Shown in pieces: positions 1 to 50,395 of a stretch of DNA of 50,395 bases; position 1 is the stretch's first letter, and every line of letters starts with the position of its first letter. The translations under genes and the position numbers were made by a program. The DNA is from Chloroflexota bacterium (GTDB lineage Bacteria; Chloroflexota; Anaerolineae; Anaerolineales; UBA11858). The stretch is taken from NCBI GenBank assembly GCA_030608465.1, contig JAUWEC010000002.1, forward strand, positions 1-50,395. Reading direction: 5' to 3'. The notes under the pieces are model-generated. The model saw nothing but the letters and a program-made list of their open reading frames with translations. It did not search any database and was not told the DNA's origin.

Positions 1-384
1 GCCCACGATTTAAGCGTGGTCGCGCATATATCCAAGCGGGTAGCCGTCATGTATCTGGGGCAGTTCGTTGAATTGGCTCCTACGGAAGAACTCTTCTATG
101 CACCAAAGCACCCTTATACCGAGGCTCTGATGTCAGCGATCCCAGAGGTGGATCCAGACCAGGAAATGGTTCCCGTTCACCTGGAAGGCGAAATCCCAAG
201 CCCGGTAAACCCGCCGTCCGGCTGCCGTTTCCATACGCGCTGCCCTCATGTGCAAGACATGTGTAAAACGGAAATGCCGCAGTGGCAGGAAATCGAAAAG
301 GGACGTTTCGTCGCCTGTCATTTCGCTGACACCCTGACGTTGAAAGGCGTGGATATGCCGGACGCGGTAGTTGCAGTGAACTGA
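1..384 (+). CDS. Oligopeptide/dipeptide ABC transporter ATP-binding protein, C-terminal part (5' end outside window)
   Basis: Frame 1 is open from base 1 ([21 protein letters not shown]...). The C-terminal Opp/Dpp-type extension is present, including [11 protein letters not shown]. Stop codon at 382-384. Confidence 0.85.
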
Positions 385-413
385 CCAAAGCCCTGCAAGA
401 TGGAGAGCGTTCA

Positions 414-917
414 ATGGCTAAAAAGAACATTCTAGTTCCACTTACGAAATCGGAATCCAGCCGAACAATCTTGCAGCAGATCGAAAGTTTCTTTCCTGCT
501 CAAGACAGCAAGCTCATCCTGTATTATGTGACCAAACCACCCAAAGGGATGGGTTTCGCGGCCCCGGACTACCGCTACGACTATGTACTTGAATCCGCTG
601 GGGAACCCTTGGGACCCAAACCCCATCCGGTTTTCTCCAGTCAGGAAGAAGACAGCTTGCAAGCTGACGTGGAAGTCGCTTTGCTTTCTGTTACCAACAA
701 ACTAAAGCAACAGGGATACGATGTCTCCACCCAGGTTTGCTTTGGAACGGATGTTGTTGGCGAAATTGTGCGCATTGTGAAACGTGATAAGATCGATTTG
801 GTGGCCATGTCTACACGGGGGCGTGTAGGGATGTTGCGTTTCTTTTTTGGTGACATTGCTGAAAAAGTCATGCAACGGGTGGATATTCCTGTTTTACTGA
901 TTCAACCCAAGGAATAA
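414..917 (+). CDS. Universal stress protein (UspA) family
   Basis: 167 aa. The C-terminal motif DLVAMSTRGRVGMLRFFFGDIAEKVMQRVDIPVLLI is typical of the UspA nucleotide-binding fold. Confidence 0.8.
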   Translation: MAKKNILVPLTKSESSRTILQQIESFFPAQDSKLILYYVTKPPKGMGFAAPDYRYDYVLESAGEPLGPKPHPVFSSQEEDSLQADVEVALLSVTNKLKQQGYDVSTQVCFGTDVVGEIVRIVKRDKIDLVAMSTRGRVGMLRFFFGDIAEKVMQRVDIPVLLIQPKE

Positions 918-1032
918 TTTTAGACCTTATGCACTTAGAAAAGGAAAGGCAAAAAAAGGGTGCGAACGTTGGTTTACCCACACCCCTTATTTTATATTTT
1001 CCCCTCAATCTGCATAAATCCTGACTCACCAC

Positions 1033-2103
1033 ATGGGCATTAATCCATCAAGTAAATTCTCGCAGTTTATCAATATCAATTTACCAAAAACCGAGCCGAT
1101 CGTTTTTGACGCAGTAATCGCTCAGAAACTGTGTAATCGCATTGCCAGCATCCAGTTGCATGCCCATACCTATTCCCTCATCCACAACCTGACACACGGA
1201 TCGCTCAAACCAACCAACGCCCTGGAATTTGCTTACCAGCATGAATTAAACGGACTTAACATACACGTGGATGATGGGGAAAAACATAATCTTACCCACA
1301 GCACCAAAAAACAATTAGCCCAGTTTAAAGCAGATGCCCAAAGACTCAATTTAACCGTTCACCTGGAAACGAGCAGCACCCAGAAAGCGGATATCGACAA
1401 GGTTATTCACATAGCTAGAATGTTGGATGTGCAAAACATTCGGGTCTATTCCCGCTATGAAGGCACTTTATCGCAGGTCATGGAGCGGACGGTTTCTGAT
1501 CTTGTTTACATGTCTGAACAGGCGGACAGCTACGACTTGTTTTTCGATTTTGAACAGCACGAGGAGTTCAAGTCTACGGATATCGTGCAGATGTTGAAAG
1601 AAGTTGATCATCCCCGCATCAATGCCTTGTTCGACTTCACGAACATGATAAACGCTTACGAGCAGCCCTTTCCTGCCCTAAGAATAATGGCTCCTTATAC
1701 TCGTCAAGTTCATTTAAAGGGCGCAAAAGCAATCAAGGAGGGTGAAGGTTACGGGCAAGCGGGGGTGATACAGGGTTCAGCCGAAGATGAAATGCCCTAC
1801 GCGCGTATGTTGTATGAACTGCTGATGCTGGGGGAGACAAAACCACAAGTGATCTGTTTTGCGTTGGAGCAAGAGGTGAACTATTATGCCCCAGCTTATC
1901 GCTTCCCAGATGAAGGCGAAAATCCGATTATCCCGCATAGAGAACCCAGCGAAACCCCTTATAATGAAGCAGATGGCGAAAGGATATTGCTGAACGAAAG
2001 ACGCTGGGCAAACAACCAGGTAAATTTTATCAAGCGCTTGCTGGCAGAAATGCATTGGTTAGCGACCCTATATCTTGAAAATATTAATAAGGAGATTTCT
2101 TAA
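1033..2103 (+). CDS. Xylose-isomerase-like TIM-barrel protein (sugar phosphate isomerase/epimerase family)
   Basis: 356-aa ORF with no competing ORF. The pattern (LNIHVDDGE, NIRVYSRYEG, QVHLKGAK) resembles the AP-endonuclease-2/xylose-isomerase-like barrel family. Family assignment is by eye only. Confidence 0.5.
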   Translation: MGINPSSKFSQFININLPKTEPIVFDAVIAQKLCNRIASIQLHAHTYSLIHNLTHGSLKPTNALEFAYQHELNGLNIHVDDGEKHNLTHSTKKQLAQFKADAQRLNLTVHLETSSTQKADIDKVIHIARMLDVQNIRVYSRYEGTLSQVMERTVSDLVYMSEQADSYDLFFDFEQHEEFKSTDIVQMLKEVDHPRINALFDFTNMINAYEQPFPALRIMAPYTRQVHLKGAKAIKEGEGYGQAGVIQGSAEDEMPYARMLYELLMLGETKPQVICFALEQEVNYYAPAYRFPDEGENPIIPHREPSETPYNEADGERILLNERRWANNQVNFIKRLLAEMHWLATLYLENINKEIS

Positions 2104-2104
2104 A

Positions 2105-2917
2105 ATGAGTAACAAAGTTGTTTTAGTCCTTTCTGACGCCTTGCGCTACGACACAGCCGTAGCTGGTATGGGCTTTCTGGGGCATTTAGTCGAGATCAAA
2201 ACTGCCAGCCTCTACAAGGTGATCGGTGAAATGCCTTCCATCTCGCGCCCAATGTATGAAACGGTGCACACCGGGCTGCCGGTTACAGAACACGGCGTGG
2301 TCTCCAACCAGGTGGTGCGTCTTTCCGAAGTGCCCAATATCTTCCAGGCCGCGAGAGATGCTGGGAAAACCACCGCAGCAGCGGCCTATTATTGGTTCTC
2401 AGAGCTCTATAATAGTGCTCCTTACGATTTGATAGATGACCGTGAAGTGGACGACGAATCTTTGCTTATCCAGCACGGTCGTTTCTACGTTGAGGGGGAT
2501 TACCCGGACGCCGAGTTATTTGCTATGGCTGGGGCGTTGGTGCGGAAGTTTACACCTGACTACTTACTTATTCACCCAATGGCGATGGACACCTTAGGGC
2601 ATAAATATGGCGCGGATTCCAGAGAGTATCGCAACCATGCCGTTCACCAGGATATGATGTTAGCCAATTTGATTCCTGAATGGATGGAGGGCGGCTACAA
2701 TATCCTTGTCACCGGCGACCACGGCATGAACGCAGACCATGGACACGGTGGCACCACTCCTGATGTGCGCGAAGTACCGTTGTATCTCATTCGCCCCGGT
2801 GTGCCCGGAGCAGGGGATACCGGAGAGGTGCTTTCCCAACTACAAATCGCACCGACGGTGTGCAAATTGTTAGGCATCCCAATCCCGGAAACGATGAAAC
2901 AGCCGTCAATCGTTTAG
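2105..2917 (+). CDS. Alkaline-phosphatase-superfamily enzyme (type I phosphodiesterase/nucleotide pyrophosphatase-like)
   Basis: Start moved to ATG 2105, which has AAGGAG at 2089-2094; the track start at 2075 overlaps the upstream gene. VVLVLSDALRYD and TGDHGMNADHGHGG are metal-ligand motifs typical of the superfamily. Confidence 0.6.
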   Translation: MSNKVVLVLSDALRYDTAVAGMGFLGHLVEIKTASLYKVIGEMPSISRPMYETVHTGLPVTEHGVVSNQVVRLSEVPNIFQAARDAGKTTAAAAYYWFSELYNSAPYDLIDDREVDDESLLIQHGRFYVEGDYPDAELFAMAGALVRKFTPDYLLIHPMAMDTLGHKYGADSREYRNHAVHQDMMLANLIPEWMEGGYNILVTGDHGMNADHGHGGTTPDVREVPLYLIRPGVPGAGDTGEVLSQLQIAPTVCKLLGIPIPETMKQPSIV

Positions 2918-3095
2918 GAAAGAATAATATTTGATCATAGGTAAGGGACGTCCAGAAAATATTTATCCCACAATAAGCACGCGTTTCTCGAAACGTGAGA
3001 CTGGAAGATGTTTTCGTCACGGTTTGTGAGTCTCTCTTCACAATATTTAGGGCGCTAATATTATTAGAATTCTTTAAACTGAGCAGTTACTCAGG

Positions 3096-4241
3096 ATGAA
3101 CAAAATGGATATAGAGGACACGAAGAGTTCTATGAAGGTAGCCGTGATGGGGGGAGGTAACGCATCTCACACTATAGCAGGGGATCTAACCCTCAAAGGC
3201 TTGACGGTCAATATGTTCGAGATGGAGAAATTCGCACAGGCCATGCGAACTGTTTTCGAGACCCGCGAGATCGAGATGTCAGGGGTGGTCGGAACCGGAA
3301 AAGCCAGGTTGAACCTCGTAACTAGCGATATTCGAGAGGCGATTGCGGGGGTAGAGATCATCTTTATCCCCCTCCCCGGGTTTGCTGTCACTCCTTACGC
3401 AAAGATTATGGCACCTTACCTGGAGGAAGACCAAATCGTGTTAATCATTCCGGGGACCTTGGGGGCGCTTGAGTTCCGGTGGATGCTTTGGTCGAGTGGA
3501 TGCAAAAAAAATGTGATTGTTGGTGAAACAGGCGGGATGCCTTTTGCCGCCCGTGTCATTGCTCCTGGGCAAGTAAAAACTTTCCATGTCAGAGCGATTG
3601 TCGCTCTGGCAACCATTCCAGGAAATAAGGGCAACCTGGTATATGACAAGGTAAAAGGGTTATACCCATTTGCGCTGCGAAAGACCGTGATCGAGCCTGC
3701 GTTTGGCCACCTGACTCCTCTTCTTCACCCGCTAGGTTCCTTACTCAATGCCGGACGCATTGAAAGGTCCCACGGAGAGTTTTACATCTACGAAGAGGGG
3801 ATGACGCCTTCGGTGGTTAAAGTGATTGAAGAAATGGATCGAGAAAGGCTGGAGATTGGAGAAAAATTGGGGATTCAATTTCCAACGGGGGTGGAGATGA
3901 TGGTCGAATCTAAGTATGGTCCCCAGGGAACGCTCTGGGAATCGCTCAATGGCAGCGCCGGTCTTACGCCTGTTAAAGGACCGACTTCTCTTGAAAGCAG
4001 ATACATCACAGAAGATATTCCCTATAGCCTGGTTGCCTGGGCCAGTATAGGCCATTTGGCGGGTGTGAATACCCCAATCATGGATGCTGTTATAAATATT
4101 GGAGGGGCTATTATGGGAATTAATTGTTGGGAGGAAGGAAGAAATCTAAAGAAGATGGGCTTGGAAGGACTGACTTTAGAACAGACCTTGACCTATCTAG
4201 AAGATGGTAAACACCCAAATTTAGGAGAGAAAAATGTCTAA
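3096..4241 (+). CDS. NAD(P)-dependent opine (octopine/nopaline) dehydrogenase family protein
   Basis: Rossmann N-terminus MKVAVMGGGNASH. C-terminal helical domain motifs HPLGSLLNAGRIE and RYITEDIPYSLV. ATG 3132 is an alternative start. Confidence 0.65.
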   Translation: MNKMDIEDTKSSMKVAVMGGGNASHTIAGDLTLKGLTVNMFEMEKFAQAMRTVFETREIEMSGVVGTGKARLNLVTSDIREAIAGVEIIFIPLPGFAVTPYAKIMAPYLEEDQIVLIIPGTLGALEFRWMLWSSGCKKNVIVGETGGMPFAARVIAPGQVKTFHVRAIVALATIPGNKGNLVYDKVKGLYPFALRKTVIEPAFGHLTPLLHPLGSLLNAGRIERSHGEFYIYEEGMTPSVVKVIEEMDRERLEIGEKLGIQFPTGVEMMVESKYGPQGTLWESLNGSAGLTPVKGPTSLESRYITEDIPYSLVAWASIGHLAGVNTPIMDAVINIGGAIMGINCWEEGRNLKKMGLEGLTLEQTLTYLEDGKHPNLGEKNV

Positions 4242-5172
4242 AGGAGCAGCTTTTGGAAAAACAATCTTAATCGGCGACCAATTCGTACTGGAGGAAGTTC
4301 CAGCTATTGTCTCTGCAATTCCTTTCGAGACTGTTGCCGAGATAAAAAGAATTGATGGTGATGGCTGGGTTTTAGAAGACAACCGGGTCGAAGTGCCTGG
4401 CTACAAAGATAAGAAAAAAGACCAGCAGGTTGTCTCAATCAACAGAATCCTCGAAGTGATGAATATCGACGTCAAGAAAACTCCCCTCAAGATTACCTAT
4501 GGGGGTACGCTGTTAGCTGGAAGCGGCGTAGGCGCCAGCGCAGCCAGTTGCGTCTCTCTAGCGCGAGCATTGAATGCCGAGTTTGACCTGGGATACTCCA
4601 TCGAGCAGATTAACCATGTGGGCTGGGAGGGAGAATTTGCCTACCACGGCATCCCCAGCGGTGTAGACAACACCGCCTCCACCTACGGCGGTCTTTTGCT
4701 TTACTGGATTAAAGATGAAGAAACGCATTTCGAAAGTATCGCCGCAAAAAAACCGCTCCACATTGTGCTGGGCAACAGCGGTATCACCTCCAACACAGCT
4801 TTGTTAGATGACCATATCGAGCAAATGAAAGATAACAACCTGGCTTTGTTTACCTCCCGCAAAGACGCGATCACAGCCCAGGTCCATGAGATGAGGGTTG
4901 CCCTCGAAGCTGGTGACCTAGAAAAAGTAGGCGCCATAATGACGGCCAATCACGAGATGTTAATCGAAATGGGACTTTCCCATGAGATATTGATTAAGCT
5001 GTGCAACATGGCTCTGGAGATGGGTGCTCACGGCGCAAAAGTTACCGGCGGCGGCAGAGGCGGGTACATGAATGCTTTGGCTCCCAACAAAGAAATTCAA
5101 AGTGCCATCGCAGCTGCCATGGAAGCAGAGGGGTACAAGGTCATTCAGACCACAATTGGCGAAAATAAGTGA
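4234..5172 (+). CDS. GHMP-family kinase, mevalonate-kinase-like
   Basis: N-terminal GKTILIGDQFVL, motif II LAGSGVGASAA and motif III KVTGGGRGGY. The start overlaps the upstream stop by 8 nt, which suggests translational coupling. Confidence 0.7.
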   Translation: MSKGAAFGKTILIGDQFVLEEVPAIVSAIPFETVAEIKRIDGDGWVLEDNRVEVPGYKDKKKDQQVVSINRILEVMNIDVKKTPLKITYGGTLLAGSGVGASAASCVSLARALNAEFDLGYSIEQINHVGWEGEFAYHGIPSGVDNTASTYGGLLLYWIKDEETHFESIAAKKPLHIVLGNSGITSNTALLDDHIEQMKDNNLALFTSRKDAITAQVHEMRVALEAGDLEKVGAIMTANHEMLIEMGLSHEILIKLCNMALEMGAHGAKVTGGGRGGYMNALAPNKEIQSAIAAAMEAEGYKVIQTTIGENK

Positions 5173-5182
5173 TACCTGCTAG

Positions 5183-6457
5183 GTGACAATGGTGAATAAT
5201 CATCACCTATCACAAACCACGGAGCAGAACATGAGCAAACAGGACTTCCTCGAGGAAATCAGAAAGGGTATCACCCGAATGCGCGCGGCCGGTTCGGCCG
5301 TTACGCTTATTCACCACAATGATGCCGACGGTCTGACTTCGGCATCCGTGCTGCAAACCGCGCTATCGCGAGCGGGGTTTGCTGTGCAGCGGATTTGCAT
5401 CGAGCGAGTGCATCCCCCCATTGTAGCCCGCATTCACAAAGAATTCCCCTCCACCATCTTTTATGTAGACCTTGGGGGGCAGGCAGCCCCAGTAATTTCA
5501 GATGCCAACAACGGCAAGTGCACCACGCTCATTTTGGATCACCACAGACCCCACAAACCCACTGATCCAAAAGTGCTTAACATATCTACTGAATTCTTTG
5601 GATTATCCGGAGATATGGATATCTCGGCCTCTACCGCGGCCTATTTCTTCGCTTTAGAGCTGGATACAAGCAACCGCGATCTGGCTTATATGGGTGTGTT
5701 AGGCGCTGTGGGGGATGAACACGATCGGGAGGGGAGCTTGATCAAGGAGAACCGTGATGCCCTTATGGATGCCGTTGAGCAAGGTCATGTGCAGATTGAA
5801 GTGGACACCGAAGGGAAAGAAAAATATTCATTAACACGTTTTAGCGACTCGATCCCTATGGCTCCATTGGCGATATCCATAACGACCTTAGGGGGAGTAG
5901 GCTATTATTCAGGCGGACCTGACCTTGGAGTGCAGGTATGTTTAGAGGGTCTTTCCCCCGAAGCGCAGCACCGACTCGAGGAACTTCGCCTAACACAGAA
6001 GACGGCTTACCAGGAAACGACCGCGCGGCTGATGAGCGATGGATTCCGAGAAACAAAACACATCCAATGGTTTACGGTCGGAGACGACTTCTCTCCCATG
6101 GGTGTGAAAATCATTGGTGAATACTGCTGGGATATCCGCAATGAGGATTTTGTCGACCCAGAGAAATACCTCGTTGGCTTCCAAAATATGTCCCCGGAGA
6201 TTCCTAATTTAGGCACCTTTGATTGGTCTCAAACCAAAGTTTCTATGCGCCTACCCACGCCTTTAGAGAGAAAGATACTGGTCAACCGCACCATGCCGGG
6301 ATTGGCATATCTTGTTCCCGAAGCGGCCAGGCAGGTGGGCGGCTCTATTGATGCCTGCCATGACTATACTGCGGCAACGATCGTTGATATCGGCAGGGAA
6401 GAAGAGTTGATTACGGCAATGGACAAACTGGTGCAGGACGATCTATCGAAAAAATAA
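5183..6457 (+). CDS. DHH-family phosphoesterase
   Basis: DHH motifs HHNDADGLTSASVL and LILDHH. Start is GTG 5183 or ATG 5189, 11 nt after the kinase stop. Confidence 0.65.
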   Translation: MTMVNNHHLSQTTEQNMSKQDFLEEIRKGITRMRAAGSAVTLIHHNDADGLTSASVLQTALSRAGFAVQRICIERVHPPIVARIHKEFPSTIFYVDLGGQAAPVISDANNGKCTTLILDHHRPHKPTDPKVLNISTEFFGLSGDMDISASTAAYFFALELDTSNRDLAYMGVLGAVGDEHDREGSLIKENRDALMDAVEQGHVQIEVDTEGKEKYSLTRFSDSIPMAPLAISITTLGGVGYYSGGPDLGVQVCLEGLSPEAQHRLEELRLTQKTAYQETTARLMSDGFRETKHIQWFTVGDDFSPMGVKIIGEYCWDIRNEDFVDPEKYLVGFQNMSPEIPNLGTFDWSQTKVSMRLPTPLERKILVNRTMPGLAYLVPEAARQVGGSIDACHDYTAATIVDIGREEELITAMDKLVQDDLSKK

Positions 6458-6481
6458 TTAGATATATCAAATTTCCATTGT

Positions 6482-6695
6482 TATATCTTCGACCTGGACG
6501 GAACAGTACTTTTGAGACAAAATGCCATCCCCGTCACTCCAGAAATCATTGTCGATCTACAAAAACGCGGCTGGAGAGCGGATTTCCTTTCCAACAAACC
6601 CTTGCAGCTGTAAAAAAATATACGCTGAGAAACGAACCCGGTTGGGTATTCCCATTTCACCGGATGACATTATCAACTCATCGCTGGCGCTGTGA
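6482..6695 (+). pseudogene. Remnant of a HAD-IIA (NagD-like) hydrolase: N-terminal third only, frameshifted
   Basis: Frame 2 reads YIFDLDGTVLLRQNAIPVTPEIIVDLQKRGWRADFLSNKPLQL and stops at 6611. After an A7 run (6612-6618), frame 3 continues IYAEKRTRLGIPISPDDIINSSLAL and stops at 6693. The DxDGT motif and S/T-N motif II are present. There is no start codon and no C-terminal two-thirds. Confidence 0.7.
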
Positions 6696-6771
6696 GATAC
6701 AGATAACCAATCGAGGTTGAATTTCTTCACTTCCCCAGATAGAATAAAGGCATTATGTCCGAGGAGAAATA

Positions 6772-7626
6772 ATGAATAAGACTATTGCCTTGATCACCGA
6801 CAGCACCTGCGACCTGCCCCAGAATTTCCTGAGTCAATACAATATTGAAGTTGTCCCCTTGACTATTATTTGGGGCGAGGAGCAGTTTCGCGATGGGGTG
6901 GACCTGTCGCCGGAAGATTTTTACCAGCGGCTGGGAAAAGATCCGGTTATTCCCACCACATCCCAGCCAACACCACAGGAGATGGTCCAGGCATTCGAAA
7001 GCGTCAAAGAGAAAGGCGCGGATGAAATAGTGATCCTCACCATCAGCAGCGCCATGAGTGGTACAAACGAGTCTGCAAAAAAAGCTGCTGAGCTGGTGGA
7101 CATACCAGTGCATGTTCAGGATTCAAAAGCCAATACCATGAGCCTGGGGTGGCAGGTATTAGCCGCCGCCCGTGCCCGCGAAGCTGGAGGAGATGTCCAG
7201 GCGATGCTTTCTGCAGCGAAAAAGGCACGGGGCAGCATGGTCTTAATGATCAGCCTCGATACCCTGGAATACCTGCATAAAGGGGGGCGCATCGGCGGCG
7301 CAAGCCACTTTATCGGAACTCTATTGAACCTTAAACCGCAAATTACGGTCAATCACCACAGCGGTGAAGTGGAAGGTGGACGGCGTTCCCGGACCCGCAA
7401 AAAAGCGCTGATAGACCTTTACGCTGATTTTATTTCCCACATTGATTCCAGTAAAATCCTCCGGGTTGCCGTTCTTCATAACGCTGCACTTAAAGAAGCG
7501 GAAGAGACCGCAAACCGGATACAAGAAGAACTACAACCGGAGGAACTCATCCTTGGTATTGTCTCCCCGGTCCTGGGAGTGCATACAGGTCCTGGGGCAG
7601 TTGCGATCTGCGGCTACACAGAATAA
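6772..7626 (+). CDS. DegV family fatty-acid-binding protein
   Basis: 284 aa. N-terminus IALITDSTCDLP and the overall DegV pattern. GAGGAG RBS upstream. Confidence 0.85.
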   Translation: MNKTIALITDSTCDLPQNFLSQYNIEVVPLTIIWGEEQFRDGVDLSPEDFYQRLGKDPVIPTTSQPTPQEMVQAFESVKEKGADEIVILTISSAMSGTNESAKKAAELVDIPVHVQDSKANTMSLGWQVLAAARAREAGGDVQAMLSAAKKARGSMVLMISLDTLEYLHKGGRIGGASHFIGTLLNLKPQITVNHHSGEVEGGRRSRTRKKALIDLYADFISHIDSSKILRVAVLHNAALKEAEETANRIQEELQPEELILGIVSPVLGVHTGPGAVAICGYTE

Positions 7627-7682
7627 CCGGTGTTCCAGTTGTTTGATTCAACTATATAAGAACGGATTATTTTTTTCCTGAT

Positions 7683-9815
7683 ATGTCCAACACTAAAGAC
7701 GTTGCCTATTTCCTGCGTATCCCGTTGAACAAAGTGGATGCAGCTGTAAAGCTGCTGGATGACGGCAATACCATCCCCTTCATTACCCGCTACCGGAAAG
7801 AAGCCACTGGCGGATTGGATGAGGAGCAGCTGCGGAAAATTGAAGAAAATATTGCACGGACCCGATCCCTGCAGGAACGGAGAGAAACCATCATTAGGGG
7901 CATTCGAGGGCAGGGCAAACTCACCCCAAAAATAGAGGACAATATCCAATCAGCCTCTACACGCACAGAGTTGGAAGATCTTTATCAACCCTATAAACCC
8001 AAACGTAAAACCAGGGCTGGCACAGCCCGGAAGAATGGATTGGAAGGATTGTCTGATCTGATCCTGAAGCAGCCGGCAATCAACCAGACACTAGAAGAAG
8101 CAGCCAAACCTTTTTTATCTGCCCAGGTGAAGACCCTCGAGCAGGCCTGGCAGGGAGCCAGGGATATCGCTGCTGAAACCATAAGTGATCACCCTGAGAC
8201 AAGGAAGGTTGTCCGCAAGAAAGCCCTAAGTATATGTGCATTAACTACGGAAAAGAAAGCGGATACCGAGGACCACAAACAGGTATATCAGGATTACTAC
8301 GATTTCGAATACCGGGTTGACCGGCTGCGTCCCCACCAAATCCTGGCCATTAACCGCGCGGAAAACGAAGGAGTGTTGAAGGTAACACTCTCCCTGCCTG
8401 AACAAATCTGGCAGAAGGTGATCTCGGAGCACTTTCCACAGAACCCCTCCTCCCCATTTTCCGGGCAATTATCAAAAACGATAGATGATGCCGCGAAAAG
8501 ATTGCTCCTACCGGCAATTTATAGAGATGTCCGCCGGACACTGACAGAAAAAGCAGAAGAGCATGCTGTACAGATCTTTGCTAAAAATCTTCGTGCCCTG
8601 CTGCTCCAGCCACCCTTGGCCGGACATACTGTTCTGGGTTTGGACCCCGGTTACCGAACAGGTTGCAAAGTTGCCGTGATTGACCCGACTGGAAAACCTC
8701 TCCAGACGGGGACAATTTACCCCGTCCCTCCCCGCAGCCAAATAGAAAAAGCCAGAGAATTCCTGAAAGAGCTCATCCAAAAGTATGGTGTAACATTGAT
8801 TGCCATAGGCAATGGGACCGGTTCCAGGGAGACGGAGAGTTTTACGGCAGGATTGATAAAAGAGGTGGGCGATTTGAAATATTTGATCGTTAACGAAGCC
8901 GGCGCCAGCGTATACAGCGCCAGTAAATTAGCAAGACGAGAACTGCCGGACATGGATGTCAGTTTACGTGGTGCAGTTTCCATTGCCCGCCGTGTTCAGG
9001 ATCCGCTGGCAGAATATGTGAAAATTGAGCCCAAATCCCTTGGCGTTGGCATGTATCAGCATGATCTAAACCAGGCTAAATTAAAGCGGAAATTAACTGA
9101 CGTTGTGGAGAGTGTGGTCAACCAGGTGGGAGTGGAGCTCAATACCGCCTCCCCTGCCTTGCTCGCCCATATTTCAGGCATTGGACCTGGGCTTGCGGAG
9201 CGAATTGTTTCCTATCGGGATGATATAGGATTGTTTTCCAGGCGGGATGAATTACTGGATGTACCCGGAATGGGAGAAAAGACCTACCAGCAGGCTGCAG
9301 GTTTTCTGCGTATCCGGGAAGGTGTAAATCCTATCGATGATACCGCGATCCACCCGGAAAGTTATCCAGCAGCTTTAGCTGTGCTGGACCTGGCAGGCAT
9401 TCAAGCAAAAGAAAAACCAGAAACTCGGCAGACAGCCCTGGTAAAGTTAAGCCAGGAAAAATCCGCAGAAGATTTAGCTTTAGATCTTCAGATTGGAATT
9501 CCAACTCTGTTTGACATCTTTAAACAGCTCGCTCAACCTGGGCGTGATCCAAGGCAAGAACTGCCGAAACCATTCCTGCGGGTTGATGTGCTGACCATGG
9601 ATGATTTGGTTCAGGGGATGGAATTGCAGGGTACAGTACAGAATGTAGTGGAGTTCGGCGCCTTTGTTGATCTGGGAGTGAAACAGGACGGTTTACTTCA
9701 CCGTACGCAAATCCCGGTTGGGCTGGACCTCAACCTGGGGGATATTATCCGTGTGACCATCCGTAATATAGATAAGGAACGGGGCAGGATCAGCCTGGGA
9801 TGGGCGGGGGACTGA
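7683..9815 (+). CDS. tex: Transcription accessory protein Tex (S1 RNA-binding domain protein)
   Basis: 710 aa. Tex N-terminal region (IPFITRYRKEATGGLDEEQL), YqgF-like core, HhH region and C-terminal S1 domain (LQGTVQNVVEFGAFVDLGVKQDGLLH). Confidence 0.9.
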   Translation: MSNTKDVAYFLRIPLNKVDAAVKLLDDGNTIPFITRYRKEATGGLDEEQLRKIEENIARTRSLQERRETIIRGIRGQGKLTPKIEDNIQSASTRTELEDLYQPYKPKRKTRAGTARKNGLEGLSDLILKQPAINQTLEEAAKPFLSAQVKTLEQAWQGARDIAAETISDHPETRKVVRKKALSICALTTEKKADTEDHKQVYQDYYDFEYRVDRLRPHQILAINRAENEGVLKVTLSLPEQIWQKVISEHFPQNPSSPFSGQLSKTIDDAAKRLLLPAIYRDVRRTLTEKAEEHAVQIFAKNLRALLLQPPLAGHTVLGLDPGYRTGCKVAVIDPTGKPLQTGTIYPVPPRSQIEKAREFLKELIQKYGVTLIAIGNGTGSRETESFTAGLIKEVGDLKYLIVNEAGASVYSASKLARRELPDMDVSLRGAVSIARRVQDPLAEYVKIEPKSLGVGMYQHDLNQAKLKRKLTDVVESVVNQVGVELNTASPALLAHISGIGPGLAERIVSYRDDIGLFSRRDELLDVPGMGEKTYQQAAGFLRIREGVNPIDDTAIHPESYPAALAVLDLAGIQAKEKPETRQTALVKLSQEKSAEDLALDLQIGIPTLFDIFKQLAQPGRDPRQELPKPFLRVDVLTMDDLVQGMELQGTVQNVVEFGAFVDLGVKQDGLLHRTQIPVGLDLNLGDIIRVTIRNIDKERGRISLGWAGD

Positions 9816-10078
9816 AATCAGCTAACCCTACAACCCGGGATGGTTATCTTGTTCAACAGGTGCTGGATGCCAGCTACCGTTCTGCCCGGAAAGAAACCCG
9901 GGTAGACCTGCCTGATTGGACTGGATAATTTTTCACTTTCATTTAAGGCTGTTATTGAATCTAAGCTGTCTAGTTAATAAGTTCTCCTCCAAAAATATAG
10001 GCAACTATTCAATCTTATCGCTGGTTAAATTAATCCTCGCAGTTCAGCGGATTTGACTTGCGAGGGGTACCCGGAAAT

Positions 10079-10125
10079 AAACTCCGCCTACTGGGATAGG
10101 TCCCCAGCAGGCGGAGTTTAGTTTT
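10079..10125 (+). terminator. Rho-independent terminator-like hairpin between convergent tex and lpdA
   Basis: AAACTCCGCCTACTGGG (10079-10095) pairs with CCCAGCAGGCGGAGTTT (10103-10119) with one G-U pair. It is followed by TAGTTTT. The U tract is weaker in the minus direction. Confidence 0.6.
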
Positions 10126-10170
10126 GGTAACTTTCAGGTTCAGTTCCATGAGCTAATTATTGATGATCCC

Positions 10171-11565
10171 CTAGCCATGTATGGCTAGGCCGGTCACTGC
10201 TTTGGCGGCTTCGTGCAGTACCTCACTCAGAGTGGGGTGAGCATGAACATTGTGTCCGATTTCGGACACCGTGAGTTCCATTTGTTGTGCTAGCGTCAAT
10301 TCGGGGAGCAATTCTGTCACTTCAGGGCCAATCATGTGGGCTCCCAGGATTTTCCCATACTTTTTATCAACAATTAATTTTACCCAGCCCCCGTATTCAT
10401 TCATCCCCAGAGCTTTCCCGTTGGCCTGGAAATTAAATCGGCCCACGGCAACCTCATATCCCGCTTCCTCTGCCCCCTGCTGGGTTAAACCAAAGGAAGC
10501 AACCTGAGGATGGCAGTAGGTTGCCCGGGGCATATTCTGGTAATTGATCTCAGAAGAAGGTACACCGGCTATATGTTCGGCACAGATCATTCCCATCGCC
10601 ATTCCGACATGAGCCAGCATCAATTTTCCAGTCACATCACCTATGGCCCAGATACCGGGCACATTGGTTGCCATGGACCCGTCAATTTGGATGAATCCGC
10701 CTCGGTCTACCTTTACCCCCGCTTTATCCAAACCCAGATCCTGGCTGTTGGGGACGAAACTGGTTGCCAGTAGAACCTGGTCAGCCGAGATTTTTTCCTC
10801 TCCATCAGGTGTTTCCACCACTATATTCACTTTGGTCTTTAGTGTTTCAATCTTGGTTACTTTAGTCTTGACCAGGGTGGTTATGCCTTGTTTGTTAATC
10901 GCCTTTTGCAGCGCAGTGCTGATTTCCTCGTCTTCATTCGGCACAATCCGGTCAAGCATTTCCACGACAGTCACAGGAACCCCATAGCTATTCCAGATGG
11001 TAGCGAATTCCATTCCGATGGCACCGGCTCCGACAATCAGGGCAGATTTGGGAAGAAAGTCCTGCAAAATGGCTTCTTTATAGGTAAGAACCTGTTTGCC
11101 GTCAATTTTTATACCGGGGATGATAAAAGGTCGGGCTCCAGTGGCAATGATGATGTTACCCGCTTGAAGATCCTCTGTGCCATTTTCACCCTTGACCTGG
11201 ATTGTGTTTTGGGAGGTGAAAATTGCGCTGCCTATATAGAGAGTGATTTTGTTTTTCCGCAAAAGAAAATCCACACCCTTGGTCAGTCGTTTCGATACCT
11301 GACGACTGCGTTTAACCGCAGCGCTGTAGTCGAGTTTTAGATTGTCAAAAGAGATGCCAAAAGCCTTCGCCTGATTCCTGAGCACATAGGCCAACTCGGC
11401 ATTTTTAAGCAGGCTTTTGGAGGGGATGCAGCCGACGTTAAGACATACGCCGCCTAAAAATTCCTTCTCTACAATCGCAACTTTCTGCCCAAGTTGGGCA
11501 GCCCGGATAGCCCCTACATACCCGGCAGGGCCTGCGCCAATAACGATCAAATCAAATTTACCCAT
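10171..11565 (-). CDS. lpdA: Dihydrolipoyl dehydrogenase (E3)
   Basis: FAD motif DLIVIGAGPAGY, redox-active disulfide GGVCLNVGCIPSK and C-terminal HAHPTLSE. Start set at ATG 11565, preceded by GGAAGAGG; the track start is 11604. Confidence 0.9.
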   Translation of the reverse strand: MGKFDLIVIGAGPAGYVGAIRAAQLGQKVAIVEKEFLGGVCLNVGCIPSKSLLKNAELAYVLRNQAKAFGISFDNLKLDYSAAVKRSRQVSKRLTKGVDFLLRKNKITLYIGSAIFTSQNTIQVKGENGTEDLQAGNIIIATGARPFIIPGIKIDGKQVLTYKEAILQDFLPKSALIVGAGAIGMEFATIWNSYGVPVTVVEMLDRIVPNEDEEISTALQKAINKQGITTLVKTKVTKIETLKTKVNIVVETPDGEEKISADQVLLATSFVPNSQDLGLDKAGVKVDRGGFIQIDGSMATNVPGIWAIGDVTGKLMLAHVGMAMGMICAEHIAGVPSSEINYQNMPRATYCHPQVASFGLTQQGAEEAGYEVAVGRFNFQANGKALGMNEYGGWVKLIVDKKYGKILGAHMIGPEVTELLPELTLAQQMELTVSEIGHNVHAHPTLSEVLHEAAKAVTGLAIHG

Positions 11566-11751
11566 GGTTTTCCTCTTCCTGATATTTTCTAAATTATTCC
11601 TCATAGGGGAACATATGCCCCCATTGTTCCCGGACCGAATCCAGTGTTTTCATGATGCTCAGGGTCTCATCCAGCGGCATAATATCCGACTCGGTTTTCC
11701 CCTTTTTGATGCAGTTCATTACTTCCATGACCTCATATTTATACTCATTAT

Positions 11752-12363
11752 ATCCAATTTACTATTCGCGTTGATATGACTAATTTCATCAATGCGCGGA
11801 ATGACTATAATGAATTAGCCCAGAAATGGGAAGACGAGAAAGTATCTTTTACTGCCATGCTGGTAAAATTGGTGTCGATGGTTTTAGTAGAGCATCCCTG
11901 GTTAAACAATTCGCTCATTGATGATAAAATCATCCTTCATAAGGATATTAACATCGGGATTGCGGTAGCCTTGGAAAAAGGATTAATTGTTCCTGTGGTC
12001 AAAAACGCAGGTCAAAAAGGCATTAATTTGATTGCTGCCGAAACCGATGATCTCATTACCAGGGCCAGAGAGGAAAACCTGAACAGCGCGGATGTCAAGG
12101 GAGGAACATTTACAATAACCAACCTTGGACCTTTTGGAGTGGAACAATTTAATGCCATCATTAATCCACCGGAATCATGTATCCTGGCTGAAGTATCCAC
12201 AACATCTGAAATTGTAGCTTTACCGGGTGGCGCGATTGACACCAGACCGCTTATGAGGTTGACATTATCAGCAGATCACAGAATTGTTGATGGTGCTGTA
12301 GCGGCCAAATTTATTGGTGATTTAAAAACTACTTTAGATAATCCGATTTTGATGAATTATTAA
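11752..12363 (+). pseudogene. 5'-truncated dihydrolipoamide acyltransferase (E2): catalytic-domain fragment only
   Basis: Reads IQFTIRVDMTNFINARN...TITNLGPFG...LTLSADHRIVDGAVAAKF...DNPILMNY. This is the C-terminal roughly 200 aa of a 2-oxoacid dehydrogenase E2, including the DHRxxDG active site. The lipoyl and E3-binding domains are absent. The frame opens only at 11731. The internal ATG at 11776 has no SD. Confidence 0.7.
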
Positions 12364-12375
12364 GGTGGAGAACTT

Positions 12376-12645
12376 ATGCCAGAAGTTACTGTAACTATAA
12401 ATCACGATGTAGGTCTTCATGCCCGACCTGCATCCATGTTTGTCCAGACAGCCGCAAAATACTCAAGTGATATCGAAGTCACTCATGGCGAGACCACAGC
12501 CAATGCAAAAAGCATTTTGGGTATTCTTGCCCTTGGCGCTCATAAAGATGCGGAAATTACCATCAAGGCCGAGGGAGAAGATGCCGATGAGGCGCTAAAA
12601 GCTTTGGAACAGCTGGTGTTGGATAATTTTGGGGAGAACGAATGA
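12376..12645 (+). CDS. ptsH: Phosphocarrier protein HPr
   Basis: 89 aa. His-15 site GLHARPA and Ser-46 region AKSILGIL. AAGGTGGAG RBS at 12362-12370. Confidence 0.9.
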   Translation: MPEVTVTINHDVGLHARPASMFVQTAAKYSSDIEVTHGETTANAKSILGILALGAHKDAEITIKAEGEDADEALKALEQLVLDNFGENE

Positions 12646-14369
12646 AATCCATTTCGGGCATTCCTGCTTCCTATGGTATTGCAATCGGCCCTGCATTTGT
12701 ATTTGACCGGGCTGAGATCGTCATTGAGACCTATTCGATAAAAGATCCTGCTGCAGAGTGGAAACGGTTTGAAGAAGCCCGAAAAAAAACCCACCTTCAG
12801 CTAGATGAAGTATATCTGAAAACCGTAGAAGAAAGTGGTGAAGAAACAGCTGAAATCTTCAATGCCCAGAAATTAATGCTCGAGGATCCTGAATTAATCA
12901 AATCAATTAAAACCAGGGTTGAAAAAGATCTTACTAATATTGAATCGGCTTTATACGAAACAGCTGAAAGTTATGCCCAACAGCTGGAAGCCATCGATGA
13001 CGAATATCTCAGTGCACGGGCGCTGGATATCCGGGATGTGTCGTCACGCTGTCTGAGGAATTTACTGGGAACAACCGATTCTCCTGCTGATGGATTAAAA
13101 ACGCCTTCGGTGATTGTAGCAAAAGATCTAACTCCCTCGGATACAGTCCTGCTCAACAAAGATTTTGTTCTGGGATTTTGTACCGCGGAAGGTGGATCAA
13201 CTTCCCATACAGCAATCTTGGCCAGAGGATTGGGTATCCCTGCGGTTGTTGGAGCAGGAACCGAAATTGAAGATATTCAGAACGGTGAAGATTTGGTGAT
13301 AGACGGTGACGCGGGTGAAATTGTTATCAACCCCGATCCGGATGCGCTGAAAGAATTCAGAAATAGACAGGAAAAGTTTTATAAGATCAAGGCTGAGGCC
13401 GAGGATGTCACCCATCAACCTGCTGTTACAACGGACGGTCATCAAGTGGAAATTGTTGCCAACATTGGGAATGTGGAGGGCGTACAGGCCGCTCTTGATG
13501 CCGGAGCTGAAGGCGTGGGATTGTTGCGCTCAGAATTCTTATATCTGGAAAGATCCAGTCTGCCGTCAGAAGAGGAACAATACCAGAAATACAAAACGAT
13601 TGCCGACGCATTTGGAGATAAACCAGTAATTTTGCGTACGCTGGATGTAGGGGGAGACAAGGATATTCCTTATATCGATATGCCTCGGGAGGCAAATCCC
13701 TTCCTGGGCGTAAGAGCAATCCGGCTTTGTTTGTCCCGTCCCGAGTTGTTCAAACCTCAATTACGGGCGGCATTAAGAGCAGGACATGGGAACAACCTGA
13801 AATTGATGTTTCCCATGGTTGCCACTGTAGATGATGTAATTAAAACCAAGGAAGTTCTGGAAGAGTGCCGGGATGAGTTGAAAAAAGAAGGATACGATGT
13901 GGCAGAAGAAATGGATATTGGTATTATGATTGAGATTCCTTCCGCAGCGATTATGGCTGATCAATTGTCAGAAGTTGTAGATTTCTTTTCGATTGGAACC
14001 AACGATCTAAGCCAGTATACTTTAGCGGCGGACCGAACCAATGCCCAGGTTGCTCAGAGCGCATCCGGTTTCCAACCCGCCGTCTTCCGCTTGATCAAAG
14101 GGGTGATAGACGCAGCCCATGCTAACGGTAAATGGGTTGGATTGTGCGGAGAGATGGCTGGCGAGCTGTTGGCCATTCCTATATTGCTGGGACTGGGACT
14201 GGATGAGTTCAGCATGAATCCCCCTGCCATCCCCTTTGCAAAACAGCTGATTCGCGCGATATCTTTTGAGCACGCTCAACAGGTTGCTCAAACAGCCTTA
14301 AATCTAAAAAGCGACACTGAAATTCGGGAATATATCCAGATAGAGGTCCCGGAAGTGAATCTAGGGTAA
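12642..14369 (+). CDS. ptsI: Phosphoenolpyruvate-protein phosphotransferase (PTS enzyme I)
   Basis: 575 aa. Phospho-His loop GGSTSHTAILARGLGIPAVVG and C-terminal PEP-utilising barrel (FFSIGTNDLSQY). ATGA overlap with the ptsH stop. Confidence 0.92.
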   Translation: MKSISGIPASYGIAIGPAFVFDRAEIVIETYSIKDPAAEWKRFEEARKKTHLQLDEVYLKTVEESGEETAEIFNAQKLMLEDPELIKSIKTRVEKDLTNIESALYETAESYAQQLEAIDDEYLSARALDIRDVSSRCLRNLLGTTDSPADGLKTPSVIVAKDLTPSDTVLLNKDFVLGFCTAEGGSTSHTAILARGLGIPAVVGAGTEIEDIQNGEDLVIDGDAGEIVINPDPDALKEFRNRQEKFYKIKAEAEDVTHQPAVTTDGHQVEIVANIGNVEGVQAALDAGAEGVGLLRSEFLYLERSSLPSEEEQYQKYKTIADAFGDKPVILRTLDVGGDKDIPYIDMPREANPFLGVRAIRLCLSRPELFKPQLRAALRAGHGNNLKLMFPMVATVDDVIKTKEVLEECRDELKKEGYDVAEEMDIGIMIEIPSAAIMADQLSEVVDFFSIGTNDLSQYTLAADRTNAQVAQSASGFQPAVFRLIKGVIDAAHANGKWVGLCGEMAGELLAIPILLGLGLDEFSMNPPAIPFAKQLIRAISFEHAQQVAQTALNLKSDTEIREYIQIEVPEVNLG

Positions 14370-14376
14370 GTGGTCC

Positions 14377-15228
14377 ATGCAATTATTTCCTGAGTGCTAC
14401 GGCTGCCTTGTACGGCAGGCGGTGTCTGCCATGAATTCCGCTGGGGTAGACCAGATAACACAAATCAATACCATAAAAGAAGTACTGCGTACTCTTGAGA
14501 AAGCAGACGATTCGCTTACTCCATCTAACCTTGCCGGTCAAACGAACCAGGTAATAAGAGAGATAGTTGGGATTGATGATCTTTACAAAGACATTAAACG
14601 TAAAAGCCACCTCATGGCTGAGGAATATCTGGAGGATTTGATAGACTTATCAAAAGAGGGCAACGACAAACTCGAGCAGGGATTAAAGATAAGCGCGGCA
14701 GGGAATATTATTGATGTTATTCACGCAAATGATTATGATCTCTGGGATGAAGTAATAACTACTGTAAACCAGGAGCTGCTAGGCGGGGGAGTAGAAGCTT
14801 TCCGGCAACGAATCAACGAATCACCTTATTTGTTATATTTGGCGGACAATGTGGGAGAAACGGTATTCGACCGGGTATTTATTGAAACCTTGGATATACC
14901 GGTGATCTACGCAGTTAAAGGGGGTCCAATACTAAATGATGCGACCCGAGAAGATGCCTTGGCGGCCGGAATTGAGCAAATAGCTGAGATTGTAGAGACG
15001 GGTTCCCGAGCGCCCGGTACAATCCTCAGTCAATGTTCAGAAGAATTTCAACATTTATACGAGGGGTCTAATTTGATCCTGGCAAAAGGGCAGGCAAATT
15101 ATGAAACGCTGGACGATAAGGGGGACAAAATATTTTTCTTGTTACGGGTGAAGTGCCCCATTCTTAGCCGGGAGATAGACACTCCCCTTGGCAATCTGGT
15201 GCTGAAACAGGGAGCCCCTCTGAAATAA
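14377..15228 (+). CDS. DUF89/ARMT1-like metal-dependent (damage-control) phosphatase family protein
   Basis: 283 aa. N-terminal FPECYGCLVRQ and the KGQANYETL motif are typical of DUF89. Starts 8 nt after the ptsI stop. Confidence 0.65.
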   Translation: MQLFPECYGCLVRQAVSAMNSAGVDQITQINTIKEVLRTLEKADDSLTPSNLAGQTNQVIREIVGIDDLYKDIKRKSHLMAEEYLEDLIDLSKEGNDKLEQGLKISAAGNIIDVIHANDYDLWDEVITTVNQELLGGGVEAFRQRINESPYLLYLADNVGETVFDRVFIETLDIPVIYAVKGGPILNDATREDALAAGIEQIAEIVETGSRAPGTILSQCSEEFQHLYEGSNLILAKGQANYETLDDKGDKIFFLLRVKCPILSREIDTPLGNLVLKQGAPLK

Positions 15229-15265
15229 TCGACTCAGACACTATTCCCCTGCTGTCCAACTCCAA

Positions 15266-16663
15266 CTAAATATCAAATATATCCCCTCGTTCTGGATACT
15301 CTACATCCTGTATGCCTGCTTCATGCAACTTCTCCATCAACGGTTCTGCGCCGCGTGGTTCACCGTGGACCAGGAACACCTTTTTGAGAGTTTCTTGGGT
15401 TGCCAGGGCGTATTCCAACAGCAGCTGCTGTCCGGCATGGGCTGAAAAGCCGTTAATAGTGACCACTTCTGCCCGGCGGTGGTAGGTTTTTCCAAATATT
15501 ATAATTTCCTTTTTCTGCTCAGCCAGCCGCCTGCCCAGCGTGTGGGGAGCCTGCCAGGACACAATTAAAATTGTGTTGCGAGAGTCCTCGATATGATTCT
15601 TCAGGTGATGGAGAATGCGCCCCGTTTCAGCCATTCCCGAGGCAGAGATGACCACATATGGTGGCTTTGTGAAATTTATTTTTTTGGATTCCTCTACTGT
15701 AAGAGTGTATTTTAATCCATCAAAATCCAATGCGGCATGATGTTTATCCTCTGAGATAAAATGCTGAGTCTCCTCATCAAAACATTCCGGGTGCTCTCTG
15801 AAAACCTGTGAGGCGCGAATAGCCAGCGGGCTGTCCACAAAGACCGGAATCTCGGGGATATCCCCTGCTTCAACCATTTTATGTAAGCTATAGACCAGTT
15901 CTTGAGTGCGGCCAACAGCAAAGGAGGGAATTATCACCCTTCCCTTACGGGCTATGACTCGTTGGACAACATCACGAAATTCAAGAAAAGCTACTTCCGG
16001 CTCGCGTTTTTTCTCATCGCCATAAGTGGATTCCATGATCAAGATATCCGTATTGTCAGGAAGAATCGGATCGCTGATTAGCTGCAATCCGGGTCGACCG
16101 ATATCTCCGGAGAACCATAATCGGGAAGTTTTTCCCTCCTCCGTAATATCCAGGACAACAGCAGCGGATCCTAGAATATGGCCGGCATCAACCAGGTGGA
16201 CAGTTACTCCGGGAACCGGTTCAAAATATTCCTGATAATTGACACACTCAAACAGAGGAGCCACACGAGCAGCATCTTCCTTGGTGTATAGCGGCTCAAT
16301 TAGCGGCTTGCCCTGTTTGAGACGCTTTTTATTGAGATATTCAGCATCTTTTTCATGGATATAACCAGAATCCAGCAGCATGATATTATCCAGATGAGCC
16401 GTTGCGTAGGTGGTGTAAATCGGACCATTGAACCCTTGTTTTACCAGATTGGGCAGGTTGCCGCTGTGATCGATATGCGCGTGGGAAAGGATCACAGCAT
16501 CAATTTCGTCTGGGCGAAAAGGAAAGGACCGGTTGCGCGTGAAGGCTTCTTTTCGGCGGCCCTGGAATAAGCCGCAATCCAGCAGCAATTTATGATCATT
16601 GATTTCCAGCAGATGCATGGAACCGGTAACCGTTCTAGCAGCCCCGTGAAAATGGATTTTCAT
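15266..16663 (-). CDS. MBL-fold beta-CASP RNA-metabolising hydrolase (CPSF73/RNase J-like)
   Basis: 465 aa. N-terminus MKIHFHGAARTVTGSMHLL, metallo-beta-lactamase motif HAHIDHSGNLP and a beta-CASP-type C-terminal half. Confidence 0.8.
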   Translation of the reverse strand: MKIHFHGAARTVTGSMHLLEINDHKLLLDCGLFQGRRKEAFTRNRSFPFRPDEIDAVILSHAHIDHSGNLPNLVKQGFNGPIYTTYATAHLDNIMLLDSGYIHEKDAEYLNKKRLKQGKPLIEPLYTKEDAARVAPLFECVNYQEYFEPVPGVTVHLVDAGHILGSAAVVLDITEEGKTSRLWFSGDIGRPGLQLISDPILPDNTDILIMESTYGDEKKREPEVAFLEFRDVVQRVIARKGRVIIPSFAVGRTQELVYSLHKMVEAGDIPEIPVFVDSPLAIRASQVFREHPECFDEETQHFISEDKHHAALDFDGLKYTLTVEESKKINFTKPPYVVISASGMAETGRILHHLKNHIEDSRNTILIVSWQAPHTLGRRLAEQKKEIIIFGKTYHRRAEVVTINGFSAHAGQQLLLEYALATQETLKKVFLVHGEPRGAEPLMEKLHEAGIQDVEYPERGDIFDI

Positions 16664-17820
16664 TCAGCGCTCCTTGATATGCTAGCCTTTGTTAATATAG
16701 ACAGGATATCTTCGCCAAATCTTTCCAATCTCCAGGGTACATCTGCCAGCACCTTGGCTAGTTCCTGCCCATTTGCAGGATTGGTTGATACTAACGCGTA
16801 AAGCAGTTCCCGGGGCAGAACCACTGCAGAGTTGACATTCATTTTCTGGGCAGTTTGTTTCCGCCAATCTCGGAGCGCTTTCTCCCTGGCAAAAAAAGAA
16901 TCATCGGCCCGTTCACGCCGGGGTGGACGAACCGGATCGGAAGCCAAACCAGCACTGATGGCCTGAACCAAACCTTCCGTGTGCCTCCGTAAAACATTTT
17001 TTCCCACCAGGTCCAACTTTAGAAGTTGCTGGGGGCTGGTTGGACACTGCTCTGCCAGGCTTAACAAGGTTTGGGAGCTGAACACCTTAAATACTGGCTG
17101 GTTTCTCTTCCGGGCAACCTGTTCCCGATATTCGAAAAGTTTAATCAGGACAGCTGCTTTTTGGGGTGGGAGTTTTCTGGCTCCGTTGATCCGCCAATAG
17201 GGAGCCAGTCTTTCCTCCCGATCCTGACGGTGCACTCGACAGGCGCGGGAAAAATCCTCGGTGGCAATTGGTGTAAGCCCCTTTTTCTCTAATTCTGCTG
17301 CCAGGGCGTGGCGAATTTTTAGCAGGTAGTGTGTATCCATTTGTGCATATTGGAGCATGTCTTCCGGTAAAGGACGTTTCCCCCAGTTAGCACGCTGGTA
17401 TTTTTTGTTAACCTGAATACCGACAATTTCTTCTAGGAGAGCATCAAGACCAAGTTTATTTCGGCCCAGAATTTGAGCTGCCAGCATGGTATCAAATAAA
17501 TTTCGGAAACCAAACTGATATTCGTCGTACATGATTAAAATATCATATTCAGAGGCATGGAATATCTTTTCTATGCCGGGATTTGAAAAGATCTCTCCCA
17601 GAGGGGAGATGTCCTCCAGGGCGAGAGGATCGAGAATATAATCCTTTGTGGAACTGGAAATCTGGATCAGGCAGACCTGTTCCCGGTAGGCATAGAGGCT
17701 GTTTGCTTCAGTATCAACAGCCAGAGTCTTTTCCCCTTTAAGATCCAGCAGTATTTTTTCAAAAACAGCTTGCTTGTTTACGAATTGTGGTGGTTTAAGG
17801 GTGAAATTGTTTGGCGTCAT
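16660..17820 (-). CDS. rnd: Ribonuclease D (DEDD 3'-5' exonuclease plus HRDC)
   Basis: 386 aa. Exo motifs LAVDTEANSL, HASEYDI and YAQMDTHYL, followed by an HRDC-like region. Its stop overlaps the start of the beta-CASP gene (ATGA at 16660-16663). Confidence 0.85.
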   Translation of the reverse strand: MTPNNFTLKPPQFVNKQAVFEKILLDLKGEKTLAVDTEANSLYAYREQVCLIQISSSTKDYILDPLALEDISPLGEIFSNPGIEKIFHASEYDILIMYDEYQFGFRNLFDTMLAAQILGRNKLGLDALLEEIVGIQVNKKYQRANWGKRPLPEDMLQYAQMDTHYLLKIRHALAAELEKKGLTPIATEDFSRACRVHRQDREERLAPYWRINGARKLPPQKAAVLIKLFEYREQVARKRNQPVFKVFSSQTLLSLAEQCPTSPQQLLKLDLVGKNVLRRHTEGLVQAISAGLASDPVRPPRRERADDSFFAREKALRDWRKQTAQKMNVNSAVVLPRELLYALVSTNPANGQELAKVLADVPWRLERFGEDILSILTKASISRSAE

Positions 17821-17892
17821 AGATTTATATTATAGCAGGGAGCGGTGCTTATTTGATCTCCGATAATCCCTTCAAGATAATCAAACATTCTT

Positions 17893-18195
17893 GTCATTCC
17901 GAGCCGAGCGAGGAATCCATATTGAGACAAATTGAGGGAGGAAACATACACAAATCGGACAAGGTGGCCTGATTTTTGGGTGTCACACATTAATCTTATT
18001 ATGGATCCTTACCTTCGCCTATCCTGAGCTTTATCGATGGAATCAGGTTGGCATACGCGGGGTCGCTCTCTTTTGTCATTCCGAACGTAGTGAGGAATCC
18101 ATAATACGATTAGAAACCAAACCTCCGATTTATGTGAGAAGTGATTGTTATGTTGCCTGATCTCAGCATGGATCCTTCACTTCGCTCGGGATGAC
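17893..18195. repeat. Cluster of about 26-nt hairpin-forming repeats (GTCATTCCGAGCnnAGCGAGGAATCC family) in both orientations
   Basis: Forward copies at 17893-17918, 18020-18045 (degenerate) and 18075-18100. Reverse copies at 18003-18019 (partial) and 18170-18195. Copies at 18075 and 18170 form an inverted pair around about 69 nt. Each unit contains an internal ATTCC/GGAAT stem. Confidence 0.6.
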
Positions 18196-18261
18196 AAATT
18201 GGGAGATTTTGGCTAAACCAAGAATGAGATTGTTATAATTAACTCAATCTGGGGGAAAAAT

Positions 18262-18546
18262 ATGAAAACTTATTATGTATACATTCTATCAAGTCCAGGG
18301 GGAACTCTCTATACTGGGGTTACAAACAATATCTGGGGAAGGATTCTCATCCACAAACAAAAATTTCAACCCGGTTTTACTAAAAAATATAATGTCACAC
18401 ACCTAGTCTATTATGAGGAAACATCATATATCTATTCAGTGCTAGAACGGGAAAAACAAATATATGGCTGGAGAAGAAGTAAAAAAATCCAATTAATTGA
18501 TCTCGCTATAGATTGGTACGATAAAGCGGATTTCGAGCAAGGATAA
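18262..18546 (+). CDS. GIY-YIG nuclease family protein (small stand-alone URI-domain protein)
   Basis: 94 aa. GIY (YVYIL), YIG (LYTGVT), R..H (GRILIHKQ), FTKKY, LVYYEE and REKQIYGWRRSKKIQLI match the small GIY-YIG family. The gene is visibly more AT-rich than its neighbours. Confidence 0.8.
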   Translation: MKTYYVYILSSPGGTLYTGVTNNIWGRILIHKQKFQPGFTKKYNVTHLVYYEETSYIYSVLEREKQIYGWRRSKKIQLIDLAIDWYDKADFEQG

Positions 18547-18577
18547 ATCCCAATGCAATAAACTACGCCCAGAGGCC

Positions 18578-18639
18578 TGTTCTGAGTGGAGTGGCGCGGA
18601 ACAGAAGTACTTATCCTGAGCGCAGCGAAGATGAAGTGA
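18578..18639 (+). repeat. Two further degenerate copies of the same repeat family downstream of the GIY-YIG gene
   Basis: TGTTCTGAGTGGAGTGGCGCGGAACA (18578-18603) and ATCCTGAGCGCAGCGAAGATGAAGTGA (18613-18639) share the TCCTGAGCG-AGCGAAG core with the upstream copies. Confidence 0.45.
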
Positions 18640-18654
18640 GAGAACACGAAGGGT

Positions 18655-19140
18655 TCAGGATGATATATTAGGGGAGTCCAAGATTTTTTCAAAAATCAGC
18701 GCGTCATCCCCACCTTCGTAATATGCGCGCCAGGTATCAATCTGTTGATAGGCATGTTTTTTGTAAAGTTGGATGGCGGAGTGGTTTGACTGGCGTACGC
18801 TCAAACGGATTCGGGGCAAATTGATTTGCGATTCGCAGGTCTCCAGCAGCGCTGATCCGATTCCGGCTTTCTGGTAATCTGGATGCACAGCCAAGGTGGC
18901 GATCCAGGCAGTATGCTGCATCCGGCGTAAATCAGCAGCAATGAACCCAATCATACTGTTATCATCCACCGCTTTAAACCGCAGCACCCGAGGCAGGGTC
19001 AGCACACCCAGGACATCCAGCATCGGCCAGGCATCAACCTGAAAACAGATCCTTTCCAGCTGGTAAAGCTCTCTTAAGTCATGCCAGGTAGCGGGTATAA
19101 TTTGAAATCCGCTACCTGGAAGGGTTTTAAACTCACTCAT
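18655..19140 (-). CDS. GNAT family N-acetyltransferase (RimI-like)
   Basis: 161 aa. Acetyl-CoA motif A is present: VHPDYQKAGIGSALL. Confidence 0.75.
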   Translation of the reverse strand: MSEFKTLPGSGFQIIPATWHDLRELYQLERICFQVDAWPMLDVLGVLTLPRVLRFKAVDDNSMIGFIAADLRRMQHTAWIATLAVHPDYQKAGIGSALLETCESQINLPRIRLSVRQSNHSAIQLYKKHAYQQIDTWRAYYEGGDDALIFEKILDSPNISS

Positions 19141-19175
19141 TTAACTATCCAGAAAGGTTGGGCTGAGGCAGTCAA

Positions 19176-20321
19176 TTATAGGTCTTTTTCATAGTAGCGG
19201 TGCGTTTTATACACTTTGCCACCCATGGCAATAATCGGCCTGTTCATCAAGTCATTATTATCCAGGATCCAGCTCATTTCAGCCATTTTGATGCCTTTTT
19301 TCAAGGCTGCCTGGGCAGTCTTATAGTAAAACAGGGCATCTATGCCCAACTTGCGGTATTCAGGAATCACCCCTAGCGCGTATACTCGAATCCAGCTGAT
19401 GCGTTTGCGGATCTTCCACTGCCAGACCAGTTTAACCATCGTCCACCATTCTGGGGTATTTGGTTTGGGATAAGCAAGCCGCAGCGGTTCATTTAAATCC
19501 AGAAGCGCCAGACTGAAACCGACTGTTTTTCCATCCTTTTCGGCAACAAATACTAAATCTGGGTCGAGGAGGGCATGTAATTCCTCACCCAGTTTGTCAA
19601 ACTCAGGATCGGTAAATGGAATAAAACCCCAGTTCTTTGACCAGGCATTGTTGTAGAGAAGTTTTACTTTTTCAACTTCCTCATCATACTTCTTCATATC
19701 CAAGTTGCGAATGGTGATATTTTTGCGCTCCATGATCCGGGTCGTGAGTCTATCCAGCCGACCCCCAGATTTTTCCATAAACTCTTTCACGCCCAGCTGA
19801 TACGCCCATAGATCGCGGGCATATTTGTAATTCAGCTTTTCAATATAATCTACATAATAAGGTGGGTTGTAGGTCGTCAGGATGCGGGGACGGTCGTTAA
19901 AACCATCTACCAGCAGTCCGCACTCATCATTGGTAGAAAACTGGGCTGGTCCCCTCAGGGCAGTATGTCCCTTTTCTTTTGCCCAGGTTTCAGCTGTTTT
20001 AAACAACTGCTCCGCAGCCTCATAATCTTCCAGGACTTCAAAAAAACCGAAGAAGGCAATATTTTCGTTGTGATATTCATTGTGGAGATGATTGGTGAAC
20101 ACTGCAATGGTGCCGACTATCTCGTCACCACGCAGGGCCATGTAGAACGCAACTTCAGCGTGCTGGAAGAAGGGATTCTTCTCCGGGTCGGTAAAGTGCA
20201 TTCGCTCTGAAAAGATGGGAGGGACCCAATAGGGGTCATTTTTATATACTCTCCAGGGAAATCTCAGAAATGCTTTTCTATCCTCTGTGGTCTTAACAGG
20301 TTTAATTATGAGAGATTTCAT
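19176..20321 (-). CDS. Hypothetical protein with C-terminal GNAT-like acyltransferase fold
   Basis: 381-aa ORF. C-terminal EYRKLGIDALFYY resembles GNAT motif A. The N-terminal two-thirds is unassigned. Confidence 0.5.
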   Translation of the reverse strand: MKSLIIKPVKTTEDRKAFLRFPWRVYKNDPYWVPPIFSERMHFTDPEKNPFFQHAEVAFYMALRGDEIVGTIAVFTNHLHNEYHNENIAFFGFFEVLEDYEAAEQLFKTAETWAKEKGHTALRGPAQFSTNDECGLLVDGFNDRPRILTTYNPPYYVDYIEKLNYKYARDLWAYQLGVKEFMEKSGGRLDRLTTRIMERKNITIRNLDMKKYDEEVEKVKLLYNNAWSKNWGFIPFTDPEFDKLGEELHALLDPDLVFVAEKDGKTVGFSLALLDLNEPLRLAYPKPNTPEWWTMVKLVWQWKIRKRISWIRVYALGVIPEYRKLGIDALFYYKTAQAALKKGIKMAEMSWILDNNDLMNRPIIAMGGKVYKTHRYYEKDL

Positions 20322-20427
20322 AAGATTATCCTTTGGTGATAGGAGAAAATCAGTTTACTCAGAAAGGGAAATATCTAATGATCACCCTGATTATACTAGA
20401 TAGGAATCCCTATGGTATGATTTTAGG

Positions 20428-21183
20428 GTGATAACCAAACCCTTGTTCTGGGGACTGCTCCCCCCTTATTCAATCATCCTGACCTGCAGTGCTGCGCTCG
20501 GTTTGAGCTTGTCGATCTGGCTGGTTTCAGAGCGGAAGCGATTCGTCATTGATGCCGGAATAGGACTGGTATTTGTAAGCCTGCTGGGAGCCAGGGCAGG
20601 ATATATCCTTCTGAATCTAGCCTTTTTCCGAAACCAGGCAAGCCAAATGCCTCAAATCTGGCTGGGAGGTTTAAGCTGGCCGGGTGCTCTGGTCGGAGCC
20701 TGCATTTTTTTATTGGCCATTCACCTGATCCGGAAAGAACCTGTGGGAGAATTGGCAGACAGTTATCTTCCATTGATGGGAACTGTTGCCGTTGCTATCT
20801 GGTTAACCGGTTGGGGATCAGGGATTGGTTTTGGTCCCCGAACAGATTCCTGGTTCGGGATTCCGGTCCGGGATATATTTGGAATTACTGAAAACCGCTG
20901 GCCTCTCCCTATTCTTGGGGCAGTGTTAAGCGCAGGATGGATAGCCGGTTTAGTCCTGATTCCTATGAAAAAATGGAAGGTTAATCCTGGCTGGCGGGCA
21001 ACTCTCGGAATTACTGGCATTGTGCTGATGAATGGTGTTATTTCACTCTTTCGGGTGGACCCTGTGCCTTTGTTATGGGGAATAAGAGGGGAAACCTGGT
21101 TTTCAATGGTCCTGCTAGGTAGTATTGTTGGAATATTTTTTTACCAGAGGAATTCTACAAACAATGAAGAAACTGATTCTTAA
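20428..21183 (+). CDS. Polytopic membrane protein, prolipoprotein diacylglyceryl transferase (Lgt)-like
   Basis: 251 aa with multiple hydrophobic helices. LLGARAGYILLN and IWLGGLSWPGALVGA align by eye with Lgt GGRIGYVLF and WDGGMSFHGGLIG. GTG start. Confidence 0.45.
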   Translation: MITKPLFWGLLPPYSIILTCSAALGLSLSIWLVSERKRFVIDAGIGLVFVSLLGARAGYILLNLAFFRNQASQMPQIWLGGLSWPGALVGACIFLLAIHLIRKEPVGELADSYLPLMGTVAVAIWLTGWGSGIGFGPRTDSWFGIPVRDIFGITENRWPLPILGAVLSAGWIAGLVLIPMKKWKVNPGWRATLGITGIVLMNGVISLFRVDPVPLLWGIRGETWFSMVLLGSIVGIFFYQRNSTNNEETDS

Positions 21184-21979
21184 CGCCCCCCAAGCAATCG
21201 ATTCCCTGACCAAATTCATCAAAACCACTGTGGAGAACGCCGGTTTTTCCAAAGTGGTACTGGGGGTTTCTGGGGGAGTGGATTCTTCTTTGAGCGCGTT
21301 CCTCTCCGCGCAGGCTTTGGGAGCCAAAAATGTATTAGTGCTGTGTATGCCGTATAAAACTTCCTCACCCGAATCCCTTGAACATGCCAATCTGGTCATT
21401 GAGCAGCTGGGTGTGCCGTCATTGACGATTGATATTTCTGAAGCGGTAGATGCAGTCCTGGTAAATTTCCCAGATGCAAGCCCGGTACGGCGGGGGAACA
21501 TGATGGCCAGGATCCGGATGATTAATGTATACGATCAATCGGCGGCTTTTCCTGGATTAGTGGTTGGCACAGGTAATAAAACCGAGTCCCTGCTGGGTTA
21601 CAGCACTTTACACGGAGATGGTGCATTTGATTTTAATCCGCTGGCCGATCTTTATAAAGCCCAGGTCCGGCAGCTGGCAGCTGAATTGGTTGTTCCCCGG
21701 GTGATCATCGATAAACCACCTTCGGCAGACTTGTGGGTTGGACAGACGGACGAAGAAGAACTCGGTTACACCTATGATGAGATGGACCGTCTGTTGTATG
21801 CGCTTGTGGAAGAGGGGCTCAACACCGGAGATTGTGTGAAAAAAGGATTTTCGGAAGAGTTTGTGCAGAGTATCATCAGTCGCGTAAAAAAGTATCGCTT
21901 TAAGAGCACCCTGCCTTTAGTGGGTTCTGTGGGACAGCATCCCCTGGTGGACCTGGAACAGCTTCCTGCATTTGCCTGA
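21164..21979 (+). CDS. nadE: NH3-dependent NAD+ synthetase
   Basis: PP-loop VVLGVSGGVDSS and GTGNKTESLLGYSTLHGDG. Start set at ATG 21164 (MKKLILNAP), overlapping the previous gene by 20 nt. Confidence 0.88.
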   Translation: MKKLILNAPQAIDSLTKFIKTTVENAGFSKVVLGVSGGVDSSLSAFLSAQALGAKNVLVLCMPYKTSSPESLEHANLVIEQLGVPSLTIDISEAVDAVLVNFPDASPVRRGNMMARIRMINVYDQSAAFPGLVVGTGNKTESLLGYSTLHGDGAFDFNPLADLYKAQVRQLAAELVVPRVIIDKPPSADLWVGQTDEEELGYTYDEMDRLLYALVEEGLNTGDCVKKGFSEEFVQSIISRVKKYRFKSTLPLVGSVGQHPLVDLEQLPAFA

Positions 21980-22071
21980 CAGAAATTAAGATTGGATTAA
22001 ACCATCAACCAGGTAAAGATACCCCGCTAGAAAATAAGAAAAGGTTTATCAGGTTGATTGGAGGAGAAATC

Positions 22072-23883
22072 ATGACAAAAGAAACTTTACCAGCAAGGAA
22101 TGAAATACCCCAGGAAGAGACCTGGAATCTGGAAAGTATTTTTCCAAATGTAGAAGCCTGGGAGAAAACCTATAAAATTGTGGAAAACCGTCTACCTGAG
22201 TTTGATGCGTATAAGGGGAAATTAGATCAGAATCCAAAAACACTGCTTGATTGCTTGACACTGAGGGAGGAGATCCTGCGTGAGGCTGAAAAGATCGGTG
22301 TGTACAGTGGGTTGGAGAGCTCTGTGGATGCCTCAGATCAAGACGCCCTGGCCCGTTCAGGTCAGGGGTGGGGCTTGGTGTCCAGGACAGTTGCCGCGGT
22401 TTCCTTTATTGAACCAGAGTTAATGACCCTGGGTATGGATCGGCTTAAGAAATGGATGGACGAACTGGCTGAGTTGGCGGTTTACAACCATTACTTTGTA
22501 GACCTAGAACGGCAGAAAGCACATTTGCGGTCCGCGGAGGTGGAAGAGGTGTTGGCGCTGTCAGCCGACCCCCTTACTCTCTTTCCCAGCGCCTATGGAA
22601 GCTTGACAAACGCTGACTTAAAGTTCACCTCAGCGAAGGGGAAAGAGGGCTCCGAAAGAGAAGTTGGACAAACCAGTATAGATGATTTAATCACTGACCC
22701 CGACCGGGAAATCCGCCGCACAGCCTGGGAGCATTATGCGGATGCATATTTACAGAATCAGAATACCATCGCTGCCATCCAGACCGGCGGTTTCAAACGA
22801 GATGTGTTCAGAGCCAAAGCCCGCCTGTATAGCTCCTCCCTGGAAGCGTCCATGTATCCGGTTAACGTCCCGCTGGAAGTCTTCCATAACCTGATCAAGG
22901 TATATAAAGAAAATCTGCCTACCTGGCATCGCTATTGGCGGCTCCGGAAAGAAATATTGGGCTATGATGATCTGCATGTTTATGACCTCGAAGCGCCTTT
23001 GACTTCTACAAAACCTCACATCACTTACCACCAGGCAGTTGATTGGATCTGCGAGGGTATGGCTCCCCTGGGGGAGGAATACGTCAAAATCCTCCGGAAG
23101 GGCTGCCTGGAAAGCCGTTGGGTGGATCGAGCACGCAACAAAGGTAAAGAGCAGGGAGCTTTTTCTTCGGGCGTGTATGATACACAACCTTTCATCATGA
23201 TGAGTTATGCTGACGATGTGTTCAGCCTCAGCACCCTGGCTCACGAGCTTGGACATTCAATGCATTCCTACTATACCCGGGAAAACCAGCCCTATATCTA
23301 TGGGGATTATTCTCTCTTCGTCGCAGAAGTGGCTTCCAACTTTAATCAAGCTCTGGTCCGGGATTATTTATTCCGGACCCAAGGGGATCCCAATATTCAA
23401 ATGGCGCTAATTGAAGAGACAATGTCAAACTACCACCGCTACTTCTTTATCATGCCAACCCTGGCGCGATTTGAGCTCGAAATGCATGAACGTGTGGAAC
23501 GAGGCGAACCAATCAATGCCCGGTTAATGATTGACTTGACCGCTGACCTCTTTAAGGAAGGCTACGGAGATGAAGTGGTCTTTGACCGGGATCGGATCGG
23601 CATCACCTGGGCTCAGTTCGGACATATGTACGCCAATTTCTATGTTTACCAGTATGCTACTGGGATCTCGGGTGCCAATGCCCTGGCAAACAAAGTGCTC
23701 TCGGAAGAGGAAAAAGCTGCCCAGAATTACCTCGGATTCTTAAAAGCCGGCAGTTCGTTGTATCCCCTGGATGCTTTGCAGAAAGCGGGTGTGGACCTGA
23801 CTGACCCTGAGCCGGTGAAAAAAGCCTTCCAGGTTTTGACGGATACGGTGGACCGCTTGGAAAAGTTGGCGCTCTCGTTATAG
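22072..23883 (+). CDS. pepF: Oligoendopeptidase F (M3B metallopeptidase)
   Basis: Zinc motif HELGHSMH and PepF-type length. Start at ATG 22072, preceded by GGAGGAG. Confidence 0.9.
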   Translation: MTKETLPARNEIPQEETWNLESIFPNVEAWEKTYKIVENRLPEFDAYKGKLDQNPKTLLDCLTLREEILREAEKIGVYSGLESSVDASDQDALARSGQGWGLVSRTVAAVSFIEPELMTLGMDRLKKWMDELAELAVYNHYFVDLERQKAHLRSAEVEEVLALSADPLTLFPSAYGSLTNADLKFTSAKGKEGSEREVGQTSIDDLITDPDREIRRTAWEHYADAYLQNQNTIAAIQTGGFKRDVFRAKARLYSSSLEASMYPVNVPLEVFHNLIKVYKENLPTWHRYWRLRKEILGYDDLHVYDLEAPLTSTKPHITYHQAVDWICEGMAPLGEEYVKILRKGCLESRWVDRARNKGKEQGAFSSGVYDTQPFIMMSYADDVFSLSTLAHELGHSMHSYYTRENQPYIYGDYSLFVAEVASNFNQALVRDYLFRTQGDPNIQMALIEETMSNYHRYFFIMPTLARFELEMHERVERGEPINARLMIDLTADLFKEGYGDEVVFDRDRIGITWAQFGHMYANFYVYQYATGISGANALANKVLSEEEKAAQNYLGFLKAGSSLYPLDALQKAGVDLTDPEPVKKAFQVLTDTVDRLEKLALSL

Positions 23884-23912
23884 TGACATTAATTTACAAT
23901 TCCTAATCCAGT

Positions 23913-25604
23913 TTACAAAACCACCCCGTGACGCTTCTCTAAGATCTCACAGGTGCGGTTAATCTCTTGTTGCTTTTTAGTATCATCCCAGTTCAATTCC
24001 TCGCCGACAATTCCAGCCAACTCGGTGATTGAATCGATTGAGACCTGATTAATCCAGGCCAGCTTTGAGCGGCGGATCAAGAAATCATCCAGGTGGGTGA
24101 CCATTTCCTGTTCAACCAGATAGGTAATTTCCCCCTGGGAATACCCGGGCAAATGTTTTAGGGAGGAATCGGGATTCTTTGCGAGAAAATCGGCGATCTC
24201 TGTCGTTCGTGTGCCGTAACGGGCGAAGAGCTGTTTAATTCTCCCGAGAGGAACTCCGCTCTTTTTTGCAATGTTTTTTAGCCATGTTTGCTGTTTGTAC
24301 GCGTCTGCAGGATAATCCTTTCCTCCCCCGATAGGCAGCCTTGAGGTGCTCGCCTGGCGGGCCTGGTTCAGGCGGTCAAGGACCTGATCCGCGACCTGTT
24401 CCGAAAGCGCCCGGTAGCTGGTCCACTTCCCGCCTACGAGATTAAGAATTGGCCAGGGCGTTTGAGGAGATTTTTCCAGGACTTCAATGGAATGATCCCG
24501 GCTGATCTGCCCGGTGCTTCCCTTAGTCACAGGAAGGGGACGGACACCGGAGAATTGAAATACAATTTGTTCCCTGGTTACCTTCAAGGAGGGAAAGATC
24601 TGAGGAACCATGCCGAGAATATATTCAATCTCTGTTTCGGTGCAGACAGCCTGATCGGGATTATCTATTCGAATATCAGTGGTTCCGATCATGACGTGAT
24701 CCTGGAGGTAGGGGAAGATGAGCACAATCCGCCCGTCCAAATATTCAAAAAAGATCTCGTGGCCGTCGATCGCTTCCCGCAGTTCAGGATGTTTAACAAT
24801 CAAGTGAGAGCCTTTTGTTCCGCCAATAAAGTTTGATTTGCCGTTAATTTCATTGTTGATAAAATCAATCCAGGGTCCTCCGGCATTAATTATTATGTCC
24901 GGAATAACAGAATATTCTTCCCCGCTGATTTCATCTCTAAGCAGCACCTCGTTACCTTCGGATCTCACAGGGCGGATGTAATTTAGCGCCCGGGCATGAT
25001 CCCCTTCCGCTTCTCCATCTAGAAGAATTTCTATCGCTAACCGCTCCGGGGAATACATACCACCGTCATAATAAGTGGCTGCAAAACGTATATCCTGATT
25101 TAAGGCAGGCCACTTTCTAAGGACTTTATCCCGGTTGTCGAATCGGTGTCTGGGCATGGGACTATCCCCCCGGACATAGGCATCGTACATCATCAGTCCC
25201 AATTTGATGATCACAGCGCCCCGCTCAGCTGGCCGATCCAACAGCCCCAGGAATTTAAGGGGAGAATTAAATAAACCTGAAAACCACTTAAAGATGGGGA
25301 TTGTAGTGGGTAAGGGGTGGGTCAAATGAGGTGCGTTCCGCAGCAGTTTGTTTCGTTCACGCAGGGCTTCGCGGACCAGGCGAAATTCTCCGTTCTCAAG
25401 ATAACGGATACCGCCATGCAGCATATGGGAGGAAGCCATGCTGGCCCCGGAGCAGAAGTCGGAGCGATCTATGATTAAACAGTCCACTCCCTGCAAAGCC
25501 AAATCACGAAAAGTACCGATGCCGTTTATTCCGGCTCCAATGATGAGGGCAGTTGTCTTTGGATTACTCTTAATCGACCGTATCGTTTGGACTCGATTCA
25601 TCAT
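23913..25604 (-). CDS. glpD: FAD-dependent glycerol-3-phosphate dehydrogenase
   Basis: 563 aa. FAD motif ALIIGAGINGIGTFRDLA and the SSHMLHGGIRYLE signature. Confidence 0.85.
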   Translation of the reverse strand: MMNRVQTIRSIKSNPKTTALIIGAGINGIGTFRDLALQGVDCLIIDRSDFCSGASMASSHMLHGGIRYLENGEFRLVREALRERNKLLRNAPHLTHPLPTTIPIFKWFSGLFNSPLKFLGLLDRPAERGAVIIKLGLMMYDAYVRGDSPMPRHRFDNRDKVLRKWPALNQDIRFAATYYDGGMYSPERLAIEILLDGEAEGDHARALNYIRPVRSEGNEVLLRDEISGEEYSVIPDIIINAGGPWIDFINNEINGKSNFIGGTKGSHLIVKHPELREAIDGHEIFFEYLDGRIVLIFPYLQDHVMIGTTDIRIDNPDQAVCTETEIEYILGMVPQIFPSLKVTREQIVFQFSGVRPLPVTKGSTGQISRDHSIEVLEKSPQTPWPILNLVGGKWTSYRALSEQVADQVLDRLNQARQASTSRLPIGGGKDYPADAYKQQTWLKNIAKKSGVPLGRIKQLFARYGTRTTEIADFLAKNPDSSLKHLPGYSQGEITYLVEQEMVTHLDDFLIRRSKLAWINQVSIDSITELAGIVGEELNWDDTKKQQEINRTCEILEKRHGVVL

Positions 25605-25833
25605 GATTCGTAATCTCCCATAATAACCATCCTGGATTGTAAACGATTAAGCTTGGTATTTTATGATCCGGCCTATTTGTTTTTGATATCTCACTGTCAT
25701 CTTACCCTGCTCTTCTTACCCAAAGGTTATAATATGTCAAAAGATATTTTATCATCCTGATTTCTAGTTCGTAAACAGCTGAGAATAATTACTAATTTAA
25801 CGGCGGCGATTGACCGCTCTTTGGGAGGAAAGG

Positions 25834-26886
25834 ATGACTTCATTTCATACCATAAAATGGCTGGATCCGGGATTGGTGAGCATGATTGATCAGCGCAAGC
25901 TTCCCCATAAGGTTATTTACAATGAATATCAAGACCCTGCTGCAGTAGCAGGAGCGATCAAAGACATGGTCATCCGCGGCGCTCCGGCCATAGGCGCAGC
26001 CGCCGCCTATGGCTTAGCCTTGGTACCATGGCATGACAAGATAGGAAGACTGGAAGATGTTTATAAAAAACTTGAGCACGCGGCGGGTATTCTCCGGAAA
26101 TCCCGTCCGACGGCTGTAAACCTATTCTGGGCCATAGACCGGATGATGGCTCTGGTCGAGGAAATTAATTATTCTTCGGTAGCAGAATTAAAAGAACGGC
26201 TGTTGAAGGAAGCACTGCAGATTGCCGAAGAAGACGTGGTAACTAACAAGGCCATCGGTAGAAATGCGATGCCCTTGATTCCGGACGGCGCTGTGATCTT
26301 TCATCACTGCAACACGGGCAGCCTGGCAGCGGTGGATTATGGCACTGCGCTGGGCATCATCCGTTTGGCGCATGAGGAAGGAAAAAACGTATTTGCTTTT
26401 GTGGACGAAACGCGTCCCCGACTGCAAGGTGGACGATTGACGGCCTGGGAACTGCTGCAGTATGGCGTACCGTTTAAGGTCGTCGCAGACAGCACCTCAG
26501 GGCATTATATGCGGACGCAAAGAGTTGATTTGTGCGTGGTGGGAACTGACCGAGTAGCAGCGAATGGCGATGTAGCAAATAAGATTGGGACCTACAATCT
26601 GGCTGTGGTAGCCCATGAAAATAAGGTACCGTTTTATGTTGCGGTCCCAAAAACGACTATTGATATGAACACGCCTTCCGGAGATCAGATTGAAATCGAG
26701 GAGAGACCGGCTGAAGAGGTCACTCATGTGGGCAACTGGCAGATCACTCCGGACGGCACTCCGGTGGGGAACCCGGCCTTTGATGTTACGCCGGCTAAAT
26801 ATGTAACCGCCTTCATCACGGAGGATGGGGTTGTGTACCCACCGTATGAAGAAAATTTGGCGAAATTGTTCCGGGAACTTGAGTGA
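25834..26886 (+). CDS. mtnA: S-methyl-5-thioribose-1-phosphate isomerase
   Basis: IKWLDPGLVSMIDQRKLPHKVIY N-terminus and the eIF-2B/MtnA family core (GTDRVAANGDVANKIGTY). Start at ATG 25834, preceded by GGAGGAAAGG. Confidence 0.88.
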   Translation: MTSFHTIKWLDPGLVSMIDQRKLPHKVIYNEYQDPAAVAGAIKDMVIRGAPAIGAAAAYGLALVPWHDKIGRLEDVYKKLEHAAGILRKSRPTAVNLFWAIDRMMALVEEINYSSVAELKERLLKEALQIAEEDVVTNKAIGRNAMPLIPDGAVIFHHCNTGSLAAVDYGTALGIIRLAHEEGKNVFAFVDETRPRLQGGRLTAWELLQYGVPFKVVADSTSGHYMRTQRVDLCVVGTDRVAANGDVANKIGTYNLAVVAHENKVPFYVAVPKTTIDMNTPSGDQIEIEERPAEEVTHVGNWQITPDGTPVGNPAFDVTPAKYVTAFITEDGVVYPPYEENLAKLFRELE

Positions 26887-26923
26887 AAACAATCTTATAA
26901 ATTTCAAAACGGTTGAGGAATAA

Positions 26924-27715
26924 ATGGAATTTGAAAAAATAAAAAAAACCGAATGTTTCTTGTTTGACCTGGATGGTACTGTTTACCTTGGAGACCAGCT
27001 TCTTCCTGGTGCCAGGGACCTGTTGGCCTATCTGGATAAAAATTCCAGACCCTATCTCTTCTTGACCAATAATTCCTCCCGCTCCCGGGCGGATTATTCA
27101 TTGAAACTGACCAAATATGGATTAGATACACCGAATGAGAAGATTTTTTCCTCAGGCATGGCAACCGCGATTTATCTGAAAAAAAAACAACCGGGCGCCA
27201 GGGTTTATCTAGTGGGCACTCCCTCGCTGGAAGATGAATTCCGCTCCTATGGGTTTGAGCTTGTTGAGGAGAATCCAGACTTTGCCGTGCTGGGCTTTGA
27301 CACCACACTGACTTATGAAAAAATCTGGAAGCTGGCTAATTTTGTGCGAGAGGGAAAACCCTATATTGCCACCCATCCGGATATCAACTGTCCGACTCCG
27401 AACGGTTATATGCCTGATATCGGGGCTATGATGGCGATGATCGCCTCTTCCACGGGACGGGAACCGGACGTAATTGTCGGAAAACCTCATTCCCCTATGG
27501 TGGAAGCCATCGTAGAAAAAACCGGATTTGGACCTGATAAATTAACCATGGTTGGGGACCGCTTGTATACCGATATTGCCATGGGTGCAGCCGGGATCAG
27601 TACTGTGCTGGTGTTAAGCGGAGAAACTAATATGGAAGATCTGGTGAATGCTCCGTATCAACCGGACTTGGTATGTGATAACCTGGGGGAATTGCTGCGT
27701 TTGTTAGATGAGTAG
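26924..27715 (+). CDS. HAD-IIA (NagD-like) sugar/nucleotide phosphatase
   Basis: 263 aa. Motif I FLFDLDGTVY, motif II FLTNNS and motif IV MVGDRLYTDI. Confidence 0.8.
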   Translation: MEFEKIKKTECFLFDLDGTVYLGDQLLPGARDLLAYLDKNSRPYLFLTNNSSRSRADYSLKLTKYGLDTPNEKIFSSGMATAIYLKKKQPGARVYLVGTPSLEDEFRSYGFELVEENPDFAVLGFDTTLTYEKIWKLANFVREGKPYIATHPDINCPTPNGYMPDIGAMMAMIASSTGREPDVIVGKPHSPMVEAIVEKTGFGPDKLTMVGDRLYTDIAMGAAGISTVLVLSGETNMEDLVNAPYQPDLVCDNLGELLRLLDE

Positions 27716-27845
27716 TTGTCTGTATCCAGTAATCATATTCGGTTTGCCATTGGACAAAATCTAGTCTAACAACAATAAGTTTAATAGTTTAAACTTCTAG
27801 AAATTACAACCTATCAACTATCTCCTCAGTTGCCCCGTTACCTAG

Positions 27846-28499
27846 TCACCTAGTCTCTCCCTCTCTCTTTCCCCCCGTTACCGTCACCATGTTAAAGAGG
27901 GACAACCTGCCCCAGGAGCGCTGGAAATCATTCTCAGACATCCAGTACAGCAGATCCTTCCCGGGCCAGGAACTGAGAAATCCCCAGGGAGTAGGCAAAT
28001 CCTCGGTATTTCTGTGCTGCGGATCGTAAGCTCCCAGGATCATTAAATGTCCTCCCACCCAGCGGGTGACCCCCAGGGAACTGGAAGTATTCTTTCCAAA
28101 AGCAATGACTGGTTCGTTGTCCTGGAAATAGGTGACAGAAACTATGGAAAGCGAATTTCCATCTTGAAGGTTTTCCATAAGTGTTTTTAATGTCCCCTTT
28201 CTGCTTCTCACTGTTGGTTCCAATCCGTTAAGCTGTCCCAGCCTGCGGATCAAGTTGGCTGCCTGAAAGACAAAACTCCCATTGTTATTGCCAAAGATGG
28301 TATACAGGGGCGTCCCCTTCAAGCAGCGCCCGTTGAGCCAATCCACCATCGAATCCCCGGTTAGAGAAGTGCCGTAGAGCAGGTTCAGCACAGATGCCGC
28401 GGCGTACTTGCCGCAGTGGTTAGTGCTGCCCTGGTTTTGCTGATAGGAAGCCAGTTGTTTTTCTGTCCAACCCCGCCAGTAAATAGTAATATCGGACAT
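27846..28499 (-). CDS. Putative papain-fold (C39-like) cysteine peptidase, no signal peptide
   Basis: QQNQGSTNHCGKYAAA fits Gln-x5-Cys nucleophile spacing. WVGGHLMILGAYD is a candidate catalytic His. The SSWP region follows. Start set at ATG 28499; the track start is 28523. Confidence 0.45.
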   Translation of the reverse strand: MSDITIYWRGWTEKQLASYQQNQGSTNHCGKYAAASVLNLLYGTSLTGDSMVDWLNGRCLKGTPLYTIFGNNNGSFVFQAANLIRRLGQLNGLEPTVRSRKGTLKTLMENLQDGNSLSIVSVTYFQDNEPVIAFGKNTSSSLGVTRWVGGHLMILGAYDPQHRNTEDLPTPWGFLSSWPGKDLLYWMSENDFQRSWGRLSLFNMVTVTGGKREGETR

Positions 28500-28714
28500 A
28501 ATTGTTGGATCTCCTAAAATCATATCTTTTACAACGTTAAGTATACACTGCGGGATGTAACGGTATCAAATCGCCAGTTTCATAATGCCGCCTGGTGCCC
28601 GATCATCCAACTGGGTTTGACTTACAGTCGGTCTTTCTCTATAATTCATACAGTTGGGGGTTTAAACCCTAAACGATCATTTTGTTTCATCACAAGTCTA
28701 TCAGGAAGGCTGTA

Positions 28715-30754
28715 ATGGTGAGAAGAACCTCGTTATCGATCTTTTTGCTTGGAATCCTGGTTTTGTGTCTTCCAGGGTGCCTTCCCTCAACATATGACAC
28801 CAATGCTCTCTGCGGAGATAGAGAGGTGGTTTATTGTGAAGATTTTGAAACGTTATCTCCTAGGGTTAACACTTATAATCTTGCCGGTTCAGGTTGGACG
28901 ATTTCTCTCGAAGAGATTCTTAGCCAGTCGATTTATGAACTTCCTGTTGAAGGTAGATCCCCGGAGTATCTGGCGTCAATTGGATACCTTAGCAGTGATT
29001 ATGAGAATAGCAGCCAGTCTTTGCTCTATACTGAAATAATAAACCTAACTGACGCAAGCTCAGCAACGCTTTATTTTAATTTGCTCTACCTTACTGAACT
29101 CCATTGGGACGGATTAATTTTGATTGCTACCCAGGATTACGGTGAAAACTGGATAATCCTTGAACCACAGGGCGGATATCCAGATACCATAAATATTGAG
29201 GGCATTATTGCCCCGGGGTATTCGGGAAATAAACCGTATTGGATTCACGAAGAGGTTGATCTTACCCCGTTAATGGGCTCGGAAGTCAGCCTTGGTTTCT
29301 ATTTTCTCTCTGATAGTGACACTGCACATTTTGGGCTTGCCCTGGACGATATAGTTGTGGACGCTGACACTAAAAGGAAAATATCCAGCGATTCACAGAT
29401 CTGGGATTTTCCAGAAGTAAATCTGGTCCTCCCCCAAGATCCATTAATAAAGACCGAGATTCCGCGGGCAAATGCCCTGGTTAATACTCCTTGCGAAGGG
29501 GAGGAATCGGAAATCTTAAAGGAAAGTCAGAGAGCCTTTGTGAAAGCGGTTAATGAAACCGGGGACCGGTTTTTTGTACTGCATCCCGAAAGCGGTAATT
29601 TCTGCTGGGTTGGGCAGGAAGATGTCTGGATAGACAAGAATGATTACGATCTCCCACAGCTGTCCGATCAGAAACCGGAAGACTTGTTCCTGCCGGTTTG
29701 CGCCCTGAACAGGGTTCCTGTTTTGTCTGATCCGGTCTGTTTAAGCGGTACCGGTTCCGGGGAAGAAGGAACCAATTTGCTCACGTATCAAATCCGGAGC
29801 GCGCTGGTTGAGGTGGGCAGGATCACAACGGTGGTCATGGATCCGAGAGCTAGTTTTGTCGAAGTGAGTACCCAGGAAATTCCAGATCCCAGAGTAAGCG
29901 AAATGGAAGCTATCCCCGGAGTAATAATCGATCCTGGAGCAAGCCCTGGTGGAATTATCTCTGTGTCCATTAATGACATTAAGGGAACCTGCGCGCTGGA
30001 TAAAGAGCATCTTGGACGGGTGGTCTGTGATGATCTGTCCCTTGATGCAGCTGGCCCGCTGCAGGTAGAAATCTGCTGGCAGGGATGGGACGAAGGTTCC
30101 CGGTGCCCTCCCGGTTTTGGGGCGAATCCAACAGGAGAAGGATGTACTATCCTGCCCGGCCCGGATTCCTGCACCCTGGAATGTCCAGATGGATATTTGT
30201 TTTCCCCGGGTGATGGATTGTGCCAGATAAAAAATAATTTTCTAGAAGAGGATCGGACCGAAGAGCTCTGCCCGGATGGGTTTTTGGTTAACCCGGAAGC
30301 AGGCTGCTGTGTCCCTTCCACAGCCATTGGCCAAAGTGATTGCCCTGATGGGTATTATTACGCGCCAGATATATCTTCCTGTAAAAGAATGCCGAATGAA
30401 GGAACCTGCCCTGAAGGATATTTCACTCAAGTAGAGACGGCAGCTTGTATCCCGGAGACCGGCACAGTTCCTCCTGTGTGCACTACCTTTGAGGTTATTT
30501 TTCCTCTGCCCGAGGTTACTGTAAAACAATCCACCCGTTGTTGGAAAGGTCCGGGAAGCAGCTATGAAATCGTGAGTTCTCTGAAACCGTTTACGATTGT
30601 GGACGTGCTTGGTGTTGGAGAAGTTGGGGAGTACCTGGTGGTGAACAACCCTGATTATCAAATTCCCTGCTGGGCCAATAGGGATGACTTTTATCTTGAT
30701 AAACTGGATCTGATAATTCTTCCGATCATCTCAGTATCATCAAAAGATGACTAA
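28715..30754 (+). CDS. Secreted lipoprotein with N-terminal beta-sandwich-like domain, Cys-rich CPxG[FY] repeats and SH3b-like C-terminus
   Basis: Signal peptide with lipobox (LVLCLPGC) after ATG 28715, which has CAGGAAGG upstream. Five C-P-x-G-[FY]-x8-C modules lie at about 30104-30448. The C-terminal CWKGPGSSYEIVSSLKPFTIVDVLG...CWANRDDF is SH3b-like. Confidence 0.6.
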   Translation: MVRRTSLSIFLLGILVLCLPGCLPSTYDTNALCGDREVVYCEDFETLSPRVNTYNLAGSGWTISLEEILSQSIYELPVEGRSPEYLASIGYLSSDYENSSQSLLYTEIINLTDASSATLYFNLLYLTELHWDGLILIATQDYGENWIILEPQGGYPDTINIEGIIAPGYSGNKPYWIHEEVDLTPLMGSEVSLGFYFLSDSDTAHFGLALDDIVVDADTKRKISSDSQIWDFPEVNLVLPQDPLIKTEIPRANALVNTPCEGEESEILKESQRAFVKAVNETGDRFFVLHPESGNFCWVGQEDVWIDKNDYDLPQLSDQKPEDLFLPVCALNRVPVLSDPVCLSGTGSGEEGTNLLTYQIRSALVEVGRITTVVMDPRASFVEVSTQEIPDPRVSEMEAIPGVIIDPGASPGGIISVSINDIKGTCALDKEHLGRVVCDDLSLDAAGPLQVEICWQGWDEGSRCPPGFGANPTGEGCTILPGPDSCTLECPDGYLFSPGDGLCQIKNNFLEEDRTEELCPDGFLVNPEAGCCVPSTAIGQSDCPDGYYYAPDISSCKRMPNEGTCPEGYFTQVETAACIPETGTVPPVCTTFEVIFPLPEVTVKQSTRCWKGPGSSYEIVSSLKPFTIVDVLGVGEVGEYLVVNNPDYQIPCWANRDDFYLDKLDLIILPIISVSSKDD

Positions 30755-30847
30755 CCGGCTCAGGATAATTAACAGCGGGATGTATGTCTGGTATTTGAGA
30801 ATTTGTCCACAAATTGCTGATCACAGACAACTGAATACTGGAGGGTA

Positions 30848-32869
30848 TTACCCGAGCAGGGTTTCCCATTCCGCCAGCAGCCCCTCCAGCTCTTTCTCAC
30901 CATCACTATAGCGTTTCCCGAGTTGAATCACCTCGCCAGCATCGTCTGGAGGCTCGGTCAGCGTTTTACCGAGCTCTTCCAGCAAGTTTTCCAGTTCTGA
31001 AATGCGATTTTCCACTTCCTGTAATCGGGCAGCCCGTTTGCGATCATTTGCCAGGGCCCTGTTTTTGGCGGCTTTTTTATCCTTGTACGAATCCAGAGAT
31101 TCTTCATCTAGATTGATTAAATCTTGGGCAGCAGCCCTATTTTCCCGCAGGTAGATCTGGTAGGACTGGTAATTTCCTTCAAAAAGGATCAGGTTTTCCT
31201 CGTTCACATCAATTTCCCAGATCTGACTGGCAAGGGCATTGATTAGATAACGGTCATGGGAAACCAGAAGAATGGTACCCGGGTAAGAGGATAACACGGC
31301 CTGCAGGGTTTCTTGAGATGGAATATCAAGGTGGTTGGTTGGCTCGTCCAGCAGCAGCAAATTCGCTTTGTTCAAAGAGAGCTTGGCCAGCGCCAGTCGT
31401 CCTCTTTCCCCACCGGACAGCACACTGACTTTTTTGTAGGCTTCTTCCCCAGAGAAGAGATATGCGCCCAGATAGCTCCGGGCAGCGTGTTCCGATTGGA
31501 AATTCCCGGCATCCTCGATTTCTTCCAGAACGGTGTTGCTGTCAGTAAGATCCTGGTGCGCCTGGGCAAAATATCCCACATCCAGGTTGGCGCCAAGCTT
31601 CACGCTGCCAGACCAGGATTGGAGCTGGTCCAGGATTGTTTTTAAGAAAGTGGTTTTTCCCGCCCCGTTGGGTCCGATCAGGGCGGCACATTCCCCACGA
31701 AGCAGAGTGATGTCAGGAACAGAGAACAGGGGTTTCTCCCCGTCCGGGTAGCCAATTTCCAGGTCAGTTGTTCTGAGAACCAGGTCTCCTCCCCGTTTTC
31801 TCGTGTTTAAACTCATGTTTAATATTTGTGGTTGTTTAGCCGGATTCCTTAAGGAAGAAATACGCTGGTGGGCTTCTTGGACACCCATATAGCTGGTGGT
31901 TGTTTGTACATCCTGGCTGATTTTAGCCCAGGATTTTCCCTGGATTGCTTGTATTCCCAACTGCTCAATTGCCTGCACTCGACGGCTTAAGAGGCGCAGT
32001 TTACCTTTGGCTTGATTTGTGTTCTGACCGGCGATATTTCTTTTGACATAGTCCAGTTCATTAACCAGGCGGGATTTTTCCGCTTCAAAGGTTTCCTGCT
32101 GCCGCTCCCAGCGGGATTGGCGCTGGTCCAGGTAGGCGCTGTAATTTCCACGGTAGGTTTCAAATCCACCCCGACTCATCTCCCAAATTTGGGTGCATAC
32201 CTGATCGATAAAATAACGGTCATGGGATACCAGCAAGATACCACCAGAGTAATTTTTTAAATAACCCTCCAGCCACTGGATTGCTTCGATGTCAAGGTGA
32301 TTGGTGGGTTCGTCAAATATCAGTAAATCTGAAGGGGTGAGCAGCAGCCGGCTGAGCAGAGCCCGGGTTCGTTGTCCACCCGAGAGGTGATTTACCGGCA
32401 TGTGGAAATCTTGAGAATTGAATCCCAACCCGGCCAGCACCTGCTTAATCCTGCTTTCGTAGGTATATCCACCCCAGTGTTCAAAGTCAGCCTGAAGTGT
32501 TCCGTAGCGGGTTAAGAACTCTTCGGTTGACCCGCTGGCTTGACTCATAGCCAATTCAAGCGCTTGTAAATCGCGCTCCATCTTTCGCAGGTCATTGAAA
32601 GCGGTCAGGATTTCTTCCCATAAAGTATGGGTCGTATTTAAATCACTTTTCTGCGGCAAATATCCGATTTTAAGTTGGTTAGCCCGTTGAATTTTACCCT
32701 CTGAAGGAGATTCTAGATCTGCCAGGACATTCAGCAGGGTGGTTTTCCCGATGCCATTTTCTCCTACCAGTGCGATCCTGGATTGGGGAGGAATGGTCAG
32801 GTTCAATCCGCTGAAAATATCGTCAGAACCGTATGATTTGGATAAACCAATGGTGGTGATAAGTGACAT
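30848..32869 (-). CDS. ABC-F family ATPase (two ABC cassettes plus C-terminal coiled-coil extension, Uup-like)
   Basis: 673 aa. Two Walker A sites (GENGIGKTT, GPNGAGKTT) and two LSGG signatures (LSGGQRTR, LSGGERGR). No transmembrane domain. Charged helical tail. Confidence 0.9.
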   Translation of the reverse strand: MSLITTIGLSKSYGSDDIFSGLNLTIPPQSRIALVGENGIGKTTLLNVLADLESPSEGKIQRANQLKIGYLPQKSDLNTTHTLWEEILTAFNDLRKMERDLQALELAMSQASGSTEEFLTRYGTLQADFEHWGGYTYESRIKQVLAGLGFNSQDFHMPVNHLSGGQRTRALLSRLLLTPSDLLIFDEPTNHLDIEAIQWLEGYLKNYSGGILLVSHDRYFIDQVCTQIWEMSRGGFETYRGNYSAYLDQRQSRWERQQETFEAEKSRLVNELDYVKRNIAGQNTNQAKGKLRLLSRRVQAIEQLGIQAIQGKSWAKISQDVQTTTSYMGVQEAHQRISSLRNPAKQPQILNMSLNTRKRGGDLVLRTTDLEIGYPDGEKPLFSVPDITLLRGECAALIGPNGAGKTTFLKTILDQLQSWSGSVKLGANLDVGYFAQAHQDLTDSNTVLEEIEDAGNFQSEHAARSYLGAYLFSGEEAYKKVSVLSGGERGRLALAKLSLNKANLLLLDEPTNHLDIPSQETLQAVLSSYPGTILLVSHDRYLINALASQIWEIDVNEENLILFEGNYQSYQIYLRENRAAAQDLINLDEESLDSYKDKKAAKNRALANDRKRAARLQEVENRISELENLLEELGKTLTEPPDDAGEVIQLGKRYSDGEKELEGLLAEWETLLG

Positions 32870-32933
32870 GAATCCTTCAATTTTATAAATACGCAGTCAG
32901 CTGCCGGGTTAAGTGAACCGGTTGAATGGTAGA

Positions 32934-32960
32934 TTTACCTGGTCTGGAGCATGTTATAAT
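32934..32960 (+). promoter_or_regulatory. Candidate sigma-70 promoter for the LCP gene
   Basis: TTTACC (32934-32939), 15-nt spacer, then TGtTATAAT (extended -10; hexamer at 32955-32960). It lies about 80 nt upstream of ATG 33040. Confidence 0.35.
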
Positions 32961-33039
32961 CGCGACAGTACCAAACAGGACAATCGTGAGCTATTATAGT
33001 CTGGTATAAAAAAATTGACAGGGGTCTTTCCGAGTCTTT

Positions 33040-34464
33040 ATGCAAGGTTACTCATCTCAACCAAAAAAATCACCCGATTGGATAAAACGCGGTTTGTGGG
33101 CGGCTTTTTTAATTTCTGCTTTAATCACCGCCTTGCTGGCATTTTGGGGGTTGAATAACAAGACAGGGACTCCTCTGCCGATACTATTGGACGGACCTTC
33201 TTCTTCCTTCTCTGACACAGATATCTCCCAACCCATACTGGCTGATGATCGGTTGCTTCAAAGCACCTCTAGCCGACCCGGGTTTAAGGAACTCGATCTG
33301 GATCAGACAATATATTTTTTACTGACCGGATTGGACAAACGGGAATGGGAGGGAGATACCGGACCGGGATTAACAGATACGATCATTGTAGCTTTTCTTG
33401 ATACCCAGAAACAATTTGCAGGTTTAATCTCCATCCCCCGGGATACCTGGGTGGATTTGCCCCAGTACGGACCTTATAAAATTAATCAGGCATTTTCTCT
33501 GGGAGAAGCATATGGCTATCCGGGCGGAGGACCAGCATTGCTGATGGAAAGTACCGGGAACTTGCTCGGGATTACCATAGATTATTATATTCAGGTAGAT
33601 TTTGATGCATTTATAGTCCTGGTGGATTCGGTCAATGGAGTCCCGATAGATGTACAAAAAAAAATACTAGTTGATCCTGATCCCTCAGTGGCTGGAGATA
33701 TGAAAAAATTATTACCTGGAAAACAAGTACTGCCGGGTGACCTGGCTTTGGGATATGTCCGGACCCGGGGGACTTCAGAAGGGGATTTCGGGCGGACGAA
33801 ACGTCAACAGCAGGTTCTGATTGGATTACAAGAGAAGATCTTTTCTTATGAGGTATTACCTGAGTTGATTCCTAAGCTGCCGACTCTATATCGGGAGCTG
33901 TTTTCCCATGTTGAAACAAACCTCAATCTTAGCCAGGTTGTGGCACTGGCCTGGGCTGTCAGAGATATCAATCCAAGAAATCTGCAAACCAAAATTATCA
34001 ATCAGCCTCTGGTGGAAGCGGGATTTAATACCCGGGATCAATATGTTTTATTCCCGGATATTGAACGAATCCAGAAAGTCTGGAGTGATATGCAGCAATC
34101 GGCAGCAACCCCCGTTCCGGATCCTACCCGGGAAGTCACCCTGGATGAATATCTCCTGGAAGAAAATGCCAAAGTGGCAGTCATGAATGGAACCAATTCA
34201 CCGGGATTGGCAGGAGAAACAGCCAATTTCTTCATCGCAAATGGTTTCCAAATTACTGAAGTGGGAAATTCAGATAATTTCAAAGACCAAACCCTCATTT
34301 ATGATTATTCGGGAAAACCACATACTATTCAGGCACTCCTGAATTTAATGGGGTATTCTCAAACCCGACTTTTTTATCGATTTGATCCGGACAGCACTGT
34401 TGATATTGTCATTGAGCTCGGGACAGATTGGGTCCAGGAGAACACGCTTCCAGATACAGAATAA
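33040..34464 (+). CDS. LytR-CpsA-Psr (LCP) family cell-envelope polymer transferase with LytR_C domain
   Basis: N-terminal TM helix. LCP core TDTIIVAFLD...ISIPRDTWVDLP. C-terminal VAVMNGTNSPGLAGETANFFIANGFQI. Confidence 0.85.
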   Translation: MQGYSSQPKKSPDWIKRGLWAAFLISALITALLAFWGLNNKTGTPLPILLDGPSSSFSDTDISQPILADDRLLQSTSSRPGFKELDLDQTIYFLLTGLDKREWEGDTGPGLTDTIIVAFLDTQKQFAGLISIPRDTWVDLPQYGPYKINQAFSLGEAYGYPGGGPALLMESTGNLLGITIDYYIQVDFDAFIVLVDSVNGVPIDVQKKILVDPDPSVAGDMKKLLPGKQVLPGDLALGYVRTRGTSEGDFGRTKRQQQVLIGLQEKIFSYEVLPELIPKLPTLYRELFSHVETNLNLSQVVALAWAVRDINPRNLQTKIINQPLVEAGFNTRDQYVLFPDIERIQKVWSDMQQSAATPVPDPTREVTLDEYLLEENAKVAVMNGTNSPGLAGETANFFIANGFQITEVGNSDNFKDQTLIYDYSGKPHTIQALLNLMGYSQTRLFYRFDPDSTVDIVIELGTDWVQENTLPDTE

Positions 34465-34588
34465 AACAACAAATATTCTTATCAGAACCCTACAGCAGAG
34501 CACAAATTGAGAAAATCCTGTTTGACACCATACAAGAAAACCGATAGACTGTAAGTATCATTCATCCTACTGAATCAGGAGGGCGTTT

Positions 34589-35221
34589 ATGGGGTATAAA
34601 AATTTTCGTCTGACGGTTATTAAAGGATTTAACAAGGGTGAAGTATTTCCCTTAGAGGAAAATGAGGTAATCATCGGCCGGGGAGAAGAAAATGGTATAG
34701 TTCTGAATATTGCCGAGATTTCCAGAACGCATTCAGTTCTGACTAGAGGAGAAGAGGGCTATCTGATCAAAGATTTGGGTTCCACAAATGGCACTTTTGT
34801 GGACAAAAAGAAAATTGGAGGAAAGTATCTCCTAAAACCTGGTGACACAATTATGCTGGGTGATGCGATTTACCTCACCTACCAAGCCGATGCAGATCCT
34901 GATGAAACACTGGTAGCTCCCCGCCCGGTTGAGATTGGCGCGCCTGATGATACCGTTGTGACCCAAAAACCCGCTGCCCGGGAGAAAACTTCTTACCCGG
35001 CAGCACCTCCGCAGCAAAGGAAACCAGCAGTCGAAATTTTATATCGGGACCAGGTCACTGAGGAGAAAAAAAGCCGGACATGGTTATGGGCTGGCGTTGG
35101 CTGCGTGGTGGTGATCTTTTTCTTGAGCGTGATCGGGTTGATCGTTTTTGACTACTTGAATCTATACTGTACACCGCCATTTGACACACTGCTGAATTTT
35201 CTTTATACCTGCTCTTATTAA
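34589..35221 (+). CDS. FHA domain-containing membrane-anchored protein
   Basis: FHA core IIGRGEENGIVLNIAEISRTHSVL...DLGSTNGTFVD, then a Pro-rich linker and a C-terminal TM helix (WLWAGVGCVVVIFFLSVIGLIVF). Confidence 0.8.
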   Translation: MGYKNFRLTVIKGFNKGEVFPLEENEVIIGRGEENGIVLNIAEISRTHSVLTRGEEGYLIKDLGSTNGTFVDKKKIGGKYLLKPGDTIMLGDAIYLTYQADADPDETLVAPRPVEIGAPDDTVVTQKPAAREKTSYPAAPPQQRKPAVEILYRDQVTEEKKSRTWLWAGVGCVVVIFFLSVIGLIVFDYLNLYCTPPFDTLLNFLYTCSY

Positions 35222-35308
35222 TTGACCGGGTACAGTCCTTAGCAATCCGAATTAGAATTTAAACTCGCTAATACGGGAGGATATTGGACATAAACAGCTC
35301 TAACTGAA

Positions 35309-36559
35309 ATGAATCAATCCAAGGAATATGAAGTTACCCCCACTGTACATGTGTATGGTGGAGAAACCCTCGCCCGACTTCCTGATGGTCGGGCAGTTTT
35401 TATCCCCTATGCCCTTCCAGATGAAAGAATCCGGATCAGGCTGATAGAGGAAAAAGAACGTTACGCAAGAGCTGAACTGCTTGAGGTATTATCTACATCT
35501 CCAAGTAGAATTGAGCCTCGCTGTGCACATTTTACCCAATGCGGCGGTTGCCACTATCAGCATTTTCCTTATCAGGAACAGCTACTCATTAAACAAGCTA
35601 TCCTGAAAAATCAACTGGAACGAGTTGGTAAACTCCCCGATCCTCCTGTGAACAGTATGATTCCGTCGCCGACTGCCTGGAATTACCGGAATCGTATTCA
35701 ATTCCATATCTCCGAAGGAGGAAATCCTGGTTATCTAAAGCATCGTTCAAACCAAGTACTTACTATTCAGGAATGCCATTTGCCGGAAGAGAGTCTAAAC
35801 CAAATCTGGCCGGCACTTGACTTGGAATATATACCCGGATTAGACCGTATCAGTCTCTGGTCAGGCGAAGGGGGGCAAGATACAATGATTATTCTGGAAA
35901 GCAGCGACCCCAAACCGATTGAATTTACGGTTGATTTACCGCTATCCGCGGTCCACCAAGGTCCGGGTGGCGAGATAGTGCTCGCAGGAGATGATTTTAC
36001 AATTATTGAGGTCCACGGATTTCCTTTTGTGGTATCTGCGGGATCCTTTTTTCAAGTAAACACTCGCGTGGCCGAATTGATAGTGGATTTTCTTCTGGAT
36101 ATCCTGCCTTTAGCGGAACATGCTGTTCTGCTGGATGTCTATTGCGGTGTAGGGCTGTTCAGTGTGTTTTTAGCCCCACTAGTAAAAAAAGTGATTGGTA
36201 TTGAATCAAATCCCTCTGCGGCAGCAGATTTCCTCTATAACCTGGCAGGGTTTGACTCTGTTGAACTATATGATGTCCCGGCAGAAGATATTTTGCCTTA
36301 TCTTGAGATCTCTCCCGACATCATCTTGCTTGATCCCCCTAGAGCGGGCATTTCAAAAAAGGTCTTGGATAGCGTGGTTTCCTTACAACCGGATTTGATT
36401 GCCTACATCTCCTGTGATCCGGCGACGCTGGCTCGGGATGTGTCACGATTGCACAATCAGGGGTATCAACTGCAGGGATCAACCCCATTTGATATGTTCC
36501 CGCAGACCTACCATATTGAGAGCGTTAATATATTTCAAAGAACATCTCAGGAAGTGTGA
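35309..36559 (+). CDS. 23S rRNA (uracil-5-)-methyltransferase, RumA/TrmA family
   Basis: TRAM-like N-terminus, Fe-S cluster cysteines CAHFTQCGGCHYQH, and a SAM-MTase core ending with catalytic YISCDPATLARD. Confidence 0.85.
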   Translation: MNQSKEYEVTPTVHVYGGETLARLPDGRAVFIPYALPDERIRIRLIEEKERYARAELLEVLSTSPSRIEPRCAHFTQCGGCHYQHFPYQEQLLIKQAILKNQLERVGKLPDPPVNSMIPSPTAWNYRNRIQFHISEGGNPGYLKHRSNQVLTIQECHLPEESLNQIWPALDLEYIPGLDRISLWSGEGGQDTMIILESSDPKPIEFTVDLPLSAVHQGPGGEIVLAGDDFTIIEVHGFPFVVSAGSFFQVNTRVAELIVDFLLDILPLAEHAVLLDVYCGVGLFSVFLAPLVKKVIGIESNPSAAADFLYNLAGFDSVELYDVPAEDILPYLEISPDIILLDPPRAGISKKVLDSVVSLQPDLIAYISCDPATLARDVSRLHNQGYQLQGSTPFDMFPQTYHIESVNIFQRTSQEV

Positions 36560-36570
36560 TTTTCTGCACT

Positions 36571-36598
36571 TTGACTGTTTTTGAGATTAGTGTAAAAT
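36571..36598 (+). promoter_or_regulatory. Candidate sigma-70 promoter with no protein gene immediately downstream
   Basis: TTGACT (36571-36576), 16-nt spacer, TAAAAT (36593-36598). It starts 12 nt after the rumA-family stop. Confidence 0.5.
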
Positions 36599-36803
36599 GC
36601 AGGTACAGAACTGTATATAAGGACAATATCTAACTGATTCGAATAGAGGATGCTCTGGAATTTGCCTGGAGATTCTCTTAGGAAACCATTTGATGGTGTT
36701 AACCGGACTTTTTGCTCTTTGTCCATTCCAGCGGCTTGATCTTCTTACCAGGTTGCTGGCTATTATTCAGTTGTTATTATCCGATACCTGAAAATGGTAC
36801 CAG

Positions 36804-36842
36804 GCCTGTTTCGACAGAAAAAAATCGAAACGGGCTTTTTTT
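36804..36842 (+). terminator. Rho-independent terminator
   Basis: GCCTGTTTCGA (36804-36814) pairs with TCGAAACGGGC (36825-36835) with one G-U pair. The loop is 10 nt and a T7 tract follows (36836-36842). It lies 81 nt upstream of the aminotransferase ATG. Confidence 0.65.
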
Positions 36843-36923
36843 ATCACTATATTTGTACTATTATAATATTCCACTAGTATTCACAGAAACACCCTTTTTG
36901 ATAGGTTTAATGGGAGGGAAAAT

Positions 36924-38177
36924 ATGGAAGTAAATCATGACTTGAATCGCGAAATCCCCGTATTGGATTGGGAATCGCACCTTGCCGAACGAACCAAAGG
37001 TATGAAGAGCTCAGCCATACGGGAATTACTAAAACTTACTCAAAACCCTGACATTATTTCATTTGGTGGCGGATTACCAGCCCCAGAGCTATTTCCCACG
37101 CGAGAAATAGAAGAAGCATGTATCTATGTTGCTCGGGAACAGGGAAGAAAAGCTCTCCAATACAGCGCTACAGAGGGGTATTATCCATTGAAAGAATACC
37201 TGGCGGAGTCCATGCACAAATATGGTATTCCTGCTACTCCGGAAAATGTATTGTTAACCAATGGGTCTCAGCAAGCCCTGGATTTGATTGGCAGGATATT
37301 CATTGACCCGGGAAGATACGTATTGACCGGGCGTCCCACGTATTTGGGCGCAATACAAGCTTGGCGGGCTTACCAGGGGAAATTTCATACCATGCGCTTG
37401 GACGAACAAGGTATGGTAGTTGATGAGATTGAACGTGCATATCACAAAGTGGTGGAGGACAGCGGAAGCCCGCCGGCTTTTATTTACGTTCTGCCCAATT
37501 TCCATAATCCGGCCGGTACAACTTTACCATTGGAACGTCGAATTAAATTGGCCGAGATTGCCACCAAACTTGATTTGGCTGTTGTGGAAGATGACCCTTA
37601 TGGGCAACTACGTTTTGAAGGTGAGTATATTACCCCCATTTGTAATCTGATCCCGGAGCGTACAATTTACCTTGGTACTTTCTCAAAGACTATGGCACCG
37701 GGTTTGCGATTGGGCTGGATAGTGTGCTCAGAGGCACTCATGAAGAGGTTTATCCAAGCCAAGCAGGGCTGCGATTTGCATACCGGTACCTTTGTCCAGT
37801 ATGTCGCGAATGATATCTGCCAGCGGGGTTTCCTGAAACCGCATATTAAGAACATACGTAAGGCATATAAAGAGCGAAGGGATACCATGGTGGATGCCCT
37901 GACTGAATTTTGGCCTGAAGAGTGTAAATGGACAGATCCGGAAGGCGGATTGTTCCTCTGGGCCAGGGTGCCCGAATCCATTGATACCAATGTGTTTCTC
38001 AAAGAAACAGCGCTAAAAGAAAAGGTAGCTTATGTTCCTGGAGTCCACTTTTACCCTAATACAGATGGCGGACATCACGCTATGAGGTTGAACTTTTCAT
38101 ATTCTCAGCCAGAAGTGATCGTTGAGGGTATTAAACGGTTGGGCATGGCATTAAAAAAGGAACTTGCCGGGAAGTAA
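36924..38177 (+). CDS. PLP-dependent aminotransferase, class I/II (LysN/ARO8-like)
   Basis: 417 aa. MKSSAIRELLKL...ISFGGGLPAPELFP N-terminus and PLP-lysine region GTFSKTMAPGLRLGWIV. Confidence 0.8.
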   Translation: MEVNHDLNREIPVLDWESHLAERTKGMKSSAIRELLKLTQNPDIISFGGGLPAPELFPTREIEEACIYVAREQGRKALQYSATEGYYPLKEYLAESMHKYGIPATPENVLLTNGSQQALDLIGRIFIDPGRYVLTGRPTYLGAIQAWRAYQGKFHTMRLDEQGMVVDEIERAYHKVVEDSGSPPAFIYVLPNFHNPAGTTLPLERRIKLAEIATKLDLAVVEDDPYGQLRFEGEYITPICNLIPERTIYLGTFSKTMAPGLRLGWIVCSEALMKRFIQAKQGCDLHTGTFVQYVANDICQRGFLKPHIKNIRKAYKERRDTMVDALTEFWPEECKWTDPEGGLFLWARVPESIDTNVFLKETALKEKVAYVPGVHFYPNTDGGHHAMRLNFSYSQPEVIVEGIKRLGMALKKELAGK

Positions 38178-38381
38178 AGACAAAGAATTATTTCAGAAGG
38201 AGGTTGGTTTCATTCTTACTAAATAATACTGACGATTGTCATATATATGAATTCCCTGAACACCAGAACGTCTCAGGGCTCGTATGATATAAAAACTGTT
38301 CCGAGAGTCAAGTTCCGATCCATGTAAGGCATATGGACCTGCTGCCGGAAAAATAGAGAGCAATGTGTATCGAGGAGGTAA

Positions 38382-39740
<1,359 letters not shown>

Positions 39741-39766
39741 GTTTCCGATCAGAAAAATAAAAATAA

Positions 39767-39803
39767 AACCGCCAGCTGCTATTCAGAGCTGGCGGTTTAT
39801 TTG
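39767..39803. terminator. Hairpin terminator between convergent gdhA and the deoxynucleoside kinase gene
   Basis: AACCGCCAGCT (39767-39777) pairs perfectly with AGCTGGCGGTT (39787-39797). An A-rich tract lies 5' and TATTTG lies 3', so it is usable in both directions. Confidence 0.7.
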
Positions 39804-39845
39804 TAAAACAGAAAATTCTCACCTGCGAAAACAAGAAAACTGAAT

Positions 39846-40502
39846 TTACCGCGCCAACACCTCGCTTTTGGTAAACACTACAACTTCCTTCCCCATTAAT
39901 TTCTCCTGCACTTTTTCGATGATCAGATTAAGATGACCATTATTAGCGACAAAATCCAGATCATCACCGGGGATAGTTAGAACGGGACATAAATTGAAAT
40001 CCTCAATCCATTGTTCATACAGTAGATTCAACTGTTCAAGATAAGCGGGATCGATTTGTTCTTCATAATCTCTGCCGCGCTGCTTTATGCGTTGTTGCAG
40101 GGTTGGCACTGATGCCCGGATATACAACACAAGATCCGGGGGAGGTAAAAATTCTACCAGGGCTTGGTAGAGCTCCCGATAGGTCTGATAATCTCTTTCT
40201 CCTATTTGCTGTTGTTTGTATAGATTGTGGGCAAATATTTCAGCATCTTCATAAACACTGCGGTCCTGGATGACGGATCCGGGATGAGTACAGAGATTTT
40301 TATGAGCCCGGAGACGCCTGGTCAGGAAAAAGACCTGACTGTGGAAAGCCCAGGTATGCATGTCCTGATAAAAGTCTGCCAGGTAGGGATTTTCTCTTTC
40401 TGGTTCAAAAAAAGGTGTCCAATCGAGATTGTCACATAGCTTTTGCACTAAGGTGGTTTTGCCCACACCGATGTTTCCAGCGACCGCGACAAATTTTTCC
40501 AT
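39846..40502 (-). CDS. Deoxynucleoside kinase (dAK/dGK family)
   Basis: 218 aa. P-loop VAVAGNIGVGKTTL, FFEPERENPYLADFY and the DRSVYEDAEIF motif. Confidence 0.85.
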   Translation of the reverse strand: MEKFVAVAGNIGVGKTTLVQKLCDNLDWTPFFEPERENPYLADFYQDMHTWAFHSQVFFLTRRLRAHKNLCTHPGSVIQDRSVYEDAEIFAHNLYKQQQIGERDYQTYRELYQALVEFLPPPDLVLYIRASVPTLQQRIKQRGRDYEEQIDPAYLEQLNLLYEQWIEDFNLCPVLTIPGDDLDFVANNGHLNLIIEKVQEKLMGKEVVVFTKSEVLAR

Positions 40503-40624
40503 AATCTCTCCCGTAAACCGTTAAATTAAATCCTCGATTTTATTATGCTGTCGTGTTTATTATTCAGATTTGATATCTGTTTGATGATGTTTGGCCCAAG
40601 TGAATTGCCATCTTTGTTTAGGAA

Positions 40625-40660
40625 AACAATAAAAGCCCGGTTTCGTTACCGGAAACCGGG
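40625..40660 (-). terminator. Rho-independent terminator downstream of dnaN
   Basis: CCCGGTTTC (40636-40644) pairs with GAAACCGGG (40652-40660). On the minus strand the hairpin is followed by CTTTTATTGTTTTCC. It lies 45 nt after the dnaN stop. Confidence 0.6.
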
Positions 40661-40704
40661 AAGTCCGTCAATTGTATCAATCAATATAATATTTAATGTG
40701 ATTC

Positions 40705-41841
40705 TCAGTTGCCCAGGTGCATTGGCATGATGACATGAAGGAAGTCATCATTACCAACCGGACGAATTACTCCGGGACTGGTGGATTTTGAGGTTTCAAG
40801 CGCAACATTCGGGGTTTGAATCACATCAAGCACTTCCCGGAGATAGCGGACATTAAAGGCGATAATGATATCATTGCCCTCGATCGTGGCATCCATAATA
40901 GACTGGCTGGAACCGGTCTCCTCAGACTGACCAGAAATTTCCACCTCACCAGGTGAATTCTCTTCTGCTCCGGGCCGGATATTAACCTGCGCGATTAAAG
41001 AACCTTCCCGGGCAAAAATTTCCGCTTGCTTGCATGATTTCAGGAAAGAGGGAGTTGATAAGATAGTCCGGGTCAGGTATTCCTTGGGAATGATTTGCTG
41101 GTAGTCAGGGAATGTTCCTTCAATCAGTTGCGAGACGAGTTCAATATTCTTGGTACGGAAGACCACCTGTCCTCGGTCAGGGGGTAGGACCATGGTGATG
41201 ACTTCGCTACCGTCATTGCTGATACGGGCTAATTCACTGAGGGCCCTGGAGGGAATGACAGCTTTCACCGGTTGCTGAACTGACGAGGATAATTTTGCGG
41301 TCTTGACAGATAATCGGAAACCGTCGGCCGCTGCGAGTGTCATTGTGTTGTCCTCCACGGTGACGAGAACCCCGGTCAGGATGGGTCGGGCCTCATCATG
41401 GGAAGCGGCAAAAACAACCTGCTTGATCATTTCCTTAAAATCAGTGACATTAATTTCTATACCGGATTGCAACTCGGGTGACGGCATGGGCGGGAATTCC
41501 TGCGCGTCAATACACTTGATATCCGTATTGAGGGAGCCACTTTTAATATTTAATGTCTGGGTGGGCTCATGAAGCGTTATGTCGGTTTTTGCAGGGGGGA
41601 TTGTGCTGACCAGGTCTGTAAAAGTCCGGGCTGGAACAGTGGTGGATCCTTCCTCTTCAATTTTTGCGCCTATCCAGCAGGTAATTCCTAATTCAAGATT
41701 GGTAGCTGAGAGCCGTAGACGACCGTCATCTGTTGCGACGAGAATATTGGAAAGAACTGGAAGTGTGCTGCGGGGAGAGACAGCCCGGGATACAATGCTC
41801 AGACCGTGAGCGAGGTTTTCTTGCAGGACAGAGATCTTCAT
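40705..41841 (-). CDS. dnaN: DNA polymerase III beta sliding clamp
   Basis: MKISVLQENLAHGLSIVSRAV..RSTLPVLSNILV N-terminus and three-domain length. Start set at ATG 41841, with AGGAAA 8 nt upstream; the track start is 41901. Confidence 0.9.
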   Translation of the reverse strand: MKISVLQENLAHGLSIVSRAVSPRSTLPVLSNILVATDDGRLRLSATNLELGITCWIGAKIEEEGSTTVPARTFTDLVSTIPPAKTDITLHEPTQTLNIKSGSLNTDIKCIDAQEFPPMPSPELQSGIEINVTDFKEMIKQVVFAASHDEARPILTGVLVTVEDNTMTLAAADGFRLSVKTAKLSSSVQQPVKAVIPSRALSELARISNDGSEVITMVLPPDRGQVVFRTKNIELVSQLIEGTFPDYQQIIPKEYLTRTILSTPSFLKSCKQAEIFAREGSLIAQVNIRPGAEENSPGEVEISGQSEETGSSQSIMDATIEGNDIIIAFNVRYLREVLDVIQTPNVALETSKSTSPGVIRPVGNDDFLHVIMPMHLGN

Positions 41842-42077
41842 AAATAATTTCCTATTATGGCATTGCGGCGTCGGCTGGGTAAACTTACAGTAAGTATACA
41901 ATGAGAGCCATTTTTTTACTAGCTCAAAAACCCTACTGCAAAGCAGGTTGAATTCGTAGTGACAGGATCTTAGTCAGGGAGATTATGTTTGCTAACTTAG
42001 TCAGCAGTTCAGGATTAATTGACAGCTTCTCTCAGCCGTGTTATTATTCCCCATACAACAACAGATGCCTTTAAAGG

Positions 42078-42242
42078 CACTCTTATCCAGAGAGGTGGAG
42101 GGAACGGCCCTTTGAAACCTCGGCAACCGGGCAGTGCAAGGCGCTGCAGATGGTGCCAACTCCGGCAGGCGGAATCTGGAAGATGAGAGGGCAATGCTGA
42201 GTTTGTGCCCTTTCTTGCAGGTCAGAAAGGGCATTTATATTT
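42078..42242 (+). promoter_or_regulatory. SAM-I (S-box) riboswitch with terminator expression platform
   Basis: Matches the S-box core: CTCTTATCCAGAGAGGTGGAGGGAACGGCCCTTTGAAACCTCGGCAACC...GGTGCCAACTCCGGCAG...AGATGAGAG (42080-42189). A hairpin follows, TGCCCTTTC (42206-42214) with GAAAGGGCA (42225-42233), then TTTATATTT. It lies directly upstream of metK. Confidence 0.9.
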
Positions 42243-42271
42243 AAGGAACAAAAGCAAAATAGAGAGGGTAT

Positions 42272-43483
42272 ATGAACAGTTCACTGAATAACGTGCCGAG
42301 TTTATTATTTACATCTGAGTCCGTTACCGAAGGTCACCCGGATAAGATGTGCGACCAGATCAGCGATGCGGTCCTGGATGCCTGCTTAGCCCAGGATCCC
42401 AGATCTCGCGTTGCCTGTGAAACGGCGACAAAAACTGGTTATGTGATGCTGCTGGGAGAAATTACTACTACAGCAGCTATCAATTATGACAAATTAGCAC
42501 GAGATGTAATCACCGGCATTGGGTATGACCGGGCAAAAAAAGGCTTTGATGGTAAAACCTGTGGAGTCCTGGTAGCAATTTCCCAACAGTCAAGCGATAT
42601 TGCTCTTGGTGTGGACCAGGCCCTGGAGTCAAGAAGCGGGGAAGTGACAGAAGCTGAAATTGAAACCATCGGCGCAGGTGATCAGGGCATGATGTTTGGT
42701 TATGCCTGTGATGAAAACCCAATATTGATGCCAACACCGATTTACCTGGCTCATAAGCTGTCCCGCAAGCTGGCGGAAGTACGCAAAAACGGCACCCTGG
42801 ACTGGGTCAGACCTGATGGAAAAAGCCAGGTTACGATTGAGTACCAGTACGGAAAACCGATTTGGGTAAACACGGTGTTAATCAGCACCCAGCATGCGCC
42901 TGAGATTTCGCAAGAAGATATCCGGGAAGCCATCATCAAATATGTGATTCAGCCGGTCCTGCCGGAAGAGATGGTGGACGATAAAATAAAAATCTTAGTT
43001 AACCCAACCGGCCGATTCGTTACCGGAGGACCGATGGGAGATGCAGGATTAACCGGCCGGAAGATCATAGTTGACACTTACGGTGGTATGGGACGTCATG
43101 GTGGAGGAGCTTTCTCTGGAAAGGATCCAACCAAAGTTGACCGATCGGGTGCCTATGCAGCCCGCTGGGTAGCCAAGAACGTTGTCGCTGCCGGCCTGGC
43201 CAGCCGCTGTGAAATTCAGGTTTCTTACGCCATTGGTGTTGCCCACCCGTTGAGCGTCAACGTTGAAACCTTTGGAACAGGCAATGTGCCTGATGAAAAG
43301 ATCAGCCAATTGGTCAATGAGTATTTTGATCTTCGGCCAGGCGCAATTATCCGGGATTTGGATCTGAGGCGTCCAATTTATCAACAGCTGTCTGCCTATG
43401 GCCATTTTGGCCGTGATGATCTAGAATTAACTTGGGAAAGTACCGACCGGGCAGATGAAATACGCAAAGCCGCGGGATTGTAG
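42272..43483 (+). CDS. metK: S-adenosylmethionine synthetase
   Basis: 403 aa. [37 protein letters not shown] and [16 protein letters not shown] signatures. Confidence 0.95.
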
Positions 43484-43554
43484 ATTGAGGGGTTGTCGTT
43501 AAACTAAATAGACCCCCGAAATCTTTAATAACCTCGAAGGTCTCATGATTTTTA

Positions 43555-43592
43555 GGCTCCGGAAACCGTAAAAGGTTCCGGGGCCTTATTTT
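43555..43592 (+). terminator. Rho-independent terminator of metK
   Basis: GGCTCCGGAAACC (43555-43567) pairs with GGTTCCGGGGCC (43574-43585) with one G-U pair and one bulge. TTATTTTA follows. Confidence 0.6.
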
Positions 43593-43914
43593 ATAGATAG
43601 GGCTCGAATGTGGTTAATAGCTGTTTCTTGGGTCGGAATCCAGTAATCCGGGCTGCGATTTCGCCATCTTTAAATAAAATTAATGACGGCACTCCCATTA
43701 CACCATATTTTACCGGGGTTTGCTGATTGGTATCAACATCCATTTTATAAATCATGGCTTTGCCCTCCCATTCCTGCGCCAGCTCTGAAACCAGGGGAGA
43801 AAGCATCTTGCAGGGACCGCACCAGGTTGCCGTGAAGTCAACCAGGACGGGTAAATCCGATTTCAAAACATCCGATTCAAAAGTTTCTTCTGTTACATAA
43901 TTCATTTCTTCCAT
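43591..43914 (-). CDS. trxA: Thioredoxin
   Basis: 107 aa. Active site WCGPCK and GVMGVPSLILFKDGE. Confidence 0.9.
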   Translation of the reverse strand: MEEMNYVTEETFESDVLKSDLPVLVDFTATWCGPCKMLSPLVSELAQEWEGKAMIYKMDVDTNQQTPVKYGVMGVPSLILFKDGEIAARITGFRPKKQLLTTFEPYL

Positions 43915-44029
43915 TCCGTTCTCCTATCATGTGGTATTACCAATAATTCTTCTTTCCCGGTAATCCACTTGGTTCTTTTTACAGGGTGGATTAGCCCGGG
44001 TATTATATAGAGTCGGTGTCAGGAGAAAA

Positions 44030-46606
44030 TTATACCAAAGTCACCAGGGAACCCTGGGGAGTCTTTTCCACAAATAGCTGGGTTGAAAAGGCTTCTTTGA
44101 TCTGCTCTATGTGCGTGATGACCAGGATTTTTTCGAAATCACCCCGGATCAGGTTAATTGCTTCAATAAGTCGCTGCCTGCCGATGGAATCCTGACTGCC
44201 AAATCCCTCATCGATTACCAGGGTCTGGAGCCTGGCGCCAGCCCGCTGCGCTAATACATGGGACAATGCCAGCCGGACAGCAAAATTGATCCGGAAGGAT
44301 TCGCCGCCGGAATACATCTCGTAATCCCGGAAACCGGACTGGTCCCGGATTTGGATGTCGAGAGTTTCCTTGAGGTCTTCCCGGCCGGAATCTTTATACG
44401 ATCTCTGGGTGAGAAATCGGATTGACATGGTTCCGCCACTCAATCGCTCTAATATCTGATTTGATTTGGCTTCAATGTTGGGAAGTGCCTGTTCTATTAG
44501 CAAGGCAGGAACCCCGTCTTTGCCGAAAGCTGCTTCCAATTGTTTATATTGTTTCACCTGACTGCTGATTTCCTGGCGTTCCCCTTCCAGCTCATTTTTG
44601 CGCAATTTTTGTTTCCCAAGAACTGAAACCTTTTGCTGGGCTGCGCCGACTTGTCGCTGGAGAATGTTTTCTTTCTCTTTGAGCTCAAGTAGATTATTTT
44701 CTGCTTGCTTCGTATCCGGGGCTTTCCCTTCTGCTGTTTCGAGGACTTGACGGCTGCGGTCAAGTTCGGAAGTTTGCTTTTTAAGGTCTGTCTTATCAGA
44801 AGCCAACACAGCAGTTATATCTTTGATTTCCCTTTCAAGCGGTTTTAAAGCTGACTGGGCACTATCCAGAGCCCTTTTTCTTTCCTGGATAACAGGGCTC
44901 TGCATAACAATTTCACGCACTCGGTCATGCTCGGCAGCGTCATAACCGATTTTTTTCAGTTCGGCGTTGATATCGGTAAGCAGCTGGCGGGATTCTTCCG
45001 CGTAGGAATTATTGTCCAGTGTCTGTTGAATATCCTCCATCTTTTTCCTCTGCTGTGAATCCCAAGATTGTTTTCGCCCGTTTAATTGAGTGATTTGGTT
45101 TGCGGTTTTGTCCGTTCCCTGAATCAGATTCCGCAGCTTATTTTCTACCAAACTGAATTCAGTGATTTGCAGCTGCAGATCTTTCACCACCTGAGCTGCT
45201 TTTTTTAGAGTGGTTTTATTTTCTCGGAAGCGATCCCCTAAATCTTTACCTTCTGCTTTGAGAGAATAAATGAGAGATTCTCTATCTTCGAGTGAGAGCG
45301 CCTGTCCACATAAAGGACAGAGTGCCCCCTCGGTTTCTTCCAGCTCATCAATCCGCTTTTCCAGTTCCTTCATTTCCTGATATAAGCGGGGGTTTTCAGC
45401 TTTTGCATCGGCCTGTTGTTGACGGGCCTGGTCCAATTCTTTTTTCTTTTGATCCCGATTTTCCAGCTCCTCTTCTGCCTGTTTGACTTTATCTTTTTGT
45501 TCAGCCAACACATCCGTTAAAGCTGGAATATCATCTAATGAGCTTCGCAGCTCCTTGTATTGGGCTTCCAGCGAAGTTCGTTCCTGCAGCAAACGGGCTT
45601 TTTCAGCAGTGATTTGGAGCAAAGGTTCCTGCCTTTTGTTTTCCTGCTCCCGGAATTTTTCTGCCGTTTTTTCCCAGTCAGATAATGCGTCCTGCGCTTT
45701 TTTCCAATCCTCGTTTTCCTTATTGATACTTTCAGCCTGGGACATAATATCCTGGTAGCTTTTTCTTTCCGCTTCCCTCTCGGCGAGTTTTTCCTGAGTT
45801 TGTGTCACTCGTTCAGTAATTTTTTTTGTTTGTTGGGTTAATGTGTCTACCAATCTGCGCTGTTCTTTTAAAACAGAATAAATGGACTGCATTTCTTCCA
45901 GCTGCTTTTCACCAACTATTCTTACCTCGTGTGCCCGGGACAAATCCTTTTCAAGGGAAAGAAGGTGGTCTTTCCTCTGACCCTCTTCCTCTAATTCACT
46001 GAGGATTTCCGCGATACGGCCATCCAGCGTATCAATTTTTGATTCAGCGTTTTTTCGTTTCTGGGCTGCCTGTTTCCGGTAATTTTCCCAGATCTCCAAC
46101 CCCAGGATCTGCGAGAGAATCCTTTTTCTGGTAGACGGATTTTGTTGGGTAAATTGGTCTGCTTCACCCTGGAGCAGAAAAGATGCATTAATAAAAGATT
46201 CGTAATCAAGCCGCAGAATATCCACAATTTCCTGGTCAGTCTCTCTCAGGGTACGTTCGGTTAATGGCTGCCAGATTGGATCGTCTGCGTTCTTGCCATT
46301 CTTCTGCTGAATGTGAAACTCTACGAATTTAGTCTCACCTCTGGGATTGCTCCGAATAATCCGGTATTGGTTACCCTCGTAATGAAAAATGAAGGTTACT
46401 TCTGCCCGGTGGGATTCCAGGTTAATTACGGATTCATCGTGTTTTCTGGCTCTTCCGAATAGGGCCCAGGTGATTGCATCCAGGATGGAGGATTTCCCAG
46501 CCCCATTCTCTCCGGAAATGCAGGCCAATTTGAAGCTGGTGAAATCAATCTCTACCGGTTCTTTGTAGGATAAAAACCCAGTTATGGACAATGAGATAGG
46601 AATCAT
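44030..46606 (-). CDS. sbcC: SbcC/Rad50-family ATPase with zinc hook
   Basis: N-terminal Walker A GENGAGKSS, long heptad-rich coiled coil, central CPLCGQ hook, signature LSGGESF and Walker B LVIDEGFGSQD. Start set at ATG 46606 (MIPISLSITGFLSY); the track TTG start is 46645. Confidence 0.85.
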   Translation of the reverse strand: MIPISLSITGFLSYKEPVEIDFTSFKLACISGENGAGKSSILDAITWALFGRARKHDESVINLESHRAEVTFIFHYEGNQYRIIRSNPRGETKFVEFHIQQKNGKNADDPIWQPLTERTLRETDQEIVDILRLDYESFINASFLLQGEADQFTQQNPSTRKRILSQILGLEIWENYRKQAAQKRKNAESKIDTLDGRIAEILSELEEEGQRKDHLLSLEKDLSRAHEVRIVGEKQLEEMQSIYSVLKEQRRLVDTLTQQTKKITERVTQTQEKLAEREAERKSYQDIMSQAESINKENEDWKKAQDALSDWEKTAEKFREQENKRQEPLLQITAEKARLLQERTSLEAQYKELRSSLDDIPALTDVLAEQKDKVKQAEEELENRDQKKKELDQARQQQADAKAENPRLYQEMKELEKRIDELEETEGALCPLCGQALSLEDRESLIYSLKAEGKDLGDRFRENKTTLKKAAQVVKDLQLQITEFSLVENKLRNLIQGTDKTANQITQLNGRKQSWDSQQRKKMEDIQQTLDNNSYAEESRQLLTDINAELKKIGYDAAEHDRVREIVMQSPVIQERKRALDSAQSALKPLEREIKDITAVLASDKTDLKKQTSELDRSRQVLETAEGKAPDTKQAENNLLELKEKENILQRQVGAAQQKVSVLGKQKLRKNELEGERQEISSQVKQYKQLEAAFGKDGVPALLIEQALPNIEAKSNQILERLSGGTMSIRFLTQRSYKDSGREDLKETLDIQIRDQSGFRDYEMYSGGESFRINFAVRLALSHVLAQRAGARLQTLVIDEGFGSQDSIGRQRLIEAINLIRGDFEKILVITHIEQIKEAFSTQLFVEKTPQGSLVTLV

Positions 46607-46668
46607 GTTACCAATGATAACAGATCGAAATAAGATTCCCCCCAAGTTTGGAATGACGCGTTCTCTGA

Positions 46669-47454
46669 TTAGAACCCGATTTCTTCCTTCACCGTTTGGA
46701 GAAGCTTATCTGCTTGAAGATCAGTGAGACAGTAATAAGATGCCTTTAAGTGATCAGCAATTTCACTTGCCAGGCCTTTGTCAAATTCCCGGTGCTCCAT
46801 ATTGATAACGACACTGGGAATTTCTTCCATGGCGATTTTTTCGGCAATCTTATAGGCTTCTTCTTGGGGCGGCATCCGGGATATCGATACATTTCCAACC
46901 CCGTCTGTGAGCAGGATCAGCAGGGGACGGACATCTGGATGAGCAAGTTCCTCCCGTTTAATAACCTTGAAAGCCATGTTTAGCCCTGCTGACAGGGGGG
47001 TTTTTCCCCCTATGGGAATATCTGACAAGGAGCGCCGGGCAAGCTCTATAGAGTTTGTAGGAGGCAGAACCAGCTGGGCCCGATCTTTTTGGAAAACCAC
47101 CATGCCAACCCGATCGCGTCGCTGGTAAGCATCTGTCAACAGAGAGAGGATAGCGCCTTTGGCAGCGCTCATCCGTTCAGCAACAGCCATTGACCAGGAG
47201 GCATCCACGACAAAGAGGATTAAATTGGAAGTTTGTTTAACGCGGACTTTTCGCTGGAGGTCATGCTTGCGAATGGAAAAAGCCAATTTATTATCAGCGG
47301 CGCGGCGCTGCTTCTGGAATGGCGCCGCTGCCCGGATAGTGGCGTCAAAAGCGATATCTGATGTCTTGCCCTCGGCCGGCCGGGCCTGGATATACCTTCC
47401 CCTTTTTGTTTCTGTTCGGGTCTGAGAACGGCGACCGCTGGATCTGCGGTTCAT
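46669..47454 (-). CDS. VWA-domain protein resembling the C-terminal half of Mg-chelatase subunit D (ChlD/BchD)
   Basis: RGRYIQARP...DIAFDATIRAAAPFQ, then MIDAS VVDASWSM and GGKTPLSAGL. The only canonical start is ATG 47454, which has no SD. Its frame stays open upstream to 47625. Confidence 0.8.
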   Translation of the reverse strand: MNRRSSGRRSQTRTETKRGRYIQARPAEGKTSDIAFDATIRAAAPFQKQRRAADNKLAFSIRKHDLQRKVRVKQTSNLILFVVDASWSMAVAERMSAAKGAILSLLTDAYQRRDRVGMVVFQKDRAQLVLPPTNSIELARRSLSDIPIGGKTPLSAGLNMAFKVIKREELAHPDVRPLLILLTDGVGNVSISRMPPQEEAYKIAEKIAMEEIPSVVINMEHREFDKGLASEIADHLKASYYCLTDLQADKLLQTVKEEIGF

Positions 47455-47612
47455 CCGGTCGAGAGGGGCATCTATTATATCCGGGTCAAAAGAGTCTCCG
47501 ATTTTTACAGGATTACCGCCTTCCCACCAAGCGGCGCTGCTATGCTCAAAGACCTCTCTGGACCCAGATTCCGCTGAAATTTCGTTATGTTGTGTATCAA
47601 TAACTGAGCTTG

Positions 47613-48731
47613 CTAGAGTTTTTTTTTATCGCCGTTATCCCCCGTTGCTTCACTGCCGGATTCCTCGCCTTGATCTCCCGGCTCCCCCTCAGCTTCCGCT
47701 GAAGCGCCTTCGAGCTGTTCAATCTTTTCTGTCAATTCTTCAGCAGTGACTTCAGATTGCTGGAAAGGTCCCCGTTTTAATCGATGTGGGTAAGCGAGCT
47801 CAGCGGCTAATCCAATATCTCTGCCGGTGATTGCCGTTCTGCCCTCAAAAGCAGCATGAGCCCTGGCGGTTTTCAAGGTTACCAGGTCGGAGCGATGGCC
47901 ATCTACCTTGAGGGAGACGCTCAGGTTGGCGATATCAACCAGGTTTTTAGAGGAATACCGTACTTCCGGCAGCAGTTTTCTAGCGAGGGTGATTTGCTGG
48001 GATAATTCCTGTTCTTTGGGAAGCCATTGTTCCCGGAAAGCTGCGGGGTCCTCTTCGTAGGCCAGGTGCCGTTCCATAATCAGAACCCGTTCATGTATAT
48101 CGCGGATTCCGCGGATGTCCACTGAGAGAGCAAAACGATCCATAAGCTGCGGGCGGAGATCACCTTCTTCGGGATTCATGGTGCCAACCAATATGAATCG
48201 GGCAGGATGACTGAAGGAAATCCCTTCTCGTTCAACAATATTCATACCCATAGCGGCAGAATCTAGCAGCAGGTCTACCACATGATCATCCAGCAGGTTT
48301 ACTTCATCGATATACAGAAGTCCCCGGTTGGCATCAGCCAGCACACCCGGATCAAAATGACGTTCACCTACCTGGATGGCTTTTTCAATATCTAATGTGC
48401 CGACTACCCGGTCCTCGGTTGCTGAAACTGGTAAATTAACAAAAGGAGTTGGCAGCATTTCAATTTTCCGCTGGTCGCCATTTTCCGATTTTTCCCGGCA
48501 TTCAGTGCACCAGGTTGTAGGCCGGTTTGGATCACAGCTAAAGCGGCAGTCAGAAAAGGTTTCCACAGTGGGCAGTAAAGCTGCCAGAGCCCGAGCAGCA
48601 GTGGATTTTGCAGTTCCGCGTTCCCCGCGGATCAAAACGCCGCCGATTCTGGTATTAACAGCGTTAAGAACCAGAGCACGTTTCATGCGTTCTTGACCCA
48701 CGACTGCAGTAAAAGGATAAATCGATGTCAT
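47613..48731 (-). CDS. ChlI/BchI-type AAA+ ATPase (Mg-chelatase subunit I family) with acidic C-terminal tail
   Basis: FTAVVGQERMKRALVLNAV, Walker A GERGTAKST, Cys-rich insert CRFSCDP...CTEC, Walker B LYIDEVNLLDDHVVDLLLD and NPEEGDLRPQLMDRFALSV. Start set at ATG 48731; the track start is 48791. Ends DKKKL-stop inside an A9 tract. Confidence 0.85.
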   Translation of the reverse strand: MTSIYPFTAVVGQERMKRALVLNAVNTRIGGVLIRGERGTAKSTAARALAALLPTVETFSDCRFSCDPNRPTTWCTECREKSENGDQRKIEMLPTPFVNLPVSATEDRVVGTLDIEKAIQVGERHFDPGVLADANRGLLYIDEVNLLDDHVVDLLLDSAAMGMNIVEREGISFSHPARFILVGTMNPEEGDLRPQLMDRFALSVDIRGIRDIHERVLIMERHLAYEEDPAAFREQWLPKEQELSQQITLARKLLPEVRYSSKNLVDIANLSVSLKVDGHRSDLVTLKTARAHAAFEGRTAITGRDIGLAAELAYPHRLKRGPFQQSEVTAEELTEKIEQLEGASAEAEGEPGDQGEESGSEATGDNGDKKKL

Positions 48732-48835
48732 TTGATTCCTGATTTCAGGCGAAAGTTGCCTTAATTTCCTTATATCTATCAAAAACTTCATAAATAATAC
48801 AGATGTTTTTACTCAGTGTCATCTTACCACAAAGG

Positions 48836-48864
48836 TTTACAAGTTGATATTTGCACTGTATAAT
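48836..48864 (+). promoter_or_regulatory. Candidate sigma-70 promoter for rpsA
   Basis: TTTACA (48836-48841), 17-nt spacer, TATAAT (48859-48864). It lies 33 nt upstream of ATG 48897. Confidence 0.55.
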
Positions 48865-48896
48865 GATGTCCATTCTAAAACGGAGCGTGCCATTTT

Positions 48897-50395
48897 ATGG
48901 AAGAGATGAAGTCCCAACTTGGGGGAGAATCAATTCAAGAGAATTCACCCCCTTCAGAAATTATGGATATGGAAACACTCTTAGCCCAGGAAGGCCTAGG
49001 GCTAGGAAATATCCCTGAACGGGGAGATATCCGAAAAGGGGTAATCACAGCGATTACCTCAAACGAGATCCTGATCGATGTCCAATCGAAAGCGGATGGT
49101 TTGATTGCCGGACGGGAGCTGGAGGGTATCAACCCCCAAACCCTGAAAGATTTTCAAGTTGGAGAAGAAATCCTCGTTTATGTACTAGAACCGGAAGATA
49201 ACAACGGTCATGTTGTGCTTTCGTTTACCCGTGCCCAGGAAGAACAGGACTGGGAAAAGGTAGAGAGCAGTCTTGAATCCGGGGAAGCAATTACAACTTT
49301 TGTGGAAGGATACAATAAAGGTGGATTGCTGGTTCCGGTTGGTCAGCTGCGCGGATTTGTTCCCGGGTCATTGGTGAGTGTTTTCCGCGAAGGTGATGGC
49401 GGCTCACCGGAAGACCGCTGGAGCGAAGCTATCGGGAAAGAAATTACTTTGAAAGTAATCGAAGTTGATAGATCCCGGCAGCGATTAATCCTTTCTGAAC
49501 GTGACGCGATTGGAGAAACCCGGGAAGCAATCAAGGACCAGCTGCTGGATAATCTAGCAGTCGGAGATCGGGTGTCTGGTTACGTAAGCAGCCTGGCGGA
49601 TTTCGGCGCTTTTGTAAACATCCAGGGAGTGGACGGATTGGTTCACCTTTCCGAACTTTCCTGGGACCATGTAGACCATCCCAGTGATTTGGTGAAAGTT
49701 GGGCAGGAACTGGAGGTTGAGGTCATCAGCATTGATGAGGATAAACGCCGCATTGGTTTATCCATGAGACGGCTGCAGGATAATCCCTGGATAGAGAAAG
49801 CTGAGGAAATCCAAGAAGGACAGTTGATCCAAGGTACGATTACTAACCTGACAGATTTTGGGGCCTTTGCCCGTATTGAGAACACAGATCTGGAAGGATT
49901 AATTCATATATCTGAACTAAGCATGGATCGAGTCGGCCATCCTTCTGAGGTAGTGAGTGTAGGGGAAACTCTGGCTTTACGTGTGATCAGTCTGGACATG
50001 GAGCGGCACCGAATTGGATTAAGCCTGGAGAAAGTAGACTCAGATGAATACGCTAAGATTGACTTGGAGCAGATTCAAGAAGAACTGAATGGAGAAAGTT
50101 CATTAGAGGATTTGTTGTCCGGTACGGAAGCTGGGGAGGAAATGGAAGAAGGACCTGTGTCTGAACTTTCCGATGACGTGGAAGCGGAAAAGGAAGGTAC
50201 AGAGGACGAGGAAACAGAAGAGGAAGAGGAAGTAGATAAACCTCCCGCAGAAGAAGAGCCAGAAGAGGAAGAGGAAGTAGATGAACCTCCCGCAGAAGAA
50301 GAGCCAGATGAGGAAGAGGAAGTAGATGAACCTCCCGCAGAAGAAGAGCCAGATGAGGAAGAGGAAGTAGATGAACCTCCCGCAGAAGAAGAGCC
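48897..50395 (+). CDS. rpsA: 30S ribosomal protein S1 (four S1 domains) with acidic repeat tail; 3' end outside window
   Basis: Not in the ORF track because no stop is reached. The frame is open from ATG 48897, with GGAG 11 nt upstream, to the window end. Four S1 domains are present, e.g. GDRVSGYVSSLADFGAFVNIQGVDGLVHLSELS and GQLIQGTITNLTDFGAFARIE...GLIHISELS. Confidence 0.88.
   Translation, partial: MEEMKSQLGGESIQENSPPSEIMDMETLLAQEGLGLGNIPERGDIRKGVITAITSNEILIDVQSKADGLIAGRELEGINPQTLKDFQVGEEILVYVLEPEDNNGHVVLSFTRAQEEQDWEKVESSLESGEAITTFVEGYNKGGLLVPVGQLRGFVPGSLVSVFREGDGGSPEDRWSEAIGKEITLKVIEVDRSRQRLILSERDAIGETREAIKDQLLDNLAVGDRVSGYVSSLADFGAFVNIQGVDGLVHLSELSWDHVDHPSDLVKVGQELEVEVISIDEDKRRIGLSMRRLQDNPWIEKAEEIQEGQLIQGTITNLTDFGAFARIENTDLEGLIHISELSMDRVGHPSEVVSVGETLALRVISLDMERHRIGLSLEKVDSDEYAKIDLEQIQEELNGESSLEDLLSGTEAGEEMEEGPVSELSDDVEAEKEGTEDEETEEEEEVDKPPAEEEPEEEEEVDEPPAEEEPDEEEEVDEPPAEEEPDEEEEVDEPPAEEE
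50217..50395 (+). repeat. In-frame 45-nt tandem repeat (about 4 units) encoding E-E-E-E-E-V-D-[KE]-P-P-A-E-E-E-P
   Basis: Units at 50217-50261, 50262-50306, 50307-50351 and 50352-50395 (cut by the window end). Units 3 and 4 are identical at nucleotide level. Units 1 and 2 differ from them at 2-3 positions. Confidence 0.9.

Follow-up and report, generated by a model that had tools for sequence, protein, structure and literature searches.

A conserved A9 run between ChlI-like and VWA reading frames as a very probable recoding site of a chlD-type gene in Anaerolineales

Two reading frames of one gene at an A9 run

The window analyzed here is a 50,395-nt stretch of a Chloroflexota contig (JAUWEC010000002.1). 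On its minus strand, an open reading frame (ORF) for a ChlI-like AAA+ protein is followed by a VWA-domain ORF in the -1 frame, with the following features at and around their junction.

46669..48731, minus strand: whole gene, very probably recoded, of the fs-chlD type and TIGR02442-like ("putative cobaltochelatase"), probably beginning at ATG 48731 and ending with the stop codon of the VWA ORF
47613..48731, minus strand: zero-frame ORF, ChlI-like AAA+ subunit with an acidic tail (372 aa, 41.1 kDa)
47638..47643, minus strand: Shine-Dalgarno (SD)-like GGGGGA, 10 nt 5' of the A9 run; a possible, unproven stimulator
47626..47628, minus strand: -1-frame TAA that overlaps the 5' end of the A9 run; 5' limit of the shift window
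47619..47627, minus strand: A9 slippery tract (T9 on the plus strand), zero-frame codons AAA AAA AAA; the putative recoding site
47613..47615, minus strand: TAG stop of the zero frame, separated from the A9 run by the single codon CTC (3 nt); the short product ends here, as does the shift window on its 3' side
47455..47619, minus strand: bridge (TLASS...WWEGG...PLDR), predicted to be read only after the shift; a conserved ChlD-type middle linker and not intergenic
46669..47454, minus strand: C-terminal basic region and VWA domain (MIDAS motif DASWS), wrongly called as a gene of its own (261 aa)

The AAA+ ORF ends ...GGC GAT AAA AAA AAA CTC TAG on the minus strand. Translation of 47628-46669 gives a TAA first and then KKTLASS...PLDRMNRR..., with no other stop before the VWA ORF ends. 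The ChlI-like and VWA frames overlap by 13 nt in the window (TAA...TAG), and the configuration seen there, TAAAAAAAAAC..., confines the overlap to 13-16 nt in most clade members. The first ATG, GTG or TTG after the -1-frame TAA is ATG 47454, which leaves a bridge of 57 codons without a start codon and an apparent intergenic gap of 158 nt (47455-47612) between the two ORFs. Re-reading of the sequence bore out these points as set down in an earlier note on this DNA (the end of the AAA+ ORF, the A9 run at 47619-47627, the 57 open, start-less codons and the 158-nt gap), together with its remark that ATG 47454 has no SD sequence, as no GGAGG-like motif precedes this codon in ...cccctctcgaccggATG. 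In public metagenome-assembled genomes (MAGs), the 372-aa and 261-aa products are annotated as "ChlI" and as "subunit D / VWA domain-containing protein".

Stop-free windows of 57 codons make up ~21% of random ones in the window sequence, so that the open stretch alone is not rare. When the bridge was aligned with ChlD-type homologues (18 sequences), however, W422, W423, G425, G426, F435, D445 and R449 were invariant, and ATG 47454 fell opposite an L/M in the interior of the fused homologues. In the VWA frame, column entropy was 0.90, 0.69 and 1.57 at codon positions 1, 2 and 3, i.e., variation concentrates at the third position with codon periodicity. The alignment shows the bridge to be protein-coding and ORFs 48731-47613 and 47454-46669 to be parts of one gene.

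Profile searches assigned the upstream ORF to Pfam Mg_chelatase, AAA_lid_2 and AAA_5, and the downstream ORF to VWA_2/VWA. A conceptual -1 fusion of both matched TIGR02442 with 787.5 bits (cutoff 779.45) over profile positions 1-640 of 641, a model that is too long for either ORF alone to span. This end-to-end match agrees with the proposal, made beforehand, that one extra A or a -1 slip would fuse the AAA+ domain, acidic linker and VWA domain into a ChlD-type protein of ~700 aa. The TIGR02442-type architecture is present throughout: a ChlI-like AAA+ domain with Walker A/B comes first, the acidic linker lies in the middle, and the VWA domain at the C-terminus has the MIDAS DxSxS motif; the acidic tail of the zero-frame ORF reads EAEGEPGDQGEESGSEATGDNGD. 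GERGTAKS, DEVN and DASWS were invariant in the protein alignment, as were D530-A-S-W-S534, T598 and D630 among the 18 aligned sequences. The best 120 database matches were all single-ORF proteins of 636-736 aa with at most 76% identity over 95-97% of the fusion, and the closest were 665-700 aa long. TIGR02031 and TIGR02030 also matched strongly, yet below their ChlD and ChlI equivalog cutoffs (464.8 < 499.55 and 425.7 < 466.95, respectively).

The TIGR02442 family takes its name from a genomic link to CobN or to B12/cobalt genes. No large-subunit gene (CobN/ChlH) and no ORF of at least 1000 aa were found in the 50-kb window, and the chelatase function is thus putative. Neighbouring genes within the window include S1, SbcC/Rad50-like, metK, dnaN, dNK and GDH, and PADLOC defence models returned nothing meaningful for the ChlI and VWA parts.

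Translation likely starts at ATG 48731 rather than at the upstream ATG 48791, which would give a zero-frame product of 392 aa. AGGA lies 7 nt 5' of ATG 48731, and in the protein alignment the homologues begin at the equivalent of M21. The 372-aa form is on record in the protein collection beside further 372-aa cluster members; no exact match to the 392-aa ORF is on record there, because gene callers take ATG 48731. From this start, the short product has 372 aa and the fused product 687 aa.

The A run across related loci

Related loci were drawn from genomes and, through a protein-guided scan of contigs, from metagenomes; frame state was assigned by a local open-frame test around the run. At least eight A lay exactly at the junction in 75 of the 77 full related genome loci, in line with the conservation of the tract that the earlier note had made a touchstone. 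A -1 break within an A9/A10 run was present in 60/75 species-representative genome loci and 66/78 metagenome loci, i.e., in 126 related loci from independent assemblies, although the loci are phylogenetically related and so amount to fewer independent observations than these counts suggest. A further 24 relatives were in frame and had kept an A8-A11 run at the junction position. Across ~150 run-bearing loci the run was at least nine A long in all but one (a single A8) and never seven, and it occurred in all three codon phases (0, 1 and 2), among in-frame and -1 loci alike.

The A9 run was the sole invariant nucleotide block in an alignment of 29 sequences of the clade. The A10 clades read GAA AAA AAA AAG, which includes the classic dnaX heptamer A_AAA_AAG in phase; elsewhere in chlD-type genes, 60% of Lys codons are AAA and 40% AAG. 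A/T runs of at least nine numbered three in the window (0.6 expected from base composition), and away from the chlD junction there were five in 709 kb of related loci (0.007 per kb). These comparisons show, at the nucleotide level, a run that is conserved and selected. A search of metagenome contigs for the exact DNA pattern AACGGCGAT-N7-12-CTCTAGCAAGCTC returned no match since flanking bases differ even between loci whose proteins are 98% identical.

Stops lie close to the run on either side of the frame divide. In shifted relatives the zero-frame stop follows 1-21 nt past the run, the exceptions being two error-prone, nanopore-type loci (L011 and L017; 19 and 53 nt). In the in-frame relatives both alternative frames meet a stop within 1-33 nt of the run, so that a slip there would also give a short product. 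A tree of 140 loci implies at least 14 changes of frame state through gain or loss of a single A, as exemplified by L059 (A9, -1) and L083 (A10, in frame).

Predicted products and mechanism of the frameshift

Taken together, the A9 run is very probably a recoding site from which both a short and a long product are made. Comparative data from the 126 loci with an A9/A10 -1 break lend strong support to the earlier suggestion that standard decoding would give the ChlI-type and a slip the ChlD-type protein. Under standard decoding, translation would stop at TAG 47615-47613 and release a 372-aa, ~41-kDa ChlI-like AAA+ protein. A fraction of expression events would shift -1 on the A9 run, either because RNA polymerase inserts an additional A into the mRNA (A10) or because two Lys-tRNAs slip back on A_AAA_AAA. 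Shifted reading (...GDKKK-TLASS...) would take in the conserved WWEGG linker and then the VWA/MIDAS domain, with a predicted junction peptide of ...GDNGDKKKTLASSVIDTQH..., and would yield a 687-aa, ~76-kDa ChlD-like protein with the same N-terminal half as the short product. One gene would thereby make two products in a ratio set by the run. Judging from ChlI/ChlD and CobS/CobT, the pair may form a two-tier AAA+ complex. Synthesis of both products in this organism is our inference, as are their ratio, the machine that slips and the substrate of the complex.

Between the two machines, we judge RNA-polymerase slippage to be slightly the larger contributor, with a ribosomal -1 slip possible on the same run. 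We lean this way because the run is held at nine A or more (one A8), in all phases and both frame states, and because no downstream structure was found. In the window, the 89 nt downstream gave an MFE of -14.4 kcal/mol (z = +1.38), the RNAalifold consensus contained 0 pairs in 29 sequences, and Rfam gave no match at the site. What is found instead agrees with programmed transcriptional realignment, namely a run of at least 8-9 A/T with its length kept irrespective of phase. Codon phase was considered as a means of telling ribosomal from transcriptional slippage and was set aside, as any run of nine or more A holds an in-phase A_AAA_AAA heptamer.

Purely ribosomal, dnaX-like -1 frameshifting, in which Lys-tRNAs slip on A_AAA_AAA assisted by pairing of GGGGGA with 16S rRNA and polymerase has no share, appears doubtful. 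It differs from the reading above solely in the slipping machine and still entails one recoded gene with two products. In the window the heptamer is in the correct phase, with GGGGGA 10 nt ahead of it as in E. coli dnaX, A_AAA_AAG is in phase in the A10 clades, and the literature names such sites programmed ribosomal frameshifting (PMC9227772, PMC5009743). Of the dnaX-like SD stimulator proposed earlier, however, the presence and spacing stood but not its wider conservation: GGGGA(A)AACGG(G)GAT is kept in the nearest subclade, but there the same bases code for the peptide G-E/D-N-G-D, which confounds their conservation, and the motif is missing from L037-L048 and from the A10 clades. A complete cassette of the E. 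coli dnaX type, i.e., heptamer, conserved SD-like stimulator and downstream hairpin, was not found, neither a single fold nor the 29-sequence consensus having produced the hairpin. Moreover, the run is held at nine or more although seven would suffice. In E. coli reporters of a Mg-chelatase fs-gene cluster, frameshifting climbed with run length as expected of polymerase slippage (10% for A7, 40% for A9 and 63% for A11), although these values come from other species' cassettes in E. coli and do not separate polymerase from ribosomal slip (PMC3711429, Antonov et al. 2013 NAR).

Returning to polymerase slippage, a broader proposal may be put forward tentatively: the Anaerolineales run would work mainly through RNA polymerase, and every allele, whether in frame (A8-A11) or -1 (A9/A10), would make both the ChlI-like and the ChlD-like protein. 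The resulting I/D motor might act without ChlH/CobN on a substrate unrelated to tetrapyrrole metallation. If every allele makes both products, the genomic frame state would be nearly neutral, which would explain how it could flip at least 14 times without the run ever being lost.

The same flips could be read as DNA-level ON/OFF phase variation through slipped-strand mispairing at a mutational hotspot, with one product per cell and the -1 state as "long form off", or the shifted gene could be a decaying pseudogene; we consider both very unlikely. Whole clades of several species are uniformly -1, including the clade of the window, where more than 45 loci are all A9/-1. In -1 loci, the VWA half is intact: its MIDAS residues do not vary and its substitutions are codon-periodic, which an untranslated or switched-off region would not maintain over such divergence. 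The downstream frame of ~316 codons is stop-free in nearly all shifted loci.

A homopolymer sequencing or assembly error, with A10 and a plain in-frame chlD in the true genome, is hardly credible. Homopolymers are error-prone, and several loci from nanopore-derived MAGs (L011, L012, L014, L017, L019, L051 and L061) have extra frame breaks elsewhere in the gene. The A9/-1 break nevertheless recurs in dozens of independent Illumina-type assemblies, among them a separate 47-kb contig (L092) that is 98% identical, carries the same A9/-1 break and differs in its flanking bases. All loci at least 80% identical to the window whose upstream frame is open into the run are shifted -1, in-frame states are confined to more distant clades, and neither of the window's two other A9 runs breaks the frame of the intact domain in which it lies. 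The 261-aa and 372-aa products also fall into 90%-identity clusters with many equal-length members from JGI, ENA, NCBI and Logan assemblies. Sequencing error, to which serious weight had initially been given, is refuted at the family level by the break in the 126 loci, and comparison of assemblies shows the A9 break to be genuine; the HAD remnant that had served as a hint of homopolymer miscalls is instead a short decayed fragment.

Finally, a natural split pair of a ChlI gene and a separately started short VWA gene with a 158-nt spacer, as gene callers annotate it (372-aa "ChlI" and 261-aa VWA protein), can practically be set aside, as the "spacer" encodes the invariant WWEGG and other residues in the VWA frame with coding periodicity and has no ATG, GTG or TTG, and as ATG 47454 is without an SD and aligned to an internal L/M.

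Comparison with known recoded genes and AAA+ motors

By its sequence features, the phenomenon is the known fs-chlD recoding, published since 2013. A 2020 article by Antonov in MBE is reportedly also among the accounts of it. As in other fs-chlD genes, a ChlI-like ORF precedes a VWA ORF in the -1 frame, the overlap contains an A-rich slippery site (A_AAA_AAR, 7-11 A), fused single-ORF homologues exist and databases annotate two genes. The slippery motif A_AAA_AAR is under purifying selection (PMC5009743, Atkins et al. 2016), and Anaerolinea, Ornatilinea, Longilinea, Levilinea and Brevefilum are listed as carriers (PMC9227772, Kuznetsov et al. 2022); some of the listed Anaerolineae lack the large subunit or the B12/chlorophyll pathways. 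There is no difference in kind, the host here being an uncultured member of the Anaerolineales. The downstream stimulatory RNA structure described as usual, but not obligatory, for fs-chlD is not detectable in the window's clade. The fs-chlD papers treat the site as ribosomal frameshifting and in-frame genes as being without a signal, and neither retention of the run in in-frame relatives nor the 14 or more frame flips were found described in them (PMC3711429, PMC5009743, PMC9227772).

The locus is better annotated as one recoded gene (a join with -1 at 47619-47627) than as "ChlI", "VWA domain protein" and a spacer, a mis-annotation whose like is seen in dozens of public MAGs. It would represent a clear natural case of stoichiometry control by a homopolymer, and the paired in-frame and -1 alleles of the family would make a good test bed for transcriptional versus ribosomal slippage.

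E. coli dnaX (tau/gamma) provides a parallel in design: one gene with two products that have a common AAA+ N-terminal part, a slip on A_AAA_AAR and, in the window, an SD-like element 10 nt upstream. In dnaX, however, the shifted product is the short one, whereas it would be the long one here; the dnaX hairpin has no counterpart, and the SD-like element is not family-wide in chlD-type genes. Thermus thermophilus dnaX is said to undergo transcriptional slippage on A9, in work attributed to Larsen et al. in 2000. It resembles the present gene in its A9 run, in needing no RNA stimulators and in making two products from heterogeneous mRNA, as is predicted for the locus described here; it belongs to an unrelated gene family, and its genomic frame encodes the long form. 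In the ChlI and ChlD (BchI/BchD) and CobS/CobT motors, an AAA+ small subunit is likewise paired with a medium subunit made of an AAA+-like N-domain, an acidic linker and a VWA/MIDAS domain. The locus differs from these in that ChlH/CobN is not nearby (50 kb) and in that both subunits would come from one gene.

Conserved bridge between the AAA+ and VWA ORFs

The minus-strand AAA+ ORF of the chlD locus was read to end in ...GGC GAT AAA AAA AAA CTC TAG, and the features at its junction with the VWA ORF are as follows.

Features of the junction
47643-47638, minus strand: GGGGGA, 10 nt 5' of the run
47628-47626, minus strand: TAA stop opening VWA-frame translation (from translation of 47628-46669)
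47627-47619, minus strand: A9 run (sequence read)
47615-47613, minus strand: zero-frame TAG ending the AAA+ ORF (sequence read)

Translation of 47628-46669 gave KKTLASSVIDTQHNEISAESGSREVFEHSSAAWWEGGNPVKIGDSFDPDIIDAPLDR after the TAA, then MNRRSSGRR..., with no second stop before the end of the VWA ORF. ORFs were listed from the first ATG, GTG or TTG following a stop, which placed the VWA start at ATG 47454; the 57-codon bridge is therefore free of start codons. The apparent gap between the ORFs is 158 nt, and no Shine-Dalgarno (SD) sequence was seen upstream of ATG 47454 on inspection. The earlier note had described this junction accurately (A9, ORF ends, open and start-less bridge, gap, lack of an SD, and GGGGGA). 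In Pfam the upstream ORF matched Mg_chelatase/AAA_lid_2, and the downstream ORF VWA_2/VWA. By itself, a stop-free stretch of 57 codons is unremarkable, as 21% of windows drawn at random from this sequence are equally open. Overlap between the two frames amounts to just 13-16 nt across the window's clade (TAAAAAAAAACNNTAG), which confines the shift to the run. A/T runs of 9 or more number three in the window versus 0.6 expected, and only five occur away from the chlD junction in 709 kb of related loci.

Standard decoding would yield a 372-aa, 41.1-kDa AAA+ protein, and 372 aa is the form on record in the protein collection. A slip, either as one added A in the mRNA or as two Lys-tRNAs moving -1 on A_AAA_AAA, would give ...GDKKK-TLASS... 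and a 687-aa, 76.2-kDa ChlD-type protein. The conceptual -1 product measures 707 aa from ATG 48791 or 687 aa from ATG 48731; AGGA lies 7 nt upstream of the latter, and homologue N-termini correspond to the M21 equivalent (MxxIYPFTA) in an 18-sequence alignment. A fusion of about 700 aa, as previously proposed, was supported: the -1 product spans profile positions 1-640 of 641 of NCBIfam TIGR02442 ('putative cobaltochelatase'; 787.5 bits, curated cutoff 779.45), and its best 120 matches in a 5.8-billion-protein collection are all single-ORF proteins of 636-736 aa (nearly all 665-700). These come from Anaerolineales/Chloroflexota, are named 'putative cobaltochelatase' or 'magnesium chelatase subunit D', and show 95-97% query coverage and up to 76% identity. 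All fused homologues in the match table carry the precomputed Pfam domain PF26791, which Pfam scans of each ORF on its own did not show.

When the bridge was compared with ChlD-type homologues, W422, W423, G425, G426, F435, D445 and R449 were family-invariant across the 18 sequences, making up WWEGG and PLDR motifs, and ATG 47454 aligned with an internal L/M. When 29 nucleotide sequences from the window's clade were aligned, column entropy in the bridge came to 0.90, 0.69 and 1.57 at the first, second and third codon positions of the VWA frame, a periodicity that reads as the signature of translated sequence. A naturally split gene pair was rejected, since the bridge is conserved and start-less and ATG 47454 lacks an SD and is internal in homologues.

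Recurrence of the frame break

The window's 261-aa and 372-aa products fall into 90%-identity clusters with many other members of 261 and 372 aa, whose source assemblies are from JGI, ENA, NCBI and Logan. One genome per GTDB species provided 80 loci and JGI metagenome contigs another 80; in each, the longest stretch of A separating the AAA+ match from the VWA match was located, and the locus was classified by the frames open into and out of that run.

Frame state at the run in related chlD loci
Genome loci (75 classified), -1 at run: 60 (40 A9, 20 A10)
Genome loci, in frame: 14 (nine A9, four A10, one A8)
Genome loci, +1: 1 (L078)
Metagenome loci (78 classified), -1 at run: 66 (34 A9, 32 A10)
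Metagenome loci, in frame: 11 with A9-A11
Metagenome loci, other: 1 distant in-frame locus, 56% identical, without the run

Two more distant genome loci (L046 and L047, 46% identity) are also without the run. Comparison of orthologous loci, a check suggested in the earlier note, thus placed the -1 break inside A9/A10 in 60/75 genome and 66/78 metagenome loci, including all loci with 80% or more identity to the window and an upstream frame open into the run. An independent 47-kb contig (L092, 98% identity) has the same A9/-1 break with differing flanking bases. A homopolymer sequencing error was rejected because the break recurs across independent assemblies, L092 included, and the window's other two A9 runs are in frame within intact HAD and LytR_cpsA_psr domains. 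The pseudogene reading was likewise rejected.

Other A runs in the window
6522-6695, plus strand: 'HAD remnant', weak partial Hydrolase_6 match around an A7 run
26924-27715, plus strand: full-length HAD paralogue, intact in-frame A9 at 27179-27187
33040-34464, plus strand: 474-aa ORF with LytR_cpsA_psr domain, A9 at 33656-33664 in frame

The 'HAD remnant', previously taken as a possible sign of sequencing error, is a short, weak Hydrolase_6 fragment (E = 6e-4, profile positions 27-69 of 101) and no gene broken once at a homopolymer; it looks like a decayed fragment rather than a miscall.

At other points of the chlD gene, additional frame breaks were seen in L011, L012, L014, L017, L019, L051 and L061 (mostly 'MFD' MAGs), and such breaks are probably long-read homopolymer errors. 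L051, L052 and L125 are error-prone contigs in which a further break or an N gap lies shortly before the run; the break in L052 coincides with its N gap. The +1 state of L078 (A9), within a clade otherwise A10/-1, could be a miscall or a genuine one-base deletion.

Selection on the run and mode of slippage

The run is the sole invariant block of the 29-sequence clade alignment, the surrounding acidic linker varying freely. Lys codons elsewhere in these genes are 60% AAA and 40% AAG, so coding for KKK does not account for an uninterrupted A9-A11, and the alignment indicates selection on the run at the nucleotide level. In-frame relatives (L001-L010, L013, L015, L016, L026, L081-L091) carry a run of A8-A11 at the equivalent point in the linker, with both alternative frames reaching a stop within 1-33 nt of it; a slip there would therefore free a short, ChlI-like protein. 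When frame state was mapped by parsimony onto a 140-locus neighbour-joining tree, it had to change between in frame and shifted 14 times or more, and close pairs differ by one A, e.g., L059 (A9, -1) and L083 (A10, in frame).

Overall, strong comparative evidence supports recoding at the run as the earlier note proposed. We lean modestly towards RNA-polymerase slippage as its likely mode, because the run has at least 9 A in all loci carrying it but one (A8), persists in every codon phase and either frame state, and has no detectable RNA stimulator: the predicted fold of the 89 nt downstream was not more stable than that of shuffled sequences (-14.4 kcal/mol, z = +1.38), RNAalifold found no conserved base pairs in 29 sequences, and no Rfam match was obtained. 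Ribosomal -1 slippage is possible, as nine or more consecutive A always include an in-phase heptamer and the A10 clades read GAA AAA AAA AAG, in which the dnaX heptamer occurs; the run lengths and the lack of a stimulator count against it. The suggested dnaX-like SD stimulator found no support as a general feature: GGGGGA is present at the proposed spacing but is kept in the nearest subclade only, where it also codes G-E/D-N-G-D.

Genomic context and the known fs-chlD family

Neighbours of chlD in the window encode ribosomal protein S1, an SbcC/Rad50-like protein, metK, dnaN, a deoxynucleoside kinase and glutamate dehydrogenase.

Genes flanking chlD
48882-50395 (runs off window end), plus strand: ribosomal protein S1-like gene, four S1 domains, divergent from chlD
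44030-46645, minus strand: SbcC/Rad50-like ATPase, 871 aa, zinc hook, starts 23 nt past the chlD stop

The S1-like gene, whose C-terminal part is an acidic tail of tandem repeats (EVDEPPAEEEPDEEE...), adjoins chlD in 63/80 genome loci, and the chlD-SbcC pairing is syntenic in 33/80. No SbcD/Mre11 gene lies beside the SbcC/Rad50-like gene, metK being next on the opposite strand; its PADLOC match to LmuB (5e-30) looks like generic SMC/Rad50 similarity. No ORF of CobN or ChlH size occurs within the 50-kb window, and this context fits the picture of frameshifted chlD genes (fs-chlD) in Kuznetsov et al. 2022 (PMC9227772), who, citing Antonov 2020, list fs-chlD in Anaerolinea, Ornatilinea, Longilinea, Levilinea and Brevefilum and stress that the role of a short ChlI-like/long ChlD-like (I/D) pair without the large subunit is unknown.

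Previously, Antonov et al. 2013 (PMC3711429) reported a 23-member cluster of -1 fs-genes that are annotated as pairs of neighbouring genes and have fused homologues, and measured frameshifting of 63% (A11), 40% (A9) and 10% (A7) in E. coli reporters; purifying selection on A_AAA_AAR was noted in the review of Atkins et al. 2016 (PMC5009743). Retention of the run in in-frame relatives and the repeated frame-state flips may go beyond the texts that could be read. The window and the fs-chlD family share two adjacent ORFs, a -1 shift, an A run and fused homologues; the chlD junction is the published magnesium-chelatase recoding, correctly rediscovered.
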